From a bacterium (GTDB lineage: Bacteria > Patescibacteriota > Patescibacteriia > Patescibacteriales > XYC2-FULL-47-12): a stretch of DNA of 64,000 bases. The stretch lies in the NCBI GenBank assembly GCA_030698385.1, contig JAUYLZ010000008.1:1430-65429 (forward strand), given 5' to 3'. Of the stretch, positions 1 through 64,000 are shown piece by piece (within the stretch, counting starts at the first letter, position 1; every line of letters begins with the position of its first letter). The notes under the pieces were generated by a model. The model was given only the letters and a program-made list of their open reading frames with translations. It was not told where the DNA came from and did not search any database. Made by a program: the position numbers and the translations under genes.

Positions 1-480
1 GGTAAAAGCTCCGCCGATTCCCGTCCCCAGAGTAACGCCAACCGCGCTGGCGTAATTCTTCACCGCGCCCAGCTTGGTCTCGGCCAGGAGAAAACAATTA
101 GCGTCATTATCCATGACCACCGGCAGGCCGTACTTTTCAAAAACTATTTTACCCAAAGAAACATTGTTGATTATCTTTAAATTCGGGCTGTCGAGAATTT
201 TCCCCTCAAGGTTTTTCGGCGGCGGCTGATCAACCACGCCGGCGACGCCGATGCCAACGCGCCCGACATTGAACTTTTCTTTTTTCGCCTTCTCAATCAG
301 CGGATCTATCAATGCCCAGAGCATGACAAGGAAGTTGTCCAGGTTGTCTTTGGGCGTGGCGAGCTGATAGTCGGCGATGATCTCGTTTTTTTCCAGATCA
401 AATAAAACTGCCGACATTTTGGTGCCGCCGATATCCACGCCGATGGAATGGGTTATGTTTGGTAATTTTGTTTGTACCAT
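1..480 (-). CDS. ROK-family sugar kinase (glucokinase-like); C-terminal part runs off the window
   Basis: Not in the ORF track because it is truncated. My reverse translation from ATG 480-478 stays open to base 1. It reads MVQTKLPNITHSIGVDIGGTKMSAV...VVMDNDANCFLLAE...VGVTLGTGIGGAFT. The DIGGT, NDAN and GTGIGG blocks are ROK/ASKHA kinase hallmarks. Confidence 0.75.
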   Translation of the reverse strand, partial: MVQTKLPNITHSIGVDIGGTKMSAVLFDLEKNEIIADYQLATPKDNLDNFLVMLWALIDPLIEKAKKEKFNVGRVGIGVAGVVDQPPPKNLEGKILDSPNLKIINNVSLGKIVFEKYGLPVVMDNDANCFLLAETKLGAVKNYASAVGVTLGTGIGGAFT

Positions 481-665
481 AAAAAATATTGTAAAAATAA
501 AAATGTAAAAATAAAAATGACAGTGTAAAATTTTTAATGTTTACCTTTTGCCTTTTAGTGTTATTATGCTGGACGCTAAAATATTCGCTATTTCTATTAA
601 CTCCTTTAATAATTCATTTTTAAATTTTTCTTTGTCATTTTGCATTTTGAAATTTACATTTTGAA

Positions 666-1712
666 TTAATTAAATAGTGTTTTAGCCTCATTCCACAAAC
701 TATCATCGTTATTTACCGTCTTTTCCCAATACCACCATTCCACGCCCCAAAGGTAGAATTCCTGAAAACCGGTCTGGCGGGAGTACTCCAAAATTTCTCT
801 GAATTTGTCTATATCCATAGTGCGTGAACGCTCCGCTTTTGTCAAGGTATAGTAAGGCTTTGGCCCCCAGGGCTCGGCTTGCAATTCTATGACAATATAA
901 TCTTTTGGTTTTTTGACAATCAGCGATCTGGCTAAGTTATATTTTAAGCGAAAAAAACTCGGCGGAATGGGATAATGGATGTAACGCCCCAGAGCAGAGC
1001 TGTAGACATCGCGGTACATAGTAGTGCCAAAAATATCGGCTTGCTCCATGGCATGAAACCACAGACTTAGCTCGCCGCTGTCAGTAATTATAATTGGCCG
1101 GCCGGCGCCGCCGCCAGAGGGGCTATCCAGCTCTTTGACCAAACTAATCTCCGCTTCAAGCATCCCCTGATTAATTTCCGGACATTCGCCGAAGTGGGTC
1201 AGAAAGGGCTCGTTTTCCACCTGCCAGGCGATAATATTAGGATTGCCGCGATAGCGTTCAACGACTTTTTTCAGATACTGCGCAACTTCTTGCGAAGGCG
1301 CGCTTTTGGTAAAACCAAGCCACTCCGGATAGTGGCACTCGGGCCAGCGAGGCAGGCGTCCGCCGATGGCCAAAATTATTTCAACATTGCGCTCGCTTGC
1401 TTCGGTAATCTGCCAGTCCAGATCGGCAAAATCAAAAATATCCGGTTTGTACTCAATTTCATTCCAGTACGCCGGCAGACGCAGTTTTTTCACTCTCAGA
1501 TCATCCAGCATATCCAGATAAGCCGCCTTCCAATCCAGTCCCATTTCTTCAACATAGCGCGCTGAAAAAGTCACCCCGTAGGTAAGCTCGCTTTTATCAT
1601 AAATCGGCCGATAGCTGGCGAAGGGCAGGATAATAATAATTAAAATTATAATAATCAAAATTACTTGTACTTTTTTATTTTTTAAAAACTTTTTTAACAT
1701 CGTCTTTGTCAT
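666..1712 (-). CDS. Membrane-anchored glycoside hydrolase, clan GH-A (GH5-like TIM barrel)
   Basis: Has an N-terminal TM segment, a WQVENEPF motif (NEP acid/base Glu) and a later ELQAEPW motif. The first 6 codons of the tracked ORF (MRSGFR) lie inside a palindromic repeat, so I start at M7 (1712). Confidence 0.6.
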   Translation of the reverse strand: MTKTMLKKFLKNKKVQVILIIIILIIIILPFASYRPIYDKSELTYGVTFSARYVEEMGLDWKAAYLDMLDDLRVKKLRLPAYWNEIEYKPDIFDFADLDWQITEASERNVEIILAIGGRLPRWPECHYPEWLGFTKSAPSQEVAQYLKKVVERYRGNPNIIAWQVENEPFLTHFGECPEINQGMLEAEISLVKELDSPSGGGAGRPIIITDSGELSLWFHAMEQADIFGTTMYRDVYSSALGRYIHYPIPPSFFRLKYNLARSLIVKKPKDYIVIELQAEPWGPKPYYTLTKAERSRTMDIDKFREILEYSRQTGFQEFYLWGVEWWYWEKTVNNDDSLWNEAKTLFN

Positions 1713-2129
1713 CCTGAATCCCGATCGCAATCGGGATGAAGGATCTCTGTTATAAGTAAAAAGTCATGTTAATTCACCATCTTCCATCAAATCTAGAAAT
1801 TTGATATTTTCACTTGTTATTAAATTTATCTTTTTTTCTCTACGCCAACCTTTTAACTCTTTCTCTCTAAGTATTGCTTCCTGGACGTACTGATACATTT
1901 CATAATAGACTAATTTATTAATATTGTATGTTGAAGTAAAACTGTTCGGATTTATTTTTGTTTTATGTTCAAGATATCTTTTGTATATATCATTTGTCAT
2001 ACCTATATAAAAACGATTGTTGGATTTGTTAGTTAATATATATACATAATAAACATACTCTTTCATAATGATAATTTTTCTCTTTTTCAGAGATCCCTCC
2101 CTGTTATTTCATAACCGGTTCGGGATGAC
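1708..2129. mobile_element. GIY-YIG gene cassette bounded by about 42-nt imperfect terminal inverted repeats
   Basis: The left arm is 1708-1749 (gtcatcctgaatcccgatcgcaatcgggatgaaggatctctg). The reverse complement of the right arm 2088-2129 is gtcatcccgaaccggttatgaaataacagggagggatctctg. Both start with gtcatcc and end with ggatctctg. Confidence 0.5.
1764..2066 (-). CDS. GIY-YIG nuclease superfamily protein (UPF0213-like)
   Basis: Contains YYVYILTN...RFYIGMTNDIYKRYLEH...KGWRREKK, which matches the GIY-YIG core motifs. Confidence 0.85.
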   Translation of the reverse strand: MKEYVYYVYILTNKSNNRFYIGMTNDIYKRYLEHKTKINPNSFTSTYNINKLVYYEMYQYVQEAILREKELKGWRREKKINLITSENIKFLDLMEDGELT

Positions 2130-2154
2130 AAACAAAAGTTAGGTAATTTTATTT

Positions 2155-3105
2155 TTAGATCAATAAAAATAGCCCAATGCCGATCATCAGCGCTCCCATG
2201 AATTTCTGAAAAAGCACCGCGCCCTTCATTTCTTCTTTGATAACCCGCGGGTACTTCTCGGACAAAACCAATACGATTATTAATAGAAAAACATATTGAA
2301 TGCCCTGTAAAGAATTAATTATCGCGACATTGCCCAGCGAGATGGCATAGTTAATTAATATAAAAGCAACGACAGCCAAAAAACGAATTGATAAAAACAG
2401 CGGCAAACTCTTGAGCGTTTCTTTTTCTTTTTTTCGTGAAAATATCTTTTGACGATTGCTCGGTATGGCTAGCAACAGCAAAGCGCCAATGAAGCCGCCG
2501 ATGCGCGTCCAAATATAACTGCCGATAAAAGGTTCGTTGAGGTAGATAAATTTAATTAACACATAGTAAGCGGCAAAAGCAAAAGCGGCAACCAAAGAAT
2601 TTATAATCAAACGGCGAGTAGGATTGTATTCGGCGTGCTTAGAGCCAAATAACAGGCGTAAATATTTTATCGAGCGCTGGAATACGTTTTCTGCTCTGGT
2701 TTTGGCTGAGATCAAAACACCGCCGGCGATTAAGACTAGTATTGCGGCAAAACCGTCTTTGGTCAGTGTTTCTCCCAAAAAAAAGTAAGCGAGCAAAAGA
2801 CTAAAAATCGGAATAAACGCGCCGACTATCGGAACAACCTTGGTAGCCTCGCTTTGATGCAGGGCTTTGTACCAGGCAATGGTTGCCCACAAAAACAGCC
2901 AACCGGCGAGAAACTCAATGAAGAGCCAGCTCCAAGCCGGCACATACCATTCAAAAGCAAATAACACCACGTTGCCGATGCTCCAGATGCCGACATAAAA
3001 AGCGTAAGTAACTGAAGAATGGACTTTTTTGGACAAAAAATACTTGTCGGCGGTATAGACGCCGGCGTTAATCACATACCCTAAAATGGCGATGGGTAGC
3101 CACAT
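2155..3105 (-). CDS. EamA/DMT-family transporter
   Basis: About 10 TM helices with two EamA-like halves (…FSLLLAYFFLGETLT… and …LVLSEKYP…). The first 11 codons overlap an AT-rich repeat, so I start at M12. Confidence 0.65.
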   Translation of the reverse strand: MWLPIAILGYVINAGVYTADKYFLSKKVHSSVTYAFYVGIWSIGNVVLFAFEWYVPAWSWLFIEFLAGWLFLWATIAWYKALHQSEATKVVPIVGAFIPIFSLLLAYFFLGETLTKDGFAAILVLIAGGVLISAKTRAENVFQRSIKYLRLLFGSKHAEYNPTRRLIINSLVAAFAFAAYYVLIKFIYLNEPFIGSYIWTRIGGFIGALLLLAIPSNRQKIFSRKKEKETLKSLPLFLSIRFLAVVAFILINYAISLGNVAIINSLQGIQYVFLLIIVLVLSEKYPRVIKEEMKGAVLFQKFMGALMIGIGLFLLI

Positions 3106-3176
3106 AAATAAATTCAAAATGCAAATTTCAAAATGCAAAATTTAATTTTGAAATCTGCAATTTGCACTCTGCATTT

Positions 3177-4385
3177 TTAAAAGCCATTGTTTCTGGCGAT
3201 CTCCGCATACACCTGCGCGCTTGGCCTGGGGGTTCTTGCAAAAGTTTTCAAATCAACATTGTAAAGGCCGAATTTCGGACCGAAACCATCCGACCACTCA
3301 AAATTATCAAGTAACGACCAGTGGCAATAACCGTGAATTTCAACTCCGGCTTTGTAGGCTTTATGAACATTACGCAAGTGGTCTTTGATAAAATCAGCGC
3401 GGTACTTGTCTTTTTTGTCCGCCAGACCGTTTTCTAAAATTATCACCGGCAGACGGTATTTTTTTAATTCAAGCAAAACATGATACAGCCCGGCCGGATA
3501 AATTTCCCAACCCATGTCAGTCGTCTTTTTGTTTTCATTCATATTCACATAACCGTTCCATGATACAAAAATTGCGTTATGAAAATAATAATTCAGACCA
3601 ATATAATCAAGCTTGTCTTTTATTTTTTTCAAAAACCAATGATTCCAAAAGTTGCGAAGGAAATTTACGGCGCGGCGATTCAGCCAGTTGTCAACATAGG
3701 CTTCAAAATATTGATTATTTTTGGCGATACTAACCTTTGCTTGCGGATAATTATCATGAATGACATTGTAAGCGAAGACATGCGCGCTGACTAAGTTTTT
3801 TAACACCTTTTTGAATTTAAAATATGACTTTTTCTGGGGAGGCCACTTGCCTTTTAGATAACAGTTAAAGGCGTAAATCATCGGCTCATTTATTGTGCAC
3901 CAATAATTGATTTCGTGTCCGAGTTTTTTTACCACCTGCTGGGTATAGCGGCGGAAAAAAACCGGCGCGTCTTTATTCAACCAGCCGCGCTGATCGCGAA
4001 ACCATAGCGGCACGGTCCAGTGGTTGAGCGTAACAATCGGTTCAATGTTGTTTTTTTTGCAGGTCTTGATGATTTTTCGATAGTGCTCAATTGCTTCATT
4101 ATCAAACTGTCCCTCAACCGGCTCAATGCGGCTCCACTCCAGCGAAAAACGGTAGGCGGTATTATTGAGTTCTTTAACCAGTCTAATATCATCTTCGTAC
4201 CATTCATATGAATTGCAGGCGCGTCCGGAAATTGAGCCATCTTTGATATGGCCCTCGATTTTTTCCCACTCGGTCCAGTCGTTTTCATTGTTGCCTTCTA
4301 CTTGATGCGAAGAAGTGGCGACTCCCCAGAGAAAATTTTCCGGAAAAGCATAAGTACGGCGCTTTTTGATTTTTGTCTCACTCAT
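3177..4385 (-). CDS. GH1 beta-glucosidase
   Basis: Carries FLWGVATSSHQVEGN, TINEP and ILENG, which are the GH1 signature and catalytic Glu motifs. The likely start is M11 (MSETK). Confidence 0.9.
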   Translation of the reverse strand: MSETKIKKRRTYAFPENFLWGVATSSHQVEGNNENDWTEWEKIEGHIKDGSISGRACNSYEWYEDDIRLVKELNNTAYRFSLEWSRIEPVEGQFDNEAIEHYRKIIKTCKKNNIEPIVTLNHWTVPLWFRDQRGWLNKDAPVFFRRYTQQVVKKLGHEINYWCTINEPMIYAFNCYLKGKWPPQKKSYFKFKKVLKNLVSAHVFAYNVIHDNYPQAKVSIAKNNQYFEAYVDNWLNRRAVNFLRNFWNHWFLKKIKDKLDYIGLNYYFHNAIFVSWNGYVNMNENKKTTDMGWEIYPAGLYHVLLELKKYRLPVIILENGLADKKDKYRADFIKDHLRNVHKAYKAGVEIHGYCHWSLLDNFEWSDGFGPKFGLYNVDLKTFARTPRPSAQVYAEIARNNGF

Positions 4386-4523
4386 ATGATGTATTATAGC
4401 ATGTCTTGCTTGCAAACCGTAGCTTTCAGCGAAGGTTTGACTTTTCAGATAAATTTTTTTATACTACTATAACAATTACTAAAAATGTTCTTTAAAAAAA
4501 TATCCTAAAAAGGAGAAAAGCTA

Positions 4524-5057
4524 ATGAAGCACGGTGGTTTTACCCTAATTGAACTTTTGGTGGCAGTTACTGTCATCGGCGTACTTGCTATTATTGCCAT
4601 CCCAAATTTTATCAATGCCCGTACCTACGCACAAGTTGGACGAGCGTACAACGATTTACACGCTATTGCGTACACACTTACGACATATCACATAGACTGG
4701 AATGGCTATCCGCTGTCAGTTAGTTTGGAAACAAAAAGAATACTTCCTCATGAACAGCGTCTCCAACCACTAACACCTAATTACTTATCAACAATTCCGC
4801 GAGATATCTTTCGCCCTGATGTACCGCCAAGCTACCTTGAACGCTATGGCTGGCAAGGGACTAATCGCTATGAAGGCGAAGCTCCGCCGGTGAACGGCAT
4901 GGATAGCTGGTTCTTTGAAGTTGGTTCTTGGGTTATCTCGTCAGTAGGACCGGCTATAAGCCGTCCAGATATTAGTGACGGCTATGACTTACATGATGTT
5001 TATGATCCTACCAACGGAATAAACTCGCTGGGAGTTATTGTACAGTGGGGTGGTTAA
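4524..5057 (+). CDS. Type IV pilin / pseudopilin with prepilin N-terminal cleavage-methylation motif
   Basis: Begins MKHGGFTLIELLVAVTVIGVLAIIAIP, a class III signal (G|FTLIE). The SD aaaggag lies upstream. Confidence 0.85.
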   Translation: MKHGGFTLIELLVAVTVIGVLAIIAIPNFINARTYAQVGRAYNDLHAIAYTLTTYHIDWNGYPLSVSLETKRILPHEQRLQPLTPNYLSTIPRDIFRPDVPPSYLERYGWQGTNRYEGEAPPVNGMDSWFFEVGSWVISSVGPAISRPDISDGYDLHDVYDPTNGINSLGVIVQWGG

Positions 5058-5083
5058 TTTCTCTAACTAATTAATGACATACA

Positions 5084-5115
5084 CCGTGAGGGCACAAATT
5101 CTCACGGCTTTTTTT
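5084..5115 (+). terminator. Intrinsic terminator after the pilin gene
   Basis: Stem ccgtgag/ctcacgg followed by a T-run. Confidence 0.6.
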
Positions 5116-5190
5116 AAAAAAACATCAAAATCTGCGATCAAAAATTTGCAATCGGCAATCTATTGACTTTTCACTAAAATCTGCTATACT
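5114..5190 (+). promoter_or_regulatory. Promoter cassette copy 1 (TTGACT-16-TATACT with a conserved 43-nt upstream block)
   Basis: The -35 is at 5163-5168 and the -10 at 5185-5190. The block 5125-5167 is identical to 6573-6615. Confidence 0.6.
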
Positions 5191-5246
5191 AAAGCATTGC
5201 GCTTTGAAGTGATAAATAAGATCTTTAACAAGAAAGGAACTAAAAA

Positions 5247-6497
5247 ATGAAAGCTGAATTTACCAAACTTTTCGATTTTACGGAAATTCCACTGGCATCT
5301 GGCTGCAGACTCTACTGCAGTGAAATTCCTTGGGAAAGTCGTGTAACCGTTGGTGTTGCCTTGCCCGTGGGAAGCCGTGATGACGGCAGTCTCCCGGGTC
5401 TTCATCATTTTTGTGAACATTGGCCGTTTGACGGAACCATAAACTATCCTACCGCCCAGTTGCTTGCCGAACCAGTTGAAAAATATGGCGGCTACCTCAA
5501 TGCTTTTACCAATCACCACTCAACTATGTATTTTTGTGTAACGCCACTGGCAGTTGAAAGTGCCGTCCACGCCATTGCCGACATAGCCAGACAGTGGCGC
5601 TTTACGCCGAAACGGGTAGATAATAACCGAAAAGTCATCACGCGAGAATACTGGCGCGCGGAAAGTAATTGTTATTCTCGTTTCGGCAAATCGTTTTCAG
5701 CGCGTCTCTTTAAAAAAGAGCATCCATACCATCACACGGTTCTGGGTACGGTTGAAAGTATTAATACCATCACGCTTGATGACGTAAAAGCAATGTACGA
5801 GCGAGACTATGTCAGCGCAAACTTCAATATCTTTTTAATTGGTAATTGTGAAATGGCCAAGTATCAGGATTTAATTGAAAATTGCTTTGCCTCGGTACCA
5901 AACCGCCCTTACGCTCGCCAATCAATTGACCTAAGTTGCGGCCTTGTAGCTGGCGAAACCGCTATTGAGAAAGATGAATTCTGGAAAGAGGCTCATGTTT
6001 TAATAGCCGCGCCCCCTTGTTTACCGCTTAGTAAACGACAGTATCACTTGTGGTCGATATTTTGTACCATGATGGATGAAGGGACATCAAGCCCCATCAG
6101 ACAATGGCGCGAAAAAAAAGGACGCTTTTACAGTTGCGGCCTCGGCATTAATGAAACCCCTGACTACACCTTGTTATACAACTTTGCCATGACCTCTGCC
6201 GATCAAATTAAAAAATTCCAAGATGAATTTTGGACAATTGTAAAACGAACCCTTTTAAATTATGGCCGATTCCAGTTCGCTCAGAGTTTTAGAAAATCCG
6301 TTCTGCAATATTACGGCGGCAACAGCAGAAAAATATTTGAAGTCGCCGCCACCGAGCTGATAACTGATAAAGTAATTACACCACTGTCTACCGACCTAGA
6401 CATTATCAACTCAATTACCCTTGAAGACGTGCAATTATTCATTAATAGCGTCTTTTCAGAAATGACAACTTTCACTTTTATCTGCCAACCCGCGTAG
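5247..6497 (+). CDS. M16 (pitrilysin/insulinase) family zinc peptidase
   Basis: Has the inverted zincin motif HFCEH (HxxEH) near the N-terminus, and the length and layout of a two-domain M16 protein. Confidence 0.75.
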   Translation: MKAEFTKLFDFTEIPLASGCRLYCSEIPWESRVTVGVALPVGSRDDGSLPGLHHFCEHWPFDGTINYPTAQLLAEPVEKYGGYLNAFTNHHSTMYFCVTPLAVESAVHAIADIARQWRFTPKRVDNNRKVITREYWRAESNCYSRFGKSFSARLFKKEHPYHHTVLGTVESINTITLDDVKAMYERDYVSANFNIFLIGNCEMAKYQDLIENCFASVPNRPYARQSIDLSCGLVAGETAIEKDEFWKEAHVLIAAPPCLPLSKRQYHLWSIFCTMMDEGTSSPIRQWREKKGRFYSCGLGINETPDYTLLYNFAMTSADQIKKFQDEFWTIVKRTLLNYGRFQFAQSFRKSVLQYYGGNSRKIFEVAATELITDKVITPLSTDLDIINSITLEDVQLFINSVFSEMTTFTFICQPA

Positions 6498-6534
6498 AGT
6501 TGTCTTTAATCTTTCCTAATGTTTTGAAATCTAA

Positions 6535-6559
6535 AGCCTCAAATCTTGAGGCTTTTTTT
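6535..6559 (+). terminator. Intrinsic terminator after the M16 gene
   Basis: Stem gcctcaa/ttgaggc followed by a T-run. Confidence 0.6.
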
Positions 6560-6561
6560 CT

Positions 6562-6639
6562 TTAAAAAAATGTCAAAATCTGCGATCAAAAATTTGCAAT
6601 CGGCAATCTATTGACACTTTTTTTAAAATGCTCTAAAAT
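6562..6639 (+). promoter_or_regulatory. Promoter cassette copy 2 (TTGACA-17-TAAAAT), candidate 16S rRNA promoter
   Basis: The -35 is at 6611-6616 and the -10 at 6634-6639. It shares the same 43-nt upstream block as copy 1. Confidence 0.55.
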
Positions 6640-6734
6640 ACTATTGCACATGAATCTTTTAACTATTTAAACTCAAAATTTTCAATTTAGCTTAATATAC
6701 CAACTAAATATGAGTTGCGTAGGAAAAAAGCAGT

Positions 6735-6781
6735 AATACTTTATCCGCGAGCTGATCGGATAAAGTATTTCTGTTTTTTTC
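6735..6781 (+). terminator. Terminator-like hairpin inside the rRNA leader
   Basis: A 13-bp perfect stem (aatactttatccg / cggataaagtatt) followed by tctgttttttttc. Confidence 0.5.
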
Positions 6782-6834
6782 TTAAAAAATTAGGAAAAAC
6801 GCTCATCACAACTGAATAACCTCTTTTCACTTAA

Positions 6835-6861
6835 TATTTTTAGTGTTAAGAGGCGCCAATT
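6835..6861 (+). other. 16S leader strand of the predicted pre-rRNA processing stem
   Basis: tatttttagtgttaagaggcgccaatt is complementary to trailer 8660-8687, with 2 mismatches over 27 nt. Confidence 0.65.
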
Positions 6862-6959
6862 AAATCAAATGTTCCTACACAAATGTAGGAAAAAAAACAA
6901 AAAAAGTAATTCAGAGCAAAAGCTCAAATTTTCTTTTGAAAGTATGCAAATACTTTCAT

Positions 6960-8582
<1,623 letters not shown>

Positions 8583-8659
8583 AAGGAGTAATGTCACGGT
8601 GGAAGTGACATTGGTCGGTCCCAAAATTTTTGGGACGTTGCTATCGTAAGGTAGCGACA

Positions 8660-8687
8660 AATTGGCGCCTATTAATACTAAAAATAG
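8660..8687 (+). other. 16S trailer strand of the predicted processing stem
   Basis: aattggcgcctattaatactaaaaata pairs with leader 6835-6861. Confidence 0.65.
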
Positions 8688-8807
8688 GAAAGCAAGTAGT
8701 TTTATGGGGCTGCTTGTATATTAAATGCAGCCCGCTAAGGGCTTTTTTAGTTGCAAAAAATACATCATCGTAGTAAGCTAAAAATAAGTTTTGTTTAAAG
8801 TCTGGAT

Positions 8808-8881
8808 GGGCCCATAGCTCAGTTGGTTAGAGCACCGCCCTTATAAGGCGGGGGTCGATGGTTCGAGTCCATCTGGGCCCA
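8808..8881 (+). tRNA. tRNA-Ile (anticodon TAT)
   Basis: A 74-nt manual cloverleaf: acceptor GGGCCCA/TGGGCCC, anticodon arm CCGCC-CTTATAA-GGCGG, T arm GATGG-TTCGAGT-CCATC. No CCA is encoded. Confidence 0.85.
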
Positions 8882-8908
8882 CTGAATAAAATTTTAAAGT
8901 ATAGCGGG

Positions 8909-9137
8909 TATGTAGTTTATATTATTGAAAGTGATAATTATAGAAATAAAAAATAATTAATTATAGCGGGGTAGAGTCCCGCTGAGGCGGGAGCAGCTCG
9001 CCAGGCCCATAATCCCGCCGTGGCGGGATCGCCGATTTGAGACTTTATATCATGAATACTAATAAAAAATATGTAGTTTATATTATTGAAAGTGATAATT
9101 ATAGAAATAAAAAATAATTAATTATAGCGGGGTAGAG
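8909..9137 (+). repeat. Tandem duplication (161-nt period) of the initiator-tRNA leader and 5' end
   Basis: The 68-nt stretch at 8909-8976 is identical to 9070-9137. Confidence 0.9.
8965..9043 (+). pseudogene. Disrupted tRNA-fMet copy carrying two 16-nt GC hairpins
   Basis: It matches tRNA-fMet at agcggggtagag, gcagctcgccaggcccataa and tcgccg. The D-loop is replaced by tcccgctgaggcggga (8977-8992). The 3' anticodon stem and variable loop are replaced by tcccgccgtggcggga (9013-9028). The 3' acceptor strand is missing. Confidence 0.75.
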
Positions 9138-9198
9138 CAGATGGCAGCTCGCCAGGCCCATAACCTGGAGGTCGCCGGTTCGAGTCCGGCCCCCGCAA
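9126..9198 (+). tRNA. Initiator tRNA-fMet (anticodon CAT)
   Basis: Near-collinear with E. coli tRNA-fMet (…GCGGGGTAGAGCAG…CCCATAA…GGTTCGAGTCCGGCCCCCGCAA). It has a 1:72 mismatch (A:A) and the A11:U24 pair. Two G:C pairs lie next to the anticodon loop. Confidence 0.8.
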
Positions 9199-9285
9199 CA
9201 CGTTAATTTTAGATTTGAGATTTTAGATTACAGATTTATAACACTCAAAATTATAAATCTAAAATCATCAATCATAAATGCAATC

Positions 9286-9357
9286 GCCTCGGTAGCTCAG
9301 TGGTAGAGCAAAGGACTGAAAATCCTTGTGTCGTCAGTTCAATTCTGACCCGGGGCA
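9286..9357 (+). tRNA. tRNA-Phe (anticodon GAA)
   Basis: A 72-nt manual cloverleaf: acceptor GCCTCGG/CCGGGGC and anticodon loop CTGAAAA. Confidence 0.85.
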
Positions 9358-9387
9358 CAACTATATAAAAACTATGACTTATGATTT

Positions 9388-9461
9388 GGGCAATTAGCTC
9401 AGTTGGTTAGAGCGCGTCCCTGATAAGGACGAGGTCGGTGGTTCGAATCCACCATTGCCCA
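9388..9461 (+). tRNA. tRNA-Ile (anticodon GAT)
   Basis: A 74-nt manual cloverleaf: acceptor GGGCAAT/ATTGCCC and anticodon loop CTGATAA. Confidence 0.85.
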
Positions 9462-9473
9462 CCTAAAAATCTA

Positions 9474-9511
9474 CAAAAAAATATCTCCAATCATCTGGAG
9501 ATATTTTTTTA
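9474..9511. terminator. Bidirectional intrinsic terminator (tRNA cluster / tig)
   Basis: Stem atatctcca/tggagatat flanked by an A-run and a T-run. Confidence 0.65.
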
Positions 9512-9536
9512 CTAATTACCGTTTGCCAATTACTGG

Positions 9537-10832
9537 TTACTTGCCAATATTCCACTCGCGCAGCTTTTCAATTACTTTTTGATTCAGCAAGTTATAACTA
9601 AGATAATGTTTGTACTCCGGCGTTTCGGCTTTTTTCTTCCACTCCGGATTATCGGCGTAAACTTCCAGCTGTTTATCCAGCGCTTTTTGCGTCTCTGCTT
9701 CACTGATCTTTATCTCTTCAATTTTCACAATCTGAGAAATGGCGAGCGCTGTCTTGACTCTTTTTTCCGCATCCGGCGCCAAATCATGCTCCAGATCTTC
9801 CGGCGTCTTTTTGATATGCATCAGATAATCGCCAAAATTACCGCCTTGCTGTTCAACATTGTGTTTGAGCTCATCAAGCATATTATGAATCTCGGAATGA
9901 ATCATTGTTTCGGGAACATGGCTAAAAATGGTTTTGTTTAGAATTTTTTCAAAAATTTCCAAAACTGCCTTCTGATCGGCCTTCTGCTCTTTTTCCTGTT
10001 TAAGATTTAATTTAATTTGCTCTTTGAGGACCGCTAAATCTTTCATACCCAAAATCTTGGCCAGGTCATCATTTATTTCCGGCAATTCGCGCTCATAGAT
10101 CTCATTAATATCAACTTTGAACTCAACCATTTTGCCTGCCAAATTTTTCTGATAATGGTCGGCGGGATACTCGAGCTTAAACTCTCGGCTTTCATTTTTT
10201 TTCGCGCCCAGCAACTTTTTGTCAAAACCCGGTATTATATAATTAGCGCCCACAAGAATTGCCGTTTCCTTGCTCTGCCCGCCCTCAACCGGCACATTAT
10301 CCAAATACATGGCGATATTAACAACTACCTTGTCGCCGTCTTGCACAGAGGCATTGCCAGTTTTGATTGCTTCTTTAGCGCGCATTTGCCTTAGGTCATT
10401 TAGAACTTTGTCCGCTTCTTCGTCTTTTACCTCAATACTGTTTTTTTTAATCTTTAAATCCTTATAACTGCCCAGCGTTATTTCCGGCATCAGCGGCACG
10501 ATTATTTTGTACTCCAGCGGGTTATCGGCGGCGAGCTTGGTCACGCGCACCTGCGGCTGGCCGACGATTTTTTCGTCTTTGGTTTGTTCTTGCAAAGCTT
10601 TGTCAGCGGTCTTGCGAATAGCTCTATCCGCGGCCTCTTGCGCCAGATGCATGGCGCCGACTTGCTTCTTTACGATTTCATATGGCGCGTATCCGGGGCG
10701 AAAACCTTCAATTTTTAAATCCTCGGATATTTTTTTGGCCGCTTGTTCCAGATACGGCTTTAATTCTTCAATTGACAATTCAACCGTTATTTCGATTTCC
10801 TTGCCTTCGTTGTTGTTTTTATTAATATTCAT
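9537..10832 (-). CDS. tig: Trigger factor
   Basis: Has the GFRPGYAP ribosome-binding motif, a central FKBP-like region and typical length. Confidence 0.9.
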   Translation of the reverse strand: MNINKNNNEGKEIEITVELSIEELKPYLEQAAKKISEDLKIEGFRPGYAPYEIVKKQVGAMHLAQEAADRAIRKTADKALQEQTKDEKIVGQPQVRVTKLAADNPLEYKIIVPLMPEITLGSYKDLKIKKNSIEVKDEEADKVLNDLRQMRAKEAIKTGNASVQDGDKVVVNIAMYLDNVPVEGGQSKETAILVGANYIIPGFDKKLLGAKKNESREFKLEYPADHYQKNLAGKMVEFKVDINEIYERELPEINDDLAKILGMKDLAVLKEQIKLNLKQEKEQKADQKAVLEIFEKILNKTIFSHVPETMIHSEIHNMLDELKHNVEQQGGNFGDYLMHIKKTPEDLEHDLAPDAEKRVKTALAISQIVKIEEIKISEAETQKALDKQLEVYADNPEWKKKAETPEYKHYLSYNLLNQKVIEKLREWNIGK

Positions 10833-11026
10833 GTTTTTTCATTTAACTTATTAGTTTAATTGTTAACGCGTTAAAAAGCTCCTGAACTATACTCACAGAC
10901 TTCAACACCATAGTGACAACACTTCATATGACTTAATTCCTCTCTGATTTACTTTTAACGCCCATGCGTTAGGTGATAGGTAAAAAGAACTTTTTTTAAT
11001 AACTAATTACTGATTATTAAATTTTT

Positions 11027-13036
11027 TTAAACTAACAGGCTCACAATCAATAGCGCCACTATATTCACAATCTTAATCATTGGATTAATCGCCGGACCGG
11101 CCGTGTCTTTGTAGGGATCGCCCACCGTATCGCCGGTAACGGCCGCTTTGTGCGCGTCCGAGCCCTTGCCGCCGAAGTGGCCTTCTTCAATGTATTTCTT
11201 CGCATTATCCCAGGCGCCGCCGCCAGAAGTCATAGAAATAGCAACAAAGATGCCAGTCACAATCGTACCAATCAATAAGCCGCCCAGCGCTTCAACACCA
11301 AGACCAAAACCAATGATAATCGGCGCGAGCAATGGAATCAACGCCGGAATAATCATTTCATGAATAGCTGACTTAGTCACAATATCAACTGTTTTTCCAT
11401 AATCCGGTTTTTCCGTGCCGGCCATAATGCCGGGCTTGGCCTTGAACTGCGCGCGTACTTCTTCTACTACCGAACCGGCCGCCTTACCAACCGCTTGCAT
11501 GCAAAGCGCCGCGAAATAAAAGGGCAGTAATCCGCCGATAAATAAACCGACTAATACTTTTGGATCGCTAAGATCAAAAGCAATAGCAGCGTCGCTAATA
11601 GAGTGGGTAAAATCAGCGAATAAAACCAACGCCGCCAGCGCCGCTGAAGCAATGGCATAGCCTTTTGTAACCGCTTTAGTAGTATTTCCCACCGCGTCCA
11701 GCGGATCAGTAATATCGCGAATTTCTGATGGCAACTCGGCCATTTCGGCGATGCCGCCGGCGTTATCGGTGATTGGACCGTAAGAATCAATGGTAACAAT
11801 TATACCCGCCATTGAAAGCATGGCCATTGCCGCAATCGCGACGCCATAAAGCCCGGCCAAGCTAAAGGATGCCAGAATCGCCAAGGCAATAACAATCACC
11901 GGCCAAGCGGTTGATTTCATTGATACTGCCAAACCGGCAATAATGTTTGTGCCATGCCCGGTCCTTGAGGCTTCGGCAATTTGTTTAACCGGACTAAACT
12001 TAGTAGAGGTATAATATTCGGTAATCATAACCATCGCCGCCGTAACAATAACGCCGACTACCGCCGCCAGATAAATACTAATTGTTTCATACGCCCCATT
12101 ACCTTTTAACATCATATCAGTCAACGGATAAAAACCAATCAAAGCAAGTATTGCCGCGGCGCCCAAACCTTTGTACAACGCGGCCATGATATTTTTGTCT
12201 GAACCAAGTTTGATAAAAAATGTGCCGATGATTGAAGCAATTATTGATACCGCGCCCAGCGCTAACGGATAGATAACCACATTGTGAAAATCAGGAAAAA
12301 GCAGTTCGCCCAAAAGCATGGTTGCGATCAGAGTGACAACATAAGTTTCAAACAGATCCGCGGCCATGCCGGCGCAGTCACCAACGTTGTCACCAACATT
12401 GTCGGCAATCACCGCCGGATTGCGCGGATCATCTTCCGGAATTCCAGCCTCTACTTTTCCGACCAGATCAGCGCCGACATCAGCGGCTTTGGTAAAAATA
12501 CCGCCGCCCAAACGGGCAAATATTGATATTAATGAACCGCCGAATCCAAGTCCAATCAGCGCGGAAACATCTTTGGTAAGATAATAAAAAGAAGCTACGC
12601 CAAGCAGAGCCAGTCCGGCAACCAGCATGCCGGTAACTGAGCCTCCCTGCACCGCTACTTGCAACGCGCGCGACATGCCTTTTTTGGCCGCTTCAGCGGT
12701 ACGCACATTGGCGCGCACGGAAACATTCATGCCAATATAGCCGGTGGCGCCGGATAATATGGCGCCAACTAAAAAAGCGAACGCTGTCGGCCAACCCAAA
12801 ACATCCGACTTTCCAGCTACTACCGGCGCCAAACCGATCACAAAAAATAACACTATCGCGACTACGGCAATAGTTTTGTACTGCCTGTTCAAATAAGCTT
12901 TCGCCCCTTCTTGAATGGCTTTGGCGATTTCTTGCATCTTTTCATTGCCGGCCGGCAAACTCATAATCTGCTTAATCAGCCAAAGACCGTAGATAATGGC
13001 GAGCAACGCGCTGCCAAAAATGAGATACTCTATCAT
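11027..13036 (-). CDS. hppA: Membrane-bound ion-translocating pyrophosphatase
   Basis: About 16 TM helices and the [18 protein letters not shown] signature. Confidence 0.95.
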
Positions 13037-13102
13037 ATTTTTTAAATAATTAATTAACTTGGTTTATAATTTTAGATAATTAATATAAAGTATATTATTT
13101 TT

Positions 13103-14647
13103 TTATTTTTCTTCTGTTATTTTGGCTTCAGAATCTTCGGCCTTTTCTTCGCCTGCTTCAACGCTCTCAACAGCTTCTTTTACTTCTTTTTTGGCAGCTT
13201 TTTTGGCAGTCGATTTTTTTGCTTTTTTACTTTTTACTTCCTCGCTTTTTACTTCTTTTATCTCTGTCTGTGAATCTTCACTGCTCAAATTTTTTTCATC
13301 TGTCTGGACTTCACCACCGCTATCTTCAGAGCTTTTCGCGGATTCATCATTTTTTTCAGAATCATCCGGTTTTGGCGATACTGATTCTTTGACATCAATT
13401 CTCCAACCGGTCAAACGAGCGGCTAAACGAACATTCTGCCCCCCTTTACCGATAGCCAATGACAGCTGATCAGCTGATACCCTTGCCACGGCAGTCTTTT
13501 TTGCTTCGTCAATTTCCACATGAACGCTTTTGGCCGGAGCCAAAGCATTCGCCACATAGACAGCCAAATCCTCAGAATATTCAATAATATCAACTTTTTC
13601 GCCGCTAAGTTCGGAAATAATCGTCTGAATCCGAGCGCCGCGCTGGCCAACACAAGAGCCGATTGGGTCAACATTTTCTTCATTAGCCACCACAGCAATT
13701 TTTGAACGAGAACCGGCTTCGCGCGCGACTGACTTAATATCTATCAAGCCATTGGTAATTTCGGGAATTTCTACGAAAAATATCTTGCGCACAATTTCCG
13801 GGCTGGTGCGGGAAAGGATTATCTCCGGACCCTTGGCGGTAATATTGACTGACTCAACGTAAATTTTTATGCGCTGTCCGGTTTGATACTGCTCGCCCGG
13901 AACTTGCCCATCCGGCGGGATAACACCGGCCACACGTCCTAAATCAACCAAAACAATCCTACCCTCGCGCCGCTGAACCACGCCAGTGATTACTTCATGC
14001 TCTTTGTCTTTAAATTCATTATATAAATTATTGCGCTCTATTTCACGCACGCGCTGAATAATTACCTGCTTGGCGGTCTGCGCGGCCATACGGCCGTAGC
14101 CATCGGGAATTTTTAAATCGGTCACAATTACATCGTCTATTTTGTACTTTTTCTTTAACGCCTGCGCGTCAGAGAGCTGAATTTCCGTACGCGGATTAAA
14201 GCGGCGTTTTTCTTCCTCGCCCGCCTCGCCATCAGCTTGAGCTGGCTTGCCTTCCTCAACGCCTTTTTTTGTCTCCTTTTTCTTATCCTCAGAGTCTTCC
14301 TCTACTATTTTCTTTGCTTCTTCTTTTTTCAATTTTTTCTTTTTTTCCTGTCTGTCATCTGTCTTAACGCCATATGCGCCGGCTTTTTCTTCCCCGCTTT
14401 TTTCCACTTCGGCCATTTCTTCCAAAAGCTCTGCCGGCAAATCCTCAACCACGGTTTTTTCATCATAAAACTTAGCCTCACCCGTATCAATATCAAATTT
14501 TGCCTTGATATTTTGATTTTTTTCACCATAATCCTTACGGTAGGCGGCCGCCAACGCAGATTCAATTGTTTCGATCACGTCATCTAAAGAAATGCCTTTT
14601 TCCTCGCAAAGCGCTCTAGCGGCGGCAGAAATTTCATTTTGAGCCAT
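13103..14647 (-). CDS. nusA: Transcription termination/antitermination factor NusA with low-complexity insertions
   Basis: Contains the N-terminal domain, an S1 domain (VITGVVQRREGRIVLVDLG) and KH1/KH2 domains (GQNVRLAARLTGWRIDVK). It also has an E/K-rich insert of about 90 aa and a charged C-terminal tail. Confidence 0.9.
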   Translation of the reverse strand: MAQNEISAAARALCEEKGISLDDVIETIESALAAAYRKDYGEKNQNIKAKFDIDTGEAKFYDEKTVVEDLPAELLEEMAEVEKSGEEKAGAYGVKTDDRQEKKKKLKKEEAKKIVEEDSEDKKKETKKGVEEGKPAQADGEAGEEEKRRFNPRTEIQLSDAQALKKKYKIDDVIVTDLKIPDGYGRMAAQTAKQVIIQRVREIERNNLYNEFKDKEHEVITGVVQRREGRIVLVDLGRVAGVIPPDGQVPGEQYQTGQRIKIYVESVNITAKGPEIILSRTSPEIVRKIFFVEIPEITNGLIDIKSVAREAGSRSKIAVVANEENVDPIGSCVGQRGARIQTIISELSGEKVDIIEYSEDLAVYVANALAPAKSVHVEIDEAKKTAVARVSADQLSLAIGKGGQNVRLAARLTGWRIDVKESVSPKPDDSEKNDESAKSSEDSGGEVQTDEKNLSSEDSQTEIKEVKSEEVKSKKAKKSTAKKAAKKEVKEAVESVEAGEEKAEDSEAKITEEK

Positions 14648-14820
14648 ATAGATAATTTTAATTAAATAATATTATATAAAAATGTTATTTTCAAAAAAAT
14701 AAGCCCGTTGTATTAACAACCAGCTTTCACCATAACTATCAATTACTAATATATTATCATATTTATAAAAAAAGTCAAATTATTTCAAAATACATTATAT
14801 TTGTCTAAACCCGCAAAAGG

Positions 14821-14849
14821 TTGACAATTTTCGAAAAATTTGCTAAAAA
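14821..14849 (+). promoter_or_regulatory. Promoter of the three-gene operon (TTGACA-17-TGcTAAAAA)
   Basis: Reads ttgaca attttcgaaaaatt tgc taaaaa, with an extended -10 TG. Confidence 0.55.
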
Positions 14850-14855
14850 TAATAC

Positions 14856-14876
14856 ATTCAAATACTATATTTGAAT
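14856..14876. promoter_or_regulatory. Perfect 9-3-9 palindrome, operator-like
   Basis: attcaaata-cta-tatttgaat, starting 7 nt after the -10. Confidence 0.55.
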
Positions 14877-14949
14877 TTTATAATAAAAGAAATACAGCAC
14901 TTTAACAATCAAATAAAAGACAAAACAGCACAAAAAAAGGAGAGAAAAC

Positions 14950-16176
14950 ATGAATACACAAGTAATGGAAACGCCGCAAACACCAAATCGACTGAGACAG
15001 ACAATAATAGAATGCAAGCTGAATGAAAATGTATTTGAACTTCCCTTAGACTACAAACTAAGGCCAAAGGTCAAAAAAATACTGATTGAAGTGTTAAAAT
15101 TTGCCATTGCGCCAGAAACCAGCGCGGACTTCCCCCGTCTTTTCCAGATACGCCGATATATTGAAAAAGAGCTGGGATACAGCCCGTCTTACATCTCACA
15201 GCTAAGAGATGCTCAGATTATTAAACAGATAGACAAAAACACTTGGGAGTTTTCTGCGGACTTCTTAAGGAAAATCTGCGGCACCAACGATTCAATGACC
15301 GTTAACGCGGCAACTGACATAATCGAAACGGAGAAAATAATGATTAACTCAGAAAACAAAACGATAATTGATAAGCTCAAACAAAAAATTGAAAGCCAAG
15401 ACTTTGGTTTTCTTGCTGGTATTCAGTTGGGCAATAAAGAACGTCAATCGCTGATTGCCGCCCTTGAGCTCGCTTGTCTACCAGAAAACGCCGGCGTATT
15501 TCCGGAGTTGCCGGGGTTAAAAAACTATGTGGTCAAAGAACGCAAGTTCAACTCCGGCTATTTAACCAAACTCAAATACAAGTGCATATTGGTGCATTGT
15601 GCTACTGGACGCTGGGCGTTGTCGCAAGGATTTTTGGAGCTGGTTGAGGGAAAAGAAACCACCATAACAACGACTCCGGCTAAAAAAAAAGTAAACACGG
15701 AGTTGAATGAAACAGAAGAAAAACTCTATAGATTCATCCGCAGCGAAACCGTTGGCGATGAACTGCTGTTTGCGCTTGACCTAAATCAGCGCTCGCAAGA
15801 AGTAACCGGACTGAATGGAATAAAAGCGGTAGAACGCGCTCTGGAAAGTGTGGAAAAAAAGGGTTTTATCAATATAAAATCCACCGATTCTACGGACACA
15901 CTGCTGATTTCTTTCTCCGGCCAGACTGAAAAAAAGACAAAAAAACGGACAGGGGCTTTAAAAATGGAAAAAAAATCACCGTCAGAAACGCCAAAGGTAG
16001 AGGTTGGTTTAGACATTACTCTTAACGACTTAATAACCATGCGACAAAAGGAAATTGACAGACTAGCTGAAGAAAAAAAACGACTACAAAACCAAATGAA
16101 ATCAATCGAAAAAGAAATATTAATGAACAAAAAAGCAATATCTAATATCCAAAATCTCAGTAAAAACGCTCTCTAA
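14950..16176 (+). CDS. Hypothetical protein: three winged-helix-like repeats plus a C-terminal coiled coil
   Basis: An internal duplication aligns aa ~41-112 with ~162-233 at about 29% ungapped identity. A third wHTH-like segment covers aa ~255-325. The last ~60 aa are heptad-rich (EIDRLAEEKKRLQNQMKSIEKEI). The SD aaaaaggagag lies upstream. Confidence 0.7.
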   Translation: MNTQVMETPQTPNRLRQTIIECKLNENVFELPLDYKLRPKVKKILIEVLKFAIAPETSADFPRLFQIRRYIEKELGYSPSYISQLRDAQIIKQIDKNTWEFSADFLRKICGTNDSMTVNAATDIIETEKIMINSENKTIIDKLKQKIESQDFGFLAGIQLGNKERQSLIAALELACLPENAGVFPELPGLKNYVVKERKFNSGYLTKLKYKCILVHCATGRWALSQGFLELVEGKETTITTTPAKKKVNTELNETEEKLYRFIRSETVGDELLFALDLNQRSQEVTGLNGIKAVERALESVEKKGFINIKSTDSTDTLLISFSGQTEKKTKKRTGALKMEKKSPSETPKVEVGLDITLNDLITMRQKEIDRLAEEKKRLQNQMKSIEKEILMNKKAISNIQNLSKNAL

Positions 16177-16193
16177 GAAAGGGGTGACTGCAA

Positions 16194-16724
16194 ATGTTTA
16201 ACGAAGAACTGGCTAAACAACAAGTGGCCGAGTGCTTAAAACGCTATTGCCAAAGAGAAAACATTGGCATAACATTTGCCGCCGAAAAATTAGAACTTCC
16301 CTTCACAAGCTTTCGGCGCTGGTGTATTGGCGAATCAGTCCCGCACAATGAAAATCGGAAAAAAATTATTGAGCTGTTTCCAGAACTGGAGCAGGTATTT
16401 GCTGATGATGCCGGCGAGATTGGCAAAACCATCAGCATGATCAAAAACGAATTAGCAACCAATGTAGAGTTGCCAAGATCATCTAGCAATGAAATAGAAT
16501 GCGCGATAAACATCGCTTTGGTCAAAAAAGACGTTCTGTCGCTTTCTCATATTCTGGCATGGTTCATCTATCAAGCCGATACGCGGGAACGTCAGCAATT
16601 GCGAGATGTACTGGGAGAAGACTGGCAAACATTTCACAAGCATGTTCGCGCTCTAGTGTCGGAAAAGGCCAGAGACAAAAGTTTTGAAGACGGTGATATC
16701 CCCGCTTTAAAAGGAGGCTTTTAA
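16194..16724 (+). CDS. Hypothetical small HTH-like protein
   Basis: The N-terminal ITFAAEKLELPFTSFRRWCIGESVP resembles an XRE/terminase-type HTH. An SD is present, and the stop overlaps the next start (TAATG). Confidence 0.6.
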   Translation: MFNEELAKQQVAECLKRYCQRENIGITFAAEKLELPFTSFRRWCIGESVPHNENRKKIIELFPELEQVFADDAGEIGKTISMIKNELATNVELPRSSSNEIECAINIALVKKDVLSLSHILAWFIYQADTRERQQLRDVLGEDWQTFHKHVRALVSEKARDKSFEDGDIPALKGGF

Positions 16725-18256
16725 TGGTAAGTCAAATTGAAATAAAATTCCACATGGGCAACGTAGTAAAATATATTTCTCAAATATACTCCAAACCAAC
16801 TGCTACGCCGCGCGAATGCGTGCAAAACGCGCTGGATAAATTCGCTCAAAAAATTATTATTATCATTGATCATGTAAAAAAAAGACTAACCATTTATGAC
16901 GACGGAAATGGAGCTAGCGAGGTTGAAATGAGACGCAAATTCGAAAATATCGGATTAAGTCTCAAAATTGATGACGATGATCTGGCAGGAAAAAAAGGCA
17001 TCGGAAACCTGGCGGCAATTTCAATAGCTAAAAGGTGGGTATTAATTAGCCGGGATCATACAAATAAAAATGACCCATTTAAAAAATACGTACTTGACCG
17101 TAAGGAGCTTGAGAAAAGCTCTAATATTGAAATTAATGCCAGTTTGTTGGAAGAAAAATATATCACTCGCGATTTGGATTTCAAACCAACCTCAATGGTT
17201 ATGGCGGATGGCGTAGATGAAAATGTTTTAAAGAATTTAACTATTGAGGCGATTGAAGAAGAAATTCTGGATTCTTTTCACCAGCAGCTAAAGTCAAGAA
17301 AAGTGGAGGTAAAAATAGTATCCATCAAGCAAATAAAAAATGGGAAAAATAAAGTTGATGAAAAAATTCTGCTGCCGGCAAAATTTCGCGGTTCACGTAT
17401 GGATCCTGTAACTATACAAACTAAGTACGGCGAGATAAAGTTCGGCTTTTACTTTTCTTCAGAACCCCTCAAAAAACCATTGATTCTGATTGAGCATAAA
17501 AAAAACTATTCATTGCCATTTCGAAAGTTATTTGACAACAAACAGCTTGATGAAAAAATTTACGATATTTTCAAACAAGGTTTGTTTGAAGGCACAATAG
17601 CTCTGCCCTTCTGCGCGTTAAACGCGGATAGAGATGGTTTTGAATGGAACGATGAACTCGGCGCTTTTATTGATTCGGTAAGAATCGTCTTTGAACAAGC
17701 GCTCAAACCGCTGGTTGATCAATTTGAAGAAGAAAAAAGGGAGGAAAAATATAAACAAATCACCAAATCAATTCACAAAAAAATGTCAGATTTGTTTAAA
17801 AGTAATCCAAACCTGATTCCTGACAATTTGCGTGCTTTGGTTAAAAGAATGAACGGCATTACCGCACAACAGGCGGCCAAAACAAAAACTATACCAAAAA
17901 CATTGCTTAATGATCAATTAAAAAAATCACGACAAAAGTCTTCGGAAACAAAATCGCGCGAAAAACGCACGGGCAATATCGGCATAGATTATGTAATGCC
18001 TAATGCTGAAGAAGGATTGAAATGGCACTCCAAATTTGAAGAAGGCTGTATCAAGGTAAACTGTTTCAATGACAGCTTCATTCAGGCAGAAAGAATGGGA
18101 ATGACACAATTAACGAACTACGTCTTTTTGTTAGTACAAAAAGAATTTACCTGCGCGGTTGTGCGCAATGATCCAAACAGATCTTTTTCGGAAATATTTG
18201 AAAAAGTATTCATGTCTTATTGGGGCGCAAACTTAGTAAGACCAAACAAAGCGTAG
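16724..18256 (+). CDS. GHKL (Bergerat-fold) ATPase, MutL/MORC-like, with an uncharacterised C-terminal ~300 aa
   Basis: Has the N box E31-CVQ-N35-AL-D38, the G1 box D59-D-G-N-G63 and the G2 box G89-KK-G-I-G94. Confidence 0.75.
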   Translation: MVSQIEIKFHMGNVVKYISQIYSKPTATPRECVQNALDKFAQKIIIIIDHVKKRLTIYDDGNGASEVEMRRKFENIGLSLKIDDDDLAGKKGIGNLAAISIAKRWVLISRDHTNKNDPFKKYVLDRKELEKSSNIEINASLLEEKYITRDLDFKPTSMVMADGVDENVLKNLTIEAIEEEILDSFHQQLKSRKVEVKIVSIKQIKNGKNKVDEKILLPAKFRGSRMDPVTIQTKYGEIKFGFYFSSEPLKKPLILIEHKKNYSLPFRKLFDNKQLDEKIYDIFKQGLFEGTIALPFCALNADRDGFEWNDELGAFIDSVRIVFEQALKPLVDQFEEEKREEKYKQITKSIHKKMSDLFKSNPNLIPDNLRALVKRMNGITAQQAAKTKTIPKTLLNDQLKKSRQKSSETKSREKRTGNIGIDYVMPNAEEGLKWHSKFEEGCIKVNCFNDSFIQAERMGMTQLTNYVFLLVQKEFTCAVVRNDPNRSFSEIFEKVFMSYWGANLVRPNKA

Positions 18257-18267
18257 CTATGCGACAT

Positions 18268-18297
18268 ATCGGAGAATTTATTTCTCCGATTTTTTTT
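18268..18297 (+). terminator. Intrinsic terminator of the three-gene operon
   Basis: Stem atcggagaa/ttctccgat followed by T7. Confidence 0.7.
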
Positions 18298-18348
18298 ATT
18301 TTTATGCTATAATATGAGCAGTAATTTATTTATTTATTTTAAAAAAAT

Positions 18349-19500
18349 ATGAAAAAGAAATTTTTCATCGCCTCAATGATTGTTGCCATGCTATTGCCGG
18401 CCGCCGCGTACGCTTTTGATGTCAAATCAGGCTCCAATGTCTATATTGGCGCTGATGAAATTATTAATGGCAATCTCTACGCCGGCGCTTCAAGCATTTT
18501 AATCGACGGCCGCGTTACCGGCGATATATTCTGCGGCGCCTCTTCAGTTACCATCAATGGCACGGTTGACGGCGATGTCTTCTGCGGCGCCTCGTCTCTG
18601 GTCATAAACGGCACGGTTGGCGGCAGTGTGCGCTCCGCGACTTCGGAATTATCAATAAATGGAAGAGTTGAACGCAGCGTGCTGGCCGGCTCATCAAACA
18701 TCAGTGTTGGTCCGGACGCGACAATCGGCTGGAGCGTTACCGGCGCGGCGGCCACCATGACCGTCAGCGGTTCAGTGGGCGGCGACATACTTTTCGCCGG
18801 CGCCAACCTGATGATTAATAATAGCGTTGGCGGCGAAGTAGCTTTCTACAGCGACAATAAGTCTGACAAACCTAGTAAAAACGGCCCGGGCATTGAAATT
18901 TTGCCAAACACCAATATCACCGGCGATCTTAGCTATCCGGAAAATATCACTGCCAATATTTCGGAAACCGCGGTAATTGGCGGCAAGGTAAGCAAGCTGG
19001 CGGCGCACCAAAAAAACAAAGGCAACCTCATTGCTGCCGGCTTTGGCTCATATCTATTTTTCAAACTTATTTTTATCCTGAGCATGCTCGTGATCGGCTT
19101 AGTATTGGTTAGTCTGTTTTCGAAAAAAACGCTTGGCATTACCAATGTAATGATCAAAGAACCGGGCGCCTCAATCGGCTGGGGAGCGTTAACATTTTTT
19201 GTGGTACCGGTTATCGCGATTTTTCTGGCCTTTACCTTTATCGGCATCCCGCTGGCTTTTTTGCTCGCGGTTTCGTATCTGCTAATGCTGTGCTTTGCCA
19301 AACTCATGGCCGCAATCGCTGTCGGCCGCTACTTGATGAAAAAAATGGACAATAAGTCGCTCTACTGGGCAATGATTGCCGGCATCGTTATTTCCTACAT
19401 TATCTTTGCCATTCCGCTATTTGGCTGGTTGCTGGGCGTAGTCGCGCTCTGGTGGAGTTTGGGCGGAATTGTGAAGTACTGCAACGCGGAACGAAAATAG
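18349..19500 (+). CDS. Secreted, membrane-anchored protein with bactofilin-like beta-helical repeats
   Basis: Has a signal peptide, repeated GDIFCGASSVTINGTVDGDVFCGASSLVINGTVGGSV units and about 4 C-terminal TM helices. Confidence 0.5.
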   Translation: MKKKFFIASMIVAMLLPAAAYAFDVKSGSNVYIGADEIINGNLYAGASSILIDGRVTGDIFCGASSVTINGTVDGDVFCGASSLVINGTVGGSVRSATSELSINGRVERSVLAGSSNISVGPDATIGWSVTGAAATMTVSGSVGGDILFAGANLMINNSVGGEVAFYSDNKSDKPSKNGPGIEILPNTNITGDLSYPENITANISETAVIGGKVSKLAAHQKNKGNLIAAGFGSYLFFKLIFILSMLVIGLVLVSLFSKKTLGITNVMIKEPGASIGWGALTFFVVPVIAIFLAFTFIGIPLAFLLAVSYLLMLCFAKLMAAIAVGRYLMKKMDNKSLYWAMIAGIVISYIIFAIPLFGWLLGVVALWWSLGGIVKYCNAERK

Positions 19501-19584
19501 TTCAGAAAAATAAAAGAATATGCTATAATAAAAACGGCCTCAACTGAGGTCGTTTTAATATAATAAAAATCAACTGATTAAAAA

Positions 19585-21297
19585 ATGTCAATTTTTATTG
19601 AACTATCAATTATCATCGTCATTGCCACGCTAATCGCGGCGGTAATGCATATTCTGCGCCAGCCGCTGATTATTAGCTATATTCTGACCGGCCTTGTGGT
19701 TGGACCGAGTTTATTAAATATATTGCAAACCACCGAAGTCCTCAATGTATTTTCTGAAATCGGCATCGCGCTGCTATTATTTATTGTCGGCCTGGGACTA
19801 AACCCAAAGCTAATCAAAGAAGTTGGGTTCGTGTCGCTAATTACCGGCACCGGACAAGTTATTTTTACGGCGCTGGTCGGTTTTATTATTACTCTGGCCT
19901 TGGGTTTTCCGCCGGTAGCGGCAATATATATCGCCATTGCTCTGACATTTTCCAGCACAATCATTATCGTCAAACTTTTATCAGACAAAGGCGATATGCA
20001 AAAACTCTATGGCAAAATCGCGCTGGGATTTTTACTGGTTCAGGATGTAATTGCCACGCTTATTCTAATCGGCATGTCGGCTTTTTCGGTTGGCAACAAT
20101 TTAAGCGAGGTAGTAATTTCTATCTCTCTAAAAGGCTTTGTTTTAATCGCCGCCGCCATTGTCGTTAGCCACTACCTTCTGCCGCGCCTCAGCGCTTTTT
20201 TCGCCAGTTCGCAGGAATTTTTATTTCTCTTCTCCATCGCCTGGGGGCTTGGCTTGGCCAGCGCTTTTCATCTATACGGCTTCTCCATAGAAATCGGCGC
20301 GCTGGTTGCCGGTATTAGCCTCTCCATTTCTCCTTATCAGCTGGAGATATCGGCCAAGATGAAGCCGTTGCGCGATTTTTTCATCGTTCTATTCTTTATC
20401 CTGCTGGGATCAAAAATGACTTTGGGCGCGGTCGGCGCGTTAATTATTCCGGCAATAATTCTTTCGCTGTTTGTATTAATAGGCAACCCGATAATTGTCA
20501 TGATTATAATGGGTTTAATGGGATATAACAAAAAAGTTTCATTTTTCGCCGGTTTAACTGTTGCGCAAATTTCCGAATTCTCATTAATTATCATTTTGCT
20601 TGGCGTTAAACTCGGCGCGATTCCGGCGCCGGATGAAGTGCTTTCGCTGGTCACCATGATTGGTTTGGTAACAATAGCCATTTCTACCTATCTAATTCTG
20701 TACGCTGATCGTATTTACCCGCTTTTATCAAAAATTCTGATAATTTTTGAACGAAAAAAAGCCCGGCAAACCATTGATAAGCCAAAACGATATGACATCA
20801 TGCTCTTCGGACATAATCGAATTGGCTATGATTTTTTGAAAAGTTTTAATAAGCTGAAGAAAAAACATTTAGTGATTGATTTTGATCCAAAAATTATCGC
20901 TTACCTGAAACGACAAAATATTGACTGCCATTATGGCGACGCTGACGATATGGAATTTCTGGACGAACTCGGTTTAGACAAGGTTAGGCTTGTGGTCAGC
21001 ACTATTCCGGAATTTAAAACTAATCTATTGCTTGTCCGCCGCGTCAGACAAAATAATAAAAATGCGATTATAATTATTATTTCCCACAATATCGCCGAGG
21101 CTGAAAAACTCTATGAACACGGCGCTTCCTATGTTGTTCTGCCGCACTTTCTAGGCGGCCAGCACACGGCGGAGATGATTGAAAAGTTTGGTTTAAAGCG
21201 CGGCGCTTACAATCAAGAAAGATCGCGGCATCTGGAATATCTGCAAGTGCGTAAAAATATCGGCCATGAACATCCGGTGCGTGAAAGTGAAAGATAA
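19585..21297 (+). CDS. CPA2-family cation:proton antiporter with a C-terminal RCK/TrkA-N domain
   Basis: About 12 TM helices of Na+/H+-exchanger type, then a Rossmann-like segment (MLFGHNRIGYDF…). Confidence 0.8.
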   Translation: MSIFIELSIIIVIATLIAAVMHILRQPLIISYILTGLVVGPSLLNILQTTEVLNVFSEIGIALLLFIVGLGLNPKLIKEVGFVSLITGTGQVIFTALVGFIITLALGFPPVAAIYIAIALTFSSTIIIVKLLSDKGDMQKLYGKIALGFLLVQDVIATLILIGMSAFSVGNNLSEVVISISLKGFVLIAAAIVVSHYLLPRLSAFFASSQEFLFLFSIAWGLGLASAFHLYGFSIEIGALVAGISLSISPYQLEISAKMKPLRDFFIVLFFILLGSKMTLGAVGALIIPAIILSLFVLIGNPIIVMIIMGLMGYNKKVSFFAGLTVAQISEFSLIIILLGVKLGAIPAPDEVLSLVTMIGLVTIAISTYLILYADRIYPLLSKILIIFERKKARQTIDKPKRYDIMLFGHNRIGYDFLKSFNKLKKKHLVIDFDPKIIAYLKRQNIDCHYGDADDMEFLDELGLDKVRLVVSTIPEFKTNLLLVRRVRQNNKNAIIIIISHNIAEAEKLYEHGASYVVLPHFLGGQHTAEMIEKFGLKRGAYNQERSRHLEYLQVRKNIGHEHPVRESER

Positions 21298-21305
21298 AAA
21301 AAATA

Positions 21306-21337
21306 ATACCGTCCGAAAACTCCTGGACGGTATTTTT
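21306..21337. terminator. Bidirectional terminator between convergent genes
   Basis: Stem ataccgtcc/ggacggtat followed by a T-run. Confidence 0.6.
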
Positions 21338-21355
21338 GAAAGTTCAAACAAAAAA

Positions 21356-22363
21356 TTATGAAGCCGGCAGACTAATGGCAATAATAAAACTTCCTAGTAT
21401 GCCAACCGGAAAAGCGCTCAATTCGCCCCAACTGATTTCCTCCTTTTCGCTAAAAAGATAAAATCCAATGAGACAGCGAAATACCGACTGACCCACCATA
21501 TAGAGCGGCTGGTAAGCGGTAACCGGAGCGCGCTGCCCCGCCCAAAATCCAATCAGCATTGCCAGCCAGACACAAAAAGCAAATAGGGGGATTAAAAATT
21601 TTGGGTGATTCTTAAGAATGATCAACAGCTCTCCCAACTTAGCCCGAATCTTTCCTTTCTGAGACAGGGCATTCAAGATAACATTAATTTTTTTTCCATT
21701 GGCAATCACACCATCATGACTATAAAAAAGAATTAAGCTCGCGCCAACGGATGACCCAAAATACCAACCAACTAACCATTCAACCGGCGTCATATCTTGG
21801 AGATTACAGTAGCGTATTAAAAAATACGCCACGCCCCAAGGCACACTATAACCCATGACCCAGCCGAGCAACCTCCAATTGCTTTCACCGACCAGTTTCT
21901 TTTTATCATAACAAATTAACATACCGGCGGCAGTAACACACAATATAATTCCAGTTATGAGGCTAGTATTTAAAAACTCAGTTTCTTTTAAGAGCCAGTA
22001 CCCTAGCCCCATGGCGATCAAATCGTCCGGCTGCATGAGAATGGCTGTCTTGCTTAAACTGATATCAACCGCTCGCCATTGGCAGTAGCAGGCCAGACTA
22101 TTTGCCAATCCGACAATAGCCACAATAATTATTAATGGCACAGCGACTACTCCAAAATTAAATATAGCGAAGGTAAAAATCTGAAGACCAAGTATTGCAG
22201 CAATAAACGTTAGTATAATTGAGAACAACAAACACCACAAAAACTGCTGAAGTAGTAGTTTTTTCTGACAAACTAAACTGGAAACTACTTTCATTAAAAT
22301 TGGACTTATAATAAAAGTAGGAATAAATTTTAGTAATACCGGAATGACCCAATGAATATTCAT
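21356..22363 (-). CDS. Polytopic membrane protein, function unknown
   Basis: About 10 TM helices. I start at MNIHWV, which is preceded by aaaaaggagag. Confidence 0.5.
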   Translation of the reverse strand: MNIHWVIPVLLKFIPTFIISPILMKVVSSLVCQKKLLLQQFLWCLLFSIILTFIAAILGLQIFTFAIFNFGVVAVPLIIIVAIVGLANSLACYCQWRAVDISLSKTAILMQPDDLIAMGLGYWLLKETEFLNTSLITGIILCVTAAGMLICYDKKKLVGESNWRLLGWVMGYSVPWGVAYFLIRYCNLQDMTPVEWLVGWYFGSSVGASLILFYSHDGVIANGKKINVILNALSQKGKIRAKLGELLIILKNHPKFLIPLFAFCVWLAMLIGFWAGQRAPVTAYQPLYMVGQSVFRCLIGFYLFSEKEEISWGELSAFPVGILGSFIIAISLPAS

Positions 22364-22481
22364 TGAAATACTCTCCTTTTTTAAATTGTTATAGAACAAA
22401 TCTTTAATTGATATATCTTACTCTTAATCTTCAAAAATGTCAACCCTTGTTTTATTTTGCGGTATTTTATAGAATTAATAA

Positions 22482-22910
22482 ATGCGAAAATATACGATAA
22501 AAAACTTAACAGACACCAAAAAGCTTGCCGAACAGTTGGCGAGCAGTTTTAAGGGCGGAGAAGTTCTTGGCCTCGTTGGCGATTTGGGCGCGGGCAAAAC
22601 AACCTTCGTACAATTTCTCGCCCAAGTGCTTGGCGTAAAAGATACAGTTAACTCACCGACATTTAACATTATTAAATCATACAAAATCCTAAATCCTAAA
22701 TCTAAAATCAAAAATCTCATTCACATTGACGCTTACCGTCTTAACTCGCCTGAAGAACTGACTGCGCTTGGGGTTGAAGAACATTTTAATGATGAAAAAA
22801 CCGTTACCATCATTGAGTGGGCGGACAAAGTTATGGAAACCTTGCCAAAAAACGCAATAAAGATTAATATCAAATTAGACAAAAATACTCGCACCTTCAA
22901 AATTTCTTAA
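22482..22910 (+). CDS. tsaE: tRNA t6A37 biosynthesis ATPase TsaE
   Basis: Has the P-loop GDLGAGKTTFVQ, SPTF, and the YjeE size and layout. Confidence 0.85.
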   Translation: MRKYTIKNLTDTKKLAEQLASSFKGGEVLGLVGDLGAGKTTFVQFLAQVLGVKDTVNSPTFNIIKSYKILNPKSKIKNLIHIDAYRLNSPEELTALGVEEHFNDEKTVTIIEWADKVMETLPKNAIKINIKLDKNTRTFKIS

Positions 22911-22926
22911 TAAAAGGAGACAAGCA

Positions 22927-23346
22927 ATGAGCTTTTTTCGCAAACTTTTTAATCGAATTAAAAGTTATTACATCTGCCTTGTGTTAAATATTCCATTAGA
23001 ACATTACATTTTTCTCAAAGAAAAAGTACTCGGTAAAAATTCAGATGAAATATTTGGAGAATTAGTTAACGCCCTGCATTTGCGCGATGAAATTAGGGGA
23101 GAACAACTGCGTGGCCGCCAGATAGTTTCAGTTGAAAAAGTCAGCTCTAAAGACCGCATAATCATACAAGCAACTTTAATAAAACCCCTCCGTGCGAAAA
23201 AAGAAATAGCTCAAAAAAAAGATCTTAAACTAAAAGAACAAAAATTGCTTGATTTTAATCACTATAATTCTTCAGTCAGGGCGGAAAAATGGGGAGATGA
23301 CGACACAAATGGTTGGAATAAAATTCAAGTTAGCAGAAAAAAATAA
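22927..23346 (+). CDS. Hypothetical protein
   Basis: An ORF with the SD aaggagacaagca upstream. No motif recognised. Confidence 0.4.
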   Translation: MSFFRKLFNRIKSYYICLVLNIPLEHYIFLKEKVLGKNSDEIFGELVNALHLRDEIRGEQLRGRQIVSVEKVSSKDRIIIQATLIKPLRAKKEIAQKKDLKLKEQKLLDFNHYNSSVRAEKWGDDDTNGWNKIQVSRKK

Positions 23347-23373
23347 GACCGACATGTTTTGCCGGTCCTTTTT

Positions 23374-23778
23374 TTATTCTTCAATGTAGTCGGTCCATTT
23401 CTTCATTTCCTTGCCTTGTTTCTTGAGCAAAGCGTTTTGTATTGTCATTAGACCAAGCAAAGCGCATTTGAGCCGGCGTTCGGAAATTGGCACACCGAGC
23501 ATTTTTTTTATATTAGAAAAATTTAGTTCCAAAATCTCATCAATACTTTTATTTTTAATACTCTCTCCCAAAATAGACATCGCCGCCTGCGAAATCGCGC
23601 AGCCGCCGCCGGTAAACTTAAAAACTTTGATTACCTCATTCTCTACTTTCAAATCAACACTCAATTTATCTCCGCAGGAATAATTAGCTTCATTATGCGC
23701 GAGGTTGCCATCTTTAAGTCGGCCCCGGTTGCGGGGATTCTTATAATGATCAATGATGTTTTGTGAGTAGAGATCCAT
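23374..23778 (-). CDS. sufU: SUF Fe-S scaffold SufU/IscU-like
   Basis: Contains HYKNPRN, NYSCGD and GGGCAISQA with conserved Cys residues. Confidence 0.85.
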   Translation of the reverse strand: MDLYSQNIIDHYKNPRNRGRLKDGNLAHNEANYSCGDKLSVDLKVENEVIKVFKFTGGGCAISQAAMSILGESIKNKSIDEILELNFSNIKKMLGVPISERRLKCALLGLMTIQNALLKKQGKEMKKWTDYIEE

Positions 23779-23786
23779 TTTTTTCT

Positions 23787-23850
23787 GTCATTCCTGCGAA
23801 AGCAGGAATCCACGTCATTTTTTTCTGGATTCCCGCCTTCGCGGGAATGA
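23787..23850. repeat. Two inverted GC-rich palindromic mini-elements (gtcattcc…ggaat family)
   Basis: Comprises gtcattcctgcgaaagcaggaatccac and ctggattcccgccttcgcgggaatgac. Confidence 0.8.
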
Positions 23851-23855
23851 CAATA

Positions 23856-25070
23856 TTACTGAAACTTTTTATAAACCAATGTTAACTCTTTAAAAAATTT
23901 ATCAATTTCTTCTGTTGTATTATAAAAACTCAAACTCGCTCTTAGCGTCGCCTCAAGACTTAAGCTCTCGTGCAGCGGCTGAGCGCAGTGATGGCCGGCG
24001 CGCAGAATAATTCCGCGTTCACCCAAAATATCTGCCGCGTCATGCGGATGTACGCCATCAATCGTAAACGAAAATACCGGCGCGCGATTCTTGCTTTCTT
24101 GGCCGCCAACTAATTTTATGAAATCTAATTGGTTAATTTTTTCTAAAAAATATTCAGTTAATTCTTGTTCGCGTTTTTTAATAATATCAAAGTTTTCCAT
24201 GACAAAATCTATTGCCGCGCCCAAGCCAACGGCGCCGGCAATATTGGGCGTGCCGGCTTCAAAGCGGTGCGGCAATTCGTTCACGGTAAAACTATCCTGA
24301 TGAACCTCCTGAATCATTTCACCGCCGCCCTGCCAAGCCGGCATTTGTTCCAGCAGTTCTTTTCGTGCGTACAAAACGCCGATGCCGGTGGGGCCAAACA
24401 GTTTATGGCCGGAAAATGCCAAGAAATCACAGCCTAATTTTTGTACGTCAATTTTTTCATGAGCAATAAGTTGCGCCGCGTCAACGAGCGTTACGATACC
24501 GCGTTCGCGCGCTTCATCTAACAACGGCTGTAAATTCGTGATCTCACCCAACACATTTGAACAACCGGTGATGGCGAGGAGCTTCACGTTATTTTGCTGG
24601 AGTAGCGTACGCGCTTTTTTAATGTCTAGCTTGTAATCATTGCTTAACGGGATAACGTCAATTTCAATACCAACCTCTTCTTTCAATTGCAGCCATGGGA
24701 CAAAATTTGAGTGATGCTCGGCAATGCTGATCACGACTCTGTCGCCTTTTTTTAAATTTCTCTGCCCCCAGGCCTGCGCGACTAAATTGATGCTCTCGGT
24801 TGTGCCGCTGGTAAAAATAATCTCCGGCGCGCTTTTGGCATTGATAAACTGCGCCACTTTCTGACGCGCTTCTTCATAGAGCTGTGTGGCTTTTTCTCCC
24901 AGCGGATTAAAACTGCGGTGCACGTTTGAATTATATTTTGTATAAAAGTCATTTATCGCGTCCAACACTGCTTGCGGTTTTTGCGCGGTGGCGGCATTAT
25001 CAAAATAAACCAAGGGCTGACCGTTGATTTTTTGGGATAAAATGGGAAATTGCTGACGCAGGTTATTCAT
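23856..25070 (-). CDS. sufS: Cysteine desulfurase SufS (group II)
   Basis: Class-V aminotransferase with SGHKLFGPTGIGVLY (PLP Lys) and RAGHHCAQP (active-site Cys). Confidence 0.9.
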   Translation of the reverse strand: MNNLRQQFPILSQKINGQPLVYFDNAATAQKPQAVLDAINDFYTKYNSNVHRSFNPLGEKATQLYEEARQKVAQFINAKSAPEIIFTSGTTESINLVAQAWGQRNLKKGDRVVISIAEHHSNFVPWLQLKEEVGIEIDVIPLSNDYKLDIKKARTLLQQNNVKLLAITGCSNVLGEITNLQPLLDEARERGIVTLVDAAQLIAHEKIDVQKLGCDFLAFSGHKLFGPTGIGVLYARKELLEQMPAWQGGGEMIQEVHQDSFTVNELPHRFEAGTPNIAGAVGLGAAIDFVMENFDIIKKREQELTEYFLEKINQLDFIKLVGGQESKNRAPVFSFTIDGVHPHDAADILGERGIILRAGHHCAQPLHESLSLEATLRASLSFYNTTEEIDKFFKELTLVYKKFQ

Positions 25071-25863
25071 AACGCTTTTTTGATATTGTTAAAATTTTTT
25101 CTCGTACATCTTTACTATCAATATTTTTTACAAACTCCAAAAACAACCCTTCAATAAATAATCGTTTAGCCTCTGCCGGCGCTAATCCGCGCGAGGAAAG
25201 ATAAAACAGCTCATCACCGGATAAGTTATGCGTCTTGGCCGCGTGACTTGCTTTCACCTCATTATTTTTTATCTCAAGTGACGGCACCATCTCGCTTCTG
25301 GCGTGACTGATTTTGGGTTCAACTCCTGATTTTGGGACTGAACCACCAGACAAACCTAAAATATATGACGACATCTCTAGGCGCGCGTCGGTCCCTGACG
25401 CTCCAGTATTTATTATAATATTTCCGGCACAGCCGCTCTTGGCATTATCGCTTACCAACCCATTAATTACAAACTCGCCTTTCGCATTCTTGCCGGTAAA
25501 TTCATATTTTTCATCAAAACTAAACTGCTGTTCGCCTGTGGCAAAAAAAATAACTCTTTCACTGATACGAGAATCAGCCTTAATTTTGAAATGATTCCTG
25601 GTAATAACATTTCCGCTGCCAAAGTAGCACAAAAAAATATCAACCTGCGCGCCCTCGCCAATGGTAATGGTACGCTCGTTGGTAAAATCCTTCGCCGTGT
25701 CGGTCAACAAAAAAACGTACTGTCCTTGATGCAAGGTAATATCACCTGACTTACTTTTACTGTCTTTATCAACTACTTCGGTAATTGCTTTTTTTTTCTG
25801 GATTCCGAATCTCCTTCGCCAGCCGGCGGATTCGCCCGGAATAACAGTTTGAGTATTGGTCAT
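25063..25863 (-). CDS. sufD: SufD-like Fe-S assembly protein (short form)
   Basis: Has the SufB/D beta-helix C-terminal region (…KASHAAKTHNLSGDELFYLSSRGL…). An alternative TTG start at 25734, preceded by AGGTGA, would exclude the repeat at 25798-25844. Confidence 0.7.
   Translation of the reverse strand: MTNTQTVIPGESAGWRRRFGIQKKKAITEVVDKDSKSKSGDITLHQGQYVFLLTDTAKDFTNERTITIGEGAQVDIFLCYFGSGNVITRNHFKIKADSRISERVIFFATGEQQFSFDEKYEFTGKNAKGEFVINGLVSDNAKSGCAGNIIINTGASGTDARLEMSSYILGLSGGSVPKSGVEPKISHARSEMVPSLEIKNNEVKASHAAKTHNLSGDELFYLSSRGLAPAEAKRLFIEGLFLEFVKNIDSKDVREKILTISKKRYE
25798..25844. repeat. Palindromic mini-element lying in the annotated 5' end of sufD
   Basis: ctggattccgaatctccttcgccagccggcggattcgcccggaat. 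Its left end ttttctggattcc is shared with the element at 23826. Confidence 0.6.
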
Positions 25864-25918
25864 TTTATAATTGGGGCTTGATTAGACATTAAAAATTAAA
25901 AAATTGTCATGGTCAGCT

Positions 25919-27358
25919 TTAGCCGACACTCCCTTCCATCTCCAGCTCAATCATCCGATTCATCTCAATCGCATATTCCAGCGGCAATTCTTTCACAATT
26001 GGATCTATAAAACCATTCACAATCAGGCTAGCTGCGTCCTCATTGCTTAATCCGCGCGAAGTTAAATAAAATATATCTTCAGCTGAAAGCCTGCCGGCCT
26101 TGGCCTCGTGCGCAACTGTGGCGCTTTGGTTATTTATCTTCATCAGCGGTACTGTATCGGTCCGCGACTGATCATCCAGCAAAAGCGCGTCACATTCGAC
26201 ATTGGTAATACAATTTTCGGCGTTGGGCAATATCTCTAATAATCCACGATAAACACTGATGCCGCCGCCGCGGCTGATGCTCTTCATAACTACTTTTGAG
26301 GAAGTATTACTCGCGGCATGAATGACTTTTGCTCCCGTATCCTGCAACTGCCCGGTGTTGGCGAAAGCAACCCCCAAGTGATCGGCGGTCGCGCCCTCAC
26401 CGCGCAGAATTGAACAAGGATAAAGCATCGTAACCTGGCTGCCAAAATTTCCGCCCACCCACTCCATGTGCGCGTTGCTCTCAACCAGCGCTCTTTTTGT
26501 GTTTAGATTGTACGCGTCCTTGCTCCAGCTCTCGACTGACGAATAGCGAAAACGCGCGTTTGCTTTCACATAAATCTCCACACAGCCGGCATGCAGGGAA
26601 TCAATGCCCCAACGCGGCGCCGAACAGCCTTCGATATAGTGTGCTTGCGCGCCTTCTTCTATAACCATCAGCGTATGTTCAAACTGTCCCATGCCGCGCG
26701 CGTTCATGCGAAAATAGGCTTGCAATGGCTGGTCGATTTTTACATTTTTTGGAATATAGAGAAATGTCCCGCCGCTCCAAACCGCGCCGTGCAAAGCGGC
26801 AAACTTGTGCAGACTTGGCTCAACGCATTTCATAAAATATTTTTTTACCAAATCAGGATATTTCTGCAAAGCAACATCCAGATCTTCAAATATTACCCCC
26901 TGCGCCGCGATACTTTTTTTCAGGCTGTGATAGACTACGGTTGATTCATACTGAGCGCCGACACCGGAAAGAAATTTTGTTTCTGCCTCGGGAATTCCCA
27001 ATGCCTCAAAGGTGCTTTTAATATCAGCCGGCACGTCCTTCCAATCGGTTGCCTGCAGGTCGCTGGCTTTGGCATAATAGGTGATCTTATCTAAGTTCAA
27101 ATTGTTCAAATTCGGCCCCCAGCTCGGCAGCGGCATTGTCTGAAATAATTCTAAACTCTTTAACCGATGCTTTAGCATCCACTCCGGCTCATTTTTGTCA
27201 GCGGAAATTTGCCGCACCAAATCCTCATCCAATCCTTGACGGGATGTTTTCATGTAGTCCGACTGGTTGGCGGTTTCCCACGCCTGGGCGGTGGTTGATT
27301 GCTTTGCCCGACCACTAACAAAGTCAGTTGGGCGCGGTTGCTTTTTATTACTAACCAT
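25919..27358 (-). CDS. sufB: Fe-S cluster assembly protein SufB
   Basis: Typical SufB length and blocks (GAQAHYIEGCSAP…, HEAKAGRLSAEDIFYLTSRGL). Confidence 0.9.
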   Translation of the reverse strand: MVSNKKQPRPTDFVSGRAKQSTTAQAWETANQSDYMKTSRQGLDEDLVRQISADKNEPEWMLKHRLKSLELFQTMPLPSWGPNLNNLNLDKITYYAKASDLQATDWKDVPADIKSTFEALGIPEAETKFLSGVGAQYESTVVYHSLKKSIAAQGVIFEDLDVALQKYPDLVKKYFMKCVEPSLHKFAALHGAVWSGGTFLYIPKNVKIDQPLQAYFRMNARGMGQFEHTLMVIEEGAQAHYIEGCSAPRWGIDSLHAGCVEIYVKANARFRYSSVESWSKDAYNLNTKRALVESNAHMEWVGGNFGSQVTMLYPCSILRGEGATADHLGVAFANTGQLQDTGAKVIHAASNTSSKVVMKSISRGGGISVYRGLLEILPNAENCITNVECDALLLDDQSRTDTVPLMKINNQSATVAHEAKAGRLSAEDIFYLTSRGLSNEDAASLIVNGFIDPIVKELPLEYAIEMNRMIELEMEGSVG

Positions 27359-27911
27359 TAATTTTATTTAACTCATTGATAATTTTTTCATAATTAGATT
27401 TGGCAATTTTTTTTCTCTCTAAATTAAATATTCTATTATACATCCAGTCAAACTTATCCCGTACTTTTTGCTGATTAAAATCTTCTCTTTCGGGACAAAT
27501 AAACCCTTCGGCATTTGTCTCAAAAAAACTAATGCTATCGCAATCCATCAATAAATTTTGATCGTCATTGCCCCCAACTTCATGTTTTGATATAAGCATC
27601 ACCACGCGGTCAATTAATTCTTTACTGGCGCTATTTTCTCTTAAAAAATCTGCTATGATTTTAGCTCCAGTATTTTGATGATAAGATAAAAATTCTTTGT
27701 CCAAAAAACCATCCGGGCTATTTTCAAGCTTTTTTACAATCTCTACTTTTCTATTAGCTCGTTCAATGTCATGAGCGTAGGCAGCAATTTGCAGCGCTTC
27801 ATCAGCATCCGACTTTAGTTTCAGAATCCAATACAAAGTGCGTTCAAAATGCTCAGTAAATTTATTCTGAAAAGAATCATTAACAAATTTTTTTACCTTC
27901 TCCAAATACAT
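27351..27911 (-). CDS. HD-domain protein embedded in the suf operon
   Basis: Has the H…HD motif (AAYAHDIERA). It overlaps sufB by 8 nt. Confidence 0.6.
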   Translation of the reverse strand: MYLEKVKKFVNDSFQNKFTEHFERTLYWILKLKSDADEALQIAAYAHDIERANRKVEIVKKLENSPDGFLDKEFLSYHQNTGAKIIADFLRENSASKELIDRVVMLISKHEVGGNDDQNLLMDCDSISFFETNAEGFICPEREDFNQQKVRDKFDWMYNRIFNLERKKIAKSNYEKIINELNKING

Positions 27912-27927
27912 TCGTAATTCTTAATTA

Positions 27928-28683
27928 TTAATTCTTAATTAACTTCTCGTATCCCTCACGCTCCAACTCTTCCACTAACTCATGCCCTCCTGACTTCACA
28001 ATTTTCCCCTCAATCATCACGTGCACATAATCAGGTTTTACGTATTCCAGAATTCGATTGTAGTGAGTAATTATGATAATTGCCCGCTCGGCATTTTTGA
28101 ATCTATTTACCGCGTCTCCGACAATACGCAAAGCGTCAACATCCAGTCCTGAGTCTGTTTCATCAAGAATTGCCAAATCAGGTTCTAACAAAGACATTTG
28201 TAACATTTCAGCTTTTTTCTTTTCGCCGCCGGAAAAGCCAAGGTTCAAACTACGTTCGGCAAAATCCGGTTTTAATTTTAATTCAATAATTTCCGCGTCC
28301 ATTTTTTTACGAAACTCAAACACATCTCCCGAGTACTCGGGATTGACCAAACCTCGAGATTTTGTCAAATTGTTATACGCCATGAATAAAAATCGGTCCA
28401 TTCCAACGCCGGCGATTTCACGCGGATACTGAAATGCCATAAAAATTCCCAGTCCGGCTCTTTCTTCGGATTTTAAATCGTTAATATTTTTATTATTAAA
28501 AATAATCTCGCCGCCGGTTTGCGTAAACTGCGGATTGCCCATGATAACATTCGCGAGCGTGCTCTTGCCAGAACCGTTCGGACCCATAATGACATGAACC
28601 TCTCCTTTTTTAATATTTAAATCAACACCGTTTAAAATGGGTTTGTCTTTAATTCCTGCTTTTAAATTCTTTATCTGCAACAT
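27928..28683 (-). CDS. sufC: Fe-S assembly ATPase SufC
   Basis: Has Walker A GPNGSGKST, signature FSGGEKK and Walker B LAILDETDSGLD. Confidence 0.9.
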   Translation of the reverse strand: MLQIKNLKAGIKDKPILNGVDLNIKKGEVHVIMGPNGSGKSTLANVIMGNPQFTQTGGEIIFNNKNINDLKSEERAGLGIFMAFQYPREIAGVGMDRFLFMAYNNLTKSRGLVNPEYSGDVFEFRKKMDAEIIELKLKPDFAERSLNLGFSGGEKKKAEMLQMSLLEPDLAILDETDSGLDVDALRIVGDAVNRFKNAERAIIIITHYNRILEYVKPDYVHVMIEGKIVKSGGHELVEELEREGYEKLIKN

Positions 28684-28689
28684 AGCTAT

Positions 28690-29835
28690 TTATATTAAAC
28701 GTCTTATTTTTTCTACCGCAACGGGCAAAATTTTCAGAACATAATCAATCTCTGCTTTTGTTGTCGGCTTGCCAAGGCTAAAACGGATTGAGGCGCGGTT
28801 ATCTTTTTCAGACAGACCGCAGGCGCGCAAGACATCGGAACCGCCGCCATCTTTAGCCAAACACGCGGCCGCGGCCGAAACCGCTATGCCACGTCTATCA
28901 AGTTCCAGCAATAATGCCTCGCTATCGGCTTTTTGAAAGGTAATATTGATAATATTTGGCAGGCGTTTAGTCGGATGGCCGTTTATAACCACGTCTTTAA
29001 TATTTTTCTTTATACTTTCAATAAAGTAAACTCGCAACTGTTCCATTTTTTCCAAATAACCCTTGGCTTCTTTTCTGTCAAATTCAGCGGCCAGCGCCAT
29101 CCCGACAACAGCGCCTGTATTTACGGTTGCCGAACGCAATCCCATTTCATGCCCGCCGCCGTGAAGCAATGAATCAATTTTGACGCCAGCTCTGATATAA
29201 AGACAGGCGCCGCCTTTTGGTCCGTAAATTTTTTGTCCGCCGGCTGTTAGTAAATCAATATTCTGGCGATTGACATCAATAGGCATAATGCCAAAAGTTT
29301 GCGCCGCATCGGTATGAAAAAAAACACCCTGCTCGCGGCAAATCTTGCCAATCTCGCCGATTGGTTCAATGGTGCCAATTTCATTATTCACATGCATCAC
29401 TGATACAAGCACGGTATCTTTTCTAATCGTATGTTTAACATCACTTGGACTTACCAAACCGTTTTTATCCACCGGCAGAAAGGTAATTTTAAATCCCTGT
29501 TTTTTTAGCCAGCTTGCCGCTTCCAAAATACACTTATGTTCAACGCTGGAAACGATAATATGCTTGCCTTTGTCTGTATTGGCAAAAGCTACGCCCTTGA
29601 GCGCGAAGTTATTGCTCTCGGTCGCTGAAGACGTAAAAATAATTTCATTTGCTCCGGCTTTAATAACGTCAGCGATTATCTTGCGGCTTTTTTCCAGATC
29701 TTTTTTGGCCTCGCGGCCAAAACCGTGAATGGAATTCGCGTTGCCGAAATTTTTGGAAAAATACGGCTGAATTTTTTTCACCACGCGCGGATCGGCTGGC
29801 GTTGCCGCGGCGTAATCTAAATAAATTTTTTTCAT
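28690..29835 (-). CDS. NifS/IscS-like cysteine desulfurase (group I)
   Basis: Class-V aminotransferase fold with a C-terminal SAAAACLA active-site Cys loop. Confidence 0.85.
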   Translation of the reverse strand: MKKIYLDYAAATPADPRVVKKIQPYFSKNFGNANSIHGFGREAKKDLEKSRKIIADVIKAGANEIIFTSSATESNNFALKGVAFANTDKGKHIIVSSVEHKCILEAASWLKKQGFKITFLPVDKNGLVSPSDVKHTIRKDTVLVSVMHVNNEIGTIEPIGEIGKICREQGVFFHTDAAQTFGIMPIDVNRQNIDLLTAGGQKIYGPKGGACLYIRAGVKIDSLLHGGGHEMGLRSATVNTGAVVGMALAAEFDRKEAKGYLEKMEQLRVYFIESIKKNIKDVVINGHPTKRLPNIINITFQKADSEALLLELDRRGIAVSAAAACLAKDGGGSDVLRACGLSEKDNRASIRFSLGKPTTKAEIDYVLKILPVAVEKIRRLI

Positions 29836-29848
29836 ATTATTTCCTTAT

Positions 29849-29884
29849 GGATTCCCGTCCCGCAGACTGCGGGACGGGAATGAC
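29849..29884. repeat. GC-rich palindromic mini-element
   Basis: ggattcccgtcccgcagactgcgggacgggaatgac. Confidence 0.8.
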
Positions 29885-29891
29885 AAAAAAA

Positions 29892-30305
29892 CTATTTAAC
29901 CTCTTTTAGCAAATCAGCCAAAGTCTTTTTTCTCAAAACTTTTTTTACATCTTCAATAATGTATGGCCAAACTTTTTTTATCTCACAGACCGCTGAACGC
30001 GCGCAGTTATGTTTACCGTGTTTAAGGCATTTAACCATGGTCAAATCGCCGTCGAGTATCTCAAGCACATCCAAGACAGAAATCTTACTCGGCGCTCTGA
30101 GCAACTGGTAGCCGCCGCTGCGGCCTTCTTTGCTTTCAATTAATTTAGCGGCAACTAACGGCTGAATGATTTGCACCAAATAACCGGCTGATAATTTTTT
30201 GTCCTCGGCCACGTCGGTCAGAGAGACAAAACCCTGCTGGTATTTTTTTGACAACTCTAACATCAAAATAAGCCCATAATCAGCTCTGGTTGAAACATTA
30301 AACAT
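29892..30305 (-). CDS. Rrf2-family transcriptional regulator (IscR/SufR-like)
   Basis: Has an N-terminal wHTH (RADYGLILMLELSKK…) and a Cys cluster (CLKHGKHNCARSAVC). It is the first gene of the suf operon. Confidence 0.85.
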   Translation of the reverse strand: MFNVSTRADYGLILMLELSKKYQQGFVSLTDVAEDKKLSAGYLVQIIQPLVAAKLIESKEGRSGGYQLLRAPSKISVLDVLEILDGDLTMVKCLKHGKHNCARSAVCEIKKVWPYIIEDVKKVLRKKTLADLLKEVK

Positions 30306-30335
30306 ATAGGGTATTTAGTAACTATTAGTATTTAC

Positions 30336-30363
30336 ATTATAGTTAAAATTTGAATATTGTCAA
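30336..30363 (-). promoter_or_regulatory. suf operon promoter (TTGACA-16-TATAAT)
   Basis: The reverse complement reads ttgaca atattcaaattttaac tataat. Confidence 0.65.
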
Positions 30364-30364
30364 A

Positions 30365-30394
30365 GAAAAAAGGGCATCTAACATTAATGCCCTT
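30365..30394 (-). terminator. Intrinsic terminator of the upstream PRT-like gene
   Basis: Stem aagggcat/atgccctt, with a T-run on the minus strand. Confidence 0.65.
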
Positions 30395-30413
30395 ATATTT
30401 AACTCACAAAAAA

Positions 30414-31151
30414 CTATACTTTGTGCATGACTCGCATTAACTGCTGCCACGACTCTTTGTCTTTTGGCTTCCAGACAACCCGGCCGGAATCAATAAACGG
30501 CCGAACTGTCGGATCATCCTGCCGAAACTCAAACATCGACTGCCGAATTAAACTAAACACGGGAACGACTGCCCCTGGCAGTACCAGAGATTCGCGGAAA
30601 GACCATTCTGGGGAGCGGTTGAGTAAACAAATAAGAGCGACTACTTGCGCGCCAACAGCGTAAATAAGCTCGGCCATTTTGTTAGCGGTGCTAAAATTAT
30701 TGACCACGTCCTCAACAATTACAACTCGCTCTCCATATTCAATTTTATGCCTGTTCATAACAAGCGTGGACTGCTCTTGTGATTCCGTAGTTTTCAGCTT
30801 AGTTATTTTCTTTTCAAAGTAACTAAAATTCTTCTGATACACAGAGGCGAGCGTAAAAGCAAATGTTATGCCGCCCATCGGCGCTCCGCAAAAAGTATCA
30901 ATACCGCTCAACAGTTCGCGAATTTTTTGCTCCAGGCTGATTGCGTAATGAGTCATGATATATGGGTAACGTTCTGCTTTGGCGAAATTGGCGTACATAA
31001 AACCAACCCATTGTTTTTCCGGCTCATATTCTCCGGCGTAGCCAACCAGCATGCCTTTACTAATGTCATCTTCTGACGGACTCTTGTACCAGCCGCCGCA
31101 TGCTTTGAGAATGTCTAACGGATTCTTTCCACTGGTTTCTATTCTACTCAT
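30414..31151 (-). CDS. Phosphoribosyltransferase-like protein
   Basis: Has a PRT-type PRPP loop (RVVIVEDVVNNFSTA). Confidence 0.5.
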   Translation of the reverse strand: MSRIETSGKNPLDILKACGGWYKSPSEDDISKGMLVGYAGEYEPEKQWVGFMYANFAKAERYPYIMTHYAISLEQKIRELLSGIDTFCGAPMGGITFAFTLASVYQKNFSYFEKKITKLKTTESQEQSTLVMNRHKIEYGERVVIVEDVVNNFSTANKMAELIYAVGAQVVALICLLNRSPEWSFRESLVLPGAVVPVFSLIRQSMFEFRQDDPTVRPFIDSGRVVWKPKDKESWQQLMRVMHKV

Positions 31152-31341
31152 TTTATTTCTCCTTTTACATATTTGAATTGTTACAGAACAATAAAGAGCT
31201 ATAATTACTTTTTGTTCATTTGGTTTCTAATGACTAGAGTAAACTAAAATGGTCAAAATAGCAAGCAAGTTTTGCCAAATACAAAAAAAGACGAGCAAAC
31301 GTTTGCTCGCCTCCTAGCGCTCTTTATTATTTGTGTCTTTA

Positions 31342-32715
31342 CTATCCAAACAACAACCACTCGCGCTTGAATAACAGGATCAGGCCGAGGATAACCATCA
31401 AAATGCCGCCAATCAGGTTTGACCAATGGGCATACTTAGTCGTCAGGCCGATACGCTTAAAGCTATAAAGCGCGATGCCAAAGACGATAAAGTCATCAAC
31501 CATATAAAACAAAATGTAAAGCGCCATCATGGCTTGAGTTGAGAACCAGGACAAATTGTTGATCTCAATAATTTTGGTAAAGGCCTGCGGCACGCCAATG
31601 GAGCAGGCGAACTCAATGATATTGACTGACAGCGCCACGCCGATAATGCCGGCGGCGGTAATTAATGTCAGCGGCTGGGCGGCTAAATGTTTGATGCGAT
31701 CAGAAATTTTCTTTTTTTGCTCAAAGCTCGTTATCTCACAGGTGCCGTCAGACGTATACCACTCATAGAGAAAATAGATGCCGCTGCCGATGGCCAAAAG
31801 CCCGATCAAGGGCGTCACGATTCTGTCTAAACCGACAAAGTCCCAGGCGGTAAACCAGACGTTTAAAATTAAATAATACATTACCGCTTCGGCAATGATA
31901 AAAAGTCCGACAAAACGCCACATCTTGCGCCGATCGCCGAGCTGCATAAGAATCAAAATAAAAGTTACCAAAACCCACATCGCGCAGGGATTAAAGCCAT
32001 CAATAAAACCAAGCACTATTGAAAGAACCGGCAAGGAAAAACTGCCGACATTAATTGGCGTACCGATAATTGGCAGGTTAAAGATATACTCGCTGCCGGG
32101 CGCGACACAGCCGGTCAAATCATCACAAACACCGTCCGCCACAGACTCAACATTGCCGCTGCCGCCGGCCATAATTATCTCGCGCGCGCCCATAGTTTCT
32201 TTGCCCTGAGCGGCGGTGATGATTTGCTCAATGCGCTGGCCGGTCGTCTCCGCTGAAGCGTAGCCAACAATTACTTGATTGCCAACCACAGTAATCGGCG
32301 TCACTTTGGAAATCTTTTCAGCCTCGGTCAACTCGCTAAATAACTCAAAGTGCTCAGGATTGATAATATCATAATAGACTATTTCAAAATCTCCTCGCGT
32401 TTTTTTCAGCTCTTCCAAAAACGGCATCAATTCCAAACAGTGGACGCAATCATCGCGTTTAAAAACTTCGACCATAACTTTGGCCGGCGCGTTGTCTTCT
32501 TGAATGTCATCCGCGACTGCTTGCTCTCCCCGGACATCACCTGTTTCATTTACTACTTCAGAATTAATTTCTTCAGCAACCTCGCCTGGCTCCGCCGCTG
32601 CTTTCGCTTCATCATCTATAACGGTCAGACCGGTGTTTACCTGCGCCAATACAAAACCCACACTTCCGAACATAAGTGTGGTAAAAATAATACTTAAATA
32701 TAATAATTTTTTCAT
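31342..32715 (-). CDS. Glutaredoxin/thioredoxin-like domain fused to a DsbD/CcdA-like membrane domain
   Basis: Has a signal/TM segment, a CVHC redox motif, then a polytopic domain with DGFNPCAMWVL and EFACSIGVP. Confidence 0.55.
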   Translation of the reverse strand: MKKLLYLSIIFTTLMFGSVGFVLAQVNTGLTVIDDEAKAAAEPGEVAEEINSEVVNETGDVRGEQAVADDIQEDNAPAKVMVEVFKRDDCVHCLELMPFLEELKKTRGDFEIVYYDIINPEHFELFSELTEAEKISKVTPITVVGNQVIVGYASAETTGQRIEQIITAAQGKETMGAREIIMAGGSGNVESVADGVCDDLTGCVAPGSEYIFNLPIIGTPINVGSFSLPVLSIVLGFIDGFNPCAMWVLVTFILILMQLGDRRKMWRFVGLFIIAEAVMYYLILNVWFTAWDFVGLDRIVTPLIGLLAIGSGIYFLYEWYTSDGTCEITSFEQKKKISDRIKHLAAQPLTLITAAGIIGVALSVNIIEFACSIGVPQAFTKIIEINNLSWFSTQAMMALYILFYMVDDFIVFGIALYSFKRIGLTTKYAHWSNLIGGILMVILGLILLFKREWLLFG

Positions 32716-32721
32716 AAGCGG

Positions 32722-33429
32722 CTATTTTCTTTCGCTGATTACTAAAGCGGGAAATTTGTCCCGTAAGTTCTTAACTAAACCAGTTACGTTTATTAATTTG
32801 GTTCTATCAATATTTTTATCTAAATTCTTCTTAAATTCTATATTCTGTATATAATACTTTTCGCCTTTTTGCAAGTATCCGGCTATTTTGAAAAAATCTG
32901 CCGGCGTGTGCGCCTCGGGAAAAACCGTGGTGCGGAACTCATGATCAATGCCGGAATTTTGTATTAAAGAAAAGGTTTTTTGGCAATTTTTTATCAAGTT
33001 ATCATTGCTAATTTTTATAACCTCCGCGTAATTCTCCCAGCTGTTTTTCAGATCCATCGCAAAATAATCAACCAGTTTTTCGTCAATCAGTTTTTGAATC
33101 ATCCGCGGATTAACGCCGCTCGTATCAAGTTTTACCAAGAGCCCCAAGTCTTTAATTTTTTTGATAAATTCCGGCAAGTCATGGTGAATGGTCGGTTCGC
33201 CGCCGGTGATGGAAACGCCGTCTAAAAAGTGTTTTTTTTCTTCTAAGTAATTTAATATATCCCCTTCAAGCAGACACGCTTGGCCAACCGCGCCTTCCGG
33301 CGCAACCGGAATCAGCTCCGGGTTATGACAGTAAGGACAGCGAAAAAGGCAGCCCTGTGTAAACACAATGGCTGCCACTTTATTCGGATAATCAACCAAA
33401 CTTAATTTTTGTAATCCGCCGATGACCAT
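32722..33429 (-). CDS. nrdG: Anaerobic ribonucleotide reductase activating protein
   Basis: Has the radical-SAM motif CLFRCPYCHN. The likely start is M12; the ORF extends to 33462. Confidence 0.85.
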   Translation of the reverse strand: MVIGGLQKLSLVDYPNKVAAIVFTQGCLFRCPYCHNPELIPVAPEGAVGQACLLEGDILNYLEEKKHFLDGVSITGGEPTIHHDLPEFIKKIKDLGLLVKLDTSGVNPRMIQKLIDEKLVDYFAMDLKNSWENYAEVIKISNDNLIKNCQKTFSLIQNSGIDHEFRTTVFPEAHTPADFFKIAGYLQKGEKYYIQNIEFKKNLDKNIDRTKLINVTGLVKNLRDKFPALVISERK

Positions 33430-33468
33430 AACTAGGCAAGTTTGAAACTTAACTATGCGCAATACTTT

Positions 33469-35625
33469 TTAATTTATGATAATTTGTGTTTCTTCAAAAA
33501 TAACCGGCATTTCGTTAACTCTATCGCTCAGCGCCTGACTTTTTTCAACCACATACTCTTTCCGCTCGCGGTACTCGCTTTGTTTGCCCTTGTTCCATTG
33601 GTCAACCGGCCGGAAGTAGCCCATCACGCGCGACCAAACTTCTGTTTTTGTATCGCAGGTCGGACAAGCGGCTATCTCGCCGTTTAAGTAGCCGTGGGAC
33701 GGACAGATGCTAAATGTCGGCGTTACCGTAAAATAAGGCAGGTGATAATTCTCGGCAACCTTGCGGACAAAATCACGCGTTGCCTGCCAGCTGTTGATGC
33801 GCTCGCCCAGAAACAAATGCAAAACCGTACCGCCGGTGTATTTTGTCTGCAGTTCATCCTGATGATCCAGCGCCTCCAGCGCGTTGTCGGTATAGCCAAC
33901 CGGAAGATGTGTTGAATTCGTATAATAAGGGTCGCCTGTCTGTCCGGCAGGCAGGCCGCCGTTACCGGCTTGCTTTATACCAGGATAGCGTTTTTTGTCC
34001 TCTTTGGCCAAACGATAGGTCGCACCCTCCGCCGGCGTCGCTTCCATATTGTAGAAGTTGCCGGTTTCTTCCTGAAAATCCGCGAGTTTACGGCGCATAA
34101 AATCCAGTACTTCCAAGGCGAATTTTTTGCCTTCTGGCGTGGCAATACTGGTGTTCAAAAAATTCTCCATTGACTCGTTCATGCCGCTCAAACCAATGGT
34201 TGAAAAATGATTATGCAAAGATGGCAAATACCGCTTGGTAAAAGGCAGCAGGCCATCTTCAATATTTTTACTCACTACTTTGCGCTTAATCTCCAAAGAT
34301 TCTTTGGCCAACTCCATCAAACGCTCCAAACGCCTAAAATAATCTTCTTTGGTTTTTGATAAGTAGCCAACTCGCGCCATATTTAGAGTTACCACGCCGA
34401 TTGAACCGGTCATCTCGGCCGAGCCGAACAAACCGCCGCCGCGGGCGCGCAATTCGCGCAAATCAAGCTGCAGACGGCAGCACATACTGCGCACGTCTCC
34501 CGGTTTTAGCTTGGAATTTATAAAATTCTGGAAATAAGGCGTGCCATACTTAGCGGTCATCTCAAAAAGTATCTGAGCATTCTCGTTGCTCCAGTTAAAA
34601 TCACGGGTAATATTATAAGTCGGGATCGGAAAAGTAAAGACGCGCCCGTTAGCATCGCCTTCGGTCATAACTTCAATAAAAATCTTGTTTATCGTATCCA
34701 TTTCCGCTTGACAACTGCCATAGGTAAATTCCTGCTCAACGCCGCCAATGATCGGTTTTTTATCACGCAAGTCTTCCGGGCACACCCAATCCAAAGTAAT
34801 GTTGGTAAATGGTGTCTGCGTGCCCCAGCGCGATGGAACATTTAGATTAAAAACAAATTGCTGGATAGACTGCTTCACCTGCTTGTAGCTCAAATTATCT
34901 TTTTTCACATAAGGCGCCAAATAAGTGTCAAAAGATGAGAACGCCTGCGCCCCGGCCCACTCATTTTGCAATGTGCCCAAAAAATTAACCATTTGCGCGA
35001 CGGCCGTTTCCAAGTGTTTGGGCGGCAAAGATTCTACTTTTCCCGGTACGCCATTAAAGCCTTCTTCCAAAAGCGCGCGCAGACTCCAGCCGGCGCAATA
35101 ACCCGAAAACATATCCAGGTCATGAATATAAAAATCCCCCTCTAGATGCGCCTGCCTAATATCCATGGAATAGACATGATGCAGCCAATAATTAGCAATC
35201 AGCTTGCCAGAGGCATTTAGAATCATTCCTCCCAGCGAGTAGCCTTGGTTAGCGTTGGCGTTGACGCGCCAGTCAGACTGCTGTAAATACTCATTAATTG
35301 TTTTTTCCACCTCAACTGCCACGCTGCCGGCGGCCCGCACGCGCATGCGCTGTTCGCGATAGACGATGTAGGCCTTGGCGGTTTTGTAATATCCCTCGCG
35401 CATCAACTCACGCTCAACTTCGTCCTGAATAATTTCAATGGTTATAATTGTCCCGGTACTGTGCGCTTGGCTTAATTTATCTACTACTCTATTAGTAATA
35501 ACCCGCGCGATATTTTCATCAAATTCCAATGTTGATTCAGAAGCTTTTCTAATCGCTTTAAAAATTCTGTCTTGATTAAACTCTTGAGTGGCGCCGTTGC
35601 GCTTTATGATGTGTATGGGGATCAT
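33469..35625 (-). CDS. nrdD: Anaerobic ribonucleoside-triphosphate reductase
   Basis: Has an ATP-cone N-terminus, a C-terminal Zn site (CPSHGY…CPTC) and the glycyl-radical motif SRVMGYFRP. Confidence 0.95.
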   Translation of the reverse strand: MIPIHIIKRNGATQEFNQDRIFKAIRKASESTLEFDENIARVITNRVVDKLSQAHSTGTIITIEIIQDEVERELMREGYYKTAKAYIVYREQRMRVRAAGSVAVEVEKTINEYLQQSDWRVNANANQGYSLGGMILNASGKLIANYWLHHVYSMDIRQAHLEGDFYIHDLDMFSGYCAGWSLRALLEEGFNGVPGKVESLPPKHLETAVAQMVNFLGTLQNEWAGAQAFSSFDTYLAPYVKKDNLSYKQVKQSIQQFVFNLNVPSRWGTQTPFTNITLDWVCPEDLRDKKPIIGGVEQEFTYGSCQAEMDTINKIFIEVMTEGDANGRVFTFPIPTYNITRDFNWSNENAQILFEMTAKYGTPYFQNFINSKLKPGDVRSMCCRLQLDLRELRARGGGLFGSAEMTGSIGVVTLNMARVGYLSKTKEDYFRRLERLMELAKESLEIKRKVVSKNIEDGLLPFTKRYLPSLHNHFSTIGLSGMNESMENFLNTSIATPEGKKFALEVLDFMRRKLADFQEETGNFYNMEATPAEGATYRLAKEDKKRYPGIKQAGNGGLPAGQTGDPYYTNSTHLPVGYTDNALEALDHQDELQTKYTGGTVLHLFLGERINSWQATRDFVRKVAENYHLPYFTVTPTFSICPSHGYLNGEIAACPTCDTKTEVWSRVMGYFRPVDQWNKGKQSEYRERKEYVVEKSQALSDRVNEMPVIFEETQIIIN

Positions 35626-35700
35626 AAAATTTATCTTATTAAATAAAAATGATGAGCCTCAAGAGCTTCTTTGTTTATATTTTTTTTAAAAAAAGAGAAA

Positions 35701-35880
35701 CTACACTCGGTTCGGACAATTGATTTTTTTACAGATTAATTTATCGCCGCTTACACCCTTGATTTTTCTGATCTCGCGACAGCCTTTGCATTTTATCTCT
35801 ATTTCAGAATCTATCAAAAGACCCTTAAAGAGCAGTTTTCCGCAAAGACAGCGATATTCTTGATTTAGAAAATTTTCCAT
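35701..35880 (-). CDS. Com-like zinc-ribbon protein (59 aa, below the ORF-track cutoff)
   Basis: My translation is MENFLNQEYRCLCGKLLFKGLLIDSEIEIKCKGCREIRKIKGVSGDKLICKKINCPNRV. The pattern RC.C.KLLFK…IEIKC..C matches phage Mu Com. Confidence 0.55.
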   Translation of the reverse strand: MENFLNQEYRCLCGKLLFKGLLIDSEIEIKCKGCREIRKIKGVSGDKLICKKINCPNRV

Positions 35881-36060
35881 ATGTAGTGGTACAATACCAT
35901 ATTAGGGTACAATATAATGTAGCATAAAAAATTATTATCTTCAAACCTTAAGCTTGTTGAAAACTGATTTTTGACGCTAAAACTCGCTTAGTAAAAATTT
36001 TTATTTTGGATATATAAAACAGCTGTAGTATAATATATAAGTAATCTAACTGTCAAAAAT

Positions 36061-36426
36061 ATGCCAAAAATTCTGCTATTAATTTTCATATCACTAGTTT
36101 TGTCCGGCTGTTTAAAAGGTATTGAAAACACCGCCGGCGCCCTAACCGGCATTAACGCGGTTGAACAAAAGCTTCAAGCTGACGCCGATATCGCCCTCAT
36201 TCAGGCGCGGCAAGTATACCGCCAGGCGGTGCTTGACGGCGTTGATCTCTCCAGTGGTCCTTGCCTGTCAAACAATCTCATTCCCGGCTGGGTGCTAGAT
36301 ATCGCTCACAATCCCAGACAAGCTATAGATAATAACCCCGCCAATCAATGTCCCGCCTACCGTGATGGCGCCGCTAATCACTTTATAGAAATGGACGTCT
36401 ATGGTACAGTTATAAAAAGCAAATAA
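36061..36426 (+). CDS. Lipoprotein, function unknown
   Basis: Has the lipobox LVLSGC. Confidence 0.5.
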   Translation: MPKILLLIFISLVLSGCLKGIENTAGALTGINAVEQKLQADADIALIQARQVYRQAVLDGVDLSSGPCLSNNLIPGWVLDIAHNPRQAIDNNPANQCPAYRDGAANHFIEMDVYGTVIKSK

Positions 36427-36432
36427 ATAAAA

Positions 36433-36460
36433 CCGCCCCGCAGACTGCGGGGCGGTTTTT
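36433..36460. terminator. Bidirectional terminator with ccgcagactgcgg core
   Basis: ccgccccgcagactgcggggcgg followed by a T-run, with an A-run upstream. Confidence 0.7.
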
Positions 36461-36476
36461 CTTTTTTATAAAAAAT

Positions 36477-37943
36477 TTAATACTTTACTCTGAAATACGC
36501 CTCGACATAATCAGCAATCTTCGGCGGCTCCCCGCCAAAATTAACAAACCGCTGCTCCGGCAATGTCAGCGCGCGAAAACGCGACAGTGCTTGTGATGCT
36601 TTGACCAGCGGCAAACGCTTAACCTGCGACTTGTGCTTGGCAATTGATTTGTTCTTTATGCCAAGCAACTTATTGTCAAAACCAAAAACGATGTTAATGC
36701 TATTGAGCAAGTGCTGCGACCAAAGGCCTTCGTAGTGCCAGAGCTCTGTGTTTTTAATTTTTTTGCGATCCAAGTAATCAAGCACCAGTTCGGTACTCAA
36801 AAAATGCGTTGGATGCTCGTCGTGAGGATGGGGAAGAAAAACAATTTCCGGCTTGATGCGCTGCCAAATTGAATGAAATTTCTCCAAGTCCTGCGACCAG
36901 TATTTTTTGTTGGCATCATAAAATTTAAAATTGCCAAATCTGGCTAAATGCCCCAAGACCTTGCTCTCCGCGACAGTTTCTTTCTCGCGGCATTTGATCT
37001 TTTGTTGGCGGGTCAGCTTACTTATGGCCGCGTGATGTCCGGCGGTCATTACCAGAACATTCACGATATTATCTTCGCTCAGAGCGCTAATGGTCGCGCC
37101 GCAGCTAACGGCCGAGTCGTCATGATGCGGGCTAATTACCAGAATTTTTTTATGGCGCGGATAAATATTTTTGTTGTAGATAAAAATATCGCTCCAGCCA
37201 TTTTCAGAGCTGTAATTTTTGTGAAGCAAACTAGCCGCCTCTTTATCGATAATAATCGTCACATCCGGATGATTTTGCAGAAACGAAGCCGGCGTACGGC
37301 TGGTAATCGGCCCCTCCACCAGAGCGCGAATCGCGTGCGCCTTGCTTTTGCCGCTGGCTATAAGCAGAATTTTTTTTGCCCTCATGATTGTCGCAATACC
37401 CATAGTAATTGCCTGGCGCGGAACTTCTTTTTTGTTTTTAAAAAAACGCGCGTTATCTGAAATGGTTTTTGCCGACAGATCAACCAAGCGCGTTGCTGAA
37501 TTCGCCTGGCTGCCCGGTTCGTTAAAACCAATATGACCGTTCGCACCGATACCGAGGAGCTGAATATCAATCGGATTATTCGCGATTAATTTTTCATAAT
37601 ATTTACAATATGAACTGATGTCTTGCGCTTCACCGTCAGGAATATTAATATTTTTTTCCTTAATATTAAGCTGGCTGAATAAATTTTTTTTCATAAAAGT
37701 CGCGTAGCTTTGCGCGTGATTTTTTTTCAAACCGTAGTATTCATCCAGATTAAAAGTCAGAGCTTGTGAAAAATCATAGCCATATTCACGATACTGCTTG
37801 ATGATTTCTAAATACATTCCAATCGGCGTCGAACCGGTCGCAAACCCGAAGACACTATCAGGCTTAAGCGCCAGCTGATTTAAAAAAATGACTGCCGCCT
37901 TTTTGGAAATTTCTTCATAATTATTTGTGGCCACAATATGCAT
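36477..37943 (-). CDS. Fusion protein: glucosamine-6-phosphate deaminase (NagB) + PIG-L/LmbE-type deacetylase
   Basis: The N-terminal half has NagB blocks (FGFATGSTP, LLGIGANGHIGFNEPG). The C-terminal half has VISPHHDDSAVSCG and HPHDEHPTH (PIG-L). Confidence 0.8.
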   Translation of the reverse strand: MHIVATNNYEEISKKAAVIFLNQLALKPDSVFGFATGSTPIGMYLEIIKQYREYGYDFSQALTFNLDEYYGLKKNHAQSYATFMKKNLFSQLNIKEKNINIPDGEAQDISSYCKYYEKLIANNPIDIQLLGIGANGHIGFNEPGSQANSATRLVDLSAKTISDNARFFKNKKEVPRQAITMGIATIMRAKKILLIASGKSKAHAIRALVEGPITSRTPASFLQNHPDVTIIIDKEAASLLHKNYSSENGWSDIFIYNKNIYPRHKKILVISPHHDDSAVSCGATISALSEDNIVNVLVMTAGHHAAISKLTRQQKIKCREKETVAESKVLGHLARFGNFKFYDANKKYWSQDLEKFHSIWQRIKPEIVFLPHPHDEHPTHFLSTELVLDYLDRKKIKNTELWHYEGLWSQHLLNSINIVFGFDNKLLGIKNKSIAKHKSQVKRLPLVKASQALSRFRALTLPEQRFVNFGGEPPKIADYVEAYFRVKY

Positions 37944-38091
37944 AAATTTTTTTTATAAAATTAAAAGCGAGGAAGACCCTCCTCGCAGTCCTTATCTACA
38001 TTTTAGATTAAAAAAATTGTTTTTACAATAATTGCCGACTAAAAAAAATATAAGGCTATTAACCTTATATGATAATAAAACTTTTTTAAGC

Positions 38092-39543
38092 TTATAGCTT
38101 GCCCAAGTCCAAGTAATCATTGATTTTGATTTCTCGCGCAAATTCAGGCATATGACTGATTAAAATAATCGCTCCGGCGTACTCATTAAGCGCTTTGATA
38201 ATAACCGGTATGTGACGAAAGTTTATATGATTAGTCGGTTCATCAAGCACTAATAATCCGGGCCGCATCAAAACCAATCTGGCGAATGACAACAGGCCCT
38301 TTTGCCCCTCGGAAAGATATGACACTTTATGTCCTAGTATATCTCCGGTAAGCAAAAATCCGGCAGCGACCGCGCGCATTTCTTGAACATCAATGCCGCT
38401 GGCCAAAACGCTCTGGAGCGAATCAAAAACGGTTTGTTCATAATCAAGGGTGGCAAAATCTTGGCTGTAATAACCAACCACAACGCCGTCCATTATTTTC
38501 GCGCCGGCTGAGGCGCCGCTTACTAGCGTACGCAACAAGGTGCTCTTGCCAACTCCATTTTGCCCCGAGATCAACAAACGAGATCTTTTGGTTAAAACCT
38601 TATCAATGGTCTTCATAACTGGCTTGTGATTCTCAATGACTTTCACCTCGCTAAGCGTGACAATATCGCCAGATATATCCTGAGCGGGAATGGTAAAACC
38701 TCGAATTGTCTTATCCTCACGCCTAACCTCAACTTTGTTTTCCTCAAGCTCAGAAGTTTGTTCTTTCATTTTTTTAGCGAGCTTTCTCATTTTACCGCCT
38801 TTGTGAGCAAAAAAATTAACTTTTTCTTTGCGATCTTTAATTAATTTTTCCAATTGCGCGTTTTTCTTACGCTCTCTTTCAATTCTATTTTCTATTTCTT
38901 CAACTACCGAATAATAATCTCCCACGTAAGACTCAATTTTTCTGGTAAACACATCCAGATACAAAACACCCTCGGTAAAACAATTTAAAAAATCAGCGTC
39001 ATGAGAAATAACAATTACCGTTTTTTCATACATGACTAAAAACTCTATTAAATGATTAATGCCTGCTTCATCTAAATTATTCGTAGGTTCATCAAGCAGT
39101 AAAATATCAGGTTTTTGAATCAAGGCTTGCGCCAAAAGCAAACGCGCTTGTTGGCCGCCGGAAAGTTCTCCCACAATTCTTTCGGTTGGCACTGTTAAAT
39201 TTACAACTCCCATTGCCTTGGCTATTTCACCTTTCAAATTTGACGGCTCTACCTCAAAGGACGAGGCAAAGTACTCCTCAACCGTTTTGGACAAATCAGA
39301 CCGGTCAACCACTTGTTGCGCGGTGGCAATGCTTGCCCCGTTAGTGATAGACACTCTGCCTGATTTAACTTTTTTTTCACCTTTAATCAATTCAAATAAA
39401 GTACTCTTGCCCGCTCCGTTTTGTCCCATTAATGTTAATTTTGCTCCGGTACGCACGCTAAAACTGACCTCATCCAAAAGAGGCTTTCGGTCCAAATACT
39501 CAAAAACCACATCTTCAAATCTAAGGATTACTTCATTGGCCAT
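38092..39543 (-). CDS. ABC-F family ATPase (two ABC domains, no TM domain)
   Basis: Has two Walker A motifs (GQNGAGKST, GQNGVGKST), two LSGGQ/LSEGQ signatures and a charged linker. The likely start is MANEVIL. Confidence 0.85.
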   Translation of the reverse strand: MANEVILRFEDVVFEYLDRKPLLDEVSFSVRTGAKLTLMGQNGAGKSTLFELIKGEKKVKSGRVSITNGASIATAQQVVDRSDLSKTVEEYFASSFEVEPSNLKGEIAKAMGVVNLTVPTERIVGELSGGQQARLLLAQALIQKPDILLLDEPTNNLDEAGINHLIEFLVMYEKTVIVISHDADFLNCFTEGVLYLDVFTRKIESYVGDYYSVVEEIENRIERERKKNAQLEKLIKDRKEKVNFFAHKGGKMRKLAKKMKEQTSELEENKVEVRREDKTIRGFTIPAQDISGDIVTLSEVKVIENHKPVMKTIDKVLTKRSRLLISGQNGVGKSTLLRTLVSGASAGAKIMDGVVVGYYSQDFATLDYEQTVFDSLQSVLASGIDVQEMRAVAAGFLLTGDILGHKVSYLSEGQKGLLSFARLVLMRPGLLVLDEPTNHINFRHIPVIIKALNEYAGAIILISHMPEFAREIKINDYLDLGKL

Positions 39544-39723
39544 GGTGATAAAAAACAACTCAAGCTAAGTGAGTTGTAAATAATTAATTTATTACTAAAT
39601 AATAATACACTTAATACGCGTAAATGTCAAAAGTTGTTTATAATGATTGACTAAAAAATTGCTTTGAATTAAAATAATTAATAAGACATTCGCACCTTAA
39701 ATAAAAGCAGAAAGGACAAAAAA

Positions 39724-39930
39724 ATGATAATGACCGCAGAAGAGGCGTTCGTAGACACAAATTTTGACGTGCAATGCCCGCATTGTCAGATGTGGATGGG
39801 TCAAACTACAATACACGGCGAACAAAAAATCTGTGAAAATCCAGACTGCAAAAAACCGTTCAAACTTCCCAAAGGTTATGTGTACTTTGAGAAAGACTAT
39901 GTGCACGCCAGTGTAGAAAAAATTGTTTAA
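39724..39930 (+). CDS. Small zinc-ribbon protein
   Basis: Contains CPHC…CENPDC. A TTGACT-17-TAAAAT promoter lies upstream. Confidence 0.45.
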   Translation: MIMTAEEAFVDTNFDVQCPHCQMWMGQTTIHGEQKICENPDCKKPFKLPKGYVYFEKDYVHASVEKIV

Positions 39931-39976
39931 GTTTAATTCGAAAAGTTCTGAACATCATTATAAAAGCGAGTTATTA

Positions 39977-40531
39977 TCACTCGCTTTTTTTTAATAAATG
40001 CTGAAACTTCGTTCGCAGCTTCGCAATTTTTGGTGAAATTACAGCCTGACAATACGGCTGGTCAGAATGGTTTTCATAGTACTCGCGGTGATAGTCTTCC
40101 GCCGGATAAAAAATCTCAAGCGGTTCAAGCGCTGTCGTTATCTTGGCAGAAAAAACTTTTTCTGCCGCTAATTTTTTTATAAAATCTTCAGCCTGCCCGC
40201 GCTCTTCTTCGTTTTTATAAAAAATAACCGATCGATACTGTGTGCCTATGTCATTACCCTGGCGATTTAATGCGGTCGGATCGTGGGTGGCAAAAAATAC
40301 GTTTAGTATGTCTGCGAATTTTATCAAGATCGGATTGTACTCAATTTCTATCGCTTCGGCATGTCCGGTTTTACCGCCGCAGACTTGTTCATAAGTAGGA
40401 TTTGCTACGCTGCCGCCGGCGTACCCGGGACGGACAGAGATAACTCCGCGCAACCGCGAAAAAACTGCTTCTGTGCACCAGAAGCAGCCATTGCCGAAGA
40501 CGATTTTTTTTGCGTCAGAAATATTATCCAT
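39977..40531 (-). CDS. msrA: Peptide methionine-S-sulfoxide reductase
   Basis: Has the GNGCFWCTEAVF active site. Confidence 0.9.
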   Translation of the reverse strand: MDNISDAKKIVFGNGCFWCTEAVFSRLRGVISVRPGYAGGSVANPTYEQVCGGKTGHAEAIEIEYNPILIKFADILNVFFATHDPTALNRQGNDIGTQYRSVIFYKNEEERGQAEDFIKKLAAEKVFSAKITTALEPLEIFYPAEDYHREYYENHSDQPYCQAVISPKIAKLRTKFQHLLKKSE

Positions 40532-40534
40532 TGA

Positions 40535-41029
40535 TTAATTCAATATTACGATATAAAAATTAAGAACCGTCGCGTAACCAACCCAGATGAGATATGGAAC
40601 TAATAGATATGCCGCTAACCTACTTTGTTTATAAAAATTAAGCATCAAAAATAAAATTAACGACCACAGAGTCAAAATCACGATAAAGGCGAGCATGACC
40701 TCCTTGGCGCCAAAAAAAACAGCTGACCAGCCAGCCATTACCAACAAATGCGCCAGAAAAAATTCCATGGAAAAACGAATCTCCTTTTCCTGCCAGCCTT
40801 TTAGCCAAATCAAATAAAACGAATAAGCCATCAAAAAATACAGCGCGCCCCAAACATAACCAAACACCCAGTTGGGCGGCGTCAGACTTGGTTTGTTAAG
40901 TTCGGCGTACCAGATTGAAATAGCCGGAGCGGTGTAAATTGAGCCCAAAAAACCGGCGCCAAAACATAGAACCAGCGACCAAAAAAGCTTTACAAAATCC
41001 AACTCTTTAAAAAAATGCGATTTAAACAT
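40535..41029 (-). CDS. tspO: TspO/MBR family tryptophan-rich membrane protein
   Basis: Five TM helices with WYAELNKPSLTPPNWVFGYVW. Confidence 0.85.
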   Translation of the reverse strand: MFKSHFFKELDFVKLFWSLVLCFGAGFLGSIYTAPAISIWYAELNKPSLTPPNWVFGYVWGALYFLMAYSFYLIWLKGWQEKEIRFSMEFFLAHLLVMAGWSAVFFGAKEVMLAFIVILTLWSLILFLMLNFYKQSRLAAYLLVPYLIWVGYATVLNFYIVILN

Positions 41030-41314
41030 ATTTTTGTTAAATTAAATTTATTACTGTTTTTATTATACCACAAAAAAGACTTTCGACAAAATTTAAAACA
41101 AAAAAACCGCCCCGAGTACTCGGGACGGTCTTTTTAGTTTGACTGACTTATTGAAATGCAAGGTTGCCAATTTTTGGAGTTGTTTTACCCCGCCATTGCT
41201 GGACAAATTTCTTTTTTTGTTTTAGGCGCCTGCCCGCCTCTGGCGGGAATGCCCAAAAAAAGGAATATTTCAGAGTTTTGAAATAAGCCGTTATCAAATG
41301 AGCAAAAAAACTCC

Positions 41315-41935
41315 CTACTTCCTTTTTACATCTGCTTTAATCATTTTTACTATTTCCGGAAATTCAGATATTTTAAAGTGTCCATTTTTACTTTCATAGA
41401 CTATAAAATTTGCATTTTTTAGCTTCCTCTTAAATTTTTCAGAGTGCGCGACAGGAACAACATCATCATCTTTAGAAAACATTAAATATAAATTTTTGGA
41501 ATTTTTCTCAAGCAAAAACAAATTAGATTTTAACTTAAATCCGCCGACTAAATCTTCTTCGGACAAAGTATTGTCATAAGGCGGGCAAATTAAATAAGTT
41601 GAAAGTATTTTTTTGGGAAATTTATTTTCAGACAAATATTTTGCGAGAAAAATCCCCCCTAAAGATGAGCCAATTAAAATGATATTGTTCCGCAATTGAG
41701 GAAAAAAATTTTCAAAATGAATTTTCCATTCTTTATACTTAGCATTGTCTTGCAAAGGCATACGAGGTTTTATAATCTCAAAATTCTTTCCAAGATTTCT
41801 CTTTAAAAACTCATCAGTCCAACTAATTTTTTTCTCAATTGATACTTCTCTTGTTTTTAAAAAATGCAAATAATCTTTCTTGCTTTTGAAAGTCATTCCG
41901 CCATGAATAATAAATATTTGAATTTTCTTTTTCAT
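41315..41935 (-). CDS. Alpha/beta serine hydrolase (YdeN/RBBP9-like)
   Basis: Contains IIHGG, a GSSLGG nucleophile elbow, DDDVVP and NGHF. I start at MKKKIQ. Confidence 0.65.
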   Translation of the reverse strand: MKKKIQIFIIHGGMTFKSKKDYLHFLKTREVSIEKKISWTDEFLKRNLGKNFEIIKPRMPLQDNAKYKEWKIHFENFFPQLRNNIILIGSSLGGIFLAKYLSENKFPKKILSTYLICPPYDNTLSEEDLVGGFKLKSNLFLLEKNSKNLYLMFSKDDDVVPVAHSEKFKRKLKNANFIVYESKNGHFKISEFPEIVKMIKADVKRK

Positions 41936-41995
41936 AGAGATAATATCAAGTACCAAGCCTCATACACGCTGTTGTACGATGTAATTTTAAAATTA

Positions 41996-42766
41996 TTATT
42001 TTTGACAAACAAAAAATACTGGAGGGTGATTATAGACATTATCTTGGTCATGAATGTCGATGTTAGATATCTCATTTTCTCGTTTGGCAAAAATAATATT
42101 AAAACCAGCTTGTTTTATCTGCTTAATGACTGTTGCTTTGTTGGCAATATGCATAAATTGTGTTTGTTTCAGGGCTACCCCATCTATGTGGCGAGTAAAA
42201 ATATAATCGCCAAAATCAACTTCTTTTATTTTTATTCCCAAAGGTTTTAGGATATAAAATTTTAGAAAATTTTTAAACCAGAAAAAACTAAAATCTCTCT
42301 TAACTCTGACATGAGCGGCTAGAATAAAATAACCACCGGGCTTTATAACGCGGTAAATTTCATCAATAGCTTTTTGTCTTTTTTGCTTGCTGGGAATTTG
42401 CCCAAATCCATTTGTAGAAAAAATTGCGTTATCAAATGAGTTGTCGGAATATTTTAATTTTGTTGCGTCACCGATTGCATAACTTATTGCCAGATTTTTT
42501 TCTTGAACAATTTTTTTGGCATTTGCGATCATTTCCGGGACTAAGTCGATTCCTAAAACTTTATATCCCAAATTATAAGTAGGAATAGTTGTTCTACCAG
42601 TGCCGCACCCAATATCTAACAAAGTTGATTTTGGCTTAAAAAATTTGGCAATCAGGATTTTTTCGCTATTCCATAAACCTCTATCAGCTTTTTTAAGATA
42701 ATTTTTTTGAGTTACATCAGAGCCAAATTCTTTGATTATATTTTTTTGTAAATCTTCAACTGTCAT
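41996..42766 (-). CDS. Class I SAM-dependent methyltransferase
   Basis: Has motif I LLDIGCGTGRTT. Confidence 0.75.
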   Translation of the reverse strand: MTVEDLQKNIIKEFGSDVTQKNYLKKADRGLWNSEKILIAKFFKPKSTLLDIGCGTGRTTIPTYNLGYKVLGIDLVPEMIANAKKIVQEKNLAISYAIGDATKLKYSDNSFDNAIFSTNGFGQIPSKQKRQKAIDEIYRVIKPGGYFILAAHVRVKRDFSFFWFKNFLKFYILKPLGIKIKEVDFGDYIFTRHIDGVALKQTQFMHIANKATVIKQIKQAGFNIIFAKRENEISNIDIHDQDNVYNHPPVFFVCQK

Positions 42767-42820
42767 AGCTGGTTTTAATTATTAAAATTATTTCGTACAA
42801 CTAGCGATTAACCCCGCCTA

Positions 42821-43660
42821 CTACGGACGTGGATTAATACCGATAAACGGGCTTGCCGCGCCCCAATACTGCGGCGTCTTGCCGTCCCATTTTTCAATCC
42901 AGCGAAGTTCCACCACTTGCGCGTTGGCGCGCAAGGCTTCCGCCTCGATCTGGATTGCCTGCGCCTTGCCCCGCGCTTCCTCAATTTTTTGGTCAGCTTC
43001 AATTCTGATGCGTTCTAAATCTCTGTCTGCTTTTAACTTCAGCTGTTCAGCGGTAACTTTGGCCTCAATTGCTTCATTAAACGCGGCCGAAAAATTAAAA
43101 TCAATAATATTAAACTCATCAACAAATAAATTTCGTTCTAATAATCTCTCTGTTAAATTTAACTTGATCTGATCCTTTACTTCTTCACGCTTGGTGATTA
43201 ATTCCTCGGCCGTGAACTTCGCTGTTACCGCCTTGACCGCCTCCTGAATGGACGGAGAAATTATGCGCGCATTGTAGTTTGTGCCGACCTCCTGCCAGAC
43301 TTTGTTCACTGAACTCGGATCCAGGTGATAATTCAGCGCAATTCTTGAGGTCACGATCTGCAAATCCTTTGACGACGCGCTAGCCGCCACTTCGTCTTTT
43401 TGAATTTTCACGTCCATTTTTACTACGCTTTGCACAAAAGGTATTTTGAAATACAATCCCTCGTCAAAAACCTTGTCCTGCACGGCGCCAAACTGCAAAA
43501 GCACGCCGCGCTCGCCGGCGCCGACTGTACCAACCGCGTTGACCGCAAGTACCAACAAAACCAGCCCTGCCGCGACGTACGCGCCAAACTTAGCGCCTTT
43601 TTTAACATTTGCCTTGACCTCCTTTTTTATCTCCTCAAATTTTTGATCGATTATTTCCAT
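42821..43660 (-). CDS. SPFH/band-7 (prohibitin-like) membrane protein
   Basis: Has an N-terminal TM segment, an SPFH core and a C-terminal coiled coil (EAEALRANAQ). Confidence 0.8.
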   Translation of the reverse strand: MEIIDQKFEEIKKEVKANVKKGAKFGAYVAAGLVLLVLAVNAVGTVGAGERGVLLQFGAVQDKVFDEGLYFKIPFVQSVVKMDVKIQKDEVAASASSKDLQIVTSRIALNYHLDPSSVNKVWQEVGTNYNARIISPSIQEAVKAVTAKFTAEELITKREEVKDQIKLNLTERLLERNLFVDEFNIIDFNFSAAFNEAIEAKVTAEQLKLKADRDLERIRIEADQKIEEARGKAQAIQIEAEALRANAQVVELRWIEKWDGKTPQYWGAASPFIGINPRP

Positions 43661-43694
43661 ACATTTTTTATTATTAAATTATTTTTTTTTTAAA

Positions 43695-44297
43695 CTAACC
43701 GCCATTCTGCCACTTCAGAACAAAATCAACCGGATGAATCAACATAATAATATTCAGAGTCAAATTATCCCGAATCCAATAACCGACAAAAAGCTCGAGG
43801 GCTATCACCAGCGCCACGCTTACCCAAACCTGCTCGCGGTGCGCCAGATAAAAACCAAACATCATATATAATATATCACTCATTGAATTCAAAACGCTGT
43901 CACCGAAATAATCCAGCGATATTGTTACCTCGCGATAGCGATTGATGATGATGCTTGAATTTTCAAAAACCTCCCAAGCCGCCTCAATTAATACGGCAAT
44001 TACCAAACGCCAGCCCGGCGTCAGCCAGGAAAAGTACCGCGGAAATTTTTTTGCCAAAAGCCATAGCAACAAGTAAAATAAAAAACCGTGAATGACGTGT
44101 GATATGGAATACCAGTCTGAGATATGCTGGGAGTTTTCAGAACTAAAAACAACTCCGTGCCAAAATTTAATATCACCACACTCACAAATTAAAACTCTGC
44201 CCATCATGAGCTCCAGCAACGCGGCCGTAGCTATAAAAATAATAATTGGCAAACCATATACCCACCAAGGCTGTTTTTTTTGAAAAAAATCTTTCAT
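43695..44297 (-). CDS. DUF2585/UPF0314-like membrane protein
   Basis: Contains GRVLICECGDIKFWHG…SQHISDWYSISHVIHG; assigned from my recollection of the family. Confidence 0.5.
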   Translation of the reverse strand: MKDFFQKKQPWWVYGLPIIIFIATAALLELMMGRVLICECGDIKFWHGVVFSSENSQHISDWYSISHVIHGFLFYLLLWLLAKKFPRYFSWLTPGWRLVIAVLIEAAWEVFENSSIIINRYREVTISLDYFGDSVLNSMSDILYMMFGFYLAHREQVWVSVALVIALELFVGYWIRDNLTLNIIMLIHPVDFVLKWQNGG

Positions 44298-44404
44298 AAA
44301 TTAATTAATTTAATATTGTCTTTATTGTACGTTGAAATCGACAAATTTGCAAAAAAAAATCAAAGTAGTATGCTATTAAATAATGCTATTTGGGAGGTGC
44401 GAAT

Positions 44405-44740
44405 ATGAAAAAATTGCGTCGCTCTTTTACTTTGACTCATAGTGAACGAAGAGAAATAATTTTAGTTTTTCATAGTACCGGCCAGTTTATAACCGCGCAG
44501 CGGCAAGAAATTGCCGACCACGTCTGGATAGAGATGGAAAAACTAAATAACGCCTTGGAGTCATACGGGCTTTCGTTCGCCGATCTTGGCGCCGGCTTTG
44601 GCAAAAGCATTGATGAAATCAAATTAGAATTAAGCAATTGCTTTGCCTATGAATGGATAATGAAGTACGGTAATGTTTATCGTACCTACCACTGGGAAAC
44701 AGTTCATGAAATGCCCGAAGAGGTACGGTTACATGCCTAA
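44405..44740 (+). CDS. Hypothetical protein
   Basis: The SD gggaggtg lies 5 nt before ATG 44405. No motif recognised. Confidence 0.45.
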   Translation: MKKLRRSFTLTHSERREIILVFHSTGQFITAQRQEIADHVWIEMEKLNNALESYGLSFADLGAGFGKSIDEIKLELSNCFAYEWIMKYGNVYRTYHWETVHEMPEEVRLHA

Positions 44741-44990
44741 ACTTCCCCATAAACATTCACGGAAAAGCGACAAACTTTTCCGTTTTTTTTTACAAACTAT
44801 TAATTGAGATGGCTATGATATCGTGCCGGCGACTCATACTGATGATACAGTAAACACCACACTGAGAAAAAACAAGTATCTTTTAAAAAATAGAGAAATT
44901 GACAAAGCAAGAAAAAAAGATATAAATGAAAATAGGAAGATAAAGCAAGCCCTGAACACAGGCGTAAATTTTTTTGTAAAAAATAATTAA

Positions 44991-46025
44991 ATGGAATTAA
45001 CCAGACAGCAACAATATAAAAAAATGTTCCCCGATCAGCCAGTGTGGCGCTGGGAGCAAATTGAACGCGCTTTTTTTAACCCGCAAATAACCAACTGGCT
45101 TGATATCACCACTATTTCAGCTGACCTGCGCGCCAGCTTAACGCAAAATCTGCCTTGGCTGACAGTTACGCCGGACAAACTCTTTACCAGCCGTGATCAA
45201 CAGACTTACAAAGCCTTACTGGCTCTAATAGATGGCGAAAAAATTGAAACGGTGCTGATGAAAAACAAACGCGGCCAGTGGAGTGTTTGCGTGTCGTCAC
45301 AAGTCGGCTGCGCCATGAACTGCAGTTTTTGCGCCACCGGACGCATGGGCCTGCGGCGAAACCTGACTAGCGATGAAATAGCGGACCAGCTGCGCTATTG
45401 GTTCTACTTCCTGCGGGATAAAAAAATTACCGAGCGCGTCAGCAATATCGTCATGATGGGCATGGGCGAGCCGCTGGCGAACTATGATAATGTGGTAACA
45501 GCGCTATGGCAGTGGCTTCACCACACCGATATTGGCGCCAACCACATCACGGTTTCAACCGTTGGTCTCATGCCTTTTTTAAAAAAAATTCTGGAAGATA
45601 AAGACTGGCCGCCGGTGCGTCTGGCCATATCACTGCATAGCGCCAATGAAACCTTGCGCAAAAAAATCGTTCCCTCCACCGGCGCCAACTTTTTGGCAGA
45701 ACTTGCCGCGTGGGTAAAAGAGTATTTAAAAATAAAAGGCAGTAATAAACGCCACATCACTTTTGAATACATTCTCCTGCGCGGCGTCAATGACAGCGCG
45801 CGCGACGCCAAAACACTCGCCGACTTTGTCATGAAAACCGGCCGTATCAAGGTAAACCTCATTCCTTTCAACGATATTAATGACGCGCGTCTAGAGCGCA
45901 GTCCAGGAGCTGATGAATTTGCCAAAATTTTAACCAGCTGCGGCGTGACAACTACCGTACGCCAAAGCGCCGGCGCCGACATTATGGCCGCCTGCGGACA
46001 GCTCGCCGGAGACGATCGTAATTAA
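44991..46025 (+). CDS. rlmN: 23S rRNA/tRNA A2503-C2 methyltransferase (radical SAM)
   Basis: Contains CVSSQVGCAMNCSFCATG and MGMGEPL, with a C-terminal catalytic Cys. Confidence 0.9.
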   Translation: MELTRQQQYKKMFPDQPVWRWEQIERAFFNPQITNWLDITTISADLRASLTQNLPWLTVTPDKLFTSRDQQTYKALLALIDGEKIETVLMKNKRGQWSVCVSSQVGCAMNCSFCATGRMGLRRNLTSDEIADQLRYWFYFLRDKKITERVSNIVMMGMGEPLANYDNVVTALWQWLHHTDIGANHITVSTVGLMPFLKKILEDKDWPPVRLAISLHSANETLRKKIVPSTGANFLAELAAWVKEYLKIKGSNKRHITFEYILLRGVNDSARDAKTLADFVMKTGRIKVNLIPFNDINDARLERSPGADEFAKILTSCGVTTTVRQSAGADIMAACGQLAGDDRN

Positions 46026-46029
46026 AAAA

Positions 46030-47650
46030 TCCTGACTTGTACCTTCGCCAAAATCTAAAAAATAATTTAGCTAAAGTATAATAAAAATTGTCTAAAAAAA
46101 TTAAATTTGTCATACTAAGGGTAATAATCATGCCCTTATGTACCATATTCGCACAACTAAAACTTCCTCTAAAGCGACGGCTGTCCAAGTGGTCAGATAC
46201 GAAGACCGCAAGCTGATCGTAGCGGCGCACGTCGGCAGCGCCCATAATGCGGAGGAATTAAACGCTCTGAAAAAGTCAGCCTCTGTCTGGATTGAAAAAG
46301 CCTCTAAACAAGCATCTCTGTTCCCGGTTAGCCAGTTAAGCGCTAATTTCATCCAGCTCGACAAATGCCGATACCTGGGCGTGCGTTATGGATTTATCCA
46401 CGAAGTTCTGATGCGGATCGCCGGACATTTTGATTTCTGCTCTTTGACGGATAAAGCCATGTTTATCGATCTGATCATCATCCGCATTATCGAACCGGCG
46501 TCCAAGCTCTATTCCCTGGAACTGCTCAATGAATTTTTCAATATCAAATATCTACGTAAGGATTTCTACCGCTACCTGCCAGAATTCGCTTTGTTAAAAG
46601 ACAAAACAGAAAACAAAATTTTAGCTCTGGCTAAAAATGAATTTAATTTCGATTTCTCTCTTGTTTTTTACGATGTGACCACGCTCTATTTCGAAACTTT
46701 CCAGTCAGACGAGTTGCGGAAGCCGGGATTCTCGAAAGACAACAAATCGCAGTAGCCGCAGATCCTGATCGGCTTGATCGTAGACGCCCAAGGGTTTCCG
46801 GTCGCCTACGAGATGTTTCAAGGCAATGAATTCGAAGGCAAGACGTTCATCCCGATTATTTCCGCTTTTAAAAGAAAGCATGATATCAAAGAGCTGACGG
46901 TAGTGGCTGATGCCGCCATGCTGAGCATGGACAATGTCAAAGCGCTTAAGGCTAACGGATTGTCATATATCGTCGGAGCGCGCCTCGGCAATCTGCCGGG
47001 TAAGCTGAGCAAGGAGATTGATCTGAAGCTGGAACGGAAAAACAAAGCCAATATCAGAGTAGAAACAGAACACGGAATGTTGGTCTGCGATTGGAGCGAA
47101 AAACGCTACCGCAAGGACAAGTCTGATATGGACAAGCAGATCAAGAAGGCGGAAATGCTCTTAAAAAATCCCGGACGGACCAAGCGGGCTAAATTCGTCA
47201 AAGGCAAAAACAAGACCGAACTGGAAATGAATGACGAGCTGATCGAGAAAACCAAACTGCTTCTGGGAATCAAGGGGTATTACACTAATCTGCCGGAAGA
47301 GATCGATAATGAAACTATCGTCAGGCAATATCATAACCTGTGGCACGTAGAGCTGGCATTCAGGATAGCTAAAAGCGATTTGGAAATCAGGCCGATTTAT
47401 CATTTTAAACGAGAGACGATCGAGGTCCATATTCTGATCTGCTTTATGGCTCTGGCCATCTGCAAATACATGGAAATCAAAACCGGCATTTCAACCAGAC
47501 AGATTATCAAGATTTTAAAGAGCGTTACCGACGCCAGGATTAAAAATATGCTTACTGGAGAGGAAATTACAATGCGGTCGGAATTATCTGCTGAAATTAA
47601 AACAATTTTATCAAGACTTGGGCTGTCATACTAAAAGGGACAAGTCGGGA
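46030..47650 (+). mobile_element. IS1634/IS4-like insertion sequence (~1.62 kb)
   Basis: The terminal inverted repeats are tcctgacttgtacc (46030-46043) and the reverse complement of gggacaagtcggga (47637-47650), matching 12 of 14. The subterminal direct repeat tgtcatactaa occurs near both ends. The IS sits between the rlmN stop and the shared rlmN/greA terminator. Confidence 0.75.
46138..47634 (+). pseudogene. DDE transposase interrupted by one in-frame TAG (46753-46755)
   Basis: Both ORFs are in the same frame. The junction …FSKDNKSQ*PQILIGLIVDAQGFPV… is continuous. The DDE blocks are FYDVTTLYFE, VVADAAMLS and YHNLWHVELAFRIAKSDLEIRPIYH. Confidence 0.7.
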
Positions 47651-47679
47651 AAAATCGCCCCCTAACTAGGGGCGACTTT

Positions 47680-48228
47680 TTATTGAATCCTAATAATCCT
47701 GTACTCAACCTCTCGGTCTTTTAACTTTATCTTAATAACATCGCCCGCTTGTTTATCCAAAAGCGCCTCGCCCAAGGGGGAGCTGTCAGAAATAATATTT
47801 TTGTCAGGATTCGTTTCGCCCGAACCAAGAATCTGATATTTTTTTTGTTTCCCCGCCGAAGTTTCAACGGAGGAGGGCTTGCCACCCATTTCAACCGTTA
47901 CAGTATGCCCAATTTGTACAGTCAAATTACTTTTTGGCTCTTCAATTATAACAGCGTGATTCAACAAGTACGCAAGTTTTGTCATGCGATTATTAAGCCC
48001 GCGCAATCTGCCTTTGGCGATTTGGTAGGCCGCGTTTTCGGAAAAGTCACCCATTTCAGCCAAACGTTTGACCTCATTAGCCAGCTGCGGGCGTTCCTTT
48101 TTTAGATGCTCCAAAGACCTGGCCAGATTATCAAACTTTTTCTGGGTGATACGCAGATCAATATTTTCTTCTTTTTTATCATAACGACGGGTGGGGACTC
48201 TCATAAAAGTATACTTAGTACGTATCAA
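47680..48228 (-). CDS. greA: Transcription elongation factor GreA
   Basis: Has the coiled-coil finger with GDFSENAAY and a C-terminal FKBP-like domain (SPLGEALLDKQAGDVI). The N-terminal start is uncertain. Confidence 0.85.
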   Translation of the reverse strand: MIRTKYTFMRVPTRRYDKKEENIDLRITQKKFDNLARSLEHLKKERPQLANEVKRLAEMGDFSENAAYQIAKGRLRGLNNRMTKLAYLLNHAVIIEEPKSNLTVQIGHTVTVEMGGKPSSVETSAGKQKKYQILGSGETNPDKNIISDSSPLGEALLDKQAGDVIKIKLKDREVEYRIIRIQ

Positions 48229-48313
48229 TCATACAGCATATTCAAATATCTGAGAAGCAAGTGATAAATAATTATCAAATATCGCAATTTTTTGCTATAC
48301 TATAATAAATGTA

Positions 48314-49381
48314 TTGTTTACTTATTTAATTCATAATCATATGGACTTTTCAAACTTTAAAATTTCTCATTTTCTCAAAATTGCCGGCGTGGCGCTGGTA
48401 ACTATTATTGTGGTTGCCATTGCCTTTCGCCTGCTGGGATCATCATTTACCTCAATTATAAAACAAACTAAACTAGGTAATGTCTCCTCCGGCGGCATGT
48501 TCGCTTACGACCTGGATAAAGGGTACGCGGAAAACATGGCCGATGGCGCAGATAGTGGCGCCGCCTTGTCAGCTAGAAACGTAATCGCGGAACCAGCTTT
48601 TATGCCGCCGCGTGAGGATGAAATCATCAGCGGTGATGACGCGGAAGAATTTGAAGTAACTGAGTATAATGCCTACATTGAAACCAGGCACCTGGATACA
48701 ACTTGCGCGGCGATCACAGACCTCAAAACACGCGCGGATGTTATCTTTGAAAACGCCAACGAGTATGACCAAGGCTGCGGTTACAACTTCAAGGTCAAAC
48801 GTGAAAGTGTTGCTGAGGTTTTAACATTAATAAAAAACCTAGATCCGAAGGATTTATCCGAAAATACCTTTACGATAAAAAAACAAATCGAAGACTTCAC
48901 CTCAGAAACCGAAATTCTGCAAAAAAAACTTGACTCAATTAACGAAACTCTGGAAAATGCTATCTCCGCCTACGATGATATCACTGAGCTCGCCACCCAA
49001 ACGCGGGACGCGGAAAGCCTCGCCAAAATAATTGACAGCAAAATCGGCATTATCGAACGGCTGACTCAGTCGAGAATTAATACCGGCGCGCAACTGGAGC
49101 GGCTTGAGCGCGCCAAGGCCGAAGCGCTGGACAGGCTAGCCTACACCTACTTTCATGTCAATATCAGTGAAAATAAATTCATTGATGGCGAACAGCTAAA
49201 AGACTCATGGAAAATGGCGGTGAAACAATTCGTCCGCGATGTAAATGATATCGCCCAAGACCTCTCTATCAATCTGGCAACACTCCTGCTTTTGATTCTG
49301 CAGTATGTAATCTACCTGGGTATTATTCTAGTCATTGCCAAATACGGCTGGCGGCTGGCTAAGTACTTTTGGCAAAAATGA
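48314..49381 (+). CDS. Membrane protein with a central coiled coil (DUF4349-like)
   Basis: Has N- and C-terminal TM helices and a coiled-coil middle. The start may be M10. Confidence 0.45.
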   Translation: MFTYLIHNHMDFSNFKISHFLKIAGVALVTIIVVAIAFRLLGSSFTSIIKQTKLGNVSSGGMFAYDLDKGYAENMADGADSGAALSARNVIAEPAFMPPREDEIISGDDAEEFEVTEYNAYIETRHLDTTCAAITDLKTRADVIFENANEYDQGCGYNFKVKRESVAEVLTLIKNLDPKDLSENTFTIKKQIEDFTSETEILQKKLDSINETLENAISAYDDITELATQTRDAESLAKIIDSKIGIIERLTQSRINTGAQLERLERAKAEALDRLAYTYFHVNISENKFIDGEQLKDSWKMAVKQFVRDVNDIAQDLSINLATLLLLILQYVIYLGIILVIAKYGWRLAKYFWQK

Positions 49382-49478
49382 CGAGGTAAAAAAACACAAT
49401 AAATAAATCAGGCGAAAAATAAAACCGGTTGAAACACAGCCGGTTTTATTTATTATATTCAGGAATCTTATTAGCTAC

Positions 49479-49495
49479 TTGCAAATGATTTGCAA
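49479..49495. promoter_or_regulatory. Perfect 7-3-7 palindrome overlapping the zur promoter (candidate Zur box)
   Basis: ttgcaaa-tga-tttgcaa. It contains the -35 TTGCAA, and TAAACT lies 17 nt downstream. Confidence 0.55.
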
Positions 49496-49515
49496 CTATG
49501 CTAAACTGTGAATAT

Positions 49516-49908
49516 ATGGAAAATCTTATTCAAACACTAAAAAAACAAAAGATAAAACTAACCAAACCGCGCGAACATGTACTGGGCGTATTATCGCGGA
49601 CACACCACCCTATTTCGGCGCAAGCCATATTTCAAGAAATTAAAAAAATTGATCTGGCTTCAGTCTATCGCACGCTTAGCTTGCTGGAAAAACTGTCACT
49701 TGTGCATATTGAGGTCATTAACCAAGAAAAACTCTACTGTCTGGAAACGCGGCCGCACCACCACATTATCTGCCAAAACTGCGGCTATACCAAAAGTTTT
49801 GACTGCGAGCATCTGTTTAATAAGGTAAAAAACTTTACCAACATCAAACACCAATTAACCTTAACCGGCCTCTGTGAAAAATGCGGCGTTTCGTCTCCGC
49901 CCAAATAA
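49516..49908 (+). CDS. zur: Fur-family metalloregulator (Zur-like)
   Basis: Has a wHTH, HHHIICQNCG and CEKCG. It lies upstream of znuABC. The ORF also opens at 49498. Confidence 0.8.
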   Translation: MENLIQTLKKQKIKLTKPREHVLGVLSRTHHPISAQAIFQEIKKIDLASVYRTLSLLEKLSLVHIEVINQEKLYCLETRPHHHIICQNCGYTKSFDCEHLFNKVKNFTNIKHQLTLTGLCEKCGVSSPPK

Positions 49909-49959
49909 TTAGCCGGCTATTTTTGCCTTAAATCACTAGTAATATTTTAAAATAAAAAA

Positions 49960-50910
49960 ATGAATAAAAAAGTCATCATGATAACTATCGGACTGCTGGC
50001 GCTGGCGGCTGGCGGCTACGGTCTTAAAACCGGTCTGTTTTCACCTCAGCCGCTCATTCAGACTGACCAAAATTTACGGGACAACAATGTCAAAATTGTC
50101 ACCAGTTTTTATCCCTTAGCTGATTTTTCCAAAAATGTCGGGGGTAATCTGGTTACAGTCACAAACATCACGCCAGCCGGCGCCGAACCGCACGACTACG
50201 AGCCCACGCCTCAGGATATTGTCAAGGCATACGACGCCCAATTGTTTGTATTTAACGGCAACGGCGTGGATACCTGGGCGGAAAAAATCCAAAATGACTT
50301 GGAAAAAAAAGGCGTAACGGCGCTCAAAATGTCTGATCATATCAACTCCCTAAAAAATGATGCCGACAACAAAGAAAACCCGGGGTATGATCCCCATTTC
50401 TGGCTTAACCCGGCGAACGCGGCCAAAGAAGCGGAGGTAATCGCCGCCGCTTTAACTACGATTGATCCCGCGCACGCGGCAGAGTATCAACAAAACAGTG
50501 ACGACTATCAAGCCAAACTGGCCGGTCTGGACCAGGCGTACCAAAACGGCCTGGCTGACTGCTCGTACAATGAAATTGTCACCTCGCATAACGCTTTTAA
50601 TTATTTAGCCAACCGATACGGCTTACGGACATTCCACATTTTGGGGCTTTCGCCGGATGAAGAACCCAGCCCGCAAGTTATCGCCGCGGTTGCCGACATC
50701 GCCCGGCAAAAAAACATCAAATATATTTTTTTTGAAAGTCTGGTCAGTCCCAAACTCTCCCAAACCATCGCGAATGAAATCGGCGCCCAGACCATGGAAC
50801 TTAATCCAATTGAAGGCCTCACCGACGCAGAAATTGCCCAAGGCGAAGACTACATCGGTAAAATGGAGGCAAACTTAACTAATTTAAGAATCGCCCTGCA
50901 ATGCCGATAA
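49960..50910 (+). CDS. znuA: Zinc/manganese ABC transporter substrate-binding protein
   Basis: TroA-like cluster-9 SBP with an N-terminal anchor. Confidence 0.85.
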   Translation: MNKKVIMITIGLLALAAGGYGLKTGLFSPQPLIQTDQNLRDNNVKIVTSFYPLADFSKNVGGNLVTVTNITPAGAEPHDYEPTPQDIVKAYDAQLFVFNGNGVDTWAEKIQNDLEKKGVTALKMSDHINSLKNDADNKENPGYDPHFWLNPANAAKEAEVIAAALTTIDPAHAAEYQQNSDDYQAKLAGLDQAYQNGLADCSYNEIVTSHNAFNYLANRYGLRTFHILGLSPDEEPSPQVIAAVADIARQKNIKYIFFESLVSPKLSQTIANEIGAQTMELNPIEGLTDAEIAQGEDYIGKMEANLTNLRIALQCR

Positions 50911-51656
50911 AACAGCCTATCATTGAAGTAAAAAATCTTAATTTTGCCTACAACGGCAATGTTATTTTAGAACAGGTGAGCTTTCGCGTTGAACCGGGAG
51001 ATTATGTTGGTATCGTTGGGCCAAACGGCGGCGGCAAAACCACCTTGCTGAAAATTTTGGCCGGCCTGCTGCAGCCGCAAAGCGGCAGCGTCATCATCAA
51101 CGGCGCTCCTCTTCGTGACGGTAAAACAAAATTAAAAGTAGGATATGTCCCGCAGAGAGTGGCGCAGGATAACTCTTCATTTCCGGCAACGGTCTATGAA
51201 GTAGTGGAAAGCGGTCTGACACCAGCTCTGGGTCTGTTTGGCCGTTTTAGTCAAAGTGATCGGCAGGCGATAGAACGGGCTTTAAAAATCGCGGGGATTG
51301 GGGATTTGCGAGACAAACTCATGAGCACCTTGTCCGGCGGCCAGCGCCAACGAGCCTATGTTGCCCGCGCGCTGGCGGCGGAACCGGCTATTTTGCTTTT
51401 AGACGAACCCTTTGTGGGAGTAGACTTGTACGCGCAACGGGATTTTTTCGCCTTTCTGAAAACACTGAACAAAAAACAGCGCCTGACCATCCTGCTTGTT
51501 TCCCATGATGTGGACATGATTGCCACCGAGGTAAAATCAGTAATCTGTCTCAACCATGGTTTGCTGTGCTTCGGCCGTCCCAAAATTTTGCGCGCGGACG
51601 GCGTAATGAACAGTTTGTACGGCAAAAAAATAACACACCTTCACCACATACATTAA
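50901..51656 (+). CDS. znuC: Zinc ABC transporter ATPase
   Basis: Has Walker A GPNGGGKTT, LSGGQRQR and LLLDEP. Confidence 0.85.
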   Translation: MPIKQPIIEVKNLNFAYNGNVILEQVSFRVEPGDYVGIVGPNGGGKTTLLKILAGLLQPQSGSVIINGAPLRDGKTKLKVGYVPQRVAQDNSSFPATVYEVVESGLTPALGLFGRFSQSDRQAIERALKIAGIGDLRDKLMSTLSGGQRQRAYVARALAAEPAILLLDEPFVGVDLYAQRDFFAFLKTLNKKQRLTILLVSHDVDMIATEVKSVICLNHGLLCFGRPKILRADGVMNSLYGKKITHLHHIH

Positions 51657-51660
51657 TACT

Positions 51661-52461
51661 ATGCTTGAAATTTTTCACTACAACTTTATGGTGCGAGCGT
51701 TTGTCGCCGGCATTATTATCGCCGTGCTGGCTCCGGTCATCGGCATTTTTTTGGTAGTCAGGCGATACTCGCTCCTGGCCGACACCCTCTCGCACGTTTC
51801 ACTGGTCGGCGTGGCCGCGGGAATATTTTTTAATATTAATCCCGTGCTGGGCGCCTTGGTCGTTTCCAGCCTGGCGGTTTTTGGCATGGAGAAACTGCGC
51901 GCGAAAAAAAAACTGTTCGGCGAATCCGTTCTGGCGCTGTTCCTCTCCGGCAGTCTGGCCATTGCTCTGATAATTTTAGGCCTTTCCCATGGCCTCAACG
52001 TCAATATTTTCAGCTACCTATTCGGCAGTATCACCACGGTGAACAGCGGCGATCTCTGGCTGATCAGCGGATTCGGATTAGTGGTGCTGGCCGTAACCAG
52101 CCTGCTGTTTAAAAAATTTTTTCTGGTTTCCTACGATGAGGAGCTGGCCCAAGCCAACGGTCTGCCGGTTAGCGCGTTAAACATCACCATGATGCTGCTC
52201 GCGGCCGTCACGATTTCTTTGAGCATGCAGGTGGTGGGGATTTTGCTGATTGGCGCGCTCATGGTTATTCCGGTGCTAACCGCCGCCCAGCTGAGCGGCA
52301 GTTTTTCTCAAACATTGCGGTTGGCCATTATTTTTTCTCTGTTGGCAGTCATCGCCGGATTATTTTTGGCTTTTTATCTAAACCTGCCCAGCGGCGGGGC
52401 GATTGTCGCTGTGGCCTTACTGCTGTTTGGCGCGAGTTTGCTAAAAAATAAAAGATATTAA
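51661..52461 (+). CDS. znuB: Zinc ABC transporter permease
   Basis: About 8 TM helices of the ABC-3 family. Confidence 0.85.
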   Translation: MLEIFHYNFMVRAFVAGIIIAVLAPVIGIFLVVRRYSLLADTLSHVSLVGVAAGIFFNINPVLGALVVSSLAVFGMEKLRAKKKLFGESVLALFLSGSLAIALIILGLSHGLNVNIFSYLFGSITTVNSGDLWLISGFGLVVLAVTSLLFKKFFLVSYDEELAQANGLPVSALNITMMLLAAVTISLSMQVVGILLIGALMVIPVLTAAQLSGSFSQTLRLAIIFSLLAVIAGLFLAFYLNLPSGGAIVAVALLLFGASLLKNKRY

Positions 52462-52579
52462 AGTCGTCAGCATATAAGTTCTATTAGCTAAACAAATCTG
52501 GCAAAAGCAACCCCAATCTGCTCAATAAAAAAAACGACTCGCTCAAGAGTCATTTTTTATTTAGTCCTAAAACAAAATC

Positions 52580-53689
52580 CTATCCGAAAGTAAAGGTAAA
52601 TGCCCGCAGGCCGGGGCCAACCGCTTCAATTTCTAAAACATGCTCGCCATAAACAGCGTCTTCTACCAGTCTGTACAAATCCTCTTCAACTACCGTTACC
52701 GTGCCGTCGCTAGCTACACTGCTCCCTCGCGCCGCGCCCAAACTCTGTCCGTCACGAGTTATTTTTAACTGAACCTTGGTCTCGGAACCAGCCACAAAAA
52801 ATACTTTTTGCCCGCGATAACGCAAAGTAATTTTCGCTCCCGCGGCCTGGCTCTCGGAATATTCTGGAGTAATATTCCAGTGACCAGTCAGATAAAATTC
52901 GTCTAGCTGCGGCTGTCCGTCTTCAGATAAATTTATTGCTCCGCTCTGATTAATCTTGGAATTGCCAAGGTGTTCATTGCGCTTGGAGCCAAAATATATC
53001 TCCGGCGTGCGCGCCTGATTGCTGGCAACGGTCTCGGCTCCGACTGGTTTTACCATATCCTTAACAATGTTTTTTTCTTCTCCCAGGCGCTGGCTGCGCT
53101 CTGTCAGCAGCTCCTGAATTTTTCCCTCCGTTTCATCATAAGCACCCTCGCCGATATGGTCATAAACAATATAGCCATCAATATCGATTAAATACTTGCG
53201 CGGCCAATAGCGGTTGCCATAAGCGCGCCAAGTGGCGTAGTCATTATCCAAGACCACCGGGTAAGCAATGTCGTACTTATCAACCGCGGCTTGAACATTA
53301 GCAAGCTTTTTCTCAAACTCAAACTCAGGCGTGTGCACACCGATTATGGTCAAACCCATATCGCCGTACTTTTCCTGCCAGGCGTTCAAATACGGCAAAG
53401 TGCGCTGGCAATTAATGCATGAGTATGTCCAAAAATCAACCAAAATCACTTGTTTGCCAATCAAGCCGCTAACTTTTAGAGTGTCAGTATTGATAAAACC
53501 GGCCGGAGAAACAATCTCCTTAGCTTTCGGAAATTTTTTTTCTTTCATAGAAGTATTATTATTGGTTGGTAAAGTAATATCGGCCAAGCTATCGCCGCCA
53601 ATACCAACGTCAGTTTTTTGATCTTCCAAATACCAAATGACAACAATAATTACGGCTATTACCGCGACTGCTAGAATTTTTTTGTACAT
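52580..53689 (-). CDS. Membrane-anchored thioredoxin-fold protein with C-terminal beta-sandwich (DipZ C-terminal-like)
   Basis: Contains LVDFWTYSCINCQRTLPYLNAW (CxxC). Confidence 0.7.
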   Translation of the reverse strand: MYKKILAVAVIAVIIVVIWYLEDQKTDVGIGGDSLADITLPTNNNTSMKEKKFPKAKEIVSPAGFINTDTLKVSGLIGKQVILVDFWTYSCINCQRTLPYLNAWQEKYGDMGLTIIGVHTPEFEFEKKLANVQAAVDKYDIAYPVVLDNDYATWRAYGNRYWPRKYLIDIDGYIVYDHIGEGAYDETEGKIQELLTERSQRLGEEKNIVKDMVKPVGAETVASNQARTPEIYFGSKRNEHLGNSKINQSGAINLSEDGQPQLDEFYLTGHWNITPEYSESQAAGAKITLRYRGQKVFFVAGSETKVQLKITRDGQSLGAARGSSVASDGTVTVVEEDLYRLVEDAVYGEHVLEIEAVGPGLRAFTFTFG

Positions 53690-53693
53690 AAAG

Positions 53694-54443
53694 TTACTGT
53701 AGTAAAATTTTGTTTAAGAGTTCAAAATTGGCCAAACGATTCAAGTTTTGCGTAAATATCAAAATACCAAGCACAATTAAAATCGCGCCAAAGGTAATAT
53801 TAACATACTTCAGGTAAGCGACTATCTTGCCGATTAACTTCCCAGCCTGCGCCGCGAATAGACCAATGAGCAAAAACGGCGCGCCCAAACCAAGTGCGTA
53901 AGACATCAAAAGCGTAAAAGCGGCGCCGGGTTGTGAGGCCGCCAAACCCAGAATCGCCCCCAAAGCCGCGCCCACGCAAGGCGTCCAGCCGGCGGCAAAG
54001 GCGGCGCCGAAGACAAATGAAGTGGCATAACGTGAATGAAACTTTACTTTGACTAAAAACTTATGATCACGGTCTAAAAAAGGAATGTGAATTAGTTTGG
54101 TCAGGTACAGACCAAAAATAATAATGACCACACCGCCAAGGCGCGACAGCCAAATCTGCGCGTCATAAGCCACGCTTTCCAAAAGCGTATTAAGCAACAC
54201 GCCCAAAATCGCAAAAATCACTGAAAACCCCAACACGAAAAAAACCGAACTTAAAAAAATCTGCAGACGCGACGGCGGAGTTATTGCCGGCGGCAAGCCA
54301 GATTGAACGTTGTTTGTCTTGTCGGCCGGTGACGATGATCCGGCCAGATAACTCAAAAATCCCGGGATAATCGGCAGAACGCAGGGCGAAAGAAATGAAA
54401 CGACGCCAGCCACAAAGGCAATGCCTAAAGATAATCCTCCCAT
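53694..54443 (-). CDS. ccdA: CcdA/DsbD-family thiol-disulfide electron transporter
   Basis: Six TM helices with two conserved Cys (LSPCVLP, WTPCVG). Confidence 0.85.
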   Translation of the reverse strand: MGGLSLGIAFVAGVVSFLSPCVLPIIPGFLSYLAGSSSPADKTNNVQSGLPPAITPPSRLQIFLSSVFFVLGFSVIFAILGVLLNTLLESVAYDAQIWLSRLGGVVIIIFGLYLTKLIHIPFLDRDHKFLVKVKFHSRYATSFVFGAAFAAGWTPCVGAALGAILGLAASQPGAAFTLLMSYALGLGAPFLLIGLFAAQAGKLIGKIVAYLKYVNITFGAILIVLGILIFTQNLNRLANFELLNKILLQ

Positions 54444-54462
54444 ATTTTTTTAATTAAATAAG

Positions 54463-55113
54463 TTAAAGATTTTTGGCAATTTCACTTAAGTAACGAGACT
54501 TGTCCCAGGTCTCGGGCGATTTGAGAGCGCGCTCGCCGTCTTTGACAAAAACCTTGGTATGCTGATAAGCAATACCGAACTCGCGCGCGAGCGCTTCTTC
54601 ATTACCATCCGTATCGTTGTCGTTAAAGTTAACGCGGAAACCAACTACCTTGTCATTATTTAGTTCGTTAAACGCCGGATATAAAGCATCGGCTGTTTCG
54701 GCCTTGCAAATCGGACACCAGCTGGCGTAAAAATAAAGCACGACCAGTTTACCTGACTTTAGCGCGGCCTCATAATCCGCCTGGTTAAAATCATAAAGTT
54801 TGGCTGTATTGCCGGCCAAAACCGCGCCAGTGTAGGCTTGTTTATCATCCATCATGGCGCCCGCGTCATCTTTGATTATGGAATTATCTTCTATTATCAC
54901 TTCTTCATCGCCTTTTATTATCTCACCGGTTTCATCGGCCATCATCGCGTCTTCGTCAGCTTTGATTATGATATCTTCATAACCGTCTTCGGCCATCATC
55001 GTGCCATCTGGTTTATTAGCGTCTGTTAATTCGTTGGTTATTTGCTGACAGCCAGCTCCCATTATCAAAATCGTACCCAGTGCCAAAAAAGTTGTTACTA
55101 AATATTTTTTCAT
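54463..55113 (-). CDS. Thioredoxin-like lipoprotein
   Basis: Has the lipobox MGAGC and the WCPIC motif. Confidence 0.75.
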   Translation of the reverse strand: MKKYLVTTFLALGTILIMGAGCQQITNELTDANKPDGTMMAEDGYEDIIIKADEDAMMADETGEIIKGDEEVIIEDNSIIKDDAGAMMDDKQAYTGAVLAGNTAKLYDFNQADYEAALKSGKLVVLYFYASWCPICKAETADALYPAFNELNNDKVVGFRVNFNDNDTDGNEEALAREFGIAYQHTKVFVKDGERALKSPETWDKSRYLSEIAKNL

Positions 55114-55218
55114 AAAATTTTTACTTTAATAAATAAAAAGTTGGCCAGATACTAACTATTATATATATTCAAATAGTTAATGTCAAGTCAACTTTACATA
55201 AAAATTGTGGATAAAAAT

Positions 55219-55572
55219 TTAATGCTTCAATCTTCCGTAAAGCAGTCCGCTGACTTTGGCCAGAATCATCCCTCCCAAAGCGATGATTAACCAAATGTCT
55301 ATCTGCGAATTTATATCCTCAATAATTACGGCGACAACCAAGATGCCGACGCCAACCAAAAAGGCAAAACGCCCGGCCATGAGCTTATGCAAATTTTCCC
55401 GCTCGTCATTGCTTTTTTCCCGCCAGATAAAAGCGGCAAATACGCCAAATATTACCAAAAGCGAAATTAAAAGCGTGTAGGTAAGCATGCTGGGCATCCA
55501 GAAATGAAACGGGTTTAAAATAATAATTAATAAAGCTATAAACATGATTGATAGGCTGACCTCTTGTTTCAT
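55219..55572 (-). CDS. Small membrane protein paired with an XRE regulator (DUF2178-like)
   Basis: I start at MKQEVSL, 4 nt after the stop of the HTH gene. It has 4 TM helices. The longer tracked ORF overlaps the HTH gene out of frame. Confidence 0.55.
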   Translation of the reverse strand: MKQEVSLSIMFIALLIIILNPFHFWMPSMLTYTLLISLLVIFGVFAAFIWREKSNDERENLHKLMAGRFAFLVGVGILVVAVIIEDINSQIDIWLIIALGGMILAKVSGLLYGRLKH

Positions 55573-55576
55573 ATAT

Positions 55577-55786
55577 TTACTTAGTAATTTGAAAAATTTC
55601 TTCAACCGGCTTTTTGAAGTATTGCGCGATTTGCAGAGCCAATAAAACTGAAGGAGTGTAATTTCCTTTTTCAATGGCAATAATCGTCTGGCGGGTAACG
55701 CCAATCGCGTCAGCAAAATCCTGCTGAGTTACGCCGCGCTCACTGCGCAGGGTGTACACATTATTTTTAATAATTTTTTCTTTCAT
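55577..55786 (-). CDS. XRE-family HTH transcriptional regulator
   Basis: Contains LRSERGVTQQDFADAIGVTRQTIIAIEKG. Confidence 0.8.
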   Translation of the reverse strand: MKEKIIKNNVYTLRSERGVTQQDFADAIGVTRQTIIAIEKGNYTPSVLLALQIAQYFKKPVEEIFQITK

Positions 55787-55934
55787 GAAAAATATTTTTA
55801 ATCTCAATTTTTATCCTGAGTGATTTCTGCTTTTTTGTCAAAAAAAAATCAACCTGCTCTAATTATACTTCTTTTTTGGTAAATAAAAAAATCGCGAGCG
55901 CAAAACTCGCGGATTTATCATAATCATTCTGCAT

Positions 55935-56504
55935 TTATATTACCCCTCTAGCCATCAGCTCAAAAAAACACTTGGCGCACGCTCTGACATCCGCCAGCGC
56001 GTCGTGCGCGCCGTCAAAACTTTCATCAAATAACTTCTGATGCAACTCCATAAGCTTGGGCCACTTGTAGCCATAGTAACCTTCGATGCCGCAGTAGTCG
56101 GTTGACTCCTGCATCGTGCACACTCTTGGCAATGTAAAAAAATTATTCTGAATAGCCTGGCGCGCGAATTCAGCTCCCATGATTTTTTCATCAAAGCGAA
56201 TATTGTGCGCCACGAGCACTTTGGCTGCCGCCAGCGCCTGCCCAAACTCCGTCAGCGCTTCTGCCAAATCAACTCCTTCGGCGAGCGCGCGCTCGGTCGT
56301 AATGCCGTGCACGTTTGAGGCTTCTTCTGGAATTATAAAGCCATCCGGCCTGATAATAAAATTATTGCCCGAAACTTCCTTGCCATTTTCATCGCTGACC
56401 AGCCACGCGAGCTGAACCAGCCGCGGCCAGTTGTCCACGTCTTCAACCGGCGCCTGCCAGTCGCGGGGCAGGCCGGTGGTTTCAGTATCAAAGAATAAAA
56501 ACAT
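55935..56504 (-). CDS. DEDDh 3'-5' exonuclease (DnaQ-like)
   Basis: Has Exo I FFDTETTG, Exo II HNIRFD and Exo III HDALADV. I start at M49 of the tracked ORF. Confidence 0.8.
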   Translation of the reverse strand: MFLFFDTETTGLPRDWQAPVEDVDNWPRLVQLAWLVSDENGKEVSGNNFIIRPDGFIIPEEASNVHGITTERALAEGVDLAEALTEFGQALAAAKVLVAHNIRFDEKIMGAEFARQAIQNNFFTLPRVCTMQESTDYCGIEGYYGYKWPKLMELHQKLFDESFDGAHDALADVRACAKCFFELMARGVI

Positions 56505-56672
56505 AAAAACAATGGTTACTTTTTTGTACGGTCTTCCCGCGCGCCCATAATCACCGCGCCGATGACCAAAAGACACACAACGATAATAATTCCTAACCAC
56601 ATCATAAATTTTATCTTTTAAATAAACTTGGCATTTGCATACAATCACAGTATAGCACTATCTTCACCAAAT

Positions 56673-56701
56673 AAAAAACCGCCCCGCAGACTGCGGGACG
56701 G
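56673..56701 (-). terminator. Intrinsic terminator after mrr
   Basis: ccgtcccgcagtctgcggggcgg followed by a T-run on the minus strand. Confidence 0.65.
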
Positions 56702-56784
56702 AGAAGGCGGAGAGGACTACCTTTTTATATTCGTGGGTGGCTATGTGAAACGAAAAAATGCTATTAGGTAATTTTACCTACTAT

Positions 56785-57684
56785 CTATCCTTCTTCAAAA
56801 AAATCATTATCCAATTCTTTCACTTCATACCTTGTCTTTACCTGCACACCGACATTGTATTTAACCATGAGATCGGCTAATTCTTCTCCATTAATTAAAA
56901 TAATTTTATGATTATGATCATTTTTTGCTTTATCTACTGCTGATTGGTCAAATTTAGAAGTTGCGACAAAAATTCCCTTACTAACATCACCACTCATAGC
57001 GCCAATAAAATTTCTAATTGCTGGCTCCCGAACAATACTATGATCCGCATAACGCTTCGCCTGAATATAAATTTTTTCTAATCCCAATTTATCTTGACTG
57101 ATGATGCCATCCACTCCGCCATCTCCTGATTTCGGCGTCTCCTGAAAATCACCGTAACCCATCGCTTGAAATAAAATCAAGACTACTTTTTCAAAAAAAT
57201 AAGGATTGGAATTATGTAGCTTTTCTAACAAATCACTCTTGAGCGTGTCTTGTATATCCTGAAAACCGATGTCAATCATGTCTTGTGGTGAAAATTTTGT
57301 TGCCACTGACTTACCAATCTCTTCTTTAGTTTTATCGCGTCCTCCCGCCTGAAATGCAATAAATGAGGGGTATTTTGCCAGAAATTCAACTGTTATGCTA
57401 TCCAAATTTTGTGCTAACACATTAAGTCCTTCTTTTGTAATTTTAACCTTCCCTCTTTCCGGTTGTTCTACTAAGCCGGCTTTTTTCAAATAAGTTCTGC
57501 CCCAGCCGACACGATCAAAAAATCTGCTGTATCCATTTGAGACAGTTTCTTTCTTTTCATCTTCCGTTAAATTAAAATATTTTTCTTGTACCTCATCTGA
57601 AAGTCCCTGCATCGTTCTAACTTTTTCGTCTTGCAAGACTTTTAAAATCGGTAACATTGTCTCGTCAAATTTTGGGATTGACAT
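56785..57684 (-). CDS. mrr: Mrr-family modification-dependent restriction endonuclease
   Basis: Has the Mrr_N winged helix (MLPILKVL…) and the Mrr_cat PD-(D/E)xK domain (GDGGVDGI…IYIQAKRY). Confidence 0.85.
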   Translation of the reverse strand: MSIPKFDETMLPILKVLQDEKVRTMQGLSDEVQEKYFNLTEDEKKETVSNGYSRFFDRVGWGRTYLKKAGLVEQPERGKVKITKEGLNVLAQNLDSITVEFLAKYPSFIAFQAGGRDKTKEEIGKSVATKFSPQDMIDIGFQDIQDTLKSDLLEKLHNSNPYFFEKVVLILFQAMGYGDFQETPKSGDGGVDGIISQDKLGLEKIYIQAKRYADHSIVREPAIRNFIGAMSGDVSKGIFVATSKFDQSAVDKAKNDHNHKIILINGEELADLMVKYNVGVQVKTRYEVKELDNDFFEEG

Positions 57685-57878
57685 AAAAACTTATTTAATA
57701 AGCAGTTCCAATTAAATTCCTATAATCATTTGATAAAAAATATACTTAATAAAATGACTAAAATTAGCAATTTTATTGTATTGACTATAAAAGCCTTTAA
57801 AAAGTTGCTGAATCCCCCTACATCCTCCTCCCGCCACGCCCTCGCTTGGACGGACGTAATTTTTGGCGGCGGGTATTA

Positions 57879-58505
57879 TTAAAAATTCTTCTCTCGTATA
57901 AAAAATCCTCTCGTACTCTTCATTGCTCGCTTGAAAAATTTATAGACAGATTTGATAAAGACTGCAATTTTACTCCACAATGTTTTGTGATTTTTATATT
58001 TTAGGAAATTGATAAAATTTTTACTATTGATTTCCTTTAAGTGGCGATTTATTTCGTCTTTTTCCCAAGATGCAACAAAAGATATTTTCTTAACTGATTC
58101 ACATCCGAAACAGAATTCAAGTGACCCAGCAGTTGACAATTTTTCTTTTGGAATTTCAAAATACAAAATTTCCATTATACTTTCCGGAACAAATTTCACT
58201 TCGTCTTTGGTATAACCAGCTAGATATGATCCGCCTCCAAGATTTGAATTTTTTACATGAAAATTTGTTTGTTCGTCCCAGCTAGGTGCAAATTTTGTAC
58301 TAGCTATTCCGATAAAAGCAGAAAACCAAACTTTGTTTATAATTGAATGGTAATTGTTTTTTAATACAACCGAAAAAATAATTTTATTTTGATCGCCTTG
58401 TTCGCGGATTACAAAAAAATACCTCAAATCTCCTTTCGATTCGGACTTTTTTGTATCTTTCCTAAAATTAAAGTTAGTATTTACGGTAAAAATGCTTGGA
58501 TTCAT
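57879..58505 (-). CDS. Hypothetical protein (AT-rich; beta-rich N-terminal region and basic amphipathic C-terminus)
   Basis: An ORF with no recognisable motif. Its composition is visibly more AT-rich than its neighbours. Confidence 0.5.
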   Translation of the reverse strand: MNPSIFTVNTNFNFRKDTKKSESKGDLRYFFVIREQGDQNKIIFSVVLKNNYHSIINKVWFSAFIGIASTKFAPSWDEQTNFHVKNSNLGGGSYLAGYTKDEVKFVPESIMEILYFEIPKEKLSTAGSLEFCFGCESVKKISFVASWEKDEINRHLKEINSKNFINFLKYKNHKTLWSKIAVFIKSVYKFFKRAMKSTRGFFIREKNF

Positions 58506-58532
58506 AATTAACTTGCTATCTCAAAAATTTTA

Positions 58533-58712
58533 TTATAATAACTTGTGTAGCACTGCACCAGTAGCACATTGTATTGACCGCTCAATATCATTCCACAAAC
58601 CTTCGTCATTTTCAATCATACTCAAAATGTCTTTTACTTGTTGGTCTGTAAGTTTGACCCTTGACTTACGCCGAACTTCATCAGCGGTTATGATAAAGCG
58701 TGCTTCACGCAT
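58533..58712 (-). CDS. Hypothetical 59-aa protein (not in the ORF track)
   Basis: My translation is MREARFIITADEVRRKSRVKLTDQQVKDILSMIENDEGLWNDIERSIQCATGAVLHKLL. Its ATG lies 5 nt after the DpnI-like stop, and it ends 27 nt before the next gene. Confidence 0.5.
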   Translation of the reverse strand: MREARFIITADEVRRKSRVKLTDQQVKDILSMIENDEGLWNDIERSIQCATGAVLHKLL

Positions 58713-58717
58713 ATATA

Positions 58718-59488
58718 TTACATTAATTGATACGACCCGCGCGCCACAAAATCAAGATAGCCCTTGTCACGCAAGATCTGTAACTGCTGGCGGATTTTAT
58801 CTTTGATGTGTTTATTCTCGGGATGCAATTTTTGCAACTCACCAACAAAAGCGTAGAGGTCGCTTAAAGTAAACTCTCGTTTGCCAAGCCTCTCAACACA
58901 GCGCATGGTATCCAGCAACCAGCCCTTGGCGGTGGCTTCTTTTTCTTCGCGCAAAAAAAGCGTCTTTTGCCAGGTGGCGAGCACCTTGTCCTTTGGCTCA
59001 ACCTGTTGGTTTTTAACAAAAAATATTTTGCCGGTCTGCGGTATGCTCTCAAGGATGATGTTACAGCCCACCCAACCGGCGCGACGGGCGGTCGGCGCGA
59101 GCGGCTTGCGTTGTTCAATAATTTCGGGAACAAAAAAATGTTTCGGTATGACCAAAAAGTTCAGTACGGCCAGGCTCTGCCAATCGTAGCTCAGTAAAAA
59201 CAGGTTTGGGTTATGAGCGCTCTGCAAACGCTCAAGCATAGTGCGGTACGCGCCGTCAACAACTTTTGCGCCGATACCGCCGCGTTTGCTTTTGAGTTCG
59301 TAATCTTCGCTGCAATTTGAGCAGAAAAAATCAGCGACGGGCTGATTATTTGGATACTGATCAATATCAAGATGCCCGCAGTTTGGGCAAAAGACAACGC
59401 TGTCAACCCAGTGCTCGGTCAAAACCCGCGCCTGTTGCGCGGCGTTTTTGTAGTTGTCAGCCAGTTTTTTTTCAAAGTGTAACTCCAT
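58718..59488 (-). CDS. DpnI-like methyl-directed (GmATC) type IIM restriction endonuclease
   Basis: Collinear with my recollection of DpnI. Shared blocks are MELHF…, CPNCG…, PVADFFCSNC…ELKSK, APTARRAGWVGCNI and IKDKIRQQLQILRDKG. Confidence 0.85.
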   Translation of the reverse strand: MELHFEKKLADNYKNAAQQARVLTEHWVDSVVFCPNCGHLDIDQYPNNQPVADFFCSNCSEDYELKSKRGGIGAKVVDGAYRTMLERLQSAHNPNLFLLSYDWQSLAVLNFLVIPKHFFVPEIIEQRKPLAPTARRAGWVGCNIILESIPQTGKIFFVKNQQVEPKDKVLATWQKTLFLREEKEATAKGWLLDTMRCVERLGKREFTLSDLYAFVGELQKLHPENKHIKDKIRQQLQILRDKGYLDFVARGSYQLM

Positions 59489-59519
59489 AGTTTTCTCTTT
59501 TTATCTTCGCACTTTCCTT

Positions 59520-59936
59520 TCAAGAAGTCAAACCAAAAAAGAGGCCTTTTACCTCTCTTTTTACCTGTAACGACCGCCCTGCTAAATATCTGCCAACACG
59601 CGCCAGCCAGAGCTTGAACGGCTCGGCGTTTGGCGAGGGAATGGATTGAATCAGACGAAGCATCGTTTCGGTATCCGCCGCATCGGTAGCGTAATATTTT
59701 CCATCAATAGCTAAAAATTTCAGTTGGTGACATTTTGTCACCACCTCGCTACCCTCCTCACGCAGTCTTTGGGATAGCTTATTCCAGTACTTTCTGGCAT
59801 CAACACTCCCGGTCAAAATCCGAACTACATCAACCACGGAAAAGTACCACAACTCTTTTTCCTCGTCCCAGTGACGGCGAATATGTTTACCATCAAAAAT
59901 CGCTATCGCTTTATTTTTTGCTGATTGCTTGGTCAT
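59520..59936 (-). CDS. Bro-N domain protein, apparently C-terminally truncated
   Basis: The Bro-N-like core is FDGKHIRRHWDEEKELWYFSVVDVVRILTGS…PFKLWLARVG. It then ends in an unrelated 23-aa tail. Confidence 0.6.
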   Translation of the reverse strand: MTKQSAKNKAIAIFDGKHIRRHWDEEKELWYFSVVDVVRILTGSVDARKYWNKLSQRLREEGSEVVTKCHQLKFLAIDGKYYATDAADTETMLRLIQSIPSPNAEPFKLWLARVGRYLAGRSLQVKREVKGLFFGLTS

Positions 59937-60676
59937 ACAACAGTCTTTACCGCCTCAAAGGTTAAAGACTCTAAGGGCAGGCATTGATACTGCTCTTTGC
60001 TGATGCCGGTATTTTCCTTTAAAACATTGACGGTAAAGCCAGCGTTCTTGAGCTTTTTGAGATAGTCGTCCTTGAGCAGGGCGCCGCCGACACAGCCCGC
60101 GATGAGCGCTTCGTCGCGGCGCGCTTCCGGCGCGAGTTCGGCGAGCAAAACGATATCGGAGACGACCATGCGCCCGCCGGGTTTTAAGACGCGGTAGGCC
60201 TCGGCGAAAACTTTGTCTTTGTCCGGCGCGAGATTAATAACGCAGTTGCTGATGATGATGTCGGCCTCGCCGTCTGCCAGGGGCAAATTTTCAATGTCGC
60301 CGAGCCGAAACTGGGCGTTAGCGCAGTTGATTTTTTGCGCGTTCGCGCGCGCTTTTTCAACCATCTCCGGCGTCATGTCCACGCCGATGACCCGTCCGGC
60401 CGGACCGGTTTTTTTGGCGGCCAAAAAGGCGTCAAAACCCGCGCCCGAACCAAGGTCTAAAACCGTGTCGCCCGAGTTGATTTTGGCCAGACCCAGGGGA
60501 TTGCCGCAACCCAAGCCCAGATTGGCCTCGGGCATGGCGTTCAGATCGGCGGCGCTGTAGCCGATTTGGGCGGAAATTTTTTTATTTTTACAATTGCAAC
60601 CGCAACCACCGGCGGTGGCGGCGATTTTGGCGTAGCTTTTTTGCACGATGTTTTTGATGTCTTTTTCGTCTGACAT
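59933..60676 (-). CDS. arsM: Arsenite S-adenosylmethionine methyltransferase
   Basis: Has SAM motif I VLDLGSGAGFD and conserved Cys clusters (GCGCNC, GLGCGNP, SNCVINL). Confidence 0.8.
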   Translation of the reverse strand: MSDEKDIKNIVQKSYAKIAATAGGCGCNCKNKKISAQIGYSAADLNAMPEANLGLGCGNPLGLAKINSGDTVLDLGSGAGFDAFLAAKKTGPAGRVIGVDMTPEMVEKARANAQKINCANAQFRLGDIENLPLADGEADIIISNCVINLAPDKDKVFAEAYRVLKPGGRMVVSDIVLLAELAPEARRDEALIAGCVGGALLKDDYLKKLKNAGFTVNVLKENTGISKEQYQCLPLESLTFEAVKTVV

Positions 60677-60768
60677 GCTATTATCTTTACACTTTTATAC
60701 TGAGAAGTCAAAAAAAAGATGAGCGGATTTTCTTGCTCATCTCAATAAATGAATATGGTTCAAAAGAC

Positions 60769-61029
60769 CTAAGATTGTTCTTTTTTTGCCTCCGTTAAGG
60801 CTTCTCGCACCGCTTGCCAGGCAGCTTGAAAGCAGTAGTATGCCATAAAAAGCGGCATAAAAAGCCCGAAAGAAAGAGCCACTGTACTGTTTTCCCAATC
60901 TTTGGGGTACCAGTAAACACCCAGACCGACACAAATGGACAAGCCGATACATAACAGTCCGAGAAAAATATTACCTAAGGGTGGTAATCCGCATCTTAAA
61001 AAAATTACAAACGGCTTACTGTTAAACAT
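60769..61029 (-). CDS. Small membrane protein (86 aa)
   Basis: Has 2-3 TM helices and a strong SD (aaaggagaaagtcATG). Confidence 0.5.
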   Translation of the reverse strand: MFNSKPFVIFLRCGLPPLGNIFLGLLCIGLSICVGLGVYWYPKDWENSTVALSFGLFMPLFMAYYCFQAAWQAVREALTEAKKEQS

Positions 61030-61153
61030 GACTTTCTCCTTTCAAGATTATATTTTTATCATTCTTTCACTTTTTTTAACAAAAGTCAACCAGACAAAAA
61101 ACCGCGCCGCACTCAGAAGCTATCTTAAAAATCAAACATTATTCGCGAATAAC

Positions 61154-61205
61154 AAAAACCGCCCCGTCCCGAAGTCTCGGGACTGCGGGGCGGCTGTTTT
61201 TTTTT
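61154..61205. terminator. Compound bidirectional terminator
   Basis: Nested stems ccgcccc/ggggcgg and gtcccga/tcgggac, flanked by an A-run and a T-run. Confidence 0.65.
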
Positions 61206-61294
61206 AAAAAAAAGAAGGGGAGCAGACATAGATCCCACTCCAGCGAAGGGTACCACCCCCTCGCTAATTAATACTGCCTACTCCCCCTAAAGCA

Positions 61295-61486
61295 CTATTG
61301 TTTACTCTGTTCTTTATCGTCTGATTTTTGTAAAAAATCTCTAAGCGTACTTAAGCGCCTGCCTCTGCTTTCATCACGTTCCAGTTGGTCTGTGGCGGCT
61401 TGAGAAGATTTTAAATATTTTTTAATAAAAACAAAACAAATAAAAAACATTACCGCGGCGATAATAAAAAAGATAAACGCATTCAT
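61295..61486 (-). CDS. Small single-TM protein (63 aa)
   Basis: I start at MNAFIFF, preceded by gaaaggagcaatagc. Confidence 0.45.
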   Translation of the reverse strand: MNAFIFFIIAAVMFFICFVFIKKYLKSSQAATDQLERDESRGRRLSTLRDFLQKSDDKEQSKQ

Positions 61487-61743
61487 GCTATTGCTCCTTT
61501 CAAAGAACATTACTTTCTTTCATCTTCCCACTTTGTAAAAGAAAAGTCAAAAAAATCCGCGCTGTTTAGGTGTGAAAAGTTTTTCATAAATAACCACTAT
61601 TTCACTATTTTTAAAAATTCACGAAAAAATACGGCCGAGCAAGCCGCTCACTGAAGTAAAAAAATTTCAAATTCAATGAAATATAAAGTATAATAAAATA
61701 AAGGTCGAAACTTTTACTTAAAAATTTATTTAAAAGAAATACT

Positions 61744-62337
61744 ATGAAAAAAACTTTTATATACACCCTTATTTTGCTGGTATTTACCTTTGCCTTTGCT
61801 CAATTAGCTCTGGCCGGTAAACCGGCGGACTGTAACAATATCCAATCCGGCCTGATTACTGATTCCGCCGGCAACCCTGTCGTCATGGGCTATGACGAGT
61901 TTGGCTATAACTACCAGGCGCATATGTTCAACGGCACTTATGACAGCTCGGACCGGACGATTGACGGGACCTATTGGGGCGACACCGGCGATTATGTTGA
62001 TGACAAACTAATGATGACTTGGAGCGACGCCTGGCTGGCGAATGTTGACTGCGACAACGACGGCAAACTGGACCGGGGGTTGGTTGACGGCGTGGTTGGC
62101 GGCACCAGCCTGGGCTGGCTGACCAATCATGTGGTTGGCGACTATAGCGACACAGAAGGAGTTCACAACTTTACCGACTTTGTGAAAATTGTCTGGACCG
62201 GACCGGGCAGTCCGCTCTGGGGACAGTACACAATTATCCAGGAAGTGCTTAATGACCAGGCAGGCGGATTTAACGGCCTGTTGGAAAAATTAGGCATACC
62301 CGGACTCGGGCTTAACGAGCAGTGGACAGTATTATAA
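61744..62337 (+). CDS. Secreted protein, function unknown
   Basis: Has a signal peptide ending in ALA|GK and a D-rich DCDNDGKLD segment. Confidence 0.5.
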   Translation: MKKTFIYTLILLVFTFAFAQLALAGKPADCNNIQSGLITDSAGNPVVMGYDEFGYNYQAHMFNGTYDSSDRTIDGTYWGDTGDYVDDKLMMTWSDAWLANVDCDNDGKLDRGLVDGVVGGTSLGWLTNHVVGDYSDTEGVHNFTDFVKIVWTGPGSPLWGQYTIIQEVLNDQAGGFNGLLEKLGIPGLGLNEQWTVL

Positions 62338-62412
62338 GCCGATATTTTTTTAAATAAAAAAAATCGCTCCGAGTTAAGCCGGGGCGATTTTTTAAATTAT
62401 TTTTATTACTAA

Positions 62413-63609
62413 TTAATGCGCCAAGTAACTATCCCAAACACCCAATGCCGGCTTTCCTCTGAAGCGGCTGTCAGCCAGTCCGGTCCACGCCCAGATCTTT
62501 AAAATTTCCTGCAGTTCCGGCGCAAAAAAAGTCAGCATCTTGTCATAATCAATAGCGACATAGTTTATGACGAAAGAAAGATCACGCTCCTCAACCATTT
62601 CCAAAACAGCCGTTATGAAATTGACTTGGTCCTGACTGCTAAAATCAAAAGTGGTTGTACCCACAGTAATGGAACGATCCGGAACGCCCATCTCAGAGAT
62701 GGCGACTTTTTTTTGCAAATCCCACATCGGTTGCAGGTTGCCTATTAATGTTGACTTGATCTCTGCCGCTGAAGCCGCGTTCAACACTAAATCATATGGA
62801 TATAGTGAAATGCCGACAATATCAATCGCCGGAGAAATTTCTTGCAATCCGGCTTGCTGTCTTAGGGTATCAGCGCCAAACTCGCCGATAAAGTGATCGT
62901 AAGCAAAACTGACGGCGATTGGCAAATCCGGATGGGCGGCTTTCAGCGAATCGTAAACGTACTGCTGTAATTCTACATAGGCCGGCCACTGGCTTTCGTC
63001 ATTACTTAATAAAAGATTGGCTTCAATGCCGGTCAGAACGTAGGCCGGATTAAAATACGCAATCGCGCGCTCCAAATAATTTACATACGCTTCTTTAACC
63101 ATCGGATCATTTAAAGCGAGCTGATCCCAAGGCGCTGGCAGAGGCTGGCCATCACCGGCTTCACCCCAATAGAGCGCGAGGCTACTGCGCTCAAAATCAA
63201 GCGGCGTTATCGCCAAGAGCGTTTTTATGCCCGGCGCCAGTTCATCGCGTTTGAACGCCCAGTCGCCTTGAAGGTGTGAAGAAAACGCGGCGCCGCTGTA
63301 TGCTTCCGGCCAGGGTATGCCGGAGTCAAAATGCAACAGCTTTATATCAGCATGTTTTGGGAAAAAACGCTGCCAACTGGCAATTGAACCGGCATCAAAA
63401 TTAGGCGGCCAACTGGAAAAACCCATATCATAAGTACGCGTGGACGGCGGCGGGTTACCAGCCCCAGGTTTATCAGGTTTGCCGGCTATGGCTATAGAGG
63501 CAACACTAATGAAATAAAAAAAAGCGCCCAGAGTAATAGCCGCTATTGCAAAAATTATAATTTTTCTTAAAGAAAAATTTTTTATAATACTTACTTTTTG
63601 GTTAATCAT
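62413..63609 (-). CDS. Membrane-anchored exported protein, possibly a TIM-barrel glycosidase-like fold
   Basis: Has an N-terminal TM segment. No secure motif. I start at M20 of the tracked ORF. Confidence 0.4.
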   Translation of the reverse strand: MINQKVSIIKNFSLRKIIIFAIAAITLGAFFYFISVASIAIAGKPDKPGAGNPPPSTRTYDMGFSSWPPNFDAGSIASWQRFFPKHADIKLLHFDSGIPWPEAYSGAAFSSHLQGDWAFKRDELAPGIKTLLAITPLDFERSSLALYWGEAGDGQPLPAPWDQLALNDPMVKEAYVNYLERAIAYFNPAYVLTGIEANLLLSNDESQWPAYVELQQYVYDSLKAAHPDLPIAVSFAYDHFIGEFGADTLRQQAGLQEISPAIDIVGISLYPYDLVLNAASAAEIKSTLIGNLQPMWDLQKKVAISEMGVPDRSITVGTTTFDFSSQDQVNFITAVLEMVEERDLSFVINYVAIDYDKMLTFFAPELQEILKIWAWTGLADSRFRGKPALGVWDSYLAH

Positions 63610-63703
63610 AAAAAAATTGTTTATTAAATAAAAAAGTACTCGACCTTTACAGTGTATCGAGTACATCGCTTACTCTACTTTACCACTCCGGTAAAATAAT
63701 GTA

Positions 63704-63741
63704 AATAAAAACCCGTTTCCATGCTTAGCTGAAAACGGGTT
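63704..63741 (-). terminator. Intrinsic terminator of the partial gene at the window end
   Basis: Stem aacccgttt/aaacgggtt, with a T-run on the minus strand. Confidence 0.6.
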
Positions 63742-63773
63742 TAAAAGTTGGATTGAAAAAAAATTACCGGCTG

Positions 63774-64000
63774 CGGCTCTGGCGGTTTTGGCGACTGCCG
63801 CCAAACGATCCGGGCCGCGCGCCGCGCTGACGAAAGCCTCGCCCGGCTGGACGAGAGACGGAGCTTTTGCGAAAACGTCCGTTTGAACGCTTTTCAGATT
63901 GTCCGGAGAAACGGTTCGGGCGGCTGGAGCGATTCGCTGAATTATTCTGGTTTCCCGCCTGACGGGCTTGATATTTATTAAAACCGCGCTTCGGCCGGTT
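63774..64000 (-). CDS. C-terminal Arg/Gly/Ser-rich tail of a gene continuing beyond the window (DEAD-box helicase-like tail?)
   Basis: The reverse frame is open to the window edge and ends …RGFRQRGARPGSFGGSRQNRQSRSR*. Such basic tails are typical of RNA helicases and RNA-binding proteins. The identity is not established. Confidence 0.35.

Follow-up and report, generated by a model that had tools for sequence, protein, structure and literature searches.

A probable decayed footprint of a small GIY-YIG element beside the initiator-tRNA gene of a Patescibacteria bacterium

What writes one exact 16-nt palindrome over different loops of a tRNA gene copy that stands beside an intact copy of the same gene? 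The question is raised by a locus in a 64,000-nucleotide stretch of bacterial DNA (the window), whose host belongs to the Patescibacteria (CPR), near Candidatus Falkowbacteria. The 16S rRNA gene of this host is ~87% identical to that of a Falkowbacteria genome (locus L088), with which the window is also syntenic. An earlier note on the locus had described a tandemly duplicated initiator-tRNA gene with two hairpins substituted into its upstream copy, and had taken it for a direct snapshot of mini-palindromes invading and killing a spare tRNA gene. We will use the term V for the upstream copy and N for the intact downstream copy. The anatomy given in the note largely holds, while the region 8888-9125 is quite probably the decayed footprint of a small selfish element living at initiator-tRNA genes.

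The 68-nt repeat on which that description was built is exact and has a period of 161 nt (Table 1), and the locus reads, from left to right, stump, ORF remnant, V, ORF remnant, N. The downstream copy is indeed an intact initiator-like tRNA. It is called tRNA-Met(CAT) by ARAGORN, its cloverleaf is parsed, and its Rfam score of 56.5 bits compares with a gathering score of 29 for RF00005. A1 lies opposite A72 (AGCGGGG ... CCCCGCA), which leaves the 1:72 position unpaired as in initiators; the relatives have C1 x A72 here, as does the E. coli initiator tRNA. The three consecutive G:C pairs at 29-31:39-41 are absent from N, in which the stem CCAGG/CCTGG offers two G:C pairs and A29:U41. At least 119 Patescibacteria species have this anticodon stem, which is therefore a trait of the clade and not a defect. 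In the related Falkowbacteria loci L067 and L088, the tRNA-Ile(TAT) gene directly adjoins a single initiator tRNA, and the gene order fMet-Phe is kept across the Patescibacteria.

Table 1. Coordinates of the features at and around the initiator-tRNA locus of the window.
Feature	Position	Strand	Evidence or remark
16S rRNA gene	6960-8580		followed by tRNA-Ile(TAT), hairpin locus, tRNA-Met(CAT), tRNA-Phe, tRNA-Ile(GAT)
tRNA-Ile(TAT), left neighbour	8808-8882	+	ARAGORN; Rfam 76.2 bits
Unit 0: leader-like stretch and first 6 tRNA nt (AGCGGG, 8903-8908)	8888-8908	+	81% match to 9111-9131
68-nt repeat, copy 1: putative ORF remnant from codon 7, tRNA positions 1-12	8909-8976	+	
Putative GIY-YIG ORF remnant without first 6 codons, YVVYIIESDNYRNKK-stop	8909-8956	+	translation; tblastn
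V, dead tRNA copy, overall	8965-9051	+	
V positions 1-12: 5' acceptor strand, U8, A9, start of D-stem	8965-8976	+	identical to 9126-9137
Hairpin 1, TCCCGC-TGAG-GCGGGA, TCCCGCTGAGGCGGGA	8977-8992	+	stands for D-loop CAGATG of N
V positions ~20-38, GCAGCTCGCCAGGCCCATAA	8993-9012	+	20 nt between hairpins; identical to 9144-9163
Hairpin 2, TCCCGC-CGTG-GCGGGA, TCCCGCCGTGGCGGGA	9013-9028	+	stands for positions 39-46 (CCTGGAGG in N)
V remains, positions 47 to about 62: TCGCCG, then degenerate T loop	9029-9051	+	15 of 32 matches to N
Putative internally deleted GIY-YIG ORF remnant with start codon, MNTNKKYVVYIIESDNYRNKK-stop	9052-9117	+	tblastn
68-nt repeat, copy 2	9070-9137	+	exact repeat of 8909-8976
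N, intact initiator tRNA, anticodon CAT	9126-9199	+	ARAGORN tRNA-Met(CAT); Rfam RF00005 56.5 bits; cloverleaf parsed
tRNA-Phe(GAA), right neighbour	9286-9358	+	
tRNA-Ile(GAT), right neighbour	9388-9463	+	

In V, as had been described, one hairpin takes the place of the D-loop and a second one takes the place of CCTGGAGG, which in the intact copy makes up the 3' side of the anticodon stem and the greater part of the variable loop. The stretch kept between the hairpins, GCAGCTCGCCAGGCCCATAA, covers the 3' strand of the D-stem, the 5' strand of the anticodon stem and the anticodon loop through A38. Beyond the second hairpin the T arm is degenerate past TCGCCG, and the 3' strand of the T-stem and the acceptor strand are absent. 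Run on both copies, ARAGORN calls N and not V. V has no tRNA match in Rfam even at E<=10, and it fails a four-arm cloverleaf test, with the 3' anticodon-stem and 3' acceptor strands missing; a permissive Rfam scan of 8890-9125 returned only spurious AT-rich matches. V is no longer tRNA-like and cannot fold as a tRNA, in agreement with the view of the upstream copy as a dead duplicate with two GC-palindrome inserts of one kind. The expected number of TCCCGC-N4-GCGGGA palindromes in shuffled window sequence is 0.00.

Other readings of V were tried and rejected. A split or intron-containing tRNA does not fit, as removing both hairpins restores neither the D-loop nor the anticodon stem. A class-II tRNA, in which the hairpin would form a long variable arm, is a fold that ARAGORN forces on complete variants, at the cost of two mismatches and two G-U pairs in the anticodon stem. 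Searches against known RNA families (Rfam at gathering thresholds, the window and 20 loci) gave ordinary tRNAs only. The cut made in initiator tRNA by VapC-type enzymes at A38/C39 coincides with the site of hairpin 2, and this link was set aside because an RNA cut has no route to DNA.

The "leader" that is duplicated together with the start of the tRNA translates as MNTNKKYVVYIIESD, to be compared with MDTNKPYEVYIIKSE of a Falkowbacteria homologue (L199/P0121). In a tblastn search of the whole window with this Falkowbacteria ORF, residues 1-15 (MDTNKPYEVYIIKSE) are matched with 67% identity (E 0.023) and the alignment with 9052-9117 begins at Met1, while the ORF of L189 matches the remnant with E 0.042. 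The remnant is the best match in the window after an unrelated full-length GIY-YIG gene (1764-2066, minus strand), which was rejected as a partner of the hairpins, belonging to another subfamily and having no hairpins next to it. The remnant sequence MNTNKKYVVYIIESDNYRNKK can be compared with the N-terminus of P0122, MNTDKPYEVYVIKS, and its tail (..AAAAAATAATTAATTATAGCGGGGTAG) resembles the end of the ORF in L189 and L199. The matched part is short (15-21 aa, 21 codons; E about 0.02), and on this evidence the leader appears to be an internally deleted remnant of a GIY-YIG ORF. It follows that the 68-nt repeat would consist of this remnant from codon 7 onwards and tRNA positions 1-12. Unit 0 is joined to codon 7 of the ORF remnant and is a third stump, left from an older tandem unit. 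The nuclease gene is presumably dead in the window genome, and its leftovers probably do nothing for the cell.

The hairpin substitution has been found in other bacteria by two scans. In the first, a 20-mer common to both copies was searched in one genome per species, which gave 119 Patescibacteria loci. Except for three loci ended by contig edges, the 20-mer lies in a normal tRNA at all but one of them, and hairpin copies are absent from 115 of these 119 CPR tRNA-fMet loci. In the exception (L048) the two hairpins occupy exactly these positions, with the same stems and other loops, and the T arm, the acceptor strand and CCA of its hairpin copy are intact; L039 and L031 bear decayed hairpin versions. 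In the second scan, metagenomes were searched for the anticodon loop CATAA followed by TCCCGC, which gave 76 contigs with 86 instances, most of them in ordinary bacterial tRNA-fMet sequence and not in the CPR type. Together with several genomes, the 76 contigs amount to 102 distinct sequences in which the same 8 nt after CAUAA have been replaced, the carriers including Falkowbacteria and Verrucomicrobia. The GCGGGA arm is perfect in 93 of the 102 distinct contexts, where 2-7 loop nucleotides precede it, and at least 45 distinct loops occur among the hairpins. In 76 of these 93 contexts the next two nucleotides are TC (tRNA positions 47-48). The metagenome sample was chosen by the 5' arm of the hairpin, so the invariance of that arm is partly built in.

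The position and stems of hairpin 1 also recur, in L048, L178, L189, L039, L154, L155 and L177. The T-loop region is replaced by, or holds, the same palindrome in L142, L177, L179 and L183. In L198 the palindrome lies past the acceptor end, and L005 has it within a pseudo-tRNA-Pro-like stretch. L154, L183 and L170 have tandem units of this kind too. Most hairpin instances have an intact tRNA-Met(CAT) no more than 700 nt away on the same strand. The conserved site is polymorphic, being occupied in several phyla and empty in the syntenic Falkowbacteria loci L067 and L088, in which Ile(TAT) and fMet are neighbours and V is absent.

The altered copies have a protein-coding partner. In the related loci, an ORF of 85-100 aa (~90 aa as a rule) consists of a GIY-YIG catalytic domain alone (PF01541, E 5e-12 to 1e-18), with a conserved C-terminal motif, KRQKGG-GF/L, that is specific to the family. 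A separate DNA-binding domain was not recognised with Pfam, unlike in I-TevI and the Seg proteins, and NCBIfam gave no match for the family. An ORF that lacks a DNA-binding domain is unusual for a site-specific homing endonuclease. By sequence, the nearest structures are the single-domain UPF0213 proteins 1ZG2 (E 7e-5) and 1YWL (E 3e-4). A profile of the ORF family found matches within 800 nt at 51 of 76 variant loci, many of the other 25 ending at contig edges, as opposed to 12 of 119 ordinary CPR tRNA-fMet loci (Fisher p = 7e-17). Other GIY-YIG ORFs next to CPR tRNA-fMet genes (L017, L061, L068) were rejected as members; they are of a different subfamily and lie between tRNA genes, with no partial tRNA copies and no hairpins.

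This linkage is further supported by a hairpin-blind test, in which homologues were collected by protein search and the DNA around eight of them was fetched. All eight loci, among them Prosthecobacter fusiformis, Verrucomicrobium sp. BvORR034 and a Falkowbacteria bacterium, contain the hairpin module. In each, the ORF ends in ..CATAA (once CATGA) and is followed by TCCCGC-N2-4-GCGGGA, the T arm and the 3' strand of the acceptor. An intact tRNA-fMet is located upstream in seven, often with further decayed tandem units; in the eighth, a Verrucomicrobium locus (L197), no tRNA was called and only the 3' part of a tRNA stands ahead of the ORF. Some database proteins of the family include the translated hairpin (e.g. 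..AHNPAKRD..), and ORFs adjoining modules are often frameshifted or deleted. No homologue was found in the plasmid and phage collections, and a full-text search of the literature turned up no account of GIY-YIG genes associated with altered copies of the initiator tRNA.

Two types of altered copy can be distinguished. The upstream type, to which V belongs, has the leader and positions 1-38 exactly as in the live gene, with identical tracts of 38-100 nt, and retains positions 47 to about 62 before it diverges; the point at which the 3' part of V breaks off is the same in upstream-type copies at other loci. The downstream type has about positions 22-38 before the hairpin, and positions 47-76 with the downstream flank after it. 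The leader identity between V and N is exact, up to 62 nt, which suggests in-situ duplication or gene conversion rather than the import of a foreign arm. At L198, on the other hand, one downstream module has a foreign T arm that resembles those of L196 and L197 and differs from that of its own tRNA, which suggests, from sequence comparison, a possible horizontal origin. The second module at L198 is a hybrid with a broken T stem, pointing to a crossover in the T loop, and this hybrid argues against selection on the RNA fold.

The ORF typically lies between the altered copy and the live tRNA. In L189 the order is V, ORF, N, and the intact ORF stops at the TAG of tRNA positions 8-10; in L178 a frameshifted ORF stands between N and a full V; and an ORF copy with a comparable internal deletion is present in L206. 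In copies of the downstream type, the last codons and the stop of the ORF are provided by the tRNA fragment, AGCTCGTCAGGCTCATAA encoding SSSGS-stop, and in many loci the stop is the TAA of the anticodon loop CAUAA. In a Falkowbacteria locus (L199), the ATG of the ORF directly follows the 3' end of the tRNA.

The recurrence of the hairpin, its linkage to the ORF and the identification of the leader as an ORF remnant together indicate that the window locus is the scar of a decayed, tandemly duplicated GIY-YIG mini-element, and that the duplication and the hairpins arrived as one package from a mobile element. The element has three parts: the ~90-aa ORF with the GIY-YIG catalytic domain only; a second copy of tRNA-fMet, partial or whole; and a 15-16-nt palindrome, TCCCGC-N3/4-GCGGGA, over positions 39-46 of the redundant copy. 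In AT-rich lineages like that of the window the D-loop is covered as well, and elsewhere the palindrome at times takes the place of the T-loop or the CCA end. An intact tRNA copy is always retained, and the ORF, the altered copy and the intact tRNA recur as a package across phyla. In the window the ORF has lost its middle and the unit of V and remnant was then duplicated in tandem; what is left is presumably an inert relic of the system. The simplest history for the locus would comprise three steps. It would have started as V - ORF - N, as seen in L189; the middle of the ORF would then have been deleted, as in L206; and the V/remnant unit would have been duplicated in tandem, as in L154 and L183, after which most of the first unit was presumably lost.

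The element may spread into tRNA-fMet genes by double-strand-break repair (homing), with the tRNA stretches that flank the hairpin, about 22-38 (17 nt) and 47-62 (16 nt), serving as homology arms. The hairpin would be placed where the nuclease cuts or binds, and would leave the redundant copy uncuttable and useless as a tRNA. Also, it would interrupt the repeat and so block recombination with the live copy, by which the element would be deleted. The hairpin may destroy the nuclease target, break homology or act as a protein-binding palindrome. If insertion simply destroyed the target, the sparing of the element's own host gene would be left unexplained, since positions 39-46 are replaced in the altered copies and an unaltered tRNA with the presumed target remains beside the ORF. 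The palindrome could be a putative protein-binding site, given its dyad symmetry and arms that copy both strands of the tRNA acceptor stem. A more tentative proposal, doubtful as it stands, is that the GIY-YIG protein and the TCCCGC-N3/4-GCGGGA palindrome make up a minimal, undescribed mobile system on the initiator-tRNA gene, with the palindrome as its recognition site, which has crossed phyla (from Patescibacteria to Verrucomicrobia and others). In such a system, the protein might act as a dimer on the dyad-symmetric site or on the extruded hairpin, and break repair would copy the palindrome into each redundant tRNA loop. The same nuclease family might even spread the dRS3-like palindromes discussed below, as a GIY-YIG counterpart of REP/RAYT.

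The reading of the earlier note, in which a recent tandem tRNA duplication was followed by two independent hits of the genome's dispersed mini-palindromes on the spare copy, has to be weighed against the mobile-element reading. The note had assigned the hairpins to a palindrome family dispersed in the window, and this was right in part. The palindromes at 23831 and 29858 share the TCCCGC/GCGGGA core, which also occurs in Patescibacteria loci L065 and L079, while that at 41233 is only a loose match. A common core, the presence of the same hairpin at other pseudo-copy loops, at an acceptor end and in the tRNA-Pro-like stretch, and the 100% identity of the flanking tRNA parts to the live copy are all as expected from random hits. 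The dispersed core, however, sits inside a longer palindrome, GGAT-TCCCGC..GCGGGA-ATGAC, that the tRNA hairpins do not have. This dispersed family (GTCAT-TCCCGC..GCGGGA-ATCC in the other orientation) resembles dRS3 of Neisseria (ATTCCC-N8-GGGAAT; dRS3/Nf1 consensus ATTCCCgcCTgcgcGGGAAT; PMC3046118), and the copy at 23829-23848, ATTCCCGCCTTCGCGGGAAT, fits that consensus. Neither the conserved flanks (GGAT/ATTCCCGC ... GCGGGAAT/GAC) nor the intergenic position of the family is seen in the tRNA hairpins, which are bordered by tRNA sequence (GAG and GCA for the first, TAA and TCG for the second) and replace 6-8 nt instead of being inserted. The same palindrome, furthermore, occupies exactly these positions in over 100 sequences that come independently from distantly related bacteria, and it is tied to one ORF family, also in loci found from the protein alone, which rules out independent random hits; the duplicated leader, moreover, appears to be an ORF remnant itself. 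The random-invasion reading is quite improbable and the "direct snapshot" has to be given up.

It is also unlikely, though slightly less so, that the hairpin module is a functional RNA or DNA site under selection and that the window copy still works, whether as an operator or decoy of the GIY-YIG protein, as a 3' stabiliser or processor of its mRNA, or as an acceptor-stem mimic. The hairpin stems are invariant and the loops free to vary. The UCCCGC/GCGGGA arms copy the acceptor strands (66-71 and 2-7) with the 7:66 pair alone changed, so GCGGGA could pair with a 3' CCCCGC to form an acceptor/T-arm minihelix. Downstream modules usually have an intact T arm, CCA and a terminator, and at L199, where the AUG directly follows the tRNA 3' end, tRNA processing could release a leaderless mRNA ending in the module. 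The fold of V is modestly more stable than its shuffles (z = -2.1), and V may still be transcribed, since a weak promoter-like site is common to both repeats. V shows none of the features expected of a processed RNA. Against a working module, stems that never vary show no covariation, and no compensatory change was found in any hairpin stem; covariation with the host acceptor stem was rejected too, because hosts with GCAGGG/CCCTGC still carry TCCCGC/GCGGGA. The earlier note had held that a conserved, stable RNA with such changes would speak against decay, and what is observed instead is invariant stems and 3' parts whose decay differs from locus to locus. Upstream-type copies have shed the 3' part in many ways, the T stem of the L198 hybrid is broken, no Rfam family matches the module, and the adjoining ORFs are often defective. 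The window copy itself lacks both a 3' acceptor strand and an ORF for which it could work. For the intact modules at other loci, a functional structured RNA is still conceivable. That the duplication is an assembly artefact, a repeat collapsed or mis-joined from strain variants, is very improbable. In its favour, the genome was probably assembled from a metagenome, the repeat is exact as well as short, and the only other contig that carries the neighbouring trigger-factor gene, a short independent one, ends right ahead of the tRNA cluster (fMet genes). The hairpin sequences, however, must stem from reads, and the same architecture, tandem units included (L154, L183, L170), is present in dozens of independent assemblies and in isolate genomes, which makes an assembly error unlikely. 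Integrase-type integrations usually betray themselves by a partly duplicated tRNA next to an intact one, and an att-site duplication left by an island or prophage targeting the tRNA gene would look alike in this respect. There is no integrase or island here, no tyrosine or serine recombinase ORF lies between or beside the copies, and the insert is 161 nt (about 300-500 nt elsewhere) with a GIY-YIG ORF only. The 5' part including the leader is duplicated and not the 3' part alone, and the phage and plasmid collections gave no match, so that this origin can hardly be credited at all.

With the mobile-element reading, an apparent one-off pseudogene becomes an example of a widespread and stereotyped element that parasitises one of the most conserved genes of bacteria without destroying it. 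If true, it would provide the first biological context for a branch of single-domain GIY-YIG proteins of unknown function (UPF0213-like), together with a concrete candidate for the target and the recognition site of a nuclease of this sort. It would also explain pseudo-initiator tRNAs and the 83-88-nt "tRNA-Met" calls of ARAGORN, which are otherwise mis-annotated in metagenome-assembled genomes.

By comparison with known systems, yeast mitochondrial GC clusters, Rickettsia palindromic elements and REP/RAYT likewise consist of self-complementary, GC-rich units against an AT-rich background; they lie within sequence derived from structural RNAs and may pair with a nuclease gene that they flank. 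They differ from the present case, in which 15-16 nt are written as a replacement at fixed positions in the pseudo-copies of one gene, and, as for REP/RAYT, the partner here is a GIY-YIG ORF and not a Y1 transposase. The dispersed palindromes of the window fit the dRS3 consensus and share the core of the tRNA hairpins, in another organism than Neisseria, while the tRNA hairpins lack the AT/AAT extension and no IS110-type gene was seen nearby. Integrative elements in tRNA genes (attL/attR) likewise have one intact tRNA and a partial copy flanking an insert; here there is no recombinase, either half of the gene can be duplicated, and the redundant copy is altered by a palindrome.

UPF0213/YhbQ-type proteins (1ZG2 BH0048, 1YWL EF2693) have the same size and domain content as the ORF described here, with no assigned function and no described link to tRNA genes, and the KRQKGG-GF/L motif marks the present family. 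The closest likeness is to free-standing GIY-YIG genes such as the seg genes of phage T4, including SegB in the T4 tRNA cluster, where a small GIY-YIG ORF likewise lies by or between tRNA genes, its presence varies among relatives and local duplications are associated with it. A 2026 paper (PMC13096335) reports SegB-driven segmental amplification of the tRNA region. Unlike the T4 genes, the element here is chromosomal, extends across bacterial phyla and has the catalytic domain alone (~90 aa); it is always found with one tRNA species and a hairpin-substituted partial copy of its target, and is known from sequence alone. The general kind, in which a GIY-YIG gene stands free among tRNA genes and an insertion has left part of a tRNA duplicated, is known already; the restriction to the initiator tRNA, the fixed palindrome at fixed positions, the minimal ORF and the spread across phyla appear to be new.

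The hairpin-bearing copies of tRNA-fMet extend to loci beyond the window. In the comparison locus L183 (4560-5000, minus strand), a normal tRNA-fMet is followed by a 109-nt unit in four perfect tandem copies, each with a spacer and the tRNA fragment as well as the hairpin, T arm, and acceptor end. These tandem units show that amplification of the modules is possible without the ORF. Another comparison locus, L005, carries a stretch (2400-2500) between tRNA-Pro and tRNA-fMet whose end resembles the tRNA-Pro 3' end (..ctcaccccgacca) and in which a second GC hairpin comes after TCCCGCGAAGCGGGA. This stretch may be a hairpin-substituted pseudo-tRNA-Pro, in which case hairpin substitution is not strictly limited to tRNA-fMet.

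The complete hairpin-bearing variants are annotated by ARAGORN as 83-88-nt "tRNA-Met(cat)" (at L122, L124, L128, L135, L137, L145, L190, and other loci), a call that depends on forcing a long variable arm and an anticodon stem with mismatches. Automated annotation is likely to count such pseudo-genes as genuine tRNAs. The intact initiator tRNA of the window (9126-9199) has C33 in its anticodon loop (CCCAUAA), a position at which U33 is near-universal in tRNA, and its anticodon stem has A29:U41 and only two G:C pairs. Both are traits of the clade, also seen in the Patescibacteria loci L001-L119, and the 20-mer that carries them is common to at least 119 Patescibacteria species.

GIY-YIG ORFs of other subfamilies have also been identified (see table). 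The one in the window has no adjoining tRNA gene and no GC hairpins nearby. At about 10% of the ordinary Patescibacteria tRNA-fMet loci, a small GIY-YIG ORF is wedged between tRNA genes; these ORFs belong to a different subfamily again, and their loci are without partial tRNA copies. In Patescibacteria, single-domain GIY-YIG genes therefore seem to have a general affinity for tRNA clusters.

A 16S rRNA helix of the related Falkowbacteria genome, CCCCGCCCTTTTGGCA ... TGCCAAAAGGGCGGGG, carries a GIY-YIG ORF as an insertion in its loop (L088:540-830, minus strand), and in L088 TCCCGCAGGATTGCGGGA also lies directly 3' of the 16S end. The tip of the same helix in the window (8489-8504) is the bare hairpin CCCCGC-ATTT-GCGGGG. 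A second tRNA-Ile, with the anticodon GAT, is found 500 nt beyond tRNA-Ile(TAT). The rRNA genes are unlinked, since the remaining 54 kb of the window downstream of 16S contain no 23S rRNA gene.

Coordinates of the GIY-YIG ORFs, dispersed palindromes, and tRNA-Ile(TAT)
Feature	Location	Strand	Remark
GIY-YIG ORF, full-length, 100 aa	window 1764-2066	minus	..KGWRREKKINLI..; other subfamily
Small GIY-YIG ORF	L017:7296-7547		between tRNA genes
Small GIY-YIG ORF	L061:7271-7603		between tRNA genes
Small GIY-YIG ORF	L005:2871-3131		between tRNA genes
Small GIY-YIG ORF	L068:7291-7554		between tRNA genes
tRNA-Ile(TAT)	window 8808-8882		directly after 16S gene
Dispersed palindrome	window 23826-23851
Dispersed palindrome	window 29846-29886
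Dispersed palindrome	window 41233-41250		loose match
Dispersed palindrome	L065:4509
Dispersed palindrome	L079:409 and L079:7035

The palindrome GGAT-TCCCGC-N4-GCGGGA-ATGAC (ATTCCCGC..GCGGGAAT) is dispersed and intergenic, lying between genes of the same strand. A palindrome of a second type, TTCCTGCGAAAGCAGGAA, at 23790-23810 of the window, adjoins one of its copies. The dispersed palindrome matches the consensus of the Neisseria dRS3 element, ATTCCC-N8-GGGAAT (PMC3046118).

Follow-up and report, generated by a model that had tools for sequence, protein, structure and literature searches.

Two predicted modification-dependent restriction genes, of the DpnI and Mrr types, in a compositionally mosaic block of a Patescibacteria-type chromosome

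When two nucleases predicted to depend on DNA modification are encoded side by side, we can ask: Do they belong to one defence island, or do they act separately among neighbours of other origin? This question is raised by a block of six minus-strand ORFs in a small-genome Patescibacteria-type bacterium, located within the 64-kb stretch of DNA that we analyzed (the window). The preliminary description of this DNA listed a truncated Bro-N gene, a DpnI-like gene, two further ORFs, an Mrr gene and a DEDDh exonuclease gene. All six have been found where it placed them, with only the exonuclease start amended, most likely to 56504 (Table 1). The DpnI-type and Mrr-type genes are both intact and 1 kb apart.

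Table 1. Features of the block and its flank (positions in the window)
Feature	Position	Strand	Basis or description
Terminator 3′ of exonuclease	55893..55911	-	Hairpin/terminator scan
Stand-alone DEDDh (DnaQ-like) 3′-5′ exonuclease, 189 aa	55935..56504 (ORF to 56648)	-	RNase_T 7.8e-14
Intrinsic terminator 3′ of Mrr	56679..56701	-	10-bp stem, 8 GC pairs, TTTTTTATTT tail (T-run)
EcoKMrr-like type IV modification-dependent restriction endonuclease (predicted), 299 aa	56785..57684	-	Pfam, PADLOC, E. coli Mrr alignment
U208, conserved uncharacterised protein, 208 aa	57879..58505	-	Beta-sandwich and long C-terminal helix (AF2)
Orphan 59-aa ORF	58533..58712	-	Starts 6 nt past DpnI stop
DpnI-family type IIM restriction endonuclease, 256 aa, predicted Gm6ATC-dependent	58718..59488	-	Pfam, PADLOC, PDB matches
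Promoter-like TTGACT-N14-TGc-GAAGAT	59503..59531	-	Repeat family D1 and regex scan
Terminator-like hairpin in non-homologous Bro-N′ tail	59535..59561	-	11-bp stem, 3 GC pairs, then T-run
Truncated Bro-N gene (Bro-N′), 138 aa	59520..59936	-	Pfam Bro-N E=1.3e-7
Arsenite (small-molecule) SAM methyltransferase ArsM, flanking	59933..60676	-	NF008823 4.2e-93

The DpnI-family protein matches the Pfam catalytic domain PF06044 (5e-79) and DpnI_C, PF17726 (8e-31), the PADLOC profile mREase_II (2e-112) and, by phmmer, R.DpnI of Streptococcus pneumoniae (PDB 4ESJ, E=6.5e-86, residues 1-254). This type IIM enzyme (PDB 4ESJ/4KYW) has nearly the same length (254 versus 256 aa here) and the same architecture, an N-terminal PD-(D/E)XK domain with a Zn site followed by a C-terminal winged helix. 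The two proteins share E25, D53, E64, K66 and both CXXC motifs, all validated in DpnI by mutagenesis or structure (PMC3424567). The winged-helix residues D230, K231, R233, Q234 and Q237 are also kept: four of these five methyl-pocket positions (K/R/Q/Q) are identical to R.DpnI, and the fifth, Glu228 of R.DpnI, is Asp here. Catalytic, CXXC and winged-helix residues, this Asp included, are invariant among 18 aligned close homologues. Identity to the chromosomal DpnI-family gene of N. gonorrhoeae is 43.5% over 99% of the protein, and gonococcal Drg is described in PMC4269198 as a GmeATC-specific endonuclease. The Neisseria 'Dam-replacing' enzymes Drg/NmeBII belong to the same family (PF06044 is named 'Dam-replacing family') and, like the gene analyzed here, are solo chromosomal genes without a methylase. 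Unlike the setting of R.DpnI, the window locus has no dpnD-like partner or alternative DpnII cassette, and the orphan 59-aa ORF lies downstream.

The Mrr protein carries Mrr_N (1.6e-26) and Mrr_cat (1.7e-33) domains and matches the PADLOC profile mREase_IV over its full length (5.8e-69). It aligns co-linearly with E. coli K-12 Mrr (32% identity, residues 1-297 versus 1-304, E=6e-44), with D192 opposite the catalytic D203 of EcoKMrr and Q208-x-K210 opposite Q219-x-K221. Neither protein has a cognate methylase. The E. coli gene lies inside the hsd/mcr 'immigration control region', whereas the window gene lies outside such a region. The target spectrum of EcoKMrr is itself only loosely defined; D203A is a catalytic mutant of that enzyme.

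The absence of a DNA methyltransferase from the island, as first noted, was borne out by three kinds of scan and extends to the entire 64 kb. Stop-to-stop ORFs of at least 80 aa contained no (D/N/S)PP(Y/F/W/H) and no C5 motif, and Pfam scans of all ORFs of at least 120 aa gave no DNA methyltransferase. As tblastn queries on the window, E. coli Dam and a HinfI-type methylase, as well as DpnII fragments and a DpnA-like one, gave a best E of 0.13. The flanking SAM methyltransferase was considered as a candidate and rejected, being an arsenite methyltransferase by NF008823 (311.8 bits, above the cut-off of 263). GATC is mildly under-represented in the window (O/E 0.76), like other palindromes.

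Every checked catalytic and methyl-sensing residue is kept in both nucleases, and the proposal that they cut methylated invader DNA while the host stays unmethylated is therefore well supported; it is also the activity for which both families are known. With both genes full length and no methylase partner, the type IV/IIM strategy suggested earlier is the best reading of the sequence. We consider it probable that this region of a Patescibacteria (CPR) chromosome is a mosaic patch whose accessory genes were acquired independently of one another, and that it holds two separate, self-sufficient modification-dependent restriction genes.

The exonuclease has the three Exo motifs of DnaQ/epsilon-like DEDDh enzymes (DxE in FDTET, D in RFDEK, H-x4-D in HDALAD) and matches RNase_T, the PADLOC DEDDh profile (2e-28), phrog_192 (1.8e-35) and Pol III epsilon structures (about 1e-5), but falls far under every NCBIfam equivalog cut-off. 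Its start is most likely M49, at 56504, the residue at which the alignment with homologues in 80 genomes begins. The 310 relatives come from many phyla (the 189-aa family spans Patescibacteria, Bacteroidota, Elusimicrobia and archaea), and the best 80 of the 310, at 53-71% identity, were examined for context: none of the 80 loci had Mrr, DpnI, U208 or Bro-N nearby. The exonuclease looks like an independent gene, adjacent yet in a separate transcription unit.

Homologues of the DpnI-family gene are very common in Patescibacteria and always solo in the contexts examined. We found no intact DNA methylase in any of seven other DpnI contexts within 7-10 kb where the contig reaches (two loci end less than 1 kb away on one side). 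The closest homologue among the matches listed (80% identity) is flanked by a truncated DpnA-like methylase gene and a truncated DpnII gene, and another adjoins a Dam fragment aligning with Dam residues 149-226 only. The position of DpnI beside decayed GATC-methylase genes in two cases supports the incompatibility of DpnI with GATC methylation. Pneumococcal DpnI and DpnII are interchangeable cassettes according to Lacks et al. 1986, as cited in PMC3812788, and their exclusivity is mirrored in relative L002, where a DpnI gene stands in place of the 3′ portion of a DpnA-like methylase gene and the 5′ portion of a DpnII gene. Homologues of the gene in the window replace or abut dead GATC-methylase genes, in the way that drg replaces dam. 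The window differs from the pneumococcal cassettes in having no trace of a DpnII system, and DNA conservation between loci covers the DpnI ORF only and does not extend to a cassette of several genes with common flanks. It differs from drg at dam in that DpnI interrupts a Bro-N gene, with no methylase remnant detectable by tblastn.

Could these enzymes serve nutrition instead? An episymbiont unable to make nucleotides might degrade imported methylated host DNA for salvage and spare its own, and a role of CPR restriction enzymes in recycling nucleotides is put forward in a 2026 preprint (10.64898/2026.07.13.738296). The DpnI family, with more than 7800 matches, the best 120 of them at 72-80% identity with invariant catalytic and sensor residues, is conserved more uniformly than typical patchy defence genes, and a 3′-5′ exonuclease adjoins. 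Against this, the exonuclease is unlinked to DpnI and Mrr in its best 80 of 310 loci, DpnI is also present in non-CPR genomes with respiratory-complex genes, and the classical biology of DpnI and Mrr is restriction. The sequence itself holds nothing that would separate feeding from defence, and on balance we regard the nutritional role as unlikely.

The preliminary description treated the block as one defence island, which would mean a single co-acquired set of cooperating genes, with the exonuclease, for example, degrading fragments made by the nucleases. The genes are indeed co-oriented and tightly packed. The PADLOC DEDDh profile is listed as CRISPR-associated, the exonuclease also matches defence candidate PDC-S48, and Bro-N′ matches candidates PDC-S13 and PDC-S04. 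However, the composition and the signals between the genes speak against a single set. Per-gene GC ranges across the block from 30 to 55% (exonuclease 0.52, Mrr 0.36, DpnI 0.48, ArsM 0.55, and U208, the most AT-rich gene, 0.30), giving at least three compositional classes. Terminators separate the units: the preliminary description was right to give Mrr and the exonuclease a terminator each, and the strong one after Mrr divides these two genes. A terminator-like hairpin and a promoter divide Bro-N′ from DpnI. This promoter-like element lies 14 nt 5′ of the DpnI start codon and has two near-identical copies nearby, one before ArsM and the other before ORF71. The DpnI/Mrr block is thus a compositional mosaic of separate transcription units and no single system. 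At the DNA level the homology of its genes with relatives is confined to single ORFs. A search at the block for an integrase, tRNA or flanking repeats revealed none of these marks of a mobile island, and no close relatives were found that could reveal a presence/absence polymorphism.

Bro-N′, whose start overlaps the arsenite methyltransferase stop (ATGA), is truncated, as previously described, because its match spans only the N-terminal part of family profiles of 274-292 aa (3-112 of 286 for PDC-S13, 3-121 of 292 for PDC-S04, 3-112 of 274 for phrog_15286). Its homology stops near residue 116 (about 59588), and the tail beyond this point is encoded by the hairpin and promoter. Bro-N′ is a remnant cut about 100 nt 5′ of the DpnI start, with these two elements in the gap, and its truncation counts against a set of cooperating genes. 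The 59-aa ORF had no family match in Pfam, PADLOC, NCBIfam or PHROG profiles, and among 5.8 billion proteins it matched only itself. Within it lie a weak hairpin at 58710..58698 and a promoter-like site at 58615..58587; the ORF is probably no gene and non-coding. U208 also had no family match in profile searches. Its AF2 model (pLDDT 73) has only generic Ig/CBM-like fold matches, with TM 0.34 or below. It is rare (7 representatives among 1.84 billion), with about 50 clusters, the named ones all from Parcubacteria. Its contexts elsewhere vary and several adjoin R-M genes, which points to an uncharacterised cassette tending to lie near restriction genes; DpnI and Mrr were absent from the other U208 contexts examined. 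Likewise, Mrr, the exonuclease and U208 were absent from all seven other DpnI contexts. Since co-occurrence is lacking, the one-island reading is largely refuted, and we hold it to be very unlikely.

It is least probable, and indeed highly improbable, that the nucleases are relics or selfish passengers, one or both silent or non-functional, with the DpnI-like gene left over from an earlier R-M switch as a 'Dam-replacing' gene: there is clear debris in the block (the truncated Bro-N gene and the 59-aa orphan), DpnI genes elsewhere lie amid the wreckage of GATC R-M systems, and the Neisseria member is presented in PMC4269198 as a dam-replacing gene affecting viability and biofilm, but both nuclease ORFs run their full length and keep every key residue, the DpnI promoter matches those of resident neighbours, the Mrr terminator is clean and tblastn detected no methylase remnant adjoining DpnI in the window.

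We return to the mosaic patch with two self-sufficient restriction genes. By inference, chance alone would seldom (under about 1%) place two such genes no more than three gene positions apart in a genome of about 1000 genes, and their proximity agrees with the clustering for which defence genes are known. Solo methyl-dependent nucleases without a nearby DNA methylase are the textbook arrangement for such enzymes, which makes the locus a sound yet ordinary defence patch. Calling it a notable investment now seems too strong: DpnI homologues number in the thousands, many of the closest are from Patescibacteria, and a high density of defence genes is reported for CPR (PMC12259885).

From sequence we infer the enzymatic specificity, the lack of methylation at GATC in the host and a role directed against phages or MGEs. 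The DpnI-family type IIM enzyme, with its own host-type promoter, would cut with its PD-(D/E)XK/Zn domain and sense both N6-methyl groups of Gm6ATC with its winged helix. It would thereby cleave phage, plasmid or transforming DNA that comes in Dam-methylated from organisms with GATC methylation, and leave the unmethylated chromosome of the host uncut. The EcoKMrr-like type IV enzyme, with its Mrr_N winged helix, Mrr_cat D...QxK nuclease and strong terminator at the end of the gene, would cleave DNA with other foreign m6A or m5C patterns. The exonuclease, with its own promoter and terminator, would be an unrelated neighbour, and Bro-N′, the 59-aa ORF and U208, like it, would be no parts of a common machine. 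Neither nuclease would need a methylase, and both would limit which methylases the host can carry; if a Dam-type methylase is encoded elsewhere in the genome, the DpnI-like gene would be inactive or tightly controlled. Jointly, the two enzymes would broaden the range of methylation patterns that this bacterium rejects.

All six minus-strand genes of the preliminary description were recovered by ORF listing and profile searches, and both of its terminators were detected. Their positions, with those of related features and loci, are collected in the table.

Features of the gene block, of the rest of the window and of loci in other contigs (window coordinates unless a locus number, L, is given)
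Feature	Position	Strand	Size or remark
Bro-N' (truncated Bro-N gene)	59520-59936	minus	138 aa
DpnI-family protein	58718-59488	minus	256 aa
U59	58533-58712	minus	59-aa ORF
U208	57879-58505	minus	208-aa ORF
Mrr protein	56785-57684	minus	299 aa
DEDDh exonuclease, most likely extent	55935-56504	minus	189 aa, starting at Met49 of listed ORF 55935-56648
Terminators	56701..56679, 55911..55893		
Terminator-like hairpin	59561..59535		in tail of Bro-N'
Promoter-like element before DpnI	59531..59503	minus	TTGACT-N14-TGc-GAAGAT
Promoter-like copies	59503-59531, 60683-60711, 61522-61550	minus	TTGACT-N14-TGn-(G/A)AAGAT
Looser fourth promoter-like copy	61053-61089		
ArsM	59933-60676		abuts the block
DDE_Tnp_1 transposase gene	46774-47634	plus	
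16S rRNA region	6960-9463	plus	
Three co-oriented ORFs	14950-18256	plus	408 / 176 / 510 aa
Two strongly AT-rich genes	41315-42766	minus	
U208 with HinfI-type R-M genes	L099:656-1995, L100:136-2287		
U208 near LexA/S24-C5-methylase fusion	L010:1771-7642		
U208 near Eco57I-like gene	L011:1983-8606		
Closest DpnI relative	L002:9711-11472		80% identity
DpnI beside Dam remnant	L185:6244-7771, L186:5451-6978		73% identity

The block is not a single unit, since at least DpnI, Mrr and the exonuclease have separate expression signals. Three near-identical promoter-like copies each stop 6-14 nt short of a start codon, namely that of DpnI, of the flanking gene ArsM or of a 71-aa ORF, and a looser fourth copy has been found nearby. 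Because the element in front of DpnI belongs to this set, DpnI has its own promoter of a local type. With elements so alike and so near the starts, the transcripts may be nearly leaderless and the regulation perhaps shared. A strong terminator closes Mrr, and the exonuclease forms a further unit. Base composition is also heterogeneous: against a window mean GC of 0.43 (sd 0.054), the genes span 0.30-0.55 (z from -2.4 to +2.2), with values of 0.52 for the exonuclease, 0.36 for Mrr, 0.30 for U208, 0.39 for U59, 0.48 for DpnI, 0.46 for Bro-N' and 0.55 for ArsM.

The DpnI-like gene belongs to its family by every comparison made at the protein level. Its catalytic domain PF06044 (5.1e-79) covers profile positions 1-182 of 183, the C-terminal winged-helix domain PF17726 (7.6e-31) covers positions 2-69 of 70, and the PADLOC type IIM model matches at 2e-112. 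The alignment with R.DpnI of Streptococcus pneumoniae (PDB 4ESJ) includes residues 1-254 (E=6.5e-86) and is gap-free through residue 103. The active-site residues E25, D53, E64 and K66 and the two CXXC zinc motifs, which in R.DpnI are established by mutagenesis and structure (PMC3424567), are all kept at the same positions. In the winged helix, the m6A methyl-pocket residues E228, K229, R231, Q232 and Q235 of R.DpnI correspond to D230, K231, R233, Q234 and Q237, so that four of five are identical and one is a conservative E to D exchange. All catalytic, zinc and winged-helix positions are invariant in an alignment of 18 homologues, and the enzyme is predicted to cleave methylated GATC only.

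The Mrr-like gene likewise passes all sequence-level family tests. Mrr_N (PF14338, 1.6e-26) and Mrr_cat (PF04471, 1.7e-33) lie in a single polypeptide, of which residues 1-297 match positions 1-315 of 317 in the PADLOC mREase_IV profile (6e-69). The alignment with E. coli K-12 Mrr covers the full length (32% identity, E=6e-44) and pairs D192 with the catalytic D203 and Q208-A-K210 with Q219-A-K221. The motif (D/E)...(D/E/Q)xK and the D203A mutant of the E. coli enzyme have been described earlier (PMC3874153, PMC5435990). The predicted activity is modification-dependent damage to DNA or its cleavage.

That no DNA methyltransferase accompanies these nucleases had been proposed for the island; this was borne out in the block and extends to the whole 64-kb window, so Mrr too has no cognate methyltransferase there. 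Neither an amino-methyltransferase motif IV nor a C5 motif occurs in stop-to-stop ORFs of at least 80 aa across the 64 kb, Pfam identified no DNA methyltransferase in any window ORF of at least 120 aa, and tblastn with E. coli Dam, DpnA-like, HinfI-type and DpnII sequences returned nothing from the window. The abutting SAM methyltransferase, ArsM, scores above the NCBIfam cut-off for arsenite methyltransferases. GATC avoidance was tried as a proxy for methylation state and is uninformative, as the observed/expected ratio of 0.76 is a middling value among palindromes. Over the whole window this ratio is 0.54 for TCGA, 0.68 for GGCC and 0.69 for CTAG, and the low TCGA and GGCC values hint at former exposure to TaqI-like and HaeIII-like restriction.

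The best-supported reading, which we regard as very likely, is that of two independent, methylase-free, modification-dependent restriction enzymes. The DpnI-like protein would be a PD-(D/E)XK/Zn nuclease that works as a monomer and is licensed by fully methylated Gm6ATC, which it would recognise through both its catalytic and winged-helix domains, and the Mrr-like enzyme would be aimed at further patterns of m6A and m5C. Between them they would reject foreign-methylated DNA, the host chromosome being presumably unmethylated at those sites and hence safe. The same nucleases might instead serve nutritional scavenging of DNA, an idea aired for restriction enzymes of Patescibacteria (CPR) in a 2026 preprint (10.64898/2026.07.13.738296); for this locus we consider that very unlikely.

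The DpnI gene was also followed into other genomes. A database search gave more than 7800 DpnI clusters with E <=1e-10, and the best 120 of them show 72-80% identity, many carrying the names Patescibacteria, Paceibacteria or Falkowbacteria. In seven of seven other contexts DpnI stands solo with different neighbours each time; Mrr is beside it in none of the seven, and, as far as the contigs reach, no intact DNA methylase lies within 7-10 kb in any of them (two of these loci end less than 1 kb away on one side). DNA similarity between the window and the contig with the closest relative (L002) begins at the DpnI start codon and stops at its stop codon. DpnI genes in these lineages travel as single ORFs. 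Carriage by phages or plasmids was rejected, as the family is essentially absent from such collections: IMG/VR holds no relatives by protein query or by the 18-sequence alignment, GenBank phages give only a partial match to the winged helix, and the PLSDB matches are just two mis-filed Neisseria chromosomes.

Two groups of these loci preserve debris of GATC methylation. In L002-L004, DpnI and a 72-aa ORF of the AF_1447 family have on one side a DPPY N6/N4 methylase (DpnA-like) cut down to its first 97 residues, and on the other a DpnII endonuclease of which the last 153 residues remain. A replacement of DpnII by DpnI seems to have been caught here, in a metagenomic contig of Patescibacteria type. 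In L185 and L186, from a non-CPR genome, a 144-aa ORF adjoining DpnI matches only residues 149-226 of E. coli Dam and is a decayed Dam gene next to a "Dam-replacing" nuclease. Both cases support the mutual exclusion of DpnI and GATC methylation. Here one uncultured relative and one non-CPR genome echo the classic examples, the pneumococcal DpnI/DpnII cassettes and the dam-replacing gene of Neisseria (PMC4269198). A search next to the window DpnI itself gave no methylase or DpnII remnants.

The exonuclease ORF opens with GTG as listed, but in 80 genomes the alignment with homologues begins only at the internal Met49, so the shorter gene is most likely the true one. The DxE, D and H-x4-D motifs are present. 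There are 310 relatives in GTDB representative genomes, and the best 80 of these are 53-71% identical; the relatives span Patescibacteria, Bacteroidota, Elusimicrobia, Planctomycetota and methanogen/ANME archaea. Among these best 80 loci (L015-L094) the neighbourhood differs every time, and Mrr, DpnI, U208 or Bro-N stands beside the exonuclease in none. These loci show no conserved linkage to defence genes, as a defence component would be expected to have; the 189-aa protein looks like the product of a horizontally mobile single gene.

At the other end of the block, Bro-N' matches only positions 3-112 or 3-121 of three independent profiles that are 274-292 positions long, and it lacks the C-terminal region of ~160 aa found in full-length proteins of the Bro-N type or of the type of the PADLOC candidate profile PDC-S13. 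Its non-homologous tail is encoded by the terminator-like hairpin and the promoter-like element that precedes DpnI. For U59 no homologue was found; origins as a fragment of the genes preceding U208 elsewhere, or of the small ORFs that follow DpnI in L002 and L006 (unrelated by eye), were rejected.

The preliminary description had called the whole series a defence island. Clustering and atypical composition stand, with DpnI and Mrr 1 kb apart and both recognised by PADLOC restriction models, but signs of mobility and of one unit do not. No integrase, tRNA or convincing flanking repeats lie near the block, and the nearest transposase is the DDE_Tnp_1 gene ~9 kb away. In other genomes each gene of the block has unrelated surroundings. 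Tblastn and blastp with all window genes from 44 to 64 kb gave no conserved neighbourhood, and the best relatives of the flanking genes, 71% identical for the exonuclease (genome contigs) and 66% for ArsM (metagenomes), are non-syntenic. The collections searched contain no close relative of this genome; an identical match was obtained only to a 3.6-kb Logan contig (L001, run SRR13727534), which comes from this genome itself. No Rfam family matched in the block, the window matches being 16S rRNA and tRNAs elsewhere. One integrated island with the exonuclease as a member is accordingly highly improbable. Silent relics are hardly credible; the two nuclease genes are intact.

U208 is the only element of the block that holds real unknowns. 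The family is rare but real: it has seven representatives in a set of 1.84 billion proteins, and at 90% it comprises about 50 clusters. It has no match in Pfam, NCBIfam, PADLOC or PHROGs and is absent from IMG/VR. An AlphaFold model (pLDDT 73) predicts a beta-sandwich with a long C-terminal helix, for which PDB and BFVD offer no informative neighbour, only generic beta-sandwiches (TM <=0.34). Homology to the closest relative is confined to the ORF plus ~60 nt downstream, and the neighbours of U208 elsewhere show no homology to each other or to the window. There it follows HTH, membrane or unknown genes, or shares 4 nt with the end of a HinfI-type endonuclease and N6/N4 methylase pair (L099-L101). 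Two other loci have within a few kb of it a LexA/S24-C5-methylase fusion accompanied by Vsr in one case and an Eco57I-like gene in the other, and in the window it sits between the type IIM and type IV enzymes. It is conceivable, if rather unlikely, that U208 is an undescribed defence-associated family, restricted to Patescibacteria and repeatedly found by restriction genes; such a protein could be an accessory or independent anti-phage factor, or one that modulates restriction. A conserved GC-rich hairpin after U208 (57873-57823) was dropped because shuffled sequences fold about as well (z=0.41).

The rest of the window is ordinary chromosome, with trigger factor, NusA, the SUF system, NrdD and GreA. 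The complete 16S rRNA gene is 1621 nt long where the model has 1533 positions, and thus probably contains an insertion; four tRNAs (Ile-TAT, Met, Phe, Ile-GAT) follow it, with no adjacent 23S gene. The transposase sits among genes of metal and redox homeostasis (Fur, ZnuABC, thioredoxin-like, CcdA, ArsM). A further gain of recent date is probably the pair of AT-rich genes (GC 0.28 and 0.32, z < -2) whose products resemble a serine hydrolase and the SAM methyltransferase TehB. The three co-oriented ORFs, in an AT-skewed stretch, may form an uncharacterised conflict or defence module: the 510-aa ORF has a GHKL/HATPase_c_3 domain (4.6e-12), the other two have no family, and PADLOC gave no match.

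A high density of defence genes is already on record for CPR (PMC12259885), so the locus is a further case of known kinds and opens no long-standing question. It has modest practical worth, as a source of candidate Gm6ATC-dependent enzymes in a new lineage and as a pointer to the U208 family. For the biology of the organism, it would be a clean case of an episymbiont-type bacterium with a reduced genome that relies on modification-dependent restriction without methylases, and the prediction follows that this organism would be unable to carry Dam-type methylation.
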